Source: Neobacillus sp. WH10
GTDB lineage: Bacteria > Bacillota > Bacilli > Bacillales > Cytobacillaceae
NCBI RefSeq assembly: GCF_030123405.1
Contig: NZ_CP126110.1
Span: 4,905,125-4,937,124, forward strand
DNA length: 32,000 nucleotides
Direction of reading: 5' to 3'
Of the stretch, positions 1-32,000 are shown one piece after another. How positions within the stretch are numbered: position 1 is the first letter of the stretch; each line of letters starts with the position of its first letter. A program made the translations under genes and the position numbers. Below the pieces are notes generated by a model that worked only from the letters and a program-made list of their open reading frames with translations, ran no database searches and was not told where the DNA came from.

Positions 1-1103
1 CAAATTCGCGCTGCTTCACTATGCTCAAGGCTCACATGTCCACCGCGACAGGCATCCTCTCTTGGCGTTCCAATGAAAAAGCCCATATCTGCCAATTCAT
101 GATCAATTAAATTCATTAAATAGCGATTAATTATAAGCGATTTTTCGCGGATATTTTCAATGCCAGCCTCTGTAAAAATCTCTAATGAACCGATTAATGG
201 TGCAATGCTTAGGACATGAGGAGTTCCAATTTGGAACGCTCCAGCTGAATGAGCCGGTATTAATGTATGCTCCATATCAAATTGTTTCTCTTTATTTGAA
301 CTAAACCAGCCCGCAAGTCCAGGCATTTTTCCAAAATGTTTGCGATTTACAAATAAGCCGCCCACACCGCCAGGTCCGCCGTTTAAATGTTTATAATTGC
401 ACCAGAACGCAAAATCAACATCCCATTCACTGAAGGAATGCGGGATGGAACCAACGGAGTGACAGCCGTCAAATCCGATTAAAATACCTCGTTTATGTGC
501 TTCATCGGTTAATCGTTTCATGTCTAATATTTGACCGCTGCGATAAAGAACAGTCGGTAGAATAATTAAGGCAATATCATCGGTCATCGCTTCGATAATA
601 TCTTCCTCTTCTAAAAAGCGGCCATCACGGCTTTTCACACGGATGAGATGTGCATCCGGATCATAACCATGAATCCTTACTTGGCTTTGAAGCGCATAAA
701 TATCAGATGGAAATGTTAGTTCATCCGCTAAAATTTTTGTACGGGTTCCTTCTGGCTGATAAAACGTTGATACAAGCTGATGCAGATTGACGGTGGTAGA
801 ACCCGTTACAACGACTTCTTCAGCAGCAGCCCCTACTAACGGCGCAAGCTTTTCGCCCAGTTTCTCTGCCATATAGAACCATGGATGAGTGCCCATAGTC
901 CAGCCATCAATCCCATATTGTTTCCAATCATCTAAGGTTTCTAAGAGAGTCCTTTCCGCTCTTTTAGAAAGGAGTCCTAATGAGTTCCCATCCATATAAA
1001 TAGAACCAGGCTTTAAATAAAACTCTTCTCGAAAACGCGAAAGAGTATCTTCTTTATCTAATTGTTTTGCGAAATCTAATGTTGGTAAGAAATTCGATAC
1101 CAT
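1..1103 (-). CDS. kynU: kynureninase (PLP-dependent); 3' end runs off the window
   Basis: Absent from the ORF track because it is open to the window edge. Reverse translation from the ATG at 1103-1101 gives [50 protein letters not shown]...[13 protein letters not shown]...[14 protein letters not shown]...[10 protein letters not shown], which matches Bacillus KynU as I remember it. GGGAGG RBS upstream; an alternative ATG lies at 1106. Confidence 0.85.
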
Positions 1104-1275
1104 CATAATCCTCCCTATCCCCAACTGAAATCGTTTGCAAAAAAGCATAACAAACAATATGACATGATGTCAATATTATATTTCCAACAATTCCAATTAT
1201 TAAAATAACTCATTTCAGCAATAGCTTTTATTTTGATAACAATCCATATATGCTAGAGGTATTGGAGGAATAGGT

Positions 1276-1887
1276 ATGAAAAAAACAGAGGATAAACGAC
1301 ATTTACGCTCAATCATAACGCGGCAAAAATTATTAGAAGCTGCAAAGGAGGTTTTTCTTCAAGAAGGCTTCCAAAAAGCAACAATTTCGCAAATGATAAA
1401 AAAAGCGAACATTGGTTACGGAACTGCCTATGTCCATTTTGAAGGAAAGGAAGATCTCTTAATCATATTGATGGAGGATGTCATGGAGCGATTTTATGAA
1501 ATTGCCGAAATCTCCTTTCTGCCAAAATCAAAACAAGTAGCAGAGGAAATCATTCACAAGCAGGCGAATGCCTTTTTATTAATGGCAGAAGCTGAACGGG
1601 CTATGATGCAAGTCTTTGAACAGGCAATCGGTGTTTCTGCTTTAATTTCAGATAAATGGAAAGCGATTCGGGAGAAATTTATTCAGCGGATCTCAATGGA
1701 CATTGCTTATGCGCAACAAAATGGATTGGCGAGAGCAGAATTAAACCATGACCTTGTCGCACGAGGCTGGTTTTTTACAAATGAAATGTACCTATGGGAA
1801 ATTGTCCGAGACGAACATCATGCTTCTGTTGAAGAGATTGCAAAAACCATCACCACAGTCTATGTCACCGGGCTGTATATTATGTGA
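1276..1887 (+). CDS. TetR/AcrR family transcriptional regulator
   Basis: 203 aa. N-terminal HTH pattern (RQKLLEAAKEVFLQEGFQKATISQMIKKANIGYGTAYVHFEGKEDLL). GGAGGAA RBS 5 nt upstream. Divergent from kynU. Confidence 0.85.
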   Translation: MKKTEDKRHLRSIITRQKLLEAAKEVFLQEGFQKATISQMIKKANIGYGTAYVHFEGKEDLLIILMEDVMERFYEIAEISFLPKSKQVAEEIIHKQANAFLLMAEAERAMMQVFEQAIGVSALISDKWKAIREKFIQRISMDIAYAQQNGLARAELNHDLVARGWFFTNEMYLWEIVRDEHHASVEEIAKTITTVYVTGLYIM

Positions 1888-1925
1888 GAAAGCAAGGGGA
1901 AGTAAGAGAGCCATCCCCTTGCTTC
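1888..1925. repeat. REP-like hairpin, GAAGCAAGGGGA family (variant copy)
   Basis: aagcaagggga (1890-1900) pairs with tccccttgctt (1914-1924). The arms match the hairpin family also seen at 16487, 18647 and 24746. Confidence 0.5.
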
Positions 1926-2031
1926 GAAAAAATAAAGGTAAAATGCTAAAAGATAGTTTATACTTGTATAAATGGTGCATTTATCCAAAAATTCGCACTC
2001 TTTATCAATCTATTAGGAGGAACTGATTCTG

Positions 2032-2703
2032 ATGAAAATTCCTTGGCTTCCTGTGCTAATTTTGTTAACGGGCTTATTGTACATTTTCTTTATCCCTGAT
2101 AACCCGTACTCTGTTAAGATTTTCTTCAAGCTGATCCCAATGCTGTTAATTATTCGTTATGCATACTTGCAATTTTCCGCCAAAAAAACAATTACCCATT
2201 GGCTGATCCTCATTGGATTGTTTTTCTGTATGCTTGGCGATGGCCTGATTGGTTGGTTTGTTGTTGGTCTAAGTGCCTTTCTCATTGGCCATCTCTTTTA
2301 TCTGGCAGGTTTCTTGAGTAGATGGCACTTTTCAAAGGTCCGGCTGGTGATGATTTTACCAATTTCTACATATGCTTTTATGATTGGCAGGGAGATTATC
2401 GCTGCCTTACTTCGAGACGGTAACAATGTCCTGATTGTTCCGGTTTTGATCTATATGATCGCCATATCTTTAATGGCCTGGTCCGCTATCATGACGGGGA
2501 ACAAATGGGCTATAATCGGCAGCATTTTGTTTGTTTTGTCGGATTCGATATTATCCTGGAATATGTTTGTTTCCGATATCGCCTTTTCAGATCAGCTTAT
2601 CATGACAACCTATTACACCGCTCAATTTCTGATTGCACTCAGCCTTCGATCGTTTGCAATCGATAACAGCCAGACGATTGTTAAAACAAGTAGTCATTTA
2701 TAA
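2032..2703 (+). CDS. YhhN-family integral membrane protein (lysoplasmalogenase-like)
   Basis: 223 aa, multi-pass hydrophobic. Motifs LGDGLI...HLFY and LFVLSDSILSW are typical of the YhhN/TMEM86 family. AGGAGG upstream. Confidence 0.7.
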   Translation: MKIPWLPVLILLTGLLYIFFIPDNPYSVKIFFKLIPMLLIIRYAYLQFSAKKTITHWLILIGLFFCMLGDGLIGWFVVGLSAFLIGHLFYLAGFLSRWHFSKVRLVMILPISTYAFMIGREIIAALLRDGNNVLIVPVLIYMIAISLMAWSAIMTGNKWAIIGSILFVLSDSILSWNMFVSDIAFSDQLIMTTYYTAQFLIALSLRSFAIDNSQTIVKTSSHL

Positions 2704-2716
2704 AGGAGTGATTAAA

Positions 2717-3196
2717 ATGAAAACCGTGTATGACTTTCAGGTAAAAATGTCAAATGGCGAGAAGAAATCATTACATGAATATGAGGGCAGGCCGTTAATT
2801 ATTGTCAATACTGCCAGTAAATGCGGGTTTACCCCCCAATTTAAAGGACTGCAGAACTTATATGATACATACAAGGATCAAGGGTTGGAAATACTAGGTT
2901 TTCCATGTTCTCAGTTCAACAACCAGGAATTTGAACAAATTGAAAAGACAACGGAGTTTTGCCAGATTAACTACGGAGTAACCTTCCCCATCTTTGCAAA
3001 AATTGACGTAAATGGTCCGTTCTCCGATCCTTTATTCAAATATTTAAAGGAACAAAAGACAGGACTTTTATCCCCTCGAATCAAATGGAATTTCACAAAA
3101 TTTCTTGTGGACCGTAACGGCCAAGTGATAAAACGCTATGCACCAACAGCAGATCCAAGCAGCATGGAAGATGATTTAAAAAAATTATTGTCTTAA
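2717..3196 (+). CDS. glutathione peroxidase family protein
   Basis: MKTVYDF...LIIVNTASKCGFTPQFKGLQNLY...LGFPCSQFNNQE...IKWNFTKFLVDRNG are Gpx signature blocks. Start moved from the track's 2633 to the ATG at 2717, which follows AAAGGAG. Confidence 0.9.
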   Translation: MKTVYDFQVKMSNGEKKSLHEYEGRPLIIVNTASKCGFTPQFKGLQNLYDTYKDQGLEILGFPCSQFNNQEFEQIEKTTEFCQINYGVTFPIFAKIDVNGPFSDPLFKYLKEQKTGLLSPRIKWNFTKFLVDRNGQVIKRYAPTADPSSMEDDLKKLLS

Positions 3197-3213
3197 TCGT
3201 GAATGAACGGACA

Positions 3214-3245
3214 AAAACCACATCCTCAAAAAATGTGGTTTTATC
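3214..3245 (+). terminator. bidirectional intrinsic terminator between the convergent gpx and phhB genes
   Basis: aaaaccacat (3214-3223) pairs with atgtggtttt (3233-3242). A-run on one side and T-run on the other. Confidence 0.7.
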
Positions 3246-3351
3246 CGTTTAAAAAATATAGTTTTTTTCGTAAATTAAGGTCGTAAAACGATTGATTAAG
3301 ATACAAGAATTTAGTTCGTCTGTACATAAAAACATTTTTCCGATATACTAA

Positions 3352-3669
3352 TCACCCTGTGGATGAAATAGTATGTTTTATATGTTCATACGTTTTTTCG
3401 AATTCGACTGCTAAATCAATGTCCAATGCTGTTACTCCTTTTGCAGCCCATGTGCTGAGCGAAACAATAACAGCCTTATATTGGATGCTGATAAATGGAT
3501 GATGTTGGTTTGCTTCAGCAATTTGGCCGATTGCTGAAACAAACTGGATACCTTGCAGGTAATCTTTAAAAATATATTTCCTTTCAATCCATTTATCGTC
3601 TTTTACCTTCCAGTTTTGAAGTTTTGCACACTCCAATTGTATTTCTAAAGGGGTTAATGCTGTTAACAT
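3352..3669 (-). CDS. phhB: pterin-4-alpha-carbinolamine dehydratase
   Basis: 105 aa with the characteristic core FVSAIGQIAEANQHHPFISIQYKAVIVSLSTW. Its ATG overlaps the phhA stop (ATGTTAA, 7-nt overlap), so translational coupling is likely. Confidence 0.85.
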   Translation of the reverse strand: MLTALTPLEIQLECAKLQNWKVKDDKWIERKYIFKDYLQGIQFVSAIGQIAEANQHHPFISIQYKAVIVSLSTWAAKGVTALDIDLAVEFEKTYEHIKHTISSTG

Positions 3670-5423
3670 TCTTGACCTTCCTTTTGAAGCGGAAGTAAAG
3701 CTAATCCATTATTGATTAGGCGTTGAAGCTCTTTTGTTTTGCTGAGGTTGAGCAATTCTTGATGCACTTGTTCTGTTTCCATCGTTTGCACACCATGTCC
3801 ACAGAACAACTCCAGAATTTCCATACGCAACAGCCATTCCTTTGGAAAAGAGCTTCTCAAATCTTGCAGAACTGTTTGGACAGTAACCATACTATTTTCA
3901 TCCAGTGACTCTTTTTCACGAACTTCTCTAATTGTTTGGTACAGATTTTCTAATTCTGTTAACCGTCTTGGTGCTATTGATTCTTTTTTAGGTATTTCTT
4001 CTACACCGAAGAAGGCTTCTGCATCTGCAGCTCCTGGAAAAGCAGAAGTAACGGCTGATCCTACCGCCATGTCGAATACTCCCCAAGTCTCCTCAAATAA
4101 CATTTGATCTCCTAATGTGACTATACAGTTTTCGAAGGAAATAAGATTTATTTTGTTCTTGTTTCGGATAATATTTGTAACAATTCCCGTTACTTGAATG
4201 CCGCTCTTGAATGTCAAAGTCGCTTTTCGTCCTTTTTCTATTCCTAAAGCCAGAAGTTGTTCCTTGTTACATTCTTCAAGAGAAATGTCCTCTTCTAATA
4301 AACCAATTGGCGTTCCAAAACCATCACAATGAATTGCTTTCGAATGTCCAGGAAGCTCCTTATCATTAATAGCCAAGGCTGTTGGTCCTGCTGTTTTCAC
4401 ATAAATGGCCTCGCCATCTGGATCTTTAAGCGTTTTTTCGATCGTTCCTGTAATTTGTATTCCCGAGTTCAATACAAATGTCGACGTACTGCCTGATTGG
4501 AGTGCCTTATCTAAGCTCTCAGTTCCACCTTTTCGAAAGGCCATTGATTGGGAAAACTCTTCGATAGCCTCTATCAATTGATCAAAGCTCTCGCAAACAA
4601 ATAATTGCGGCTGCATGGTCGTTACATCGTAGCTTGTCTGAATACAAGACTCTACCGAAAAAGGAAGTTTTACTACTTCTTTAGACAAGCAATGCTTGCT
4701 TTCTCCTACAGAAGATAACAGACCTGCACCATATATTTGAGGGTTTTCCAACGTACCTATTAGTCCGTACTCCACTGTCCACCAGAAAATTCGCGAGATT
4801 TGTTCTGCTTCTGACATACCTGTTACCGCTTTTTGCTTTTCGCTTAGTAACCGTTTTGCTTCTTCAATTTGTTGTGGAGTGGAATTGCGGGCCTCCATTA
4901 CGATTGAAAGATGTCTTACGGCTTCAAATACTTCATGTTCTGCTCTTGTTGCAAACGCCTTTACGCCAATTTCTCCAAATCGTTTTACATATGAAGCATA
5001 TTGAGAATCAAAAATGATCGGTGCATGTCCTGCGGCTTCGTGGATTATATCCGGTGCCGGTGTATATTCAATGTTTTCAACTTTTCGAATATCCACAGCA
5101 ATTGGCAAAATACCATGAGCTTGAAAATCAAAAAAAGCAACACCCGGAATTAAGCCATCTACAATTGCAGCTCCCCAGCCAATTTTTGCAAGACGTTCAT
5201 TCATATCTGATACATTTGGAATTGCCTCTATGTCAATCCCCGATGCCCGGAGACCTTCCACATACGCCGGATGAGCAGTATCCTTTAGGACATGATGATT
5301 TTGTCTCATAACATATCGCCATACCGCATGATCGATTGGTGTGTACTGTTCGTAATGCTGCTCTGAGACAAATTGTCTCAAATGAACTGGAATCTGTTTT
5401 ATAGGTTTCAATAATTGGTTCAT
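3663..5423 (-). CDS. phhA: phenylalanine 4-monooxygenase (biopterin-dependent aromatic amino acid hydroxylase), long form with a roughly 290-aa C-terminal extension
   Basis: N-terminal ~295 aa carry the iron-ligand motifs PDIIHEAAGHAPI and FWWTVEYGL. Adjacent and coupled to phhB. Confidence 0.8.
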   Translation of the reverse strand: MNQLLKPIKQIPVHLRQFVSEQHYEQYTPIDHAVWRYVMRQNHHVLKDTAHPAYVEGLRASGIDIEAIPNVSDMNERLAKIGWGAAIVDGLIPGVAFFDFQAHGILPIAVDIRKVENIEYTPAPDIIHEAAGHAPIIFDSQYASYVKRFGEIGVKAFATRAEHEVFEAVRHLSIVMEARNSTPQQIEEAKRLLSEKQKAVTGMSEAEQISRIFWWTVEYGLIGTLENPQIYGAGLLSSVGESKHCLSKEVVKLPFSVESCIQTSYDVTTMQPQLFVCESFDQLIEAIEEFSQSMAFRKGGTESLDKALQSGSTSTFVLNSGIQITGTIEKTLKDPDGEAIYVKTAGPTALAINDKELPGHSKAIHCDGFGTPIGLLEEDISLEECNKEQLLALGIEKGRKATLTFKSGIQVTGIVTNIIRNKNKINLISFENCIVTLGDQMLFEETWGVFDMAVGSAVTSAFPGAADAEAFFGVEEIPKKESIAPRRLTELENLYQTIREVREKESLDENSMVTVQTVLQDLRSSFPKEWLLRMEILELFCGHGVQTMETEQVHQELLNLSKTKELQRLINNGLALLPLQKEGQEC

Positions 5424-5512
5424 ACTAGATTCAATCCTTTCTTTTCAATTTTTTTGAATTCTCTTAACATGGTAATCGAATTCTACATTCCATCTTTGCT
5501 TTCCTCCTTTTC

Positions 5513-5604
5513 ATAAAGAAAACTTGTCGACTGGCGAGCCGTTAGGCGAAGACAGAGGCGTAGTTGCACTTATGCCTGATAGGAAAGTTAAACTTTCCTA
5601 CGGC
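5513..5604 (-). repeat. dispersed ~92-nt structured element, copy 1 (in the phhA 5' UTR)
   Basis: About 85% identical to 11527-11620 in the same orientation. Contains hairpins ggcgtag...ttatgcc and taggaaagtt..aactttccta. Confidence 0.7.
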
Positions 5605-5882
5605 TAAAAAAAACCCTACTGGAAAACCAGTAGGGACGAATAGACTTCGTGGTACCACCCTAGTTGCGAGCTTTCGCTCACCACTTCATTCTAATAACGA
5701 CTTTGCTGCCGTCTTTCCCTTCATAAAGAACTCCTGCCTTTACTACGAAAAAGAAACTCCAGGTGTGTAATTCATGCTTACGTTTGTACTGATTCACACC
5801 AACCATCAGCTCTCTGTAGACAAAATGCTAAGCACTACTGTATTCCCTTCCACGCTTGTATCCTATGAAATTTTTAAAAACC
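5605..5882 (-). promoter_or_regulatory. T-box leader, unit A (proximal to phhA)
   Basis: Minus strand shows AGTA/GAA specifier-loop elements, the ACAGAGAGC AG-bulge, the GGTTGGTGCAA distal loop, the T-box AGGGTGGTACCACG, and the terminator ccctactgg-tttt-ccagtaggg followed by a U-run. Confidence 0.8.
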
Positions 5883-6161
5883 AAATAAAAAGGCCCTACT
5901 GGAAAACCAGTAGGGCCGAATAGACTTCGCGGTACCACCCTAGTTGTGAGCATACACTCACCACTTCATTCTAATAACGACTTTGCTGCCGTCTTTCCCT
6001 TCATAAAGAACTGCTGCCTTTACTACGAAAAAGAAACTCCGGGAGTGTAATTCATGCTTACGTTTGTACTAATTCGCACCAACCATCAGCTCTCTGTAGA
6101 CAAAATGCTAAGCACTACTGTATTCCCTTCCATGCTTGTATCCTATGAAATTTTTAAAAAC
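5883..6161 (-). promoter_or_regulatory. T-box leader, unit B
   Basis: Same architecture as unit A, with T-box AGGGTGGTACCGCG and terminator ggccctactgg/ccagtagggcc followed by a U-run. About 94% identical to unit A by eye. Confidence 0.85.
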
Positions 6162-6441
6162 AAATAAAAAGTCCCTACTGGAAAAACCAGTAGGGACGAA
6201 TAGACTTCGCGGTACCACCCTAGTTGCGAGCATACGCTCACCACTTCATTCTGATAACGGCTTTGTTGCCGTCTTCCCCTTCATAAAGGCTGCTGCCTTT
6301 ACTACGAAAAAGAAACTCCGGGAGTGTAATTCATGCTTACGTTTGTACTGATTTGCACCAACCATCAGCTCTCTGTAGACAAAATGCTAAGCACTACTAA
6401 ATTCCGTTCAACGCTCTATAATATATAACATTTTTTTAGTA
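6162..6441 (-). promoter_or_regulatory. T-box leader, unit C (first transcribed)
   Basis: Same architecture. T-box motif at 6208-6221. Terminator gtccctactgg/ccagtagggac; the flanking pair covaries with unit B (GT..AC versus GG..CC). Confidence 0.85.
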
Positions 6442-6447
6442 TAACGA

Positions 6448-6477
6448 ATTATAAATGGAGATTAAATAAATTGTCAA
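6448..6477 (-). promoter_or_regulatory. sigma-A-type promoter for the T-box array and phhAB
   Basis: Minus strand reads TTGACA (6477-6472), an 18-nt spacer, then TATAAT (6453-6448), just upstream of unit C. Confidence 0.65.
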
Positions 6478-6542
6478 GGATTAAATATTAATAGATATAT
6501 AATCCTTCATAGGCTTTTGAATTTTATAATTCCCTTTGACAC

Positions 6543-6839
6543 CTAAATATGTTGTAATTTATCCGGGTTCCGTACAAAGTAAAGGTTGCCGATTGCATTT
6601 TTCTCTACATGTATATGCAATACGGTCTCTATCACGCCATCCTTCCGAACCACCAACCCAGTTTGGCCGTTTAGAGGTGTCAGCTCGATTTGAACGTTTT
6701 CTCCGAGATTGGATACCTGATTGAACAGCCCAAGCAGGAATCTAGCCACACGTTCAGGTGTTTGGATTGGATGAGTTGCAGCAGACGTTTTACCACCGCC
6801 GTCCGAAATCAGGACAACGTCTTCAACAATTAAAGCCAC
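6543..6839 (-). pseudogene. remnant of an ECF41-type (SigJ-like) sigma factor: C-terminal extension only
   Basis: The 98-aa ORF carries the DGGGK and NPDKL motifs of the ECF41 C-terminal domain but has no sigma-2 or sigma-4 regions. The upstream frame is closed by a stop, and the AraC gene ends at 6965. Confidence 0.55.
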
Positions 6840-6964
6840 TACCGAATTAATGGTATTTTGTTCGAGGGTCGCGCTATAAACCGCTGTACCTATTCCTCTC
6901 CTGCCAATTCGCTGCTAATTAACACCTCTTCGGAAATCCCCATTCTCTCTGGCACGGCTCATGT

Positions 6965-8209
6965 CTATGTTTGATCAGAGGAATGATCATTTCTAAACTG
7001 TCTTGGGGTTAAACCTGTGTATTTTTTAAAGATTTTTATAAAATAACTTTGATCGTTAAAATTTAGCCACGTGCTGATGTCTGAAATCGGATAATTTGTT
7101 ATAACTAACAGCTTTTTTGCTTCGTCTACTCGTTGCCGTTGTATATATTCACTTATTGGTATACCAACTTCTTTTTTAAAAAGGGATGATAAGTAATTGG
7201 GACTTAAACGACACATTTCTGCAAGGTGATCAAGTGTGATGTCTCCATAAAGATGGTTATAAATATAATGTTGACAAGCGGTTATCGCTGCAGAATATTT
7301 TCCTACATTTAATTGGTGTACACGATTGGTAAAATCACTAATGGCTTCTTCCGTTAATTTCAATATTGCTTTTAGGTTTCCTAAATCCTCGAGTTGTTGA
7401 ATATAAAAATCACTTAATGTAAAGGCCGTTTCCTCATTTAAGCCACCTTCAATGGCAGCTCTGCAAACAAGGGCAATTCCAGTTATCATTAAATTTTTTT
7501 CACTTCTTAAGCGGTTCCGTTTCGACAATAATCCTAATTCTGCTTCACCGACAATTGAGTAGTCGAAGATATCCTTTAATTTATCTATACGTCCATTTTT
7601 GACATAATCAAGCAAAACCCGTTCATATGAAAGATTGGAATGGAAAATGAAATCCCTTCTCCCTTTTGAAAGCTCAAGATCCAGATTCTCTGATTCAATT
7701 ATGACGAGGTCTAACGCTTTGTTATTTTGTATGACAAACGTTTTATCTAACGTTTTATGATAAATCAAATAATAAACCATTAAACTAATCGTTAGGAGTT
7801 GTTGACGATCAATAATGGGGATAGATTGATAGTATTCAATAAGATTCCTTTTATTGACGTTTCCTTTAAAAGCATCCATGATCTTAGTAATATTTTCATC
7901 AGATATTTCTGACTCAAGGGAAGGTCCTACAATAATGGTGCCTAAAAAGTGATTTGTTTTTTTTAGATTAACAAAGAAAAAGTTCAAATTTGAATTTGAA
8001 AAGAAGATAGGAAAATCATTTGGATCCTCTTCATAGGTATAAACACTTATCTGCTCCTTGAACAGGTGATAATATGGATTTCTCCGTAGGTCACTTCTTG
8101 AAAATTCGTATTCGAACTCACCAAATTGATTGACATAATAAACGGGTATTTGATGAACTTCAGAAATAAGCTGACAAATATATTGTAAATCTTCCTTGGA
8201 TATTTCCAT
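6965..8209 (-). CDS. AraC family transcriptional regulator
   Basis: 414 aa. C-terminal dual HTH (ITLDHLAEMCRLSPNYLSSLFKKEVG...DISTWLNFNDQSYFIKIFKKYTGLTPRQFR). The N-terminal domain is not recognisable. Confidence 0.8.
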   Translation of the reverse strand: MEISKEDLQYICQLISEVHQIPVYYVNQFGEFEYEFSRSDLRRNPYYHLFKEQISVYTYEEDPNDFPIFFSNSNLNFFFVNLKKTNHFLGTIIVGPSLESEISDENITKIMDAFKGNVNKRNLIEYYQSIPIIDRQQLLTISLMVYYLIYHKTLDKTFVIQNNKALDLVIIESENLDLELSKGRRDFIFHSNLSYERVLLDYVKNGRIDKLKDIFDYSIVGEAELGLLSKRNRLRSEKNLMITGIALVCRAAIEGGLNEETAFTLSDFYIQQLEDLGNLKAILKLTEEAISDFTNRVHQLNVGKYSAAITACQHYIYNHLYGDITLDHLAEMCRLSPNYLSSLFKKEVGIPISEYIQRQRVDEAKKLLVITNYPISDISTWLNFNDQSYFIKIFKKYTGLTPRQFRNDHSSDQT

Positions 8210-8364
8210 CTATTTTATATACTCCATTCATTTTTTGAAATCGATTACACTATTTATTATTGACAATAAAAAAATACTATTATCCGTATGATAATACAAT
8301 AAATAATTCTTTATCAGCAATAAAATAGTTGATGTAAGAAATCTAAAACAAAGGGGAAATGAAC

Positions 8365-9123
8365 ATGGAATTAACAAATAAAATTGCCGTAATAACTGGG
8401 GCAGGAAGTGGAATTGGTAGAGCAAGCAGCTTGAAACTTGCTAGTAACGGGGCAACAGTTGTATTAGTCGATTTCAATAAGGAAACAGGGGAAGAAACAT
8501 TAAAACTTGTGAAGGAGCAAGGCGGAGAAGGTATCTTCGTTCAGGCCGATGTCTCAAAAAGTGAAGATGTGCAAAACTATGTAAATAAAGCAGTTGAAAC
8601 ATATGGACGTATTGATATATTTTTCAATAATGCAGGTATTATCCAAAAGTTTGCACCTTTCACTACAGTAGAAGAATCCGAATTTGACCGGATTATGTCC
8701 ATCAATGTAAAAGGCGTATTCCTTGGATTAAAATATGTGTTAAAAGTGATGGACGAGCAAGGAAGCGGATCAATTATTAACACTGCTTCGACTGCAGGAA
8801 TTCGACCTGAACATAGTGTAGCTGTTTATTCAGCAAGCAAACATGCGGTTATAGGGTTAACCAAAGGTGCTGCATTAGAATATGCTAAAAAAGGAATCCG
8901 TATTAATGCGCTTTGCCCAGGCGGTGTTCAAACAGCTTTAACCGCTAGTGTTGCTGATCAGTTTGCAAAAGGCGGCTACATCCCAGAAGAGTTTTCAAAT
9001 ATGAGAATGGGTCGTTATGCTGATCCGAACGAACTTGCTGAAATGGTTGCTTTCTTAGCATCTGATAAAGCAAGCTATATGACCGGCTCAGTTGTCCTTG
9101 TAGATGGTGGTTTAACTTTATAA
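8365..9123 (+). CDS. short-chain dehydrogenase/reductase (SDR) family oxidoreductase
   Basis: TGAGSGIG cofactor motif, NNAG, and the catalytic S...YSASK. The ATG at 8365 has better spacing from the GGGGA RBS than the track's start at 8359. Confidence 0.85.
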   Translation: MELTNKIAVITGAGSGIGRASSLKLASNGATVVLVDFNKETGEETLKLVKEQGGEGIFVQADVSKSEDVQNYVNKAVETYGRIDIFFNNAGIIQKFAPFTTVEESEFDRIMSINVKGVFLGLKYVLKVMDEQGSGSIINTASTAGIRPEHSVAVYSASKHAVIGLTKGAALEYAKKGIRINALCPGGVQTALTASVADQFAKGGYIPEEFSNMRMGRYADPNELAEMVAFLASDKASYMTGSVVLVDGGLTL

Positions 9124-9378
9124 GCTTAAGAAACAACAAGCAGGGGTCAAACATTCTTATGATAGTATAAATGGTAAAGAAGGTGCTTTCCATGATAAAT
9201 ATCCGGTTTAAAATATATATTAGAGAACTTAGCTCCGCACAAATGTATACGATGAAGCATTGTACGGAGCTTAATCGGGAAGCATCAAGTTTCCTATATT
9301 CATCGGCTTATAGTTGCTAAAAAGTGTAGTGCTGCTATGCTTTTTTGCGTATGACTATTTGCCGAAGGATAATTGATT

Positions 9379-9419
9379 AAAGGGCCATAGACAATGCTTT
9401 GTCTATGGCCCTTTGTTTT
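9379..9419 (+). terminator. strong intrinsic terminator-like hairpin in the SDR / ABC-F intergenic region
   Basis: 15-bp stem: aaagggccatagaca (9379-9393) pairs with tgtctatggcccttt (9400-9414). The run ttgtttt (9413-9419) overlaps the last two stem pairs. Confidence 0.7.
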
Positions 9420-9489
9420 GGATATTTCAATGAGTTTTCTCGGAATTGAAATAATATTTGTTGTATTCTTTCTATGCAGCAAAACCACT

Positions 9490-9546
9490 AAAGCAAAGAG
9501 CTAGCGTCTTTTGTGACACTGTCTCTTTGCTTTTTTTATTTTTTAG
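9490..9546 (+). terminator. terminator/attenuator hairpin immediately upstream of the ABC-F RBS
   Basis: aaagcaaagag (9490-9500) pairs with ctctttgcttt (9523-9533), followed by tttttttatttttt. It ends 17 nt before the ATG at 9563. Confidence 0.65.
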
Positions 9547-9562
9547 GAAAAGAGGAAAAAAG

Positions 9563-11098
9563 ATGAGTTTACTTGAAGTCAGAAATTTAACACACAGATT
9601 TATAGACAAACCCCTATATGATAAAGCAAGTTTCGATTTATACAAAGGTGAACATATGGGAATCGTAGGACAAAATGGCGCTGGAAAAAGTACACTTATA
9701 AAAATATTGATGGGAGAAATCATTCCCGATAACGGAATGATTAAATGGAAAAGGGATATTAGGATTGGACATCTCGATCAATATGCCGAAATCAATGGAA
9801 CCAAAACAATTATTGACTATTTGAATACAGCATTTGCCAATTTATTTGAACTCGAAAAAAAACTGAATGATCTCTATCAAGAAATGGTGATTACAGGTAA
9901 TTACGATCTGATGGAGCAAGCGGCAAAATACCAGGAGAAGCTTGAAACGAGTGATTTTTATTTAATAGAAAGTCACATCGATAAAGTGGTTTATGGCTTA
10001 GGGATTAATGCAATTGGCATCGAGTGCCCCATTCAGGAGTTAAGCGGCGGCCAAAGAGCGAAAGTTATACTAGCAAAGCTATTGCTTGAAAAGCCCCATG
10101 TACTATTGTTAGATGAACCAACGAATTTTCTAGATAAGGAACATGTAGACTGGCTTGCAAACTATTTAACCGTATTCGATGGCGCTTATATCGTTGTATC
10201 CCATGATTTTGATTTTTTAGAGAAAATATCTTCTTGTATATGTGATATCGAGCTTGGCACCATCAAAAAGTATACGGGGAAATACTCGGATTTTCTGCGT
10301 CAAAAAGAGCATTTGCGAGAAGATTACACTCGACAATACGTCGCTCAACAAAAAAAGATAGAAAAAACGGAAGAATTTATTCGAAAGAATATTGCTGGAG
10401 TTAATAGCAAGATGGCTCAAGGTCGTCGGAAGCAGCTTGAAAGAATGGAACGAATGGCTCCACCAGTTTTCACTCATAAACCTGCCTTTAGTTTTAAGGA
10501 AATCTCACTTTCCGCACAGATGGCTCTACGTGTAAATGACCTTGAGGTTGGTTATGGTAAACCCCTTTTGCCTAAATTGAATTTTACTGTTTCAGGCGGG
10601 CAAAAACTTGTGATTACAGGTTTTAATGGAATTGGAAAGTCCACATTACTAAAAACACTCGTTCAACGTATATCAATTGTCGCAGGTAGTTTCCAGTTTG
10701 CGGAATCCGTAAAGATTGGTTATTTCGAACAAAATTTAACATGGGAAGATAAGGCAAAAACACCTCTCAAAATTATCTCAGATTTTTATCCTAAATTGGG
10801 CGTTAAGGAGATTCGTAGTCGTTTGGCTCAATGTGGGCTGAAGAATGCTCATACTTCACAAGCAATTGGGACATTAAGTGGCGGAGAACAGTCAAAGGTA
10901 AAATTATGCCTGCTCCTTCTTTCATCTTGCAATTTTCTAGTCTTGGATGAACCAACCAATCATTTAGATGCAGAAACAAAAGAAGCTTTACAAAAAGCAT
11001 TAATTCAGTTTAAAGGCAGTGTATTACTTGTTTCTCATGAAGAAAAGTTTTATCAAACGTGGGCGGATCGCTATCTAAATATAGAGGATTGCATTTAA
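9563..11098 (+). CDS. ABC-F family ATPase (two nucleotide-binding domains, no membrane domain)
   Basis: Two Walker A motifs (GQNGAGKST, GFNGIGKST), two signatures (LSGGQ, LSGGE) and a basic interdomain linker (QQKKIEKTEEFIRKN...RRKQLERMERM). Start moved to the ATG at 9563 after AGGAAAAGAGG, because the track's 9458 start would read through a terminator. Confidence 0.85.
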   Translation: MSLLEVRNLTHRFIDKPLYDKASFDLYKGEHMGIVGQNGAGKSTLIKILMGEIIPDNGMIKWKRDIRIGHLDQYAEINGTKTIIDYLNTAFANLFELEKKLNDLYQEMVITGNYDLMEQAAKYQEKLETSDFYLIESHIDKVVYGLGINAIGIECPIQELSGGQRAKVILAKLLLEKPHVLLLDEPTNFLDKEHVDWLANYLTVFDGAYIVVSHDFDFLEKISSCICDIELGTIKKYTGKYSDFLRQKEHLREDYTRQYVAQQKKIEKTEEFIRKNIAGVNSKMAQGRRKQLERMERMAPPVFTHKPAFSFKEISLSAQMALRVNDLEVGYGKPLLPKLNFTVSGGQKLVITGFNGIGKSTLLKTLVQRISIVAGSFQFAESVKIGYFEQNLTWEDKAKTPLKIISDFYPKLGVKEIRSRLAQCGLKNAHTSQAIGTLSGGEQSKVKLCLLLLSSCNFLVLDEPTNHLDAETKEALQKALIQFKGSVLLVSHEEKFYQTWADRYLNIEDCI

Positions 11099-11104
11099 TG
11101 AAGC

Positions 11105-11410
11105 TCAATTTATAGAAGGATAAATGAGGATCCTTGTCAAAAATTCACAGCAAAAAATAATTAAAAGCTCACAATTACCAGCGTTATTGTTTGATGCCTT
11201 TTCTTCACCTAACGCAATTGGATCGACCTTAAATTCGACATTTTTATAAACGGATTTGACAACTTCAGATTTTAAGAGCATTTCTACTTGGTTGGCTGGT
11301 AGTTTCATCGCTACCCCATTATAAGTAGTATTAAATGTTGATGTGATTTTATGATCTAACTTCTTACTTTTAAGATTACTATATTGCAATTGGGTATTTT
11401 TGATAGGCAT
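11105..11410 (-). pseudogene. fragment resembling a subtilase propeptide (inhibitor I9 domain); probably decayed
   Basis: TYNGVAMKLPANQVEMLLKSEVVKSVYKNVEF fits the I9 pattern. There is no RBS, a stop lies immediately upstream, the C-terminus is low-complexity, and no catalytic domain follows. Confidence 0.4.
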
Positions 11411-11465
11411 TCATACCCGTATAAAAAGTACTAAACTTTTAATTTGGGGTAATTTATCTTTATTT

Positions 11466-11519
11466 ATAAAACAATCAAAAAGGGCACCATTATTTAGGTG
11501 CCCTTTTTGATTGTTTTAT
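11466..11519. terminator. perfect 23-bp inverted repeat (bidirectional terminator-like)
   Basis: ataaaacaatcaaaaagggcacc (11466-11488) pairs with ggtgccctttttgattgttttat (11497-11519) across an 8-nt loop. Confidence 0.55.
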
Positions 11520-11526
11520 ATTATTG

Positions 11527-11620
11527 ATAAAGAAAACTCGTCGATTGGTGAGCCCCAAGGGCGAAGACAGAGGCGTAGTTATACTTATGCCTGATAGGAT
11601 AGTTATACTTTCCTATCGGC
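11527..11620 (-). repeat. dispersed ~92-nt structured element, copy 2
   Basis: Aligns with 5513-5604 at about 85% identity in the same orientation. It lies directly 3' (minus strand) of the terminator at 11621-11650. Confidence 0.7.
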
Positions 11621-11650
11621 AAATAAGAAAGCGGACGATTAAGCCCGCTA
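11621..11650 (-). terminator. intrinsic terminator of the I9-domain gene
   Basis: Minus strand: AGCGGGC-ttaatc-GTCCGCT followed by ttcttattt. Confidence 0.55.
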
Positions 11651-11659
11651 CATAGTACA

Positions 11660-12142
11660 TTATTTAGGTCTTGGCGGTGGAATTAGCTTGATTTCCTTAT
11701 TGGCATAAATAGCAGCAATTTCGTTAGATTGTAACAATCTTTTAATTTCCTTCCCTGGAAGCTTAATCGATACCCCGTTAAATGCCATTTTATAAGTATG
11801 CTTTATCGAATAGGGAATTTGGTGTTGGCCTAAATATCGTTCTACATCCTTCTTAAAGCGTGAATGACTTTCTTCTACGTCCTGTTTTGCTTGTTCCAAT
11901 GTTAATGGTACTCCACTCTTTTCTGCAATGGCGACTGCAACCTTTGCTGGATACGTTTTAAAGTGAATGATGATTTCAACCATCTTTTCACTAATCATAT
12001 CGACTTCTGGGTCAATGTGTATAGCTGGAGTCATTACTTCTTTCCCCCTGTTTTCTCCCCGTTCCCTTATGTATTCATGATTGTCATATCCAGCTAGACA
12101 TAAAAGACAAGTGAGCAATAAAATTGGATACCATCTTACCAT
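11660..12142 (-). CDS. secreted protein made of a signal peptide plus a peptidase-inhibitor I9 (subtilase propeptide-like) domain only
   Basis: 160 aa. Hydrophobic N-terminus (ILLLTCLLCLAG), then VEIIIHFKTYPAKVA...HTYKMAFNGVSIKLPGKEIKRLLQSNEIAAIYANKEI. It stops where a catalytic S8 domain would normally begin. Confidence 0.55.
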   Translation of the reverse strand: MVRWYPILLLTCLLCLAGYDNHEYIRERGENRGKEVMTPAIHIDPEVDMISEKMVEIIIHFKTYPAKVAVAIAEKSGVPLTLEQAKQDVEESHSRFKKDVERYLGQHQIPYSIKHTYKMAFNGVSIKLPGKEIKRLLQSNEIAAIYANKEIKLIPPPRPK

Positions 12143-12348
12143 TACTATATCATCCTTCCTTCGATAGAATACTTCAAGGATTCCCTTTTTGACCTATCCT
12201 TATCAAATTCTCTAGAAAGGAAAATATATATAGTCGGCTAAATAATAATTTCTTTATCCACTATCCGCTATTGAGGTATTTTTGTTGGTCTTTTTTACTG
12301 ATGTTTATAATTGGGGTAGCCTATTCATTCAACATATCAAGTAAATAT

Positions 12349-12385
12349 GAAAATCCGCTGCCAAAGAACTAGGCAGCGGATTTAT
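12349..12385 (-). terminator. intrinsic terminator ending the ECF operon
   Basis: aatccgctgcc (12352-12362) pairs with ggcagcggatt (12372-12382). U-run on the minus strand. Confidence 0.7.
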
Positions 12386-12410
12386 ACTTGTCTATGTAAT
12401 TAGGAAAACA

Positions 12411-13241
12411 TCAAAGAAAAGGATTATAGAACCGATCGCCATCATGAAATGTGACATAAAGCGAGACTAATAGTATGAGAGCGAAAAGGATGATAGTGAA
12501 TACATCTATTTTTTGAAATGGGCGTGCCCGGTACCAAGAACGCTTTTTGTTTTTTCCAAACCCTCGGAGCTCCATTGCATTGCTAATGATTTCAATTTTA
12601 TCGAGACTTGATAAGATGAGCGGGATGATGATCGATGCAGCATTCTTTATCCGCTTCGGCAGCTTTTCTTTGCGCGACATATCAATCCCACGGGCTTGCT
12701 GGGAAAGCGAGATATTACGAAAATCTCGTTGAATGTCGGGAATATAGCGTAATGCAAGTGCAACAGCATAAGAAATTCGGTAGCTGACACCGATTCGGTT
12801 TAATGATGCGGCAAATTCACTGGGATTTGTCGTCACAATAAATAGAATCGCCGCCGGAATGACGGTGAAATATTTAAGTGTAACATTCATTTGATAAAAC
12901 AGCTGCTCTAGCGTGATCGAATAGCGCCCGCCGATTTCAAACAGCACATGGCTTGTCCCATAGATTTTTACCCCTTCTTGCGGCGAAAATACATAGATTG
13001 CAAGATTATTAATCATCAAAAACAATAAGATAAATAGGAGGACAAAGGCCACTTCCTTTAGTTTCACCTTGGAAACGATAAAGACGCCGATACTAAATAG
13101 GAAGAGGAAGACTAAAACTCGCGTATCATAGGTAAGCATCGCAATCGATGACCAGATGATGAAGCAAATCAGCTTGGTTACACCTGTCAGCTGATGGACC
13201 GGCGATTGCCGCTCTATGTATGAAAGCATTTCTACTGCCAT
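12411..13241 (-). CDS. ECF transporter transmembrane (T) component
   Basis: 276 aa, multi-pass. EcfT-type coupling motifs (LSQQARGIDM, AMELRGFG). Its start overlaps the ATPase stop by 10 nt. Confidence 0.8.
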   Translation of the reverse strand: MAVEMLSYIERQSPVHQLTGVTKLICFIIWSSIAMLTYDTRVLVFLFLFSIGVFIVSKVKLKEVAFVLLFILLFLMINNLAIYVFSPQEGVKIYGTSHVLFEIGGRYSITLEQLFYQMNVTLKYFTVIPAAILFIVTTNPSEFAASLNRIGVSYRISYAVALALRYIPDIQRDFRNISLSQQARGIDMSRKEKLPKRIKNAASIIIPLILSSLDKIEIISNAMELRGFGKNKKRSWYRARPFQKIDVFTIILFALILLVSLYVTFHDGDRFYNPFL

Positions 13242-14944
13242 TTCTGTCTCACCTCACGATCATAGGCGATAAACCTCTCGACAAACTGCTTTGGATCGCT
13301 AATTCCCGCCCGGTTTGCCAATTCAAATAAGGATGTTTCCTTTAAATTTGCCTCTTCAATAATTGTAGAATCCGCCAGTACATTGACAGCTGAGTCATCG
13401 GCTATTTTTCTTCCGCCTGCAATCACAATCGCCCGCGGCGTATATTCAAGCATGAGATGCATATCATGGGTAATCATGATGATTGTAACACCTTGGCTGT
13501 TGAGTTCCACCAAAAATTCCATGATCTCGGTATAATGGCGGAAATCCTGCCCTGCGGTAGGCTCGTCAAGTATGATTATCTCTGGCTCCAATACTAAGAT
13601 GGAGGCGATGGTTACCCGCTTTTTCTGGCCAAAGCTTAACGCCGAAATCGGCCAGTTACGGAATGGATACAATCCGCAAATTTTCAATGTCTTCATAACG
13701 CGCTCTTTTATCTCGGCTTCCGGTACACCAAGGATGACCAGACCAAGCGCCACTTCATCATAGATCATCTGCTTCGAAATCATCTGATTCGGGTTTTGCA
13801 TTACCATGCCGATCCTTGATGCCCTCTCTTTAATCGTATCTTCGGTAATATCCTGCCCGCGATAATAAATTCTTCCCGAGCTAGGATTTTCAAAGCCGCA
13901 AATTAATTTGGACAGTGTCGACTTTCCAGCACCATTTTTTCCAACAATACTAACCATTTCACCTTTTTCAATCGAAAAAGAAACACCGTGAATCGTTCTT
14001 TTTCCTGGTGTATAGCCAAAATTAATTTCCTTTAATTCCAAAACAGATTCTGTTTTCTCTCTAGGCTGCGGGCTATCCACTTTTGTAAACCAGTCCACTA
14101 ACTGACCTTTGCAGCTTTCAACTTGAAAGGAATCGAGATGAGCGGGCTTCATTTCTGGCGTAATATCACAGGCGGCATATTTCGCTGCTTTCACATATAA
14201 GGGCTCGCGGATGGAACATTGCTCCAAGACGGGGGAAGCTAAAAGTTCATCCGGAGTCATGTCACCGATAATCCTGCCATCATCAACGACAATGATGCGG
14301 TCAACAGGGCAATGCAATACATCCTCTAAGCGGTGCTCGATAATCACGACCGTTTTGTTTGTTTCTTGTTGGATCCTATCAATGAGTTCAATTGCATATT
14401 TTCCTGTTGCCGGATCAAGATTGGCCAGTGGTTCATCAAATAATAGAATCTCCACATCATCGACCATTACCCCAGCAAGAGATACCCTTTGCTTTTGTCC
14501 TCCGGAAAGATGGTGCAGCGAGGAGTCCAAATAATCCTCCATTTCCACCATTTTCGATACCTCGGCCACCTTATCAAACATTTGTGTTTGTGGTGTACAA
14601 TCATTTTCGAGCGCAAAAGCGATATCCTCAGCAACCGTAAGCCCAATAAATTGCCCATCAGGATCTTGGAGAACCGTTCCGACTTTTTTCGATAAGGAAA
14701 AAATGTCTAAATCCTTAGCGTCCTCGCCGCAGATTTTCAAACTTCCTGATACTTCCCCTTTGTAAGAAAAGGGAACAAGGCCATTGAGACAATGGCCAAG
14801 TGTGCTTTTTCCAGATCCAGATGGACCAACAATGAGAATCTTTTCCCCTTCATAGATCGTTAAGTTTATCTCATGTAATGTTGGTGCCGTCTGACTGCGA
14901 TATTGAAAGCTATAGTTTTCAAATTGTATAACCGGTTTTTTCAT
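13232..14944 (-). CDS. ECF transporter fused double ATPase (A-A' components)
   Basis: 570 aa with two sets of Walker A (GPSGSGKST, GKNGAGKST), signature-like motifs (LSGGQKQR, LSFGQKKR) and Walker B. The architecture resembles YkoD-type dedicated ECF ATPases. Confidence 0.85.
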   Translation of the reverse strand: MKKPVIQFENYSFQYRSQTAPTLHEINLTIYEGEKILIVGPSGSGKSTLGHCLNGLVPFSYKGEVSGSLKICGEDAKDLDIFSLSKKVGTVLQDPDGQFIGLTVAEDIAFALENDCTPQTQMFDKVAEVSKMVEMEDYLDSSLHHLSGGQKQRVSLAGVMVDDVEILLFDEPLANLDPATGKYAIELIDRIQQETNKTVVIIEHRLEDVLHCPVDRIIVVDDGRIIGDMTPDELLASPVLEQCSIREPLYVKAAKYAACDITPEMKPAHLDSFQVESCKGQLVDWFTKVDSPQPREKTESVLELKEINFGYTPGKRTIHGVSFSIEKGEMVSIVGKNGAGKSTLSKLICGFENPSSGRIYYRGQDITEDTIKERASRIGMVMQNPNQMISKQMIYDEVALGLVILGVPEAEIKERVMKTLKICGLYPFRNWPISALSFGQKKRVTIASILVLEPEIIILDEPTAGQDFRHYTEIMEFLVELNSQGVTIIMITHDMHLMLEYTPRAIVIAGGRKIADDSAVNVLADSTIIEEANLKETSLFELANRAGISDPKQFVERFIAYDREVRQKWQ

Positions 14945-15002
14945 AAAATTTCTCCTAGTGAATCAATGCTCTTCTGTTTGCAAAACAGTCTGCATCTTAT
15001 AA

Positions 15003-15560
15003 TTAAACATCCTTAGTTAGACTGCCGCTTTGACTGCGGCTTTTTGCATAGATACTAAGCAACAGCGTACCAAGGACAGCAACAGTTACCATGTTTAACC
15101 CGCCGGCAACCACGCCTTGTAAATAAACCTTATTTGCTGGTTCGGCATAAATAAGAACATCGAGGGTCGGAGCAATCGCGAACCAGCCGATCGCTTGGAC
15201 AACGATTTGAACCACGTTAAACAGAATGATTTTTTTCGTATTAAAAATGCCTGATTCAATATTGATTTTCTTCGCTGCAAGGCCAATTAAGAAGCCGACG
15301 ATTCCAGAAACGATGACCCAGCTCCACCACGGAGTTCCGTAGAAGATGGCATCCTTTAAGGCGTGGCCGATTAACCCAATCAACCCACCGGCAACCGGTC
15401 CGAAAACAATTGCCATTAACGCTAAAAAGCCGTACGATGTGTCAAAATTCGTATTTGGTACTCCTGTTGGAATAACGGCGAATCTGCCTAAAATCACGAA
15501 TACGGCTGCGCCAATCCCAATTGCCACGATCGTTTTGATTGATAACTGTTTTCCTTTCAT
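15003..15560 (-). CDS. ECF transporter substrate-specific (S) component, UPF0397-like
   Basis: [43 protein letters not shown]...[17 protein letters not shown]...[20 protein letters not shown] resembles the UPF0397 S-component family as I remember it. The track's start at 15710 is rejected because it overlaps the upstream gene; the ATG at 15560 (or 15590) is preferred. Confidence 0.7.
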
Positions 15561-15594
15561 TTCCTCAACCCCCAAAAAGATCTTTTTCATAAAG

Positions 15595-16452
15595 TTAATT
15601 GTAAACAATTTTCGGCAATTTGCGTATAGAAATTTTCCATGATGCCCCTGTTTCAATATGATATGCCTTTGCAAAAGAACCCTGGTTAATCGCAACGCCA
15701 ATTTTATCAAGCGAATTCACATATAGCAATGGCTCACCTAAATGAATATCAGCAAATGTTCGGCCATACGTCATAATGTTTTTATAGACTTGGCGGGTAT
15801 CATTTTCTATCGTCACTTCAAAGGAATCACCATATTCCACTGATAAATTTTTGAAGAGTACACGGTCAATATTTGTCCATAAATTACCGAACCGAATATC
15901 AAGTATGTCAATATTGCCAGTGAGCACATGATTGGTAATACTCGGCTCCTCCTTGGGAAGTTCGATGATGGAATCAACCGGCACTTCTGGACCCACTTGT
16001 TCAAACGTAATTAAATTGGAAGCGAGTCTTGCCCCGGTATATGCATAGACATCACGACCATGGAACGTATAGGATTCACCAGAACACGGCAAGCGATTGA
16101 CGTCCTCATCAATGATTCTTACTTCTTTAATGCCAATACAATTTTTAATATGGGTGAGCGTACCATTGTCCGGAGTAATAATATACTGATCCAAAGCCGT
16201 TTTCGCGACAACACTTCTCCGCTCAGAACCGACACCTGGGTCAACAACCGAAACAAACACCGTTCCTTCGGGCCAATAGGAAACCGTCTGATATAATCGG
16301 TAGGAGCCTTCCCAAATATGATACTGGGGAATGTCATGGGTTAAATCAAATACACGGATGGCTGGATTCACGGAAATAGCCACACCATACATAGCGCTTA
16401 CAGCACCGTCACTTGTACCAAAATCAGTTTGTAACACGAGATGATTATTCAT
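15595..16452 (-). CDS. DUF62 / SAM hydroxide adenosyltransferase family protein (SAM hydrolase, related to chlorinase/fluorinase)
   Basis: [20 protein letters not shown]...[20 protein letters not shown]...[12 protein letters not shown] are hallmark blocks of this family. Strong AAGGAGG RBS. Confidence 0.8.
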
Positions 16453-16486
16453 TATATTTTCCTCCTTAGTTTTTTATTCTAGGTAT

Positions 16487-16551
16487 GAAGCAGGGGGACG
16501 GTTCTCCTGCTTCATTATGTACCAGAAGCAATTGAACCGTCTCCTCGCTTC
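16487..16551. repeat. two inverted copies of the GAAGCAGGGGGACGGTTCTCCTGCTTC hairpin element
   Basis: Copy at 16487-16513 and a degenerate, oppositely oriented copy at 16525-16551. Both lie between the T-box terminator and the DUF62 start codon. Confidence 0.65.
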
Positions 16552-16572
16552 ATTTCTCTTATTTACGGAATT

Positions 16573-16903
16573 AAAAAAACCACGCCCCTATCTATTTCAA
16601 GAAATAGATAAGGACGTGGTTGATCTCCACGTGGTACCACCTTAATTTACTGTTTGCTCACACAAAACAGCCTCTGCAAGTACGAGAGCGTAATGCTGCT
16701 CTTTATACTGTGGTATTGATAACGAGTACCAAATCTCGTCGGAACCTACTCCAATCTAGTTAGATTGTTTCAGCACGAAGCTCTGAGGCCATTGTTCGGA
16801 TTAGTATTTTTGCTTCTTTTCAGCTGCCGAAGCTCTCTGTATAAAATAACGTAATCGTACTTTCCCTCTTCAACGCTATAAATCATATATTGTTTGAAAA
16901 TTT
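16573..16903 (-). promoter_or_regulatory. T-box leader, probable methionine (AUG) specificity
   Basis: Minus strand shows a K-turn (GTTGAAGAGG), AGTA, ACAGAGAGC, and a specifier-loop 3' side GAACAAUGG abutting the lower stem CCUC/GAGG. The AUG lies at 16792-16790. T-box AAGGTGGTACCACGTGG is followed by the terminator ccacgtcc...ggggcgtgg and U7. Confidence 0.8.
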
Positions 16904-16909
16904 ATTAAA

Positions 16910-16938
16910 ATTATAGTCCGTATGAATGAAATAGTCAA
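16910..16938 (-). promoter_or_regulatory. sigma-A-type promoter of the Met T-box operon
   Basis: Minus strand reads TTGACT (16938-16933), a 17-nt spacer, then TATAAT (16915-16910). Confidence 0.7.
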
Positions 16939-17132
16939 GCATGTAAATACACAATTTTCTACAAATTTAGTTGTTATGAATATTGTCCTAATAAGTTCCA
17001 GCTATTTGCTCTGCATTAAAGGTTCAATCTACATTTATTTATCACCTTGGAATTGGTTTTGGTCTTGTCCATTATCGACAAACTCGAATAATACGAACAT
17101 CTTTTCCTTACCACTAGCCTTTATTCCATTTC

Positions 17133-18224
17133 CTAAGTAGTTGTTAATTTAGCATAGATGATAAAAAACAGGGCTAGTTCTCCCATTATGATAATGTTTG
17201 GAACTACTACTATCAAATTAATAATAAAAAAGGTTGCTAAAATCCCTAAAAATAACGCTAAATGATAATATTTTAGACGGTCTTGTTCAAACCTGTATTG
17301 ATGAAAAACAATAGTTGTTGTTATGAAATAGAGTAATACAGAACCGAATACAAAATATAAGTTAAATGAATAACGAACCTCATGGAGATAGAGCAGCTTG
17401 ATGGAAGCAGCAATCATGCTCAAAGACATTAAAATAAACAGATGACCGTAAATAATAGTTTGGCCGGCTGTTTCGATCGACTTATTTACTTTCTTATCTA
17501 CATTTTCGAAATACTGCCACCACATCGAAATAATAAGGATAAATGAAATGATTGAAAATGAGATCGAATTCCAATCCCCTTTTTGTGGCTGAAGTACAGA
17601 AAGGGTGCTGACGACCGATTCTCCAAAAAGGATTAGTGTAAATGTAGCAAAACGTTCTAATAAATGAACCGTATTGGTCGAAGCTTTCACCAAATACTTG
17701 CGTCCGAAAAAAGGCACAATAATATCGACAATAATTCCTATATATAATATGCTGTATCGAATCCATGAATCAAATAAGATAGAGAAAAATGAGATGATGA
17801 TTCCAATCCAAAAACGTGTTCCTAAGTATTGAGCTACCTTTTTCGTATCCCCTTCTTCTACACTCCGAACAACTAGATATTGGATCGCTGTTAGTGATCT
17901 TAATCCAATATAGCCAATAAGAAAAGGGAGATAATATTGATCAAAATCAACCGATAAGCTTGATGTCATAATAAGAACAAACACCATTTGAAGGATCATA
18001 AAGATCCGTTGATGCATAAAATCTTGTCCAAACCGGTTAATAAACATCGTTTGGCCTACCCAAGACCACCAGATTGGAATAAATATTAAAGCAAACTTCA
18101 ATAAATATTCTGGATGAATTTCTCCTTGTTTAACATGAAGTAAAACATGAGTTGCAGTCGCAACAGCTGCAGCAAATAGCAAATCATAGAAGAGTTCTAA
18201 CCATGTAACTTTCTTTTCTTCCAA
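17133..18224 (-). CDS. low temperature requirement protein A (LtrA) family membrane protein
   Basis: 363 aa. The N-terminal VTWLELFYDLLFAAAV signature plus about 10 predicted TM segments. TTG start after GGAGC. Confidence 0.75.
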   Translation of the reverse strand: MEEKKVTWLELFYDLLFAAAVATATHVLLHVKQGEIHPEYLLKFALIFIPIWWSWVGQTMFINRFGQDFMHQRIFMILQMVFVLIMTSSLSVDFDQYYLPFLIGYIGLRSLTAIQYLVVRSVEEGDTKKVAQYLGTRFWIGIIISFFSILFDSWIRYSILYIGIIVDIIVPFFGRKYLVKASTNTVHLLERFATFTLILFGESVVSTLSVLQPQKGDWNSISFSIISFILIISMWWQYFENVDKKVNKSIETAGQTIIYGHLFILMSLSMIAASIKLLYLHEVRYSFNLYFVFGSVLLYFITTTIVFHQYRFEQDRLKYYHLALFLGILATFFIINLIVVVPNIIIMGELALFFIIYAKLTTT

Positions 18225-18646
18225 TTTCAGCGCTCCTTCCTTCTTCTTATAGATTATTGTATGATAAAAATAATTTAAAAGAAAATTGCAAATAATGACT
18301 TCGATGGTTTCAAAACAAAAGATTGGAGGGATCTTCCTGGTAACGGAAATTCAACCATAACGAATGAAAAACATTCAATCGTGAAGGACATTCCATTGGC
18401 TAAGCAATTGGAAAACCGTTTTTATCAACTATTATTTAAAATTCATATTTACTATCTTCAAGATCAAATGGAGCAATATTACGTCCTTCTTGAGGAAAAA
18501 GCTTTCCCGTATTTCAAATCTAGCAAACATGTAATTTATCTAAAAAGATATGGGAAGGAATTATATACCTATTTTAAAGAAACTGGTCAACCATTATAGG
18601 CATTACAAATATCTAATATCTTAGAACAATATTGAGTAAATTCGAA

Positions 18647-18673
18647 GAAGCAAGGGGACGGTTCTCCTGCTTC
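18647..18673. repeat. REP-like hairpin GAAGCAAGGGGACGGTTCTCCTGCTTC
   Basis: Lies between convergent ORFs. GAAGCA/TGCTTC and GGGGA/TCTCC pair around a CGGT loop. Confidence 0.65.
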
Positions 18674-18688
18674 ATAAGTTTGAAGCGT

Positions 18689-19276
18689 TCAACGATCGAT
18701 CTTTTTAAAATAACGATAAATCTTTTCTAGTTTTTTGGTTTGTTTTCCCTTTGGGTTTTCCATATTACCAAATTCAAAAAACTTTACTTGTTTGATTCCG
18801 ACAAAATTGAATAAGGCTTTTTTCATCAATATTTTATGTGAATTATTTAACCAGAGAAGTGGATAGTTTGCAGGTCCCTTCATGGTGGACATACATACAA
18901 CTGATTTTCCTTTCAATAATCCCTCTGGCAGCAGTCCCTTCTTATCCTTGTAGGCAAAATTTGCAGCAAATAATTGATCAATGTATCCCAGCAGCATGGC
19001 TGGAGGTCTTCCCCACCAAATAGGGTAGACAAAGACAATCTTGTCAGCCCAAGAAATTTGCTGTCGATATTTTTCAAGGTGAGGATCACGATACATATCA
19101 CGTCTTCGTTTATGCTCATTAAACACAAGAAGTGGATTAAAGCCCTCCTCATACAAATCTAGCACCTGTATTTCCTTTATATTTGGATTTTCATGACTTC
19201 CTTTGATGACCTTTTGTAAAAATGAGTAACATAAACTTTGATGATTAGGATGTGTGTAAATAACAAGAACTTTCAT
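18689..19276 (-). CDS. flavodoxin-like fold NAD(P)H-dependent oxidoreductase (quinone reductase-like)
   Basis: 195 aa. MKVLVIYTHPNHQS...DLYEEGFNPLL...ADKIVFVYPIWWGRPPAMLLGYID is typical of the Flavodoxin_2 / NAD(P)H dehydrogenase (quinone) family. Confidence 0.75.
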   Translation of the reverse strand: MKVLVIYTHPNHQSLCYSFLQKVIKGSHENPNIKEIQVLDLYEEGFNPLLVFNEHKRRRDMYRDPHLEKYRQQISWADKIVFVYPIWWGRPPAMLLGYIDQLFAANFAYKDKKGLLPEGLLKGKSVVCMSTMKGPANYPLLWLNNSHKILMKKALFNFVGIKQVKFFEFGNMENPKGKQTKKLEKIYRYFKKIDR

Positions 19277-19292
19277 GACGCACCCCTTTTAC

Positions 19293-19373
19293 TTATCATT
19301 TGATAACTAAATCATAGCAATCACCTTTTTTATTGTCAAATGATAATTGTATTTTGATAACATTTTTGTTATC
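19293..19373. promoter_or_regulatory. cluster of three operator-like palindromes in the MarR / oxidoreductase divergent region
   Basis: TTATCA-tt-TGATAA (19293-19306), TTGTCA-aa-TGATAA (19333-19346) and GATAAC-attttt-GTTATC (19356-19373). Confidence 0.45.
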
Positions 19374-19395
19374 TTCACAATAAGAGGTGAGAGAT

Positions 19396-19824
19396 ATGGA
19401 TAAAAAAGCTCTTTTTTTTAAATGTGTGTCTTTTACGACTTCGGTTCATCGTGTGACACACGAATTAACCCAACACGCAAAATCTGATTCCATCACGCCC
19501 GTTCAATATAACATTCTCGAGTATATAACCGTTAGCCAGCCTGTTACCCTTAGTGAAATTAGTGATTGCCAGCATATGTCGATGCCAAATACTAGTCGTG
19601 AGTTAAAAAAATTAAGTGAAAAAAATTTAATTGAAAAGATAAGTGATACCGAAGATCGACGAAAACAGTATATTCGTCTTTCTAAAGATGGAGAAACCAT
19701 GATGAATGAAGCCTTTGCCCATGTAGAATCAAGTTTCCTGCATCGAATACAAAATGCATCAAAAGAAGATTTAGAGGAGATTAACAGTGCCCTTGATATT
19801 CTTCAGACAAAACTATTTTTTTAA
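19396..19824 (+). CDS. MarR family transcriptional regulator
   Basis: Winged-helix pattern (ITPVQYNILEYITVSQPVTLSEISDCQHMSMPNTSRELKKLSEKNLIEKISDTEDRRKQYIRLSKDG). The ATG at 19396 follows AGAGGTGA; the track's start at 19387 is the GTG inside that RBS. Confidence 0.8.
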   Translation: MDKKALFFKCVSFTTSVHRVTHELTQHAKSDSITPVQYNILEYITVSQPVTLSEISDCQHMSMPNTSRELKKLSEKNLIEKISDTEDRRKQYIRLSKDGETMMNEAFAHVESSFLHRIQNASKEDLEEINSALDILQTKLFF

Positions 19825-20002
19825 ATTCAGCCATTTTTTCATGGTAAAAAAATGAGTCGGTTACGTGACTAGGCAACAAAAATATTGCCCCGTCTCACGT
19901 TATTAAAACAAAAATCATTTGAATCACTAAAATTCCTTCCTTTACTTTTTAGGTCATGCAGAAAAAGGAGGATATGAACGATTTTTATGTAAATAAAAAA
20001 AT

Positions 20003-20045
20003 GAACCCAGAACGAATTTACTTTAAGTTAATCCGTTCTGGGTTC
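20003..20045 (-). terminator. intrinsic terminator after the GH101 gene (bidirectional)
   Basis: gaacccagaacg (20003-20014) pairs with cgttctgggttc (20034-20045). atttttttattt follows on the minus strand. Confidence 0.75.
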
Positions 20046-20098
20046 TTGTCTCTTTTCTATTTTTCTACAGTATTAAAACTATCAATCTTCGACAAACT

Positions 20099-23000
20099 TC
20101 AGTTGGTGATCTGTTCAATCCGCAGGTTATCTAAAATAAATGTTCCTGCCCCAGTATCTCCATTCAAGCTGGTTCCATCACTGAAAATTCCAATATACGT
20201 TTGCCCATTTTCGGAACCAGTGACAGTATACTCAGCCTTTTTGGTATCGGTAGATGCAGAAAGTGTATTGTTTATACTCAAACCCTTGACAGCTGCAATA
20301 TCGCGAGCATCAATTTCTTGATCCCCTGAGATAAAACGATAGGAATTGGCAGTAGTTTGATAGTCAAAGGATACTTTATAGGTTACGCCTGGTTCAAAGT
20401 GGAAGTGCTGCGGAATGGTACGATACACTAAGCCTTTGTTTCCAGTATTCACCTTAACAGACCAATTCCCTTTGATGACATCGTCTACTAATTTTTTACC
20501 TGCCCATCCTTTTTGCGTATACGGAGCATGTAATTCAGACAAATGAATTCTATTGTCTTCTACACCTTCCGTATTGCCAATAACAAATGGGTAAATTCCT
20601 TGCACGACCGATTCAAAATCTTGTTCAAATACCTTTGGTGATACTTCATTTTTCAAGGATTTTTGCACTATCCGAATATCATCAAACTTAGTAGTTCCTT
20701 CACCGGCCTCACGGCTGAGAATTAATTCTGCCTTTTTATATGCAGCCGTAAAGCTTACTTGCATTCTTTGCATCTTGCTGTTGTATCCATCATTCGTAGC
20801 ATGTGAATCTGCTTTTACAAAGTTCTTTTGCAGGCTGCGCAGTGTGTAATTGCTTACATTTTTTACTTCGCCATTTACTTTGATTCCGGCCTTTACATCA
20901 CTATTGTTTTCTACATAGACCTCAGCCACATAATCTTTGCCAGGTTCAAGGCCAGTAATGGTACGGGAAACGGATGTATTTTTTGACGGACTGTCGATAT
21001 TCAAGAAATAATCGCCGCTGCTTACATTACGGGCATTTCCAGTTTGATTCGTTCTTACGACACTGACAGCATCCTTGTCTCCAGCCACTTTTGTATGAGG
21101 ATCTTTGACGGTTCCCGAATTAAATCCTGTGTCATAGACATGAGCATCCTTGCTCCAGTCATCGACTTGTAAACCCTTCTCTTTCTTTGGTACAACAATA
21201 TATGGAGTAGCTGCCTCAGCCGTCAAGGTTACCTGATTATTGACGACCTTGACTTTCTGCACATCTGTTCTGCCTTGGTCGGTCAATTTATAGACATAAA
21301 CTTTAGATGCACCAGCATATTCATTTGGAAGTGTCCAAGTAGTTGTTCCGCCTTCTAAATTCCAGTGGTACAGTTTTTCAGAATCCTGAGTTGGATTTTT
21401 AAAGTCTTGCTCCACCCAAGGAATTAAATAAGCATGTTCATCAAGGACAACATTTCCATTAAGCGTAATCACACGTTCTCTGGAATTGTCCTTTCTCGTA
21501 ACAACAACAACATCCCCATTACTTGGGTCCGCCAATTTAATTTCCTTTTCCAAGTTTGTTTTGCTTTTGTCGCCTTCTACATTTGCCCAATCGATAACAA
21601 AATACTTTTGTAAAAATTTCGTTGGTAGATTTGTATCGAATGTCATCCGGATAAAATGGTCAAAATTCTTATCAGATTGCCATCCCTCGAAACCTGCTAA
21701 TTCAAATCCGCCAAGCAACGGATGATCAGCCGTTCCTCCTGATTCAGGCCAATTTAACACCCAAGAATCTTTTTGGTGATTACTAATAAAGCGAAGGACC
21801 TCAGAGTTGATTCCTTTACTGGCTGGCCCGCCGTAGTTCTTATCCGTAGCCCAGTGCTGCCATGTAGAGTAATTGGCCATTGAAGTACCAAACTCCGTTG
21901 CTACCCTCCAGCCGCGATCATGAAATTGCTCTGAAATTCGATCAGATTCCCATTGATCTTGATACCATACATCTAAATAAATGAAGTCAAGACCTGGTGC
22001 AGCTGCTTTTAATTCGTCCAGCCTTTTCGCACGTGTTCCTGAGTACAAATCCTTTAATTTATTGATGGTATATGATTGGTCTAACCAGCCCCAGCCTCTA
22101 GAATTTGGACCGTCAATAAAATCTTCATTGAAAGCTTTGGCTTCAGGATAGGTTTCTTGAGCATTGATATGGACACCAAATTCAGAATTGTACTTATGCC
22201 CTTCACGAATTAGTGTTTTTATATCCTCAGCTCCGCCGATCCGTTCACCAACATTTCCATAATCCGGGTGAGCGCTGTCATGACCTTCATTTCCATATCC
22301 TTTTAACAGTACAGACTGACCCAATCCATCTGTAGCGAGAGCAACCTTTTTAACATTATCCAATGTTTTTAGGAATGGCTGTTGTGCTTGTGAGCCAAAA
22401 TTCATGGCAATTCGTTGGCCAACCAGATTGTTTACATCGTTCGAACCTGGAATGTCTTGCATGATCTCACGGTAAGCAATCGCACCGTCCTGCCAGTCAA
22501 TTTCATTATCACGATTCAAATCATCCGCAATTGCAATTTTCACGGTAGGTTTTTTTGATTGTGGTTTCGACATAAATTCTCTTTGATAATAAAGTAAACT
22601 AGAACCGATACCGATGGCTTTCGTACCATCTTCACTTTGATAACGATTTGCCACTAGGTTACGGTAGCCATTTACTTCCGAACTGGACCATACACCTGCA
22701 CTCAATTTGTCTGTTGATAGGAAAGCAGTATAGTATCTTTCTGAAGTTCCAATGCCTCCCAAAGTTGAATCGACAGTGACATCGACATCCCCAGGTTTGG
22801 TCACATCACTGCTAAGATTCGTTAATTTGGCTTTGGCATTGGTTTGAGCTGAATTAACTGAGATAAAGTTCAGATCGGCCAATTCAACCGTTTCAATTTT
22901 TGAGCTACCGGCATTGGTGATTTCTTCAAAGGTATAGATCACTTTATTTTTGTTCACTTTTAAAGAAACTTTAAATACAGCATCAAGGTTTTCATATTCA

Positions 23001-24475
23001 TCTTTTACCTTTAGAGTATACAGTGCTTCACTTTTGCTCTTCTTTTCAAAGCTTACTTCAGGATAGTAAAGAACGCCGTTCACTTTTAATCCGTATACAG
23101 GAGACTTTTGTCCGTTCATTACCTTGTTGCCAACCCGATATTCGATAACACGCGGGAAGACTTGGTCAATAATAACATTCATATAGTCTGAGCTTAGGTT
23201 ATCCTCTACTGGCGGCGTATTTGGTGCTTTAGGAGGAACATTTTCTTTAATTTTGATGTTTGAAATCGTAATGTCCGCAGCTCCACGGCTTTTTTCAAAT
23301 CCAAGTAACCCTGCTTGATCGACACCGCCTGACAATGTAAAGGTATTCACCTTTTTATCATTAATGTATAAAGTAGCTAAATCATCCGAAAATTTTATTC
23401 GTAAATGATAGGTTTTATTTGCTTCTAATGGCACGTTTGAAGTCATCGCCGTCCAACTGTTAGCAGGGCCAAAGATCTCGCCAAAATAAAGATTGTTCTG
23501 ATCTCCCGTTCCCACATACGTATAGGCAGATGGATTCTGAACACGATAGATGAGGCCAAAACGGTTCATGGCGCTAGTTCCCGGCGTAATATCAGCTTCA
23601 AAAATACCATTCTTAATTGGTTTCATTTTATTGTAGACAATTCGATTTTTTTGAGTAGATGTAACATGGAAAGTTGCTGAACCATCTTGATTATAGGTAA
23701 CTTTTCCGTCGCCCGAGATAATTTTAAAGTCGCCATCTTCTAATTGGTTATCCGAAATGTCGACAAGTTCTTGATCTCCGGGCTCTGTTCCTCCGTTACC
23801 TGGATCTGTACCTCCATCTCCTGGAGAATCTCCTAATTCAAGGAGTACTTGGCTGTTTTTACCTCCAAAAGCACCAAGTTTAACCGCTTCCTTACCTGAA
23901 AGAAGATTATTTATATCATTTGATAAAGTAACCGCTCCAAATAAATCTTTTCCATCTAATGTAACCTTCAAAGCGGTTCCATTATAATCAATTTTTATGG
24001 AATGTTTGGTTCCGGCTTCTGGGAGAGGAACGCTTGGTCTAGTTTGTAACCAGGTTCCGCTGCCTTGATATTTGTATTCATAGAACCACCCTAAGGAGTC
24101 ATAGCCTACAAATACAAAGTTGTTATGATCAATATAATGAGGATAGAAACCAAATCTGGTATCTTCCGCTTTCAATTCTGGAATAAATGTATATTCCATC
24201 GTTCCTGATATGTGAGCTACTGCTTCTTTTTCTTGAAAAATAGCAGCTTTGGCTCCATTGTCATTTCCCGCTCCTGCTCCAAGCCTTGCATAAGCCTTCC
24301 CATTCTGGTTGACCATTTCATTTACTTCATTTCCTCCAGATGAAATGGTAACCCAGGGATTTGTCACTACTGCTTCTGCACGTAATGGCGGAGTGAAACC
24401 CGTCAAAAACATAGGTAAAAATAATACAAAGGCAATCAGGGCATTGGTAACCCTTTTGTAATACTTACTGCGCAA
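20099..24475 (-). CDS. secreted multidomain glycoside hydrolase, GH101-like endo-alpha-N-acetylgalactosaminidase
   Basis: 1458 aa. TTG start after AGGAGG and a signal peptide ending LRAEA. Two homologous ~180-aa ConA/LamG-like modules are joined by a G/P/D/T-rich linker. The central region carries IDWQDGAIAYREIM, GVHINAQETYPEAKAF, DFIYLDVWYQD and RVATEFG, which I recognise as GH101 barrel-like. C-terminal beta-sandwich/CBM-like modules follow. No LPXTG motif. GalNAc catabolic genes are adjacent. Confidence 0.7.
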   Translation of the reverse strand: MRSKYYKRVTNALIAFVLFLPMFLTGFTPPLRAEAVVTNPWVTISSGGNEVNEMVNQNGKAYARLGAGAGNDNGAKAAIFQEKEAVAHISGTMEYTFIPELKAEDTRFGFYPHYIDHNNFVFVGYDSLGWFYEYKYQGSGTWLQTRPSVPLPEAGTKHSIKIDYNGTALKVTLDGKDLFGAVTLSNDINNLLSGKEAVKLGAFGGKNSQVLLELGDSPGDGGTDPGNGGTEPGDQELVDISDNQLEDGDFKIISGDGKVTYNQDGSATFHVTSTQKNRIVYNKMKPIKNGIFEADITPGTSAMNRFGLIYRVQNPSAYTYVGTGDQNNLYFGEIFGPANSWTAMTSNVPLEANKTYHLRIKFSDDLATLYINDKKVNTFTLSGGVDQAGLLGFEKSRGAADITISNIKIKENVPPKAPNTPPVEDNLSSDYMNVIIDQVFPRVIEYRVGNKVMNGQKSPVYGLKVNGVLYYPEVSFEKKSKSEALYTLKVKDEYENLDAVFKVSLKVNKNKVIYTFEEITNAGSSKIETVELADLNFISVNSAQTNAKAKLTNLSSDVTKPGDVDVTVDSTLGGIGTSERYYTAFLSTDKLSAGVWSSSEVNGYRNLVANRYQSEDGTKAIGIGSSLLYYQREFMSKPQSKKPTVKIAIADDLNRDNEIDWQDGAIAYREIMQDIPGSNDVNNLVGQRIAMNFGSQAQQPFLKTLDNVKKVALATDGLGQSVLLKGYGNEGHDSAHPDYGNVGERIGGAEDIKTLIREGHKYNSEFGVHINAQETYPEAKAFNEDFIDGPNSRGWGWLDQSYTINKLKDLYSGTRAKRLDELKAAAPGLDFIYLDVWYQDQWESDRISEQFHDRGWRVATEFGTSMANYSTWQHWATDKNYGGPASKGINSEVLRFISNHQKDSWVLNWPESGGTADHPLLGGFELAGFEGWQSDKNFDHFIRMTFDTNLPTKFLQKYFVIDWANVEGDKSKTNLEKEIKLADPSNGDVVVVTRKDNSRERVITLNGNVVLDEHAYLIPWVEQDFKNPTQDSEKLYHWNLEGGTTTWTLPNEYAGASKVYVYKLTDQGRTDVQKVKVVNNQVTLTAEAATPYIVVPKKEKGLQVDDWSKDAHVYDTGFNSGTVKDPHTKVAGDKDAVSVVRTNQTGNARNVSSGDYFLNIDSPSKNTSVSRTITGLEPGKDYVAEVYVENNSDVKAGIKVNGEVKNVSNYTLRSLQKNFVKADSHATNDGYNSKMQRMQVSFTAAYKKAELILSREAGEGTTKFDDIRIVQKSLKNEVSPKVFEQDFESVVQGIYPFVIGNTEGVEDNRIHLSELHAPYTQKGWAGKKLVDDVIKGNWSVKVNTGNKGLVYRTIPQHFHFEPGVTYKVSFDYQTTANSYRFISGDQEIDARDIAAVKGLSINNTLSASTDTKKAEYTVTGSENGQTYIGIFSDGTSLNGDTGAGTFILDNLRIEQITN

Positions 24476-24663
24476 ATCCTCTCCTCCTTTAAATATACTA
24501 TTTTGATAGAAAGCGATACCTGTAAGCTGTTAAAAAATATAGCGAAAATAACTGCAAATACCACCATCTACTGTAATTTAGCTTACTTTCGTTAAAGCGC
24601 TTACACAATAAAGATATTGTCCAAATTTTTAGTAATATTGTTTTTTTAGTGAATTGCATAAAA

Positions 24664-24690
24664 AAGCGAACAGTGGCACTGTTCGCTTTT
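24664..24690 (-). terminator. intrinsic terminator after agaS (copy 1), bidirectional
   Basis: The palindrome gcgaacagtg/cactgttcgc is flanked by A6 and T4. On the minus strand it is followed by tttttt. Confidence 0.7.
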
Positions 24691-24745
24691 CTAGTAGAGC
24701 ATATCCTATGGAATAAGATTTTTCGTGTAGGTACCCGGTAAGAGA

Positions 24746-24773
24746 GTAAGCAAAAGAACCGTCCCCTTGCTTC
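24746..24773. repeat. REP-like hairpin (reverse orientation), abutting the agaS stop codon
   Basis: The reverse complement reads GAAGCAAGGGGACGGTTCTTTTGCTTAC. The element ends at the first base of the stop triplet at 24773-24775. Confidence 0.65.
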
Positions 24774-25939
24774 TACTTATATTCATAGATGGTGACGCCT
24801 TTTACCACACGATTAACCGTGCCTGTTGGTGAAGGGGTATCCGGTGTATTACCAACTTTTACAGAAGCTAATAGTGATACCGTTTGACCGATCATGACAT
24901 ACGGTAATGCCAGGTAGGCATCCGGTACAGCATGGGCATCACTGTCGAATAAGAACGTGTTCCCATCGTAGTTCGTTTCTCCGTCCACTGAGATTGCACA
25001 TATACCGTTTGCAATTTTATCTTGCTGCAATTCTTTTAAAATATCCAAATCGTATTGACGTGTATAAGACTGGTTTGAAACAAACACAAACACCAACGAT
25101 TTTTCATTTACAAATGATTTAGGACCGTGCCTAAAACCCAACGATGAATCAAAAGCAGTAACAATTTTACCAGCTGTTAGCTCTAAAACTTTTAACTGTG
25201 CTTCTCTCGCCAACCCTTCTAAGCTTCCTGAGCCTAGATATATGATCCTCTCAAAATCGCAATCGATGATAGTTTGGATATCCTCTTCACGAAGAATGAC
25301 ACTTTCACCCATTTGGCGAATCGTTTGGACAATTGCCCATTTTTCTTCCACTAACAGCGGATCAAAAACGAGTAATGCCATGAGCGTCATGCACGAATAA
25401 CTTCCCGTCATGGCAAATCCTTGATCATTGGCTCTATCGGGCATTAACAACAAAAGATTGCTTTCATCGCCTTCTGCCCTTTTCGCTAACTCACCATCAA
25501 TTGCACAGGTAATGGTTAGCTGATAGAAGTTCTTTACTAGTTGTTCAGCTACTTCTACGGCAGCCACACTTTCAGGGCTGTTGCCGCTTCGAGCAAATGA
25601 AACCAACAAAGTTGGGAAATCTGCTTTAAAAAATTCATAGGGATTAGATACCAAAGTGGTTGTTGGAACACTTAGAAATTCCCACTTTTTTTCATCCACT
25701 TTTCCTTTTAAATAAGGAGTGACCGTATCACCGACATAGGCAGAGGTTCCAGCACCTGTAAAAATGACACGGATTCGTTCATGTTGTTCAGCCAGTTTTT
25801 GCAAAAATGTTTGAATCTCTACTCGTTTCTTCGTATACAATGAATAGGTTTCATCCCATAAATCTGGCTGCTGCTTAATTTCTGCTGTTGTAATCGATGC
25901 TCCTAGAGACACTAATTTTTCTTGACTAAAAGTAAACAT
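24773..25939 (-). CDS. agaS: SIS-domain sugar isomerase, AgaS-type galactosamine-6-phosphate deaminase/isomerase (paralogue 1)
   Basis: 388 aa, tandem SIS architecture (RVIFTGAGTSAYVGD...SFARSGNSPES...IYLGSGSLEGLAREAQLKVLELT...GFRHGPKS). Sits among GalNAc pathway genes. Confidence 0.75.
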   Translation of the reverse strand: MFTFSQEKLVSLGASITTAEIKQQPDLWDETYSLYTKKRVEIQTFLQKLAEQHERIRVIFTGAGTSAYVGDTVTPYLKGKVDEKKWEFLSVPTTTLVSNPYEFFKADFPTLLVSFARSGNSPESVAAVEVAEQLVKNFYQLTITCAIDGELAKRAEGDESNLLLLMPDRANDQGFAMTGSYSCMTLMALLVFDPLLVEEKWAIVQTIRQMGESVILREEDIQTIIDCDFERIIYLGSGSLEGLAREAQLKVLELTAGKIVTAFDSSLGFRHGPKSFVNEKSLVFVFVSNQSYTRQYDLDILKELQQDKIANGICAISVDGETNYDGNTFLFDSDAHAVPDAYLALPYVMIGQTVSLLASVKVGNTPDTPSPTGTVNRVVKGVTIYEYK

Positions 25940-25999
25940 ATCTAACGCTCCTCTTCCTACTTCCCAACATTCCCTTCACAAAGGAAGGCTGGTGATTCC

Positions 26000-26899
26000 T
26001 CATAACATACCTTCAAAAGCCCGTAATCCTGCACCAACAACCCCATTATTCTGCGCCAATGTACTGATACTCATCTGGCCTAAAAGATGTTGTTGTTCAG
26101 GAAGCTGATGTGATTTTAGCTTTTCCTTGATCAACTCAAGCAAAAAAGGATTATTCACGATGACACTGCCGCCGAAAACCATTTTGTGCGGATCCAATAA
26201 GCTAGAAATCGCATAAAGGCCTTGAGCTAAATGGTCGGTCACCTCGTCAATAATTGGTTGATATTCCTGTTCCCCATTTAGATAACCCGCAAACACATCC
26301 TTAGTTGAAATGGTATCTACCTTCAATTCCTTTTCGGCTAATCTCTGGATCCCCGGTCCAGCAGCAATTTTTTCTAACCGTTCATTGACTCCCTTCGAAA
26401 GGACCGGGATCAGACCAAGCTCCCCAGCAAATCCAGCTCCCCTGAAAAATGAACCATTATGAATGATAGAACAGGAGATTCCCGTACTGATTGTCACGTA
26501 GACAAAGGTCTCTGCCCTTTTTACCTGTGCCGCTTTCCATTCTGCAAAAGTCGCCATATAGACATCATTGTCAATCGTGATCCGCTCGATGCCAAATCGC
26601 TCCTGTAAACGGGCTGTAACGGGAAACTGTTTCCAAGGCAAATTGTTTTGAAAAACAGCGATGCCCTTCTCACGATTCACTTTTCCTGGTACTCCAACAC
26701 CAATGCCCTCAATGTCACCGATTGAAACCGAGGATTTTCCGAGAACATTTTCCACCGCTTCTACAACTCTCTCAAACATATTTTCCCGGTCTGAAGGATC
26801 ACTTTTTACTTCCGTACGTTCAAGCAGTTCGCCCGTATCCGAAATGATTCCCGCTGCAATCTTCGTCCCGCCAATATCAATGCCGATAGCTCTTTTCAT
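26000..26899 (-). CDS. ROK family sugar kinase (candidate N-acetylgalactosamine/hexosamine kinase)
   Basis: 299 aa. N-terminal ATP motif IGIDIGGTKIAAG, then ROK-type glycine-rich blocks (GVGVPG, FRGAGFAGELG). No N-terminal HTH, so a kinase rather than a repressor. Substrate is inferred from context only. Confidence 0.7.
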   Translation of the reverse strand: MKRAIGIDIGGTKIAAGIISDTGELLERTEVKSDPSDRENMFERVVEAVENVLGKSSVSIGDIEGIGVGVPGKVNREKGIAVFQNNLPWKQFPVTARLQERFGIERITIDNDVYMATFAEWKAAQVKRAETFVYVTISTGISCSIIHNGSFFRGAGFAGELGLIPVLSKGVNERLEKIAAGPGIQRLAEKELKVDTISTKDVFAGYLNGEQEYQPIIDEVTDHLAQGLYAISSLLDPHKMVFGGSVIVNNPFLLELIKEKLKSHQLPEQQHLLGQMSISTLAQNNGVVGAGLRAFEGML

Positions 26900-27462
26900 T
26901 TGTCCGCACCTCTAAATTCATATATTTGAATCACAGAATCATTTTCTTAAAAAAGGAAAACTGTAATGAAGAAATATTTCGCTTCCTTTTCTTGCGTTAT
27001 GATCGTTAAGAAGTCGTATTAACGACCGATCTAATAGTTTTTCTTGCATTTCGGGCGTTTAGTGGACCCTTTAAGCGACCGTCTACGAGGATCTTTCACC
27101 TTGACAGGCTAATAAACTAATAGATTAAAGGCAGACATTCCTGCCAAGAAAACTATCTTTTATCTTTTTCGTCCTCTTTCTTTACTATTTACGGGAAAAG
27201 TATACAAATGAAAAAGCGTTTTCACAATAAACATCTTGTTTTGTTTTTTAGATATCTTGCCTATTCCTTCGAGAAATCCGTCGGTATTTTACCGATAGAA
27301 TACTTAATATCCGTTCAAGTAAAATTTTGCATACTTAATTTCAGATATATCAATTATTACTAGCTTTTCTTCCAGGTTATTCTTTGTTCAATCCTTCAAT
27401 CAGTTGACCAATCTATCGCCTTCACAATACCGAAATGCCAAGAACGCGAAGAAAAATAAAGC

Positions 27463-27503
27463 AAAAAAATAAGGAAGCGCGAGAACCTTCCTCACACTTC
27501 CTT
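27463..27503 (-). terminator. intrinsic terminator after lacD
   Basis: Minus strand: AAGGAAGTG...CGCTTCCTT (9 bp including one G-U pair) followed by ATTTTTTT. It begins 12 nt after the stop codon. Confidence 0.65.
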
Positions 27504-27514
27504 ACCTTGCTTCC

Positions 27515-28504
27515 TTACTCTGAGATTTTTTCAAACCACGAGCTTGCTGTCTCTTTCAAGACAATATTAAGTTCTTCGATATTTTTTTTGCCGGTATCTT
27601 GTAACCATGCACGTCCGGCTTGTTCCCCATTTTCAGCAAAAGGAGCGACGCCATTTTTCCATGTCGCACGGCCGCAAAGAACACCATTAAAGGTGGAGCC
27701 GGATTCTTTAGCAAACTTTAATGTTTCCTGGAATAATTCTGCACTTACGCCTGCGCTTAAGAAAATAAATGGCAGATCTGTTGCTTCACTTTGCTCTTTG
27801 AAATATGCTGCCGCTTCTTCCTTGCTATAGGCTGTTTCGCCTTCTGCGTATCCTTCTACAAACTTCATATCTACAGGAACTTCTACCTTCAAAACGTCTA
27901 CCTTGTACTGTGGCTTGGAGAATTCTCTCATTGCCTCAATAACCTTATGCGGCTTCACTTTTGCGTACTCTAAACTCTTCACATCATCATTTTTGGCATC
28001 ATATGACACAATTTCAAGGAAAAACGGAATGTCTTCTGCTGCACACTCAGAGCCGACCCGTTCCATATAAACATGCTTAAAGTCATTAATTTTTTCATCT
28101 TCATCTACATCATAGTACAGTAAAAATTTAACCGCATCTGCTCCAGCTTCCTTCAACCGTCTAACAGACCATTCCGGCAATAAATCTGGTAAACGTCCCA
28201 CGGCGGTTGCATCATAGCCTGTTTTTTCATATGCCACTAATAACCCAGCTTCCGGATGGCGGACTTTCGCAGCCGGCAAACCATATTCCGGATCCAATAG
28301 GATTGATGTCGCATAAGGTGTCAACTCTTCTGAAACCAATTCTTTAAAGCGGATGATTCCCTCATCTCCGACAGAACTTGAACTTCCTGCCGCAATCATT
28401 TTCTTTAATGAACCGCGTTGATCAATTGCCAAAGCCCCAATAATTCCATTTTCATCCGATAAACGCTTAAGAGCCGCTACTTTATTTTTCGTTAATTCTA
28501 ACAT
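27515..28504 (-). CDS. lacD: tagatose-1,6-bisphosphate aldolase (class I, LacD family)
   Basis: Very close to staphylococcal/streptococcal LacD as I remember it ([84 protein letters not shown]). The ATG at 28504 has better RBS spacing than the one at 28510. Confidence 0.85.
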
Positions 28505-28566
28505 CGACATTCACCTCTATTAATCTATTTTTGTAACCTCAACTAGTTAAAAAAATTGGGTTTCAA

Positions 28567-29502
28567 TTAATCTATTTTCGTAACCTCTACTAACTCAAAA
28601 AATTGGCCGAACTTAGCACGATCAATGTAACCTGTTCCTGCTTCCATCGTATTAAGCATGCCTGTCGTCATGGCTGTTTTCAGAACGTCTGGAACTGACT
28701 GCTTTCGTTTTAAAGCAACCGCTAATCCAGCAACGGTGGCATCACCGGAGCCGACAGGGTTCACCACGTCAATCGAAGGAATGGTAACCCGGTAATAATC
28801 CGTACCATGCTTAACAAAGGCACCATCCCCGCCCATCGAAACAACAACCCATTCAATCCCATGAAACCATTCATTTGTTAATACTTGTTTCAAACTGCTT
28901 ATGCTTTGTTCCACTTCTACACCAAGCAGCTGAGATAGCTCCGTGATATTGGGCTTAATCACAAATGGTTTTACCTTCTGCAGCAAAACCTGTCGGAGCG
29001 GCTCCCCTGATGTATCAACAATTACAGGAATCCCCATCTCTCGGCCCATTTCTACCATCCCCCGGTAAAACCCAGGATCAAGTCCTTTTGGTAAACTGCC
29101 CGAAATCGTTACAAGTGAAACACCAGTTAGTAATTCACGATATTTTTCCAAAAAAGCTGCCGCGTCTTCCGCCGAAAGTGTCGGTCCGGATTCTAGAATT
29201 TCCGTCTGCTTGCCATCATGGAGAATGGCGATACAGTTTCTTGATTCTTGATTGATTTTTAAAAAATTATTATCGATATCGCTTTTCGTCAATTCCTGAA
29301 CAATGTAGTCGCCAATGTTTCCGCCGAGCACACCTGTCGCCAGGACGTCTTCCCCCATCTGCTTGACGACGCGGGCCACATTTAATCCTTTTCCACCGGC
29401 GGTTTTATAAACATTATCTACACGGTTTACATCATCCAATTTGAATTCTTGAATCGGATAGGAAATATCCATGGATGGATTCATCGTGACAGTTAAAATC
29501 AT
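28567..29502 (-). CDS. lacC: tagatose-6-phosphate kinase (PfkB family, LacC-like)
   Basis: MILTVTMNPSMDISYPI...LDDVNRV...KTAGGKGLNVARV...RNCIAILH...VNPVGSGDATVAG. Start at 29502 follows AGAGGGAG; the track's upstream extension to 29556 is rejected. Confidence 0.8.
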   Translation of the reverse strand: MILTVTMNPSMDISYPIQEFKLDDVNRVDNVYKTAGGKGLNVARVVKQMGEDVLATGVLGGNIGDYIVQELTKSDIDNNFLKINQESRNCIAILHDGKQTEILESGPTLSAEDAAAFLEKYRELLTGVSLVTISGSLPKGLDPGFYRGMVEMGREMGIPVIVDTSGEPLRQVLLQKVKPFVIKPNITELSQLLGVEVEQSISSLKQVLTNEWFHGIEWVVVSMGGDGAFVKHGTDYYRVTIPSIDVVNPVGSGDATVAGLAVALKRKQSVPDVLKTAMTTGMLNTMEAGTGYIDRAKFGQFFELVEVTKID

Positions 29503-29521
29503 CGCACTCCCTCTTTCCCAA

Positions 29522-30676
29522 TCAGTTCTCAGCTTGGTACCGGCAAACACCATCAAGATACGTCGCCATTAATTCGAGCTCAGGCGTTAATACGATAAAA
29601 TCTGCATCATGGCTGATTGCAATCTTTCCGCATTCCCTATCCATACCAATACTTTTCGCAGGTGCTGTACTTGCCATGTAGATGGCTTCCTCCGGGGTTG
29701 CATTCCCCCAAGCGACGACATTTTTGACAGCATCTTTTAATTGCAAAATACTGCCCGCTAAACTTCCGCTTTCCAAACGAGCCGCCCCGTTCTTCACTTC
29801 GACAGGGAATTCTCCGAGCTGATAGCGACCTTCCGGCATACCGCCTGCCATCATGCAATCGGTCACCATCACGGTTTCCTTCCTGCCGCGGGCATTCATT
29901 AAAATATTTGCAGCAACAGGATGAACGTGATGTCCATCACAAATAATTTCGGCAAACACATTTGGCAGATTCATAGCTGCGCCCGCCATTCCCGGATCAC
30001 GATGGTGCAGCCCGCTCATGCCATTGAACGTATGAACAAAAATTGAAGCTCCCTTTTCAACCGCTTGTTTTGCCTCATCATACGTCGCGTCACTATGAGC
30101 AAGCGCAACCGTAACCTGATCGTTCACAGCGAACTCAATAAATTCAGCTGCACCCTTTCTTTCAGGAGCAAGTGCAATTTTTTTAATAAAATGACCCGAT
30201 TTCTTTTGCCATGTTTCCAGCAATTCGACTGAAGGGTCAGAAAAATAATTCGTGTTTTGAGCCCCTTTGTGCCTTTCTGTAAAAAATGGTCCTTCTAAGA
30301 AGATTCCTTTTATTTTGGCACCCTTCACCTTCGTATAATTTTCTCCTATCATCGCCACCACATTGTTCAACGATTCGGCCGAAGAGGTTAACGTAGTAGG
30401 TAAAAACGACGTCACGCCACATGAAAGCAGCCCCTCGGAAATTGCCATCAATCCGTCTAAGTCATTGTCCATGACATCATGATTTTTAAAGCCATGAATG
30501 TGCGTATCGACTAAACCCGGAGCAACCCATTGTCCGGCATAATCGATTACCTCAGCCGTTTCATTTGGCAATGTCTCATAAAAGGTACCAAATTTCCCGT
30601 CTTTTATTTCCAGAAAACCAGGACCTGCCACCCCATCCTCAAGAAAAAACTTGTCTGCGTAAACAAATAGTTCCAT
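29522..30676 (-). CDS. nagA: N-acetylhexosamine-6-phosphate deacetylase (NagA/AgaA family amidohydrolase)
   Basis: Metal-binding motifs GLVDTHIHG, ALAHSDATY, HTFNGMS and ICDGHHV. Start at the ATG at 30676 after AGGTG; the track's GTG at 30685 lies inside that RBS. GalNAc-6-P versus GlcNAc-6-P preference cannot be read from sequence. Confidence 0.8.
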   Translation of the reverse strand: MELFVYADKFFLEDGVAGPGFLEIKDGKFGTFYETLPNETAEVIDYAGQWVAPGLVDTHIHGFKNHDVMDNDLDGLMAISEGLLSCGVTSFLPTTLTSSAESLNNVVAMIGENYTKVKGAKIKGIFLEGPFFTERHKGAQNTNYFSDPSVELLETWQKKSGHFIKKIALAPERKGAAEFIEFAVNDQVTVALAHSDATYDEAKQAVEKGASIFVHTFNGMSGLHHRDPGMAGAAMNLPNVFAEIICDGHHVHPVAANILMNARGRKETVMVTDCMMAGGMPEGRYQLGEFPVEVKNGAARLESGSLAGSILQLKDAVKNVVAWGNATPEEAIYMASTAPAKSIGMDRECGKIAISHDADFIVLTPELELMATYLDGVCRYQAEN

Positions 30677-30730
30677 AATCTGCACCTCTGTTTAGAAAAG
30701 AGAAAGACTGAACATCCCTTTCCCACTGAA

Positions 30731-31897
30731 TTACTTGTATTCGTGGATCGTAACACCTTTTACAACACGATTGACCGTTCCGCTTGGTGAAGGAGTATCC
30801 GGTGTATTCCCAACTTTAATCGAAGCTAGCAGGGCGAGCGTTTGTCCGACCATGACGTACGGCAGCGACAGGTAGGCATCCGGCACTGCGCGTGCTTCGC
30901 TGTCAAATAAGAACGTATCACCTTCATAATTCGTGTCTCCATCCACTGCAATGGCACAAATATAGCTGGCGATGCTATCCTGTCTCAATTCATTTAAGAT
31001 ATCGAGATCGTAACGGCGTGTATATGGTTGGTTGGAAACAAACACAAACACGACCGCTTTTTCATTCACAAATGATTTAGGACCGTGGCGGAATCCGAGT
31101 GATGAGTCAAAAGAAGTAGCAATTTTCCCGGCAGTTAACTCTAATATTTTTAATTGTGCTTCTCTCGCTAAGCCTTCAAAGCCACCTGAGCCAAGATAAA
31201 TGATTCGTTCAAAATCGGCAGCAATCATTTTTTTAATATCAGCTTCTCTACTAATGACACTTTTACCCATGCGTTGAATTGTTTCGACAATGTTCATTTT
31301 TTCTTCAACTGACAGCGAATCAAAAATGAGCAGTGCAGTTAAAGCCATACATGTGTAGCTTCCCGTCATTGCAAAGCCTTGGTCATTGGACCTTTCAGGC
31401 ATCAATAATAAGAGATTGCTCTCATCCCCTTGTGCCCGTTGTGCCAACTTCCCATCCTTAGAGCAGGTGATCGTAATCTGATAGAGGTCCGATACCACTT
31501 GTTCTGCTAATTCCACTGTCGTAACGCTTTCCGGACTGTTGCCGCTTCTGGCAAATGAAATTAATAATGTCGGAATGTCTGATTTTAGAAATTGGTAAGG
31601 GTTTGACACGATTGCTGTTGTTGGAACACTCATCAAGTCCCACTGTTTTTCATCCACTTTTTCCTTTAAGTAGGGAGTTACGGTGTCACCCACATAGGCG
31701 GAGGTTCCAGCTCCTGTAAAAATAACTCGGATACGTTCATGCTTTTCTGTTAAGTTCTGCAAGAACGCTTCAATCTGCTGACGCTTCTCCTTATACAATA
31801 CAAGTGTTTCGCCCCATAATTCAGGCTGTTGTTTAATTTCACCTGTTGTAATCAATGCCCCTAATGACATTAATTTTTCCTTACTTACTGTAAACAA
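30731..31897 (-). CDS. agaS: SIS-domain AgaS-type galactosamine-6-phosphate deaminase/isomerase (paralogue 2)
   Basis: About 75% amino-acid identity to 24773-25939 by eye, along the full length. A TTG start at 31897 after AAGAGGAG gives the same 388-aa length as paralogue 1. Confidence 0.75.
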   Translation of the reverse strand: MFTVSKEKLMSLGALITTGEIKQQPELWGETLVLYKEKRQQIEAFLQNLTEKHERIRVIFTGAGTSAYVGDTVTPYLKEKVDEKQWDLMSVPTTAIVSNPYQFLKSDIPTLLISFARSGNSPESVTTVELAEQVVSDLYQITITCSKDGKLAQRAQGDESNLLLLMPERSNDQGFAMTGSYTCMALTALLIFDSLSVEEKMNIVETIQRMGKSVISREADIKKMIAADFERIIYLGSGGFEGLAREAQLKILELTAGKIATSFDSSLGFRHGPKSFVNEKAVVFVFVSNQPYTRRYDLDILNELRQDSIASYICAIAVDGDTNYEGDTFLFDSEARAVPDAYLSLPYVMVGQTLALLASIKVGNTPDTPSPSGTVNRVVKGVTIHEYK

Positions 31898-32000
31898 ATC
31901 TAACACTCCTCTTATTTTTTTGGGTGTTTTCCTAAAAAGTTGATTTAACTACGTTTAAACTCTTAAAAAATCATAATATAGTTAAAAAAGACAACATATA

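Follow-up and report, generated by a model that had tools for sequence, protein, structure and literature searches.

Three complete T-box units follow each other behind a single promoter and precede the phenylalanine hydroxylase operon phhA-phhB in the window, i.e. in the whole stretch of 32,000 nucleotides that was analysed. They share one specifier, and all of them are conserved between genomes. It is highly probable that they act as three independent, serial, Tyr-specific checkpoints which gate phhA-phhB on one transcript. The similarity of the units points to constraint and not to a recent origin, their number differs between related assemblies, and a short upstream open reading frame, not described so far, lies between the last of them and phhA.

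Anatomy of the leader and its operon

T-boxes were located by an Rfam cmscan over the whole window; the family is RF00230, its gathering score 93 bits. The elements of the leader and the two genes behind it are, in the direction of transcription:

6448..6477, minus strand: sigma-70-type promoter TTGACA-18-TATAAT; 12 of 12 consensus positions; sole driver of the leader
6189..6420, minus strand: T-box unit 1, stem I to antiterminator; RF00230 141.2 bits, E 9e-32, model 1-219; UAC at 6328-6326
6171..6197, minus strand: terminator of unit 1 with U-run; 11-bp stem; -21.6 kcal/mol, z-score -8.1
5909..6141, minus strand: T-box unit 2; RF00230 133.5 bits, model 1-219; UAC at 6049-6047
5892..5917, minus strand: terminator of unit 2 with U-run; 11-bp stem with 8 G-C pairs; -23.8 kcal/mol; double compensatory change from U-A to G-C
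5629..5861, minus strand: T-box unit 3; RF00230 135.3 bits, model 1-219; UAC at 5769-5767
5606..5635, minus strand: terminator of unit 3; 9-bp stem (5635-5614), then eight U (5613-5606); -16.4 kcal/mol
3663..5423, minus strand: phhA, long-form phenylalanine 4-hydroxylase, 586 aa; Pfam Biopterin_H; NCBIfam NF010657, 833 bits; PDB 7vgm
3352..3669, minus strand: phhB, pterin-4a-carbinolamine dehydratase, 105 aa; Pfam Pterin_4a, E 1.6e-24; NCBIfam NF002017

The first-pass annotation had described three complete T-boxes in series, each with a terminator of its own, behind one TTGACA-18-TATAAT promoter and in front of phhA and phhB. This picture was borne out in every element. The three minus-strand matches cover the full model with 133-141 bits and E-values of 1e-30 to 1e-32, and none was rejected. 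Each is followed by a U-run hairpin (-16.4 to -23.8 kcal/mol), and the positions given for the three UAC triplets proved exact. A second promoter-like site was not seen on the minus strand within 5300-6700. The array promoter is also kept in L062, L063 and L066 (L-numbers denote fetched comparison loci, see below). The leader thus consists of one promoter and three complete units with an identical specifier, that is, of a serial array.

The units are much alike. At 5607-6415 Tandem Repeats Finder detects 2.9 copies with period 280 and 93% matches, and in a MAFFT alignment the mean column identity across the three units is 94%. Pairwise they are 89-93% identical, and they differ from each other at 24-36 positions. 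The stem I features GAAUUACA, CAGAGAGC and GGUUGGUGC, which comprise the specifier loop and the distal AGAGA and UGGUG T-loop elements, are present in 3/3 units. These distal elements of stem I dock the tRNA elbow. The T-box sequence of the units reads AGGGUGGUACC(G/A)CG, and the predicted antiterminator bulge carries UGGU. In units 1 and 3 the predicted antiterminator has the canonical 7-nt bulge UGGUACC; in unit 2 the fold is shifted by one pair. Each terminator shares CGUCCCUAC with its own antiterminator, whose 3' arm it overlaps, and the two folds are mutually exclusive.

In detail, the units differ. Unit 2 combines the strongest terminator of the three with one G.G mismatch, which the cmscan alignment places at the opening pair of helix A2 in the antiterminator. 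The weakest terminator is that of unit 3, and in this unit an A-U pair takes the place of G.U. In view of these differences the units are perhaps not equivalent. Readthrough at unit 2, in particular, may be poor because of its antiterminator mismatch and its strong terminator.

It had also been claimed that differences in the stems are compensated. For the terminator this is correct: where the promoter-proximal unit has GU..AC at the stem flank, the middle one has GG..CC, so that both partners of the pair have changed. For stem III the claim does not hold; the two differences seen there (C-G to U.G and U.G to U-A) are one-sided and wobble-compatible, not double compensations. Over the alignment of phhA-leader T-boxes, compensatory changes occur at 15 out of 50 predicted pairs.

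The identity of the operon is clear. The product of phhA matches PDB entry 7vgm, 'Phenylalanine-4-hydroxylase', over its full length with an E-value of 7.5e-231, and NF010657 is the NCBIfam model for 'aromatic amino acid hydroxylase'. The product of phhB scores 83.3 bits against NF002017, the equivalog model of 4a-hydroxytetrahydrobiopterin dehydratase, the cut-off being 80. phhB begins within the last 7 nt of phhA. The closest genome match of phhA is found in Neobacillus drentensis with 96% protein identity; the values are about 85% in other Neobacillus species and 79% in Hazenella coriacea.

Copy number, age and constraint of the array

The comparison rests on 58 orthologous or paralogous loci fetched from species-representative genomes, to which exact-protein look-ups and one metagenome pattern scan added further loci. 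T-boxes were counted per locus by Rfam scans and motif searches, with the following result:

Three complete units: L001, L005, L006 and L007 (four Neobacillus species); L014 (Hazenella coriacea); L072 (metagenome contig near N. drentensis)
Two units: L003, L013, L062, L063 and L073
One unit: L066; Rossellomorea, Cytobacillus and related genera
No T-box: many paralogous hydroxylases

That the copy number might vary between strains had been surmised from the window, and related assemblies indeed show 3, 2 or 1 units, although some of the two-copy cases could be assembly collapses. Three units are evidently not obligatory, since close relatives have two (L013, L073, L063, L062 and L003) or, in L066 with a hydroxylase 78% identical to that of the window, a single one.

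The near-identity of the units had been taken as a sign of recent tandem amplification. This view had to be abandoned. The triple array is found in four other Neobacillus species and in Hazenella. As a neutral benchmark we used the four-fold degenerate sites of phhA, compared between the window and the Neobacillus group with about 85% protein identity; they are 61-68% identical. The units of these same genomes, in contrast, share 87-94% identity in full length and 92-98% within a core of 224 columns. Units from different genomes (87-97% identity) are as similar as units within one genome. With unit identities so far above those of the four-fold sites, the similarity of the units reflects constraint, not youth. 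The comparison points to purifying selection on every unit; some gene conversion perhaps contributes to the similarity. The doubly compensated terminator pair of unit 2 can be counted toward constraint on each unit. Insertions of 90-200 nt that resemble MITEs lie only in spacers, never inside any unit; the examples come from the window, L005 (between units 2 and 3), L002/L062 and L003.

The phylogeny of the units is less informative. In a neighbour-joining tree of full units they group by array position. When the tree is built from the 224 core columns, bootstrap support for grouping by position or by genome is 0-2%, and none of these columns is diagnostic of position. As the core gives no grouping, the positional signal is limited to the 3' tails and to ~23 nt at the 5' end. 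Use of the core tree to date the triplication was dropped in view of this bootstrap support. Between the window and L072, units in the same position differ at 12, 15 and 24 sites and those in other positions at 21-34; by these counts, positional orthology is clear only in relation to this close relative. The three units of Hazenella cluster together with 94-99% core identity, which suggests gene conversion or re-duplication.

Could it be that only one or two units still switch, while the rest are redundant leaky terminators or are being lost by recombination? The relatives with two units (L013, which equals L072 minus the middle unit, and L063, L062 and L003) would agree with such a view, and so would the antiterminator mismatch in unit 2 of the window. 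We nevertheless consider it improbable. All units align with the full model, and T-box sequence, specifier and terminator are intact in each; moreover, in at least five genomes every array position shows conservation well beyond that of the neutral benchmark. A unit that had lost its antiterminator but kept its terminator would also silence the operon, and its quick removal should be expected. Three units that all switch are the more probable reading.

Repeats of this kind are, of course, difficult to assemble. Struggling assemblers are evident from L002, where a run of N lies inside the array, and from L065, L067, L068 and L069, whose contigs end within it. The two-unit array of L013 (N. drentensis JJ1435) fits a real recombinational deletion as well as an assembler that skipped one repeat. 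The third copy might accordingly be an artefact, or the two-copy relatives might be collapsed, and the variation in copy number would then not be biological. We regard this as very unlikely. An artefactual copy would equal its neighbour, whereas the units of the window differ from each other at more than twenty positions, and each of them is nearest to the unit of L072 in the same position. Three distinct units are, furthermore, present in six independent assemblies, an observation that does not clear the two-copy assemblies.

Specifier and proposed mode of action

In all three units UAC lies within GAAUUACAC. The covariance-model alignment shows the specifier loop as GAA, one base, the codon and a purine, and it is U-A-C that occupies the codon positions. 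UAC with its 3' purine is invariant in 29/29 aligned phhA-leader T-boxes from 14 loci. The overlapping triplets behave differently: UUA is AUA in Hazenella, and CAC is CAG, CGU or CGG elsewhere in the same alignment. ACA becomes ACG in the single-copy genera; both are threonine codons, and it is solely the loop position and the gene context that rule out Thr. The frame is supported by a fourth T-box of the window (16882-16607), which has AUG at the model positions of UAC and a methionine-related context: it lies upstream of a gene for a SAM hydroxide adenosyltransferase (SAM hydrolase family), which is followed by an ECF transporter. Short T-boxes without stem II, which score 67-83 bits and thus stay below the Rfam threshold, also read GAAUUACAC; they were found in L015, L032, L045 and L047, where they precede paralogous hydroxylases with about 51-54% protein identity to phhA of the window. 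From these alignments the assignment of the specifier to Tyr, as proposed in the first-pass annotation, is sound. That the units sense another tRNA is the least probable of all alternatives: GAAUUACAC does contain UUA (Leu), ACA (Thr) and CAC (His) besides UAC, and threonine survives the exchange of ACA for ACG, yet the alignment puts UAC and its purine at the codon positions, the methionine-context T-box has its AUG precisely there, UUA and CAC are not conserved, and the enzyme under control makes tyrosine.

The UGGU bulge of a T-box pairs with an A73 discriminator. We assume that tRNA-Tyr has the anticodon GUA and the discriminator A73. No tRNA gene was found in the window, and none for tRNA-Tyr in the 60 fetched loci.

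The binding of tRNA, the multiplicative response and the physiological logic that we infer are the following. The single promoter would give rise to a leader of about 1 kb with three complete Tyr T-boxes, each terminating independently. RNA polymerase would get to phhA-phhB only if uncharged tRNA-Tyr stabilised each antiterminator in turn, its anticodon GUA being recognised by UAC and its free 3' end by the UGGU bulge. Overall readthrough should then approximate the product of three separate decisions. Basal expression would be very low, and the response to tyrosine starvation would be steeper and have a higher threshold than with a single T-box. At low signal, three units could produce up to third-order dependence. 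Purely as an illustration, if basal readthrough of a unit were 5% and induced readthrough 70%, its range would be 14-fold, and that of three such units in series about 2,700-fold.

In physiological terms the operon would be a reserve, an emergency source of tyrosine that is made from phenylalanine. Such an enzyme drains phenylalanine and reduced pterin, and phhAB may therefore be kept off until charging of tRNA-Tyr fails badly.

The leader tail and known systems

Between the last terminator and phhA the leader has a tail with three parts:

5515..5605, minus strand: window-specific insertion of ~90 nt, from the last U-run to the ribosome-binding site of the micro-ORF; absent from the closest relatives L013, L065, L072 and L073
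5464..5507, minus strand: micro-ORF MECRIRLPC; GGAGG 5507-5503, ATG 5493-5491, TAA 5466-5464
5424..5463, minus strand: spacer from the micro-ORF to phhA; second GAATTC 5461-5456; weak phhA ribosome-binding site

No second copy of the insertion was found, either elsewhere in the window or among the fetched loci. The micro-ORF is a previously unreported feature and lies outside the coordinates of the array as first annotated. Its consensus is M-x-x-R-I-R-(L/F)-P-(x)-stop, i.e. 8-9 codons with a strong Shine-Dalgarno sequence, between the last terminator and phhA. Apart from the window, 15 of the fetched loci carry it (L001-L007, L013, L014, L062, L065, L067/68, L069, L072 and L073). Across them Shine-Dalgarno sequence, ATG and stop are kept and R-I-R-(L/F)-P is invariant, while positions 2, 3 and 9 vary. 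In Hazenella the stop codon has changed from TAA to TAG with the frame intact. Five kinds of substitution were seen in the core, and four of them (AGA/CGA, CGA/CGT, CCT/CCA and CCT/CCC) leave the amino acid unchanged; about 29% would be expected by chance (binomial p ~0.03), but the adjoining non-coding spacer is conserved to the same degree (88%). L063 and L066, which have no phhB either, do not have the micro-ORF, nor do the genera with a single T-box. There was no sign of it before other genes: the metagenome pattern scan gave 16 matches, of which two were genuine, both in drentensis-like phhA leaders.

The spacer of 40 nt is likewise conserved. Its mean identity over nine Neobacillus-type loci is 88%, as compared to 61-68% at the four-fold sites of phhA, and its second GAATTC is invariant. 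An expression platform was not detected in the tail. The consensus fold contains only an invariant 6-bp GAAUUC/GAAUUC stem (-5.5 kcal/mol, no covariation), and the single-sequence fold is no better than those of shuffled sequences (z = +0.6). Pairing of the micro-ORF with the phhA ribosome-binding site was considered and rejected: it was unconvincing by hand and absent from RNAalifold, and the fold did no better than shuffles. A search of the tail (5380-5640) for Rfam families at permissive E-values returned terminator-like noise only.

Several roles can be considered for the micro-ORF: as a mini-ORF it may load ribosomes or stabilise the mRNA, it may act as a sensor through its nascent peptide, or the element may be the binding site of a protein. 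A bolder idea is that micro-ORF and conserved spacer together form a second, translational checkpoint, nascent-peptide or protein-bound, that senses another signal; this could be, e.g., the availability of phenylalanine, tyrosine or pterin. We consider this improbable. If true, phhAB would be made only if tRNA-Tyr were uncharged at all three units and a second condition held as well, and the T-box array would be linked to a leader-peptide sensor of a novel type.

Control of the phenylalanine-4-hydroxylase of the Bacillus cereus group by a T-box has been described before (Wels et al. 2008, PMC2494555). The group has the same long-form hydroxylase family and the same downstream Pterin_4a gene. 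Its leader, judged from the one locus examined (L059), is different, however: its only T-box is partial, scores 46 bits and apparently lacks stem I, and there is neither an array nor an upstream ORF of the RIRLP type.

The product of thrZ is a back-up synthetase that is expressed only under severe starvation. The phhAB array may follow a similar back-up logic. We know of no upstream ORF behind the arrays of thrZ or thrS. As in the phhA leader, 2-3 adjacent complete units with terminators of their own precede one gene in the thrZ/thrS leaders of bacilli (PMC2494555). The first-pass annotation had called tandem T-boxes rare yet known, which agrees with two or three adjacent units upstream of thrZ and trpE in bacilli (PMC2494555). 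The thrZ/thrS arrays differ from that of phhA in specifier and target: they have a Thr specifier and control an aminoacyl-tRNA synthetase, whereas the phhA array reads Tyr and controls a biosynthetic enzyme.

How tandem T-boxes act was still listed as an open question in a review of 2020 (PMC7583486). In a 2025 survey, contiguous T-boxes are interpreted as an arrangement in which every unit requires an uncharged tRNA of its own (PMC12452182). Triple T-boxes, according to the same survey, make up 13% of the contiguous cases for thrS and 1% for trp operons, and they also occur with ilvB and an amino-acid ABC transporter (PMC12452182). The main text of that survey mentions neither tyrosine nor a hydroxylase, and the portion of its supplement covered here contains no hydroxylase match (PMC12452182). 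The trp operons of Bacillota resemble phhAB in that serial T-boxes gate an operon of aromatic amino-acid biosynthesis; they differ by their Trp specifier and by being almost all double, the triple form being the 1% just mentioned (PMC12452182).

Repeated sensors for one ligand also sharpen the response of the tandem glycine riboswitch, as we propose for phhAB. There, however, two aptamers share one platform and cooperate structurally, while the phhAB leader has three complete sensor-plus-terminator units, an arrangement that would be pseudo-cooperative in the terms of the survey (PMC12452182).

The micro-ORF has a counterpart of sorts in the ErmDL leader peptide (MTHSMRLR...). In its R6-L7-R8, ErmDL has an Arg/Lys-X-Arg/Lys motif, the micro-ORF R-I-R followed by (L/F)-P, and both are short upstream ORFs with a strong ribosome-binding site (PMC8298421). 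ErmDL stalls only when the exit tunnel holds a macrolide or a ketolide, and its effect runs through a downstream hairpin (PMC8298421). Since the micro-ORF has no expression platform and phhA is unrelated to antibiotics, the likeness is a resemblance only.

Seen against these systems, the phhAB leader is a further, unsurprising case of the known strict starvation-switch design. It extends triple T-box control to a salvage-type source of tyrosine, a new gene target, and the arrangement is conserved across a small clade. In orthologous leaders the same operon is preceded by one, by two or by three Tyr T-boxes that are nearly identical. This natural series is suited to testing the long-standing assumption that serial complete units multiply decisions and sharpen the response. 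The conserved upstream ORF is a candidate for a second regulatory layer. It is this 1/2/3-copy series and the upstream ORF that make the main interest of the locus; the rest is an expected variation on well-understood regulation.

The leader between the T-box array and phhA

Between the array of three tyrosine T-boxes and the hydroxylase gene phhA, the minus strand of the window carries further elements. Insertions in the spacers of related leaders are listed with them; L numbers denote hydroxylase loci fetched from relatives.

5464-5507, minus: conserved micro-ORF MECRIRLPC, downstream of the final T-box terminator and ahead of phhA; its GGAGG site is strong
5424-5463, minus: conserved spacer, micro-ORF to phhA
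5515-5605, minus: insertion of ~90 nt, this genome only, between the U-run of unit 3 and the ribosome-binding site of the micro-ORF
L005:3440-3620 (Neobacillus, triple array), L062:2200-2400 and L003:3720-3900 (two T-box units each): MITE-like spacer insertions

Across 15 related loci the R-I-R-(L/F)-P core of the micro-ORF is unchanged, and the nucleotide changes are mostly synonymous. Among the sequences searched, the micro-ORF is confined to the phhA leader. The spacer behind it shows 88% conservation in Neobacillus loci, for which no RNA structure and no known RNA family accounts. It contains a second invariant copy of GAATTC (5461-5456), the first being found 22 nt earlier (5483-5478); in two of the relatives (L006 and L069) a 9-nt duplication separates the two copies. 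Neither the window nor the fetched loci hold further copies of the ~90-nt insertion. The insertions in the spacers of other genomes are different ones: they are GC-rich, MITE-like and ~190-200 nt long.

Possible transfer of the cassette, and elements at other hydroxylase loci

The entire cassette of three T-boxes, micro-ORF, phhA and phhB is also present in Hazenella coriacea (L014), one of the Thermoactinomycetaceae. Its protein identity to the Neobacillus version is 79%, whereas other Bacillaceae hydroxylases reach only 50-65%, which suggests that gene and triple leader moved together by horizontal transfer. Other hydroxylase loci carry the following elements.

L015:3756-3944, L032:3772-3954, L045:3759-3937, L047:3762-3939: T-box variants without stem II
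L008, L009, L010, L012, L016, L019, L023, L025, L058: palindromic element, ~60-90 nt ahead of phhA
L059:2100-2340 (Bacillus cereus group chromosome CP113365.1): T-box 3' remnant upstream of the hydroxylase, 46 bits
L008:8726-9204, L011:9249-9727, minus: double T-boxes downstream of phhA

The short variants precede hydroxylase genes ~51-54% identical in protein to the hydroxylase of the window; they score 67-83 bits, which is below the Rfam gathering score, and share the specifier loop GAAUUACAC with the tyrosine T-boxes of the window. In single-T-box genera, a conserved palindrome (consensus GCGCTTAAAAGCGTTTAAGCGC) lies between T-box terminator and phhA ribosome-binding site, where it occupies the place of the Neobacillus micro-ORF. 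The L059 remnant retains stem II/III, T-box sequence and terminator; that strain seems to lack stem I, and an inverted-repeat element, CCCTCACC...GGTGAGGG, adjoins the remnant. The double T-boxes of Rossellomorea sp. FM04394 and Bacillus sp. CH30_1T are located ~3 kb downstream of phhA and score 97-105 bits each.

Other RNA elements of the window

16607-16882, minus: fourth T-box, AUG (Met) specifier, 111 bits
15595-16452: SAM hydroxide adenosyltransferase (SAM hydrolase family)
15003-15710: ECF S-component
13232-14944: duplicated ATPase
12411-13241: CbiQ-type T component
9223-9270, plus: uup RNA motif (RF03060, 65.6 bits)
9458-11098, plus: ABC-F type ATPase (ABC_tran plus ABC_tran_Xtn)

The operon behind the methionine T-box looks like one for SAM-to-methionine salvage and uptake, which methionine starvation would induce. 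The uup motif is also seen in a Neobacillus relative (L001, 8075-8124); its position upstream of an ABC-F ATPase is a known association.

Follow-up and report, generated by a model that had tools for sequence, protein, structure and literature searches.

A DUF62 enzyme and a complete, dedicated ECF importer form a single transcription unit behind a methionine-specific T-box in Neobacillus sp. WH10, and the most likely function of this cassette is the scavenging of methionine from adenosyl-sulfonium compounds (probability roughly 0.55). The four-gene cassette recurs in many Bacillota and on Enterococcus plasmids. Its two halves are individually known, while the enzyme-importer cassette itself was not described in the literature searched; since they share a cassette, both unexplained parts become testable as one methionine-scavenging route. 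A preliminary description of the window (the whole 32,000-nt stretch of contig NZ_CP126110.1 that was analysed) had proposed that the operon imports S-adenosylmethionine (SAM) or a related compound during methionine starvation and releases methionine from it. This interpretation is partly supported: the methionine-specific leader, the families of the encoded proteins, the residues of the catalytic triad and the recurrence of the cassette are observed, whereas SAM hydrolysis by DUF62 in this organism, SAM binding by the S component and the direction of benefit are inferred.

The transcription unit and its leader RNA

16910..16938, minus strand: sigma-70-type promoter, TTGACT-17 nt-TATAAT, 11/12 matches
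16607..16882, minus strand: T-box leader, Rfam RF00230, 111.0 bits, E=5.4e-24
16792-16790, minus strand: specifier AUG in Stem I, from cmscan alignment and sequence reading
16789, minus strand: G after the specifier AUG, then lower-stem strand 16788-16785
16639-16636, minus strand: T-box bulge UGGU, from sequence reading
16571..16621, minus strand: leader terminator, 20-bp stem (16621..16578) and U-run
15595-16452, minus strand: DUF62 / SAM hydroxide adenosyltransferase (SAM hydrolase), 285 aa; PF01887 7e-50, PF20257 6e-23
15003-15560, minus strand: ECF S component, 185 aa; PF07155 1e-51, PRK13661 (UPF0397) 257 bits
13232-14944, minus strand: fused A-A' ECF ATPase, 570 aa; ABC_tran x2, PF12558
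12411-13241, minus strand: ECF T (coupling) component, 276 aa; PF02361 3e-32
12343..12383 (approximate), minus strand: operon-end intrinsic terminator, from direct sequence reading

The promoter is the one given in the preliminary description and the top-scoring site within positions 11900-17300; the Rfam T-box match begins about 28 nt downstream. That match is full-length (model positions 1-219) and lies above the gathering score of 93, in agreement with the earlier reading of a complete T-box leader. In the cmscan alignment, GAGG pairs with CCUC around the specifier loop, whose 3' side is GAACAAUGG, so the specifier codon is AUG; the purine said to follow it is G. The T-box sequence is AAGGUGGUACCACG and its bulge reads UGGU, as described; no tRNA gene with which to compare the A73 discriminator lies within the window. 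The 20 pairs of the leader terminator are followed by TTTTTTTAA, the 5' arm overlaps the antiterminator, and the leader's minimum-free-energy fold contains the terminator hairpin (z = -3.4). Homologous leaders point the same way: among the 80 DUF62 loci closest to the window, a sample of the at least 583 species hits that is biased because closest relatives alone were taken, a T-box is present at 70, and 69 of these 70 keep the AUG+G specifier. The leader is thus a methionine-specific T-box.

An AAGGAGG ribosome-binding site lies upstream of the DUF62 gene, and the four genes, whose identities all proved correct in HMM searches, are tightly packed: the two intergenic gaps measure 34 and 58 nt, and ATPase and T genes show the expected 10-nt overlap (13232-13241). 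The operon is a single transcription unit that starts with the promoter at 16938 and ends with the terminator near 12343.

The operon-end terminator reads AAATCCGCTGCC, a loop of 9 nt, GGCAGCGGATTT and then TCATATTT. It is absent from the preliminary description's list of elements and was also passed over by an automated terminator scan, because its loop is longer than 8 nt.

The DUF62 enzyme and the ECF importer

Characterised DUF62 family members convert SAM to adenosine and methionine; they are slow and favour (R,S)-SAM. The preliminary description called their physiological role unclear, which holds insofar as a 2025 study disputes (R,S)-SAM hydrolysis as the physiological activity, and falls short in that such a role has been proposed since 2020, with archaeal knockouts in support. 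The window DUF62 has both Pfam domains and the Asp-Arg-His triad of PH0463, Salinispora StDUF62 and Sulfolobus SaciSAMH, and is 35-40% identical to the solved DUF62 proteins; a Neobacillus sp. WH10 protein matches it at 100% identity. Its residues D71/R78/H131 correspond to the PH0463 triad D68/R75/H127 and are invariant in the clade alignment (A4); with this catalytic triad intact, the enzyme looks active. Unlike the (R)-SAM hydrolases, it scores below the cutoffs of both NCBIfam (R)-SAM hydrolase equivalogs (139 vs 350; 126 vs 470). The clade is tight within Bacillota, with Bacilli and Clostridia sharing 63-77% identity in primary cassette copies, and has DGAVSAMY and DLTHDIPQ as its signature motifs. 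Its members occur behind a Met T-box and/or in an importer operon, a context that we did not find described for the characterised DUF62 enzymes.

The S component, which probably starts at the ATG at 15560 rather than at an upstream TTG, far exceeds the PRK13661 cutoff of 99. Its AlphaFold model (pLDDT 95.6, six helices) was assigned to the ECF S-component fold by Foldseek, at equal distance from FolT, BioY, RibU, ThiT and PanT; sequence and predicted-fold comparisons of this protein singled out no ligand. In the ATPase, two ABC domains are linked by DUF3744, TIGR04520 (417 bits) and TIGR04521 (367 bits) both exceed their cutoffs, and the translation contains two Walker A motifs (GPSGSGKST and GKNGAGKST) and two signature motifs (LSGGQ and LSFGQ). 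The T component bears the motifs QQARG and MELRGF; its CbiQ equivalog score falls below the cutoff (80 vs 112), which excludes it as an ortholog of cobalt CbiQ. The three proteins make up a complete, dedicated group-I ECF importer. ECF systems typically import micronutrients, with high affinity and low capacity.

Recurrence of the cassette

The neighbourhood survey proposed earlier confirmed that DUF62 co-occurs with this S component under Met T-box control: the order DUF62-S-AA'-T is kept at 62 of the 80 closest DUF62 loci. An Rfam check of eight sampled loci found the T-box in all of them, and also at loci L068 and L076, in Listeria and on one E. faecium plasmid. The eight clostridial loci among the 80 all keep this gene order behind differing promoters, and an Rfam scan of these cassettes found no riboswitch and no methionine-linked RNA control, so the linkage of DUF62 to the ECF module outlasts regulatory change. 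When the search was started from the S component instead, DUF62 lay directly upstream in four of six clostridial homologs. Across the loci scanned with Rfam, no SAM, FMN or cobalamin riboswitch was found upstream; where a leader RNA was present, it was always a Met T-box.

The cassette is also mobile. It is present on two Enterococcus faecium plasmids: on NZ_CP064407.1 it has IS1216 copies on either side, and on NZ_CP034950.1 the fetched stretch shows one side alone, which carries IS1216 together with an IS256-like element. The NZ_CP064407.1 copy adjoins a second Met T-box, which drives genes for an amino-acid permease and for mmuM, whose annotation is homocysteine S-methyltransferase. This pair is the established S-methylmethionine-to-methionine route, and so a further sulfonium-scavenging module. 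With the closest loci, the clostridial homologs and both plasmids considered, the linkage of DUF62 to the ECF module far exceeds chance.

Proposed function, alternatives and related systems

Because the linkage is so strong, enzyme and importer probably act in one pathway with methionine as its useful product. Uncharged tRNA-Met would turn the operon on, since it binds the AUG specifier through its anticodon and stabilises the antiterminator with its free 3' end. The importer may then take up scarce external SAM, the putative ligand of the S component, and with it the (R,S) epimer, which is biologically inactive and accumulates in aged SAM, and cytoplasmic DUF62 would displace methionine from C5', presumably giving L-methionine and adenosine in Neobacillus as well. 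In addition, DUF62 could use SAM or (R,S)-SAM already present in the cell, which would account for stand-alone DUF62 genes under a Met T-box in many relatives. A T-box suits a SAM-consuming enzyme better than a SAM riboswitch does, because the enzyme is then made at methionine shortage rather than at SAM shortage. The direction of benefit is likewise presumptive, and the low capacity of micronutrient-type ECF systems fits poorly with bulk supply of an amino acid. Other points against scavenging are the slowness and (R,S)-SAM preference of the characterised DUF62 enzymes, the sub-cutoff scores of the window protein for both (R)-SAM hydrolase equivalogs, and the clostridial cassettes, in which no methionine-linked RNA control was detected.

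Separate occurrence of the two halves under Met control also counts against scavenging and makes a looser coupling possible, though we consider it the less probable explanation. The ECF module would import methionine or a non-adenosyl precursor (S-methylmethionine, homocysteine or a methionine derivative) while DUF62 independently frees methionine from internal SAM or (R,S)-SAM during starvation, the two sharing a promoter through the methionine-starvation regulon alone. Stand-alone DUF62 genes are preceded by a Met T-box at 16 of the 18 importer-less Bacillaceae loci (no importer within 8 kb) and in Listeria, and the L. plantarum ECF module stands alone behind one. Furthermore, Butyrivibrio and Eubacteriaceae have ECF modules without DUF62, and S components resemble the window protein to the same degree (51-57% identity) whether or not DUF62 lies beside them. 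Rodionov is also said to have predicted, in 2009, 'methionine precursors' as the substrate of such modules. However, Clostridia keep the complete cassette although no methionine-specific regulator is detectable there, and the cassette moves as a single unit on plasmids, which makes shared regulation alone an insufficient explanation.

Alternatively, SAM may be imported as a cofactor when methionine limits SAM synthesis, with DUF62 clearing the (R,S) epimer that would come in along with environmental SAM and recycling it to methionine and adenosine. This seems unlikely: it is consistent with the typical import of cofactors by ECF systems, with the (R,S)-specificity of the Salinispora, Sulfolobus and Haloferax enzymes and the accumulation of (R,S)-SAM in knockouts, and, as much as scavenging is, with the conservation of the cassette, but the window clade falls outside both (R)-SAM hydrolase equivalogs, and the SAM-riboswitch control that might be expected of a SAM importer was found upstream of none of the scanned cassettes. 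It is very improbable that the database names are correct and that a riboflavin or cobalt/cobalamin importer lies beside an unrelated DUF62. PF07155 and PRK13661 are named 'ECF-type riboflavin transporter', yet the match to solved RibU reaches just E=0.11 and the fold is no nearer to it than to FolT or BioY. The T component falls within the Pfam CbiQ family, and cobalt or cobalamin uptake supporting MetH was suggested for lp_0148-0150 (Wels 2008); that Pfam family takes in ECF T components generally, however, the CbiQ equivalog is below cutoff, and CbiM and CbiN genes are absent from the window. With Met T-boxes rather than FMN or cobalamin riboswitches in the scanned loci, the "riboflavin" and "cobalt" annotations are not supported.

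For methionine scavenging by enzyme and importer together, parallels in design are QueK-QrtT-QueL, in which an end-product-sensing leader RNA controls an ECF S component and a salvage hydrolase that frees the needed moiety from a larger imported precursor, and YkoEDC-TenA, which follows the same operon logic. Both differ from the window cassette in S-component family and ligand, in having established substrates where the window ligand is putative, and in their control by metabolite riboswitches, whereas a T-box senses tRNA. Known SAM importers (the DMT-type carriers of Rickettsia and Chlamydia, and yeast Sam3) come from unrelated families and work as secondary carriers rather than as ABC or ECF systems; none is known to be paired with a SAM hydrolase. 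The methionine-regulated ECF transporter with this type of S component was reportedly named MtsABC/MtsTUV (TCDB 3.A.1.29) by Rodionov in 2004 and 2009, with a 'methionine precursor' as substrate.

The preliminary description had alluded to methionine-regulated ECF modules, and these do concern this S-component family: in L. plantarum, lp_0150 opens a three-gene Met T-box operon, lp_0148-lp_0150, for which cobalt or cobalamin was a guess (Wels 2008). Like the Neobacillus operon, this one has a UPF0397 / PF07155-type S component of roughly 185 aa, its own fused A-A' ATPase and T component, and a Met-specific T-box upstream; the DUF62 partner is missing, whereas the Neobacillus operon and the related cassettes start with one. 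Conversely, Listeria monocytogenes lmo2587 encodes a DUF62 protein 60% identical to that of the window, directly downstream of a T-box (Rfam, 107 bits) with an AUG specifier, and is monocistronic with no adjoining ECF module. It was identified by its 843-nt length and its neighbours mdrT and brtA, which we take to be lmo2588 and lmo2589. The gene was listed in 2008 as 'Met related cytosolic hypothetical'.

Architecture and control of the operon

An enzyme of the SAM-hydrolase family and a complete dedicated importer are encoded in one minus-strand operon, under the control of an attenuator that senses Met-tRNA. The preliminary description had reported a promoter, a complete T-box leader with an AUG-plus-purine specifier abutting the lower stem, a UGGU bulge and four closely packed genes, and all of these parts were found at the positions listed.

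Features of the operon (window positions, strand in brackets)
16938..16910 (-): promoter TTGACT-17-TATAAT, the best consensus match of the region
16607-16882 (-): T-box leader (RF00230), 111.0 bits versus a gathering score of 93, E=5.4e-24, covering model positions 1-219 (full length)
16621..16578 (-): leader terminator with a 20-bp stem and a U-run; its 5' arm is common to the antiterminator 3' strand, so the two structures are mutually exclusive
15595-16452 (-): DUF62 gene (PF01887 and PF20257)
15003-15560 (-): ECF S component (PF07155; NCBIfam PRK13661)
13232-14944 (-): fused A-A' ATPase (TIGR04520 and TIGR04521, both above cutoff)
12411-13241 (-): T component (PF02361)
about 12383..12343 (-): operon-end terminator, missed by the terminator scan

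In the cmscan alignment, GAGG pairs with CCUC to form the lower helix of Stem I of the leader. CCUC directly follows the 3' strand of the specifier loop, GAACAAUGG, giving the codon AUG (16792-16790) plus G, and the T-box sequence AAGGUGGUACCACG carries the UGGU bulge. No tRNA genes were found in the window. Spacers of 34 and 58 nt separate the first three genes; between the ATPase and T genes there is the 10-nt overlap first described. Profile matches to the DUF62/SAM_HAT, S-component, ECF ATPase and EcfT families agree with the four original assignments. Outside the operon lie an LtrA gene upstream and a gene for a peptidase-inhibitor I9 protein downstream, the latter seen again in only one related locus. 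A hairpin between the leader terminator and the DUF62 start was considered as a second regulator and rejected, being a dispersed 29-nt palindromic repeat. Copies of this element, GAAGCAGGGGGACGGTTCTCCTGCTTCAT, are present at 16487-16515, 16525-16553 and 18647-18675 of the window; one lies 2.1 kb off in another intergenic region at 97% identity, and a degenerate copy adjoins the first. The element looks like a small dispersed hairpin repeat and not like a part of the leader.

The DUF62 protein (100% identical to a Neobacillus sp. WH10 protein) contains both SAM_HAT domains at full length, N-terminal PF01887 at 169 bits and C-terminal PF20257 at 81 bits. Its residues D71, R78 and H131 align with D68, R75 and H127 of PH0463, a structurally solved DUF62 enzyme, and are invariant in 10 clade members from Bacilli and Clostridia. 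DUF62 enzymes use this Asp-Arg-His triad to hydrolyze SAM to adenosine and methionine, and it separates the hydrolases from fluorinases and chlorinases. The window protein missed the cutoffs of the NCBIfam equivalogs for (R)-SAM hydrolases (NF058624/NF053629, 138.6 versus 350 and 125.9 versus 470), which places it in the same superfamily, but stereospecificity is not transferable to it. Many DUF62 homologs, including PDB 7ccg, are named "DNA-directed RNA polymerase subunit delta" in databases, a name for which we found no support.

The importer is a complete dedicated (group-I) ECF set: alongside the S gene, the operon encodes a 570-aa protein in which TIGR04520 and TIGR04521 both score above cutoff, and a PF02361 T component. 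The S component matches PF07155 at 176 bits and belongs to a small family (607 clusters at E<=1e-3 among 1.84 billion representative proteins). Its AlphaFold model (pLDDT 95.6) has the six-helix ECF fold, and all 25 top Foldseek matches in the PDB were ECF S components. The model is equidistant from FolT, BioY, RibU, ThiT and PanT (TM about 0.6, 14-23% identity); structure prediction and Foldseek returned only the generic ECF S fold, with no solved ortholog from which a ligand could be read.

Distribution of the cassette

Enzyme and importer remain linked even where the lineage, the regulator or the replicon differs. When the DUF62 alignment was used to query the genome collection, at least 583 species matched, and the best 80 loci, comprising Bacillaceae and eight Clostridia, were kept as 16-kb stretches; these are the nearest relatives and a non-random sample. 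Among these closest loci, 62 of 80 have the S, A-A' and T genes immediately after DUF62, in the order seen in the window; in the remaining 18, DUF62 has no ECF gene within 8 kb. T-boxes precede DUF62 in 70 of the 80: in every one of the 54 Bacilli loci with ECF genes, in 16 of the 18 without an importer, and in none of the eight from Clostridia. In the leader alignment GAA(C/A)AAUGG(C/U)CUC is nearly unchanged, with AUG plus G in 69 of 70 leaders, and the Rfam T-box model exceeded its gathering score in all eight loci sampled, three of them importer-less. The pairing of DUF62 with the S component, noticed originally in the window alone, recurs in other Bacillota, with a T-box upstream of every Bacilli copy in this set of loci.

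The bulge is less uniform than the specifier. Its variable base is U in most Met leaders, A (UGGA) in Sporosarcina and Paucisalibacillus and C (UGGC) in one Cytobacillus (loci L046, L052, L057, L058 and L028); UGGA and UGGC bulges would not pair with an A73 discriminator. Downstream of some importer-less T-box DUF62 genes, those of the Virgibacillus/Oceanobacillus loci L054, L063 and L065, stands an ORF that, judged by eye from translations, is M20-type amidohydrolase-like; the ORF after another importer-less DUF62 (L049) resembles, by the same kind of inspection, an NhaC-family membrane protein.

In the clostridial cassettes a strong promoter, TTGACA-17-TATACT, is followed by a short leader. 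Rfam gave no match at these loci, either at its gathering threshold or with the limit relaxed to E<=1; neither a divergent T-box nor any SAM riboswitch was found. In Oscillospiraceae (L071-L073, L078-L080) the promoter block TTGACA-N17-TATACT is conserved within AAAAGGCGTATACTNAAATGTAA, about 100 nt upstream of DUF62 and with no known RNA element; this block could be an operator for a protein regulator. Clostridial DUF62 proteins (primary cassette copies only) share 63-70% identity with the window protein, which is unusually high for the phylogenetic distance between Bacilli and Clostridia. One Lachnospiraceae MAG (L069, 4270-9236) has the rearranged order DUF62, A-A', T, second DUF62, S component; the second DUF62 is a paralog of 47% identity with an intact triad. 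Viewed from the importer, DUF62 is immediately upstream of the S-component homolog in four of the six clostridial contigs inspected, and Butyrivibrio and Eubacteriaceae (two of six) have S-AA'-T without DUF62. No riboswitch was found at any of these six loci.

Additional cases came from a plasmid collection that includes chromosomes mislabelled as plasmids. Two Enterococcus faecium plasmids carry the four-gene cassette beside insertion sequences. On the conjugative plasmid NZ_CP064407.1 (L092), IS1216 copies lie on both sides and an AUG-specifier T-box precedes the cassette; a few kilobases away, a second Met T-box (AUG) drives an amino-acid permease gene and mmuM, annotated as homocysteine S-methyltransferase. 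The permease-mmuM pair is a route from S-methylmethionine to methionine, another sulfonium-scavenging module. Together, the two Met-T-box units (420-3019 and 5651-10002 of L092, with IS1216 copies around them) look like a mobile methionine-scavenging island. The second plasmid, NZ_CP034950.1 (L095), has IS1216 and an IS256-like element on one side and carries the cassette alone.

Listeria monocytogenes has, beside mdrT and brtA, a DUF62 gene of 843 nt whose product is 60% identical to the window protein; upstream of it stands a T-box (107 bits, AUG specifier). From its length and the numbering of its neighbors we take the gene to be lmo2587. Wels et al. (2008) listed lmo2587 as a "hypothetical protein" gene, transcribed alone behind a Met T-box. 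Of 5426 complete E. coli genomes, 2422 have a DUF62 gene in the interval from yigE to uvrD, 54% identical to the Neobacillus protein (L094, L093). The copy in the 118UI chromosome (L094, 4039-4941) contains an internal stop and carries a pseudogene annotation, and its surroundings lack ECF genes.

Cargo of the importer and role of DUF62

The operon unites two long-standing questions, the substrate of the methionine-regulated ECF importers and the purpose of bacterial DUF62. Rodionov et al. reportedly named the system of the lp_0148-0150 type MtsABC in 2004 and MtsTUV in 2009, predicting a "methionine precursor" as substrate. We know of no substrate assigned to a methionine-regulated ECF importer since that prediction, and none was found in the literature searched. 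In Lactobacillus plantarum, lp_0150-lp_0148 form a three-gene operon under a Met T-box, of which the first gene, lp_0150, encodes a 186-aa integral membrane protein guessed to import cobalt or cobalamin (Wels 2008). The window S component agrees with lp_0150 in Met T-box, size, architecture and UPF0397/PRK13661 family, a comparison made with the description in Wels 2008 only.

Our data suggest, with a probability of roughly 55%, that the operon scavenges methionine through SAM import and DUF62 hydrolysis, as the preliminary description proposed. That proposal is partly supported: the Met T-box is confirmed and enzyme and importer are linked in other genomes, and the SAM cargo stays a prediction. 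Shortage of charged tRNA-Met would induce the operon whatever the SAM level, the importer would carry the DUF62 substrate (SAM or its (R,S) epimer), and methionine would be the useful product of import and hydrolysis. T-box rather than SAM-riboswitch control suits a SAM-consuming enzyme, since induction would track uncharged tRNA-Met and not the SAM level. The four-gene order in Bacilli and Clostridia, the AUG specifier and carriage on E. faecium plasmids turn the "methionine precursor" label into a specific hypothesis: SAM in, methionine and adenosine out. In the main alternative, the importer would bring in another methionine source while DUF62 taps internal SAM. This looser coupling is consistent with the occurrence of the DUF62 half and the ECF half each alone under Met control, and we consider it possible if rather unlikely; even so, DUF62 would be firmly established as a member of the regulon that responds to methionine starvation in Bacillaceae, in Listeria and on enterococcal plasmids.

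In another variant the imported SAM would serve as a cofactor and DUF62 would remove the inactive epimer. The DUF62 enzymes of Salinispora, Sulfolobus and Haloferax act specifically on (R,S)-SAM, the inactive epimer, which builds up in archaeal DUF62 knockouts; a 2025 study questioned (R,S)-SAM repair as the physiological function of the Salinispora enzyme. We regard this cofactor variant as improbable. Homologs of the S component are uniformly named "ECF-type riboflavin transporter substrate-binding protein" in databases, for which no support was found here. A RibU riboflavin importer was rejected, as RibU (3p5n) gave E=0.11 and ranked 17th by fold and Rfam found the T-box only, with no FMN element; a CbiMNQO cobalt importer was rejected on the lack of CbiM/CbiN ORFs and of a cobalamin riboswitch and a TIGR02454 score of 80 versus a cutoff of 112. 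The riboflavin and cobalt names are unsupported on these grounds, and it is very improbable that they are correct.

If the SAM-importer reading is true, it would answer both questions, the substrate of the Mts-type ECF systems and the physiological role of bacterial DUF62. ECF transporters would gain a new substrate class, SAM uptake would be known in bacteria other than obligate intracellular ones, and the widespread names "riboflavin transporter substrate-binding protein", "cobalt transporter" and, for DUF62, "RNA polymerase subunit delta" would have to be amended. More tentatively, and at below even odds, we propose that SAM or its (R,S) epimer is taken up by the PF07155/UPF0397 "Mts" S component, which would make it the first ECF-type importer of this kind, with the Bacillota DUF62 clade as its dedicated methionine-releasing hydrolase. 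The two would form a mobile cassette, borne on plasmids next to insertion sequences, and the cassette would allow Bacillota of soil and gut to obtain methionine and adenosine from adenosyl-sulfonium compounds in their environment. Each part is of a known family; the apparent novelty is the conserved mobile combination and the specific substrate hypothesis. Our literature search, which was incomplete, found no paper linking DUF62 with an ECF transporter or describing the cassette, and prior mention in SEED, RegPrecise or Kornfuehrer 2020 is possible.

Other regulatory elements in the window

Three tandem full-length T-boxes of 133-141 bits each occupy 5629-6420 (-), ahead of an ORF at 3663-5423 (-); its 586-aa product contains the domain of biopterin-dependent aromatic amino acid hydroxylases. 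The specifier region, GAAUUACAC, points to UAC (Tyr); a gene resembling phenylalanine hydroxylase seems to be controlled here by three Tyr T-boxes in series. On the opposite strand, an ABC-F type ATPase ORF at 9458-11098 (+), with two ABC_tran domains and one ABC_tran_Xtn domain, is immediately preceded by the Rfam "uup" RNA motif (9223-9270 (+), 65.6 bits).
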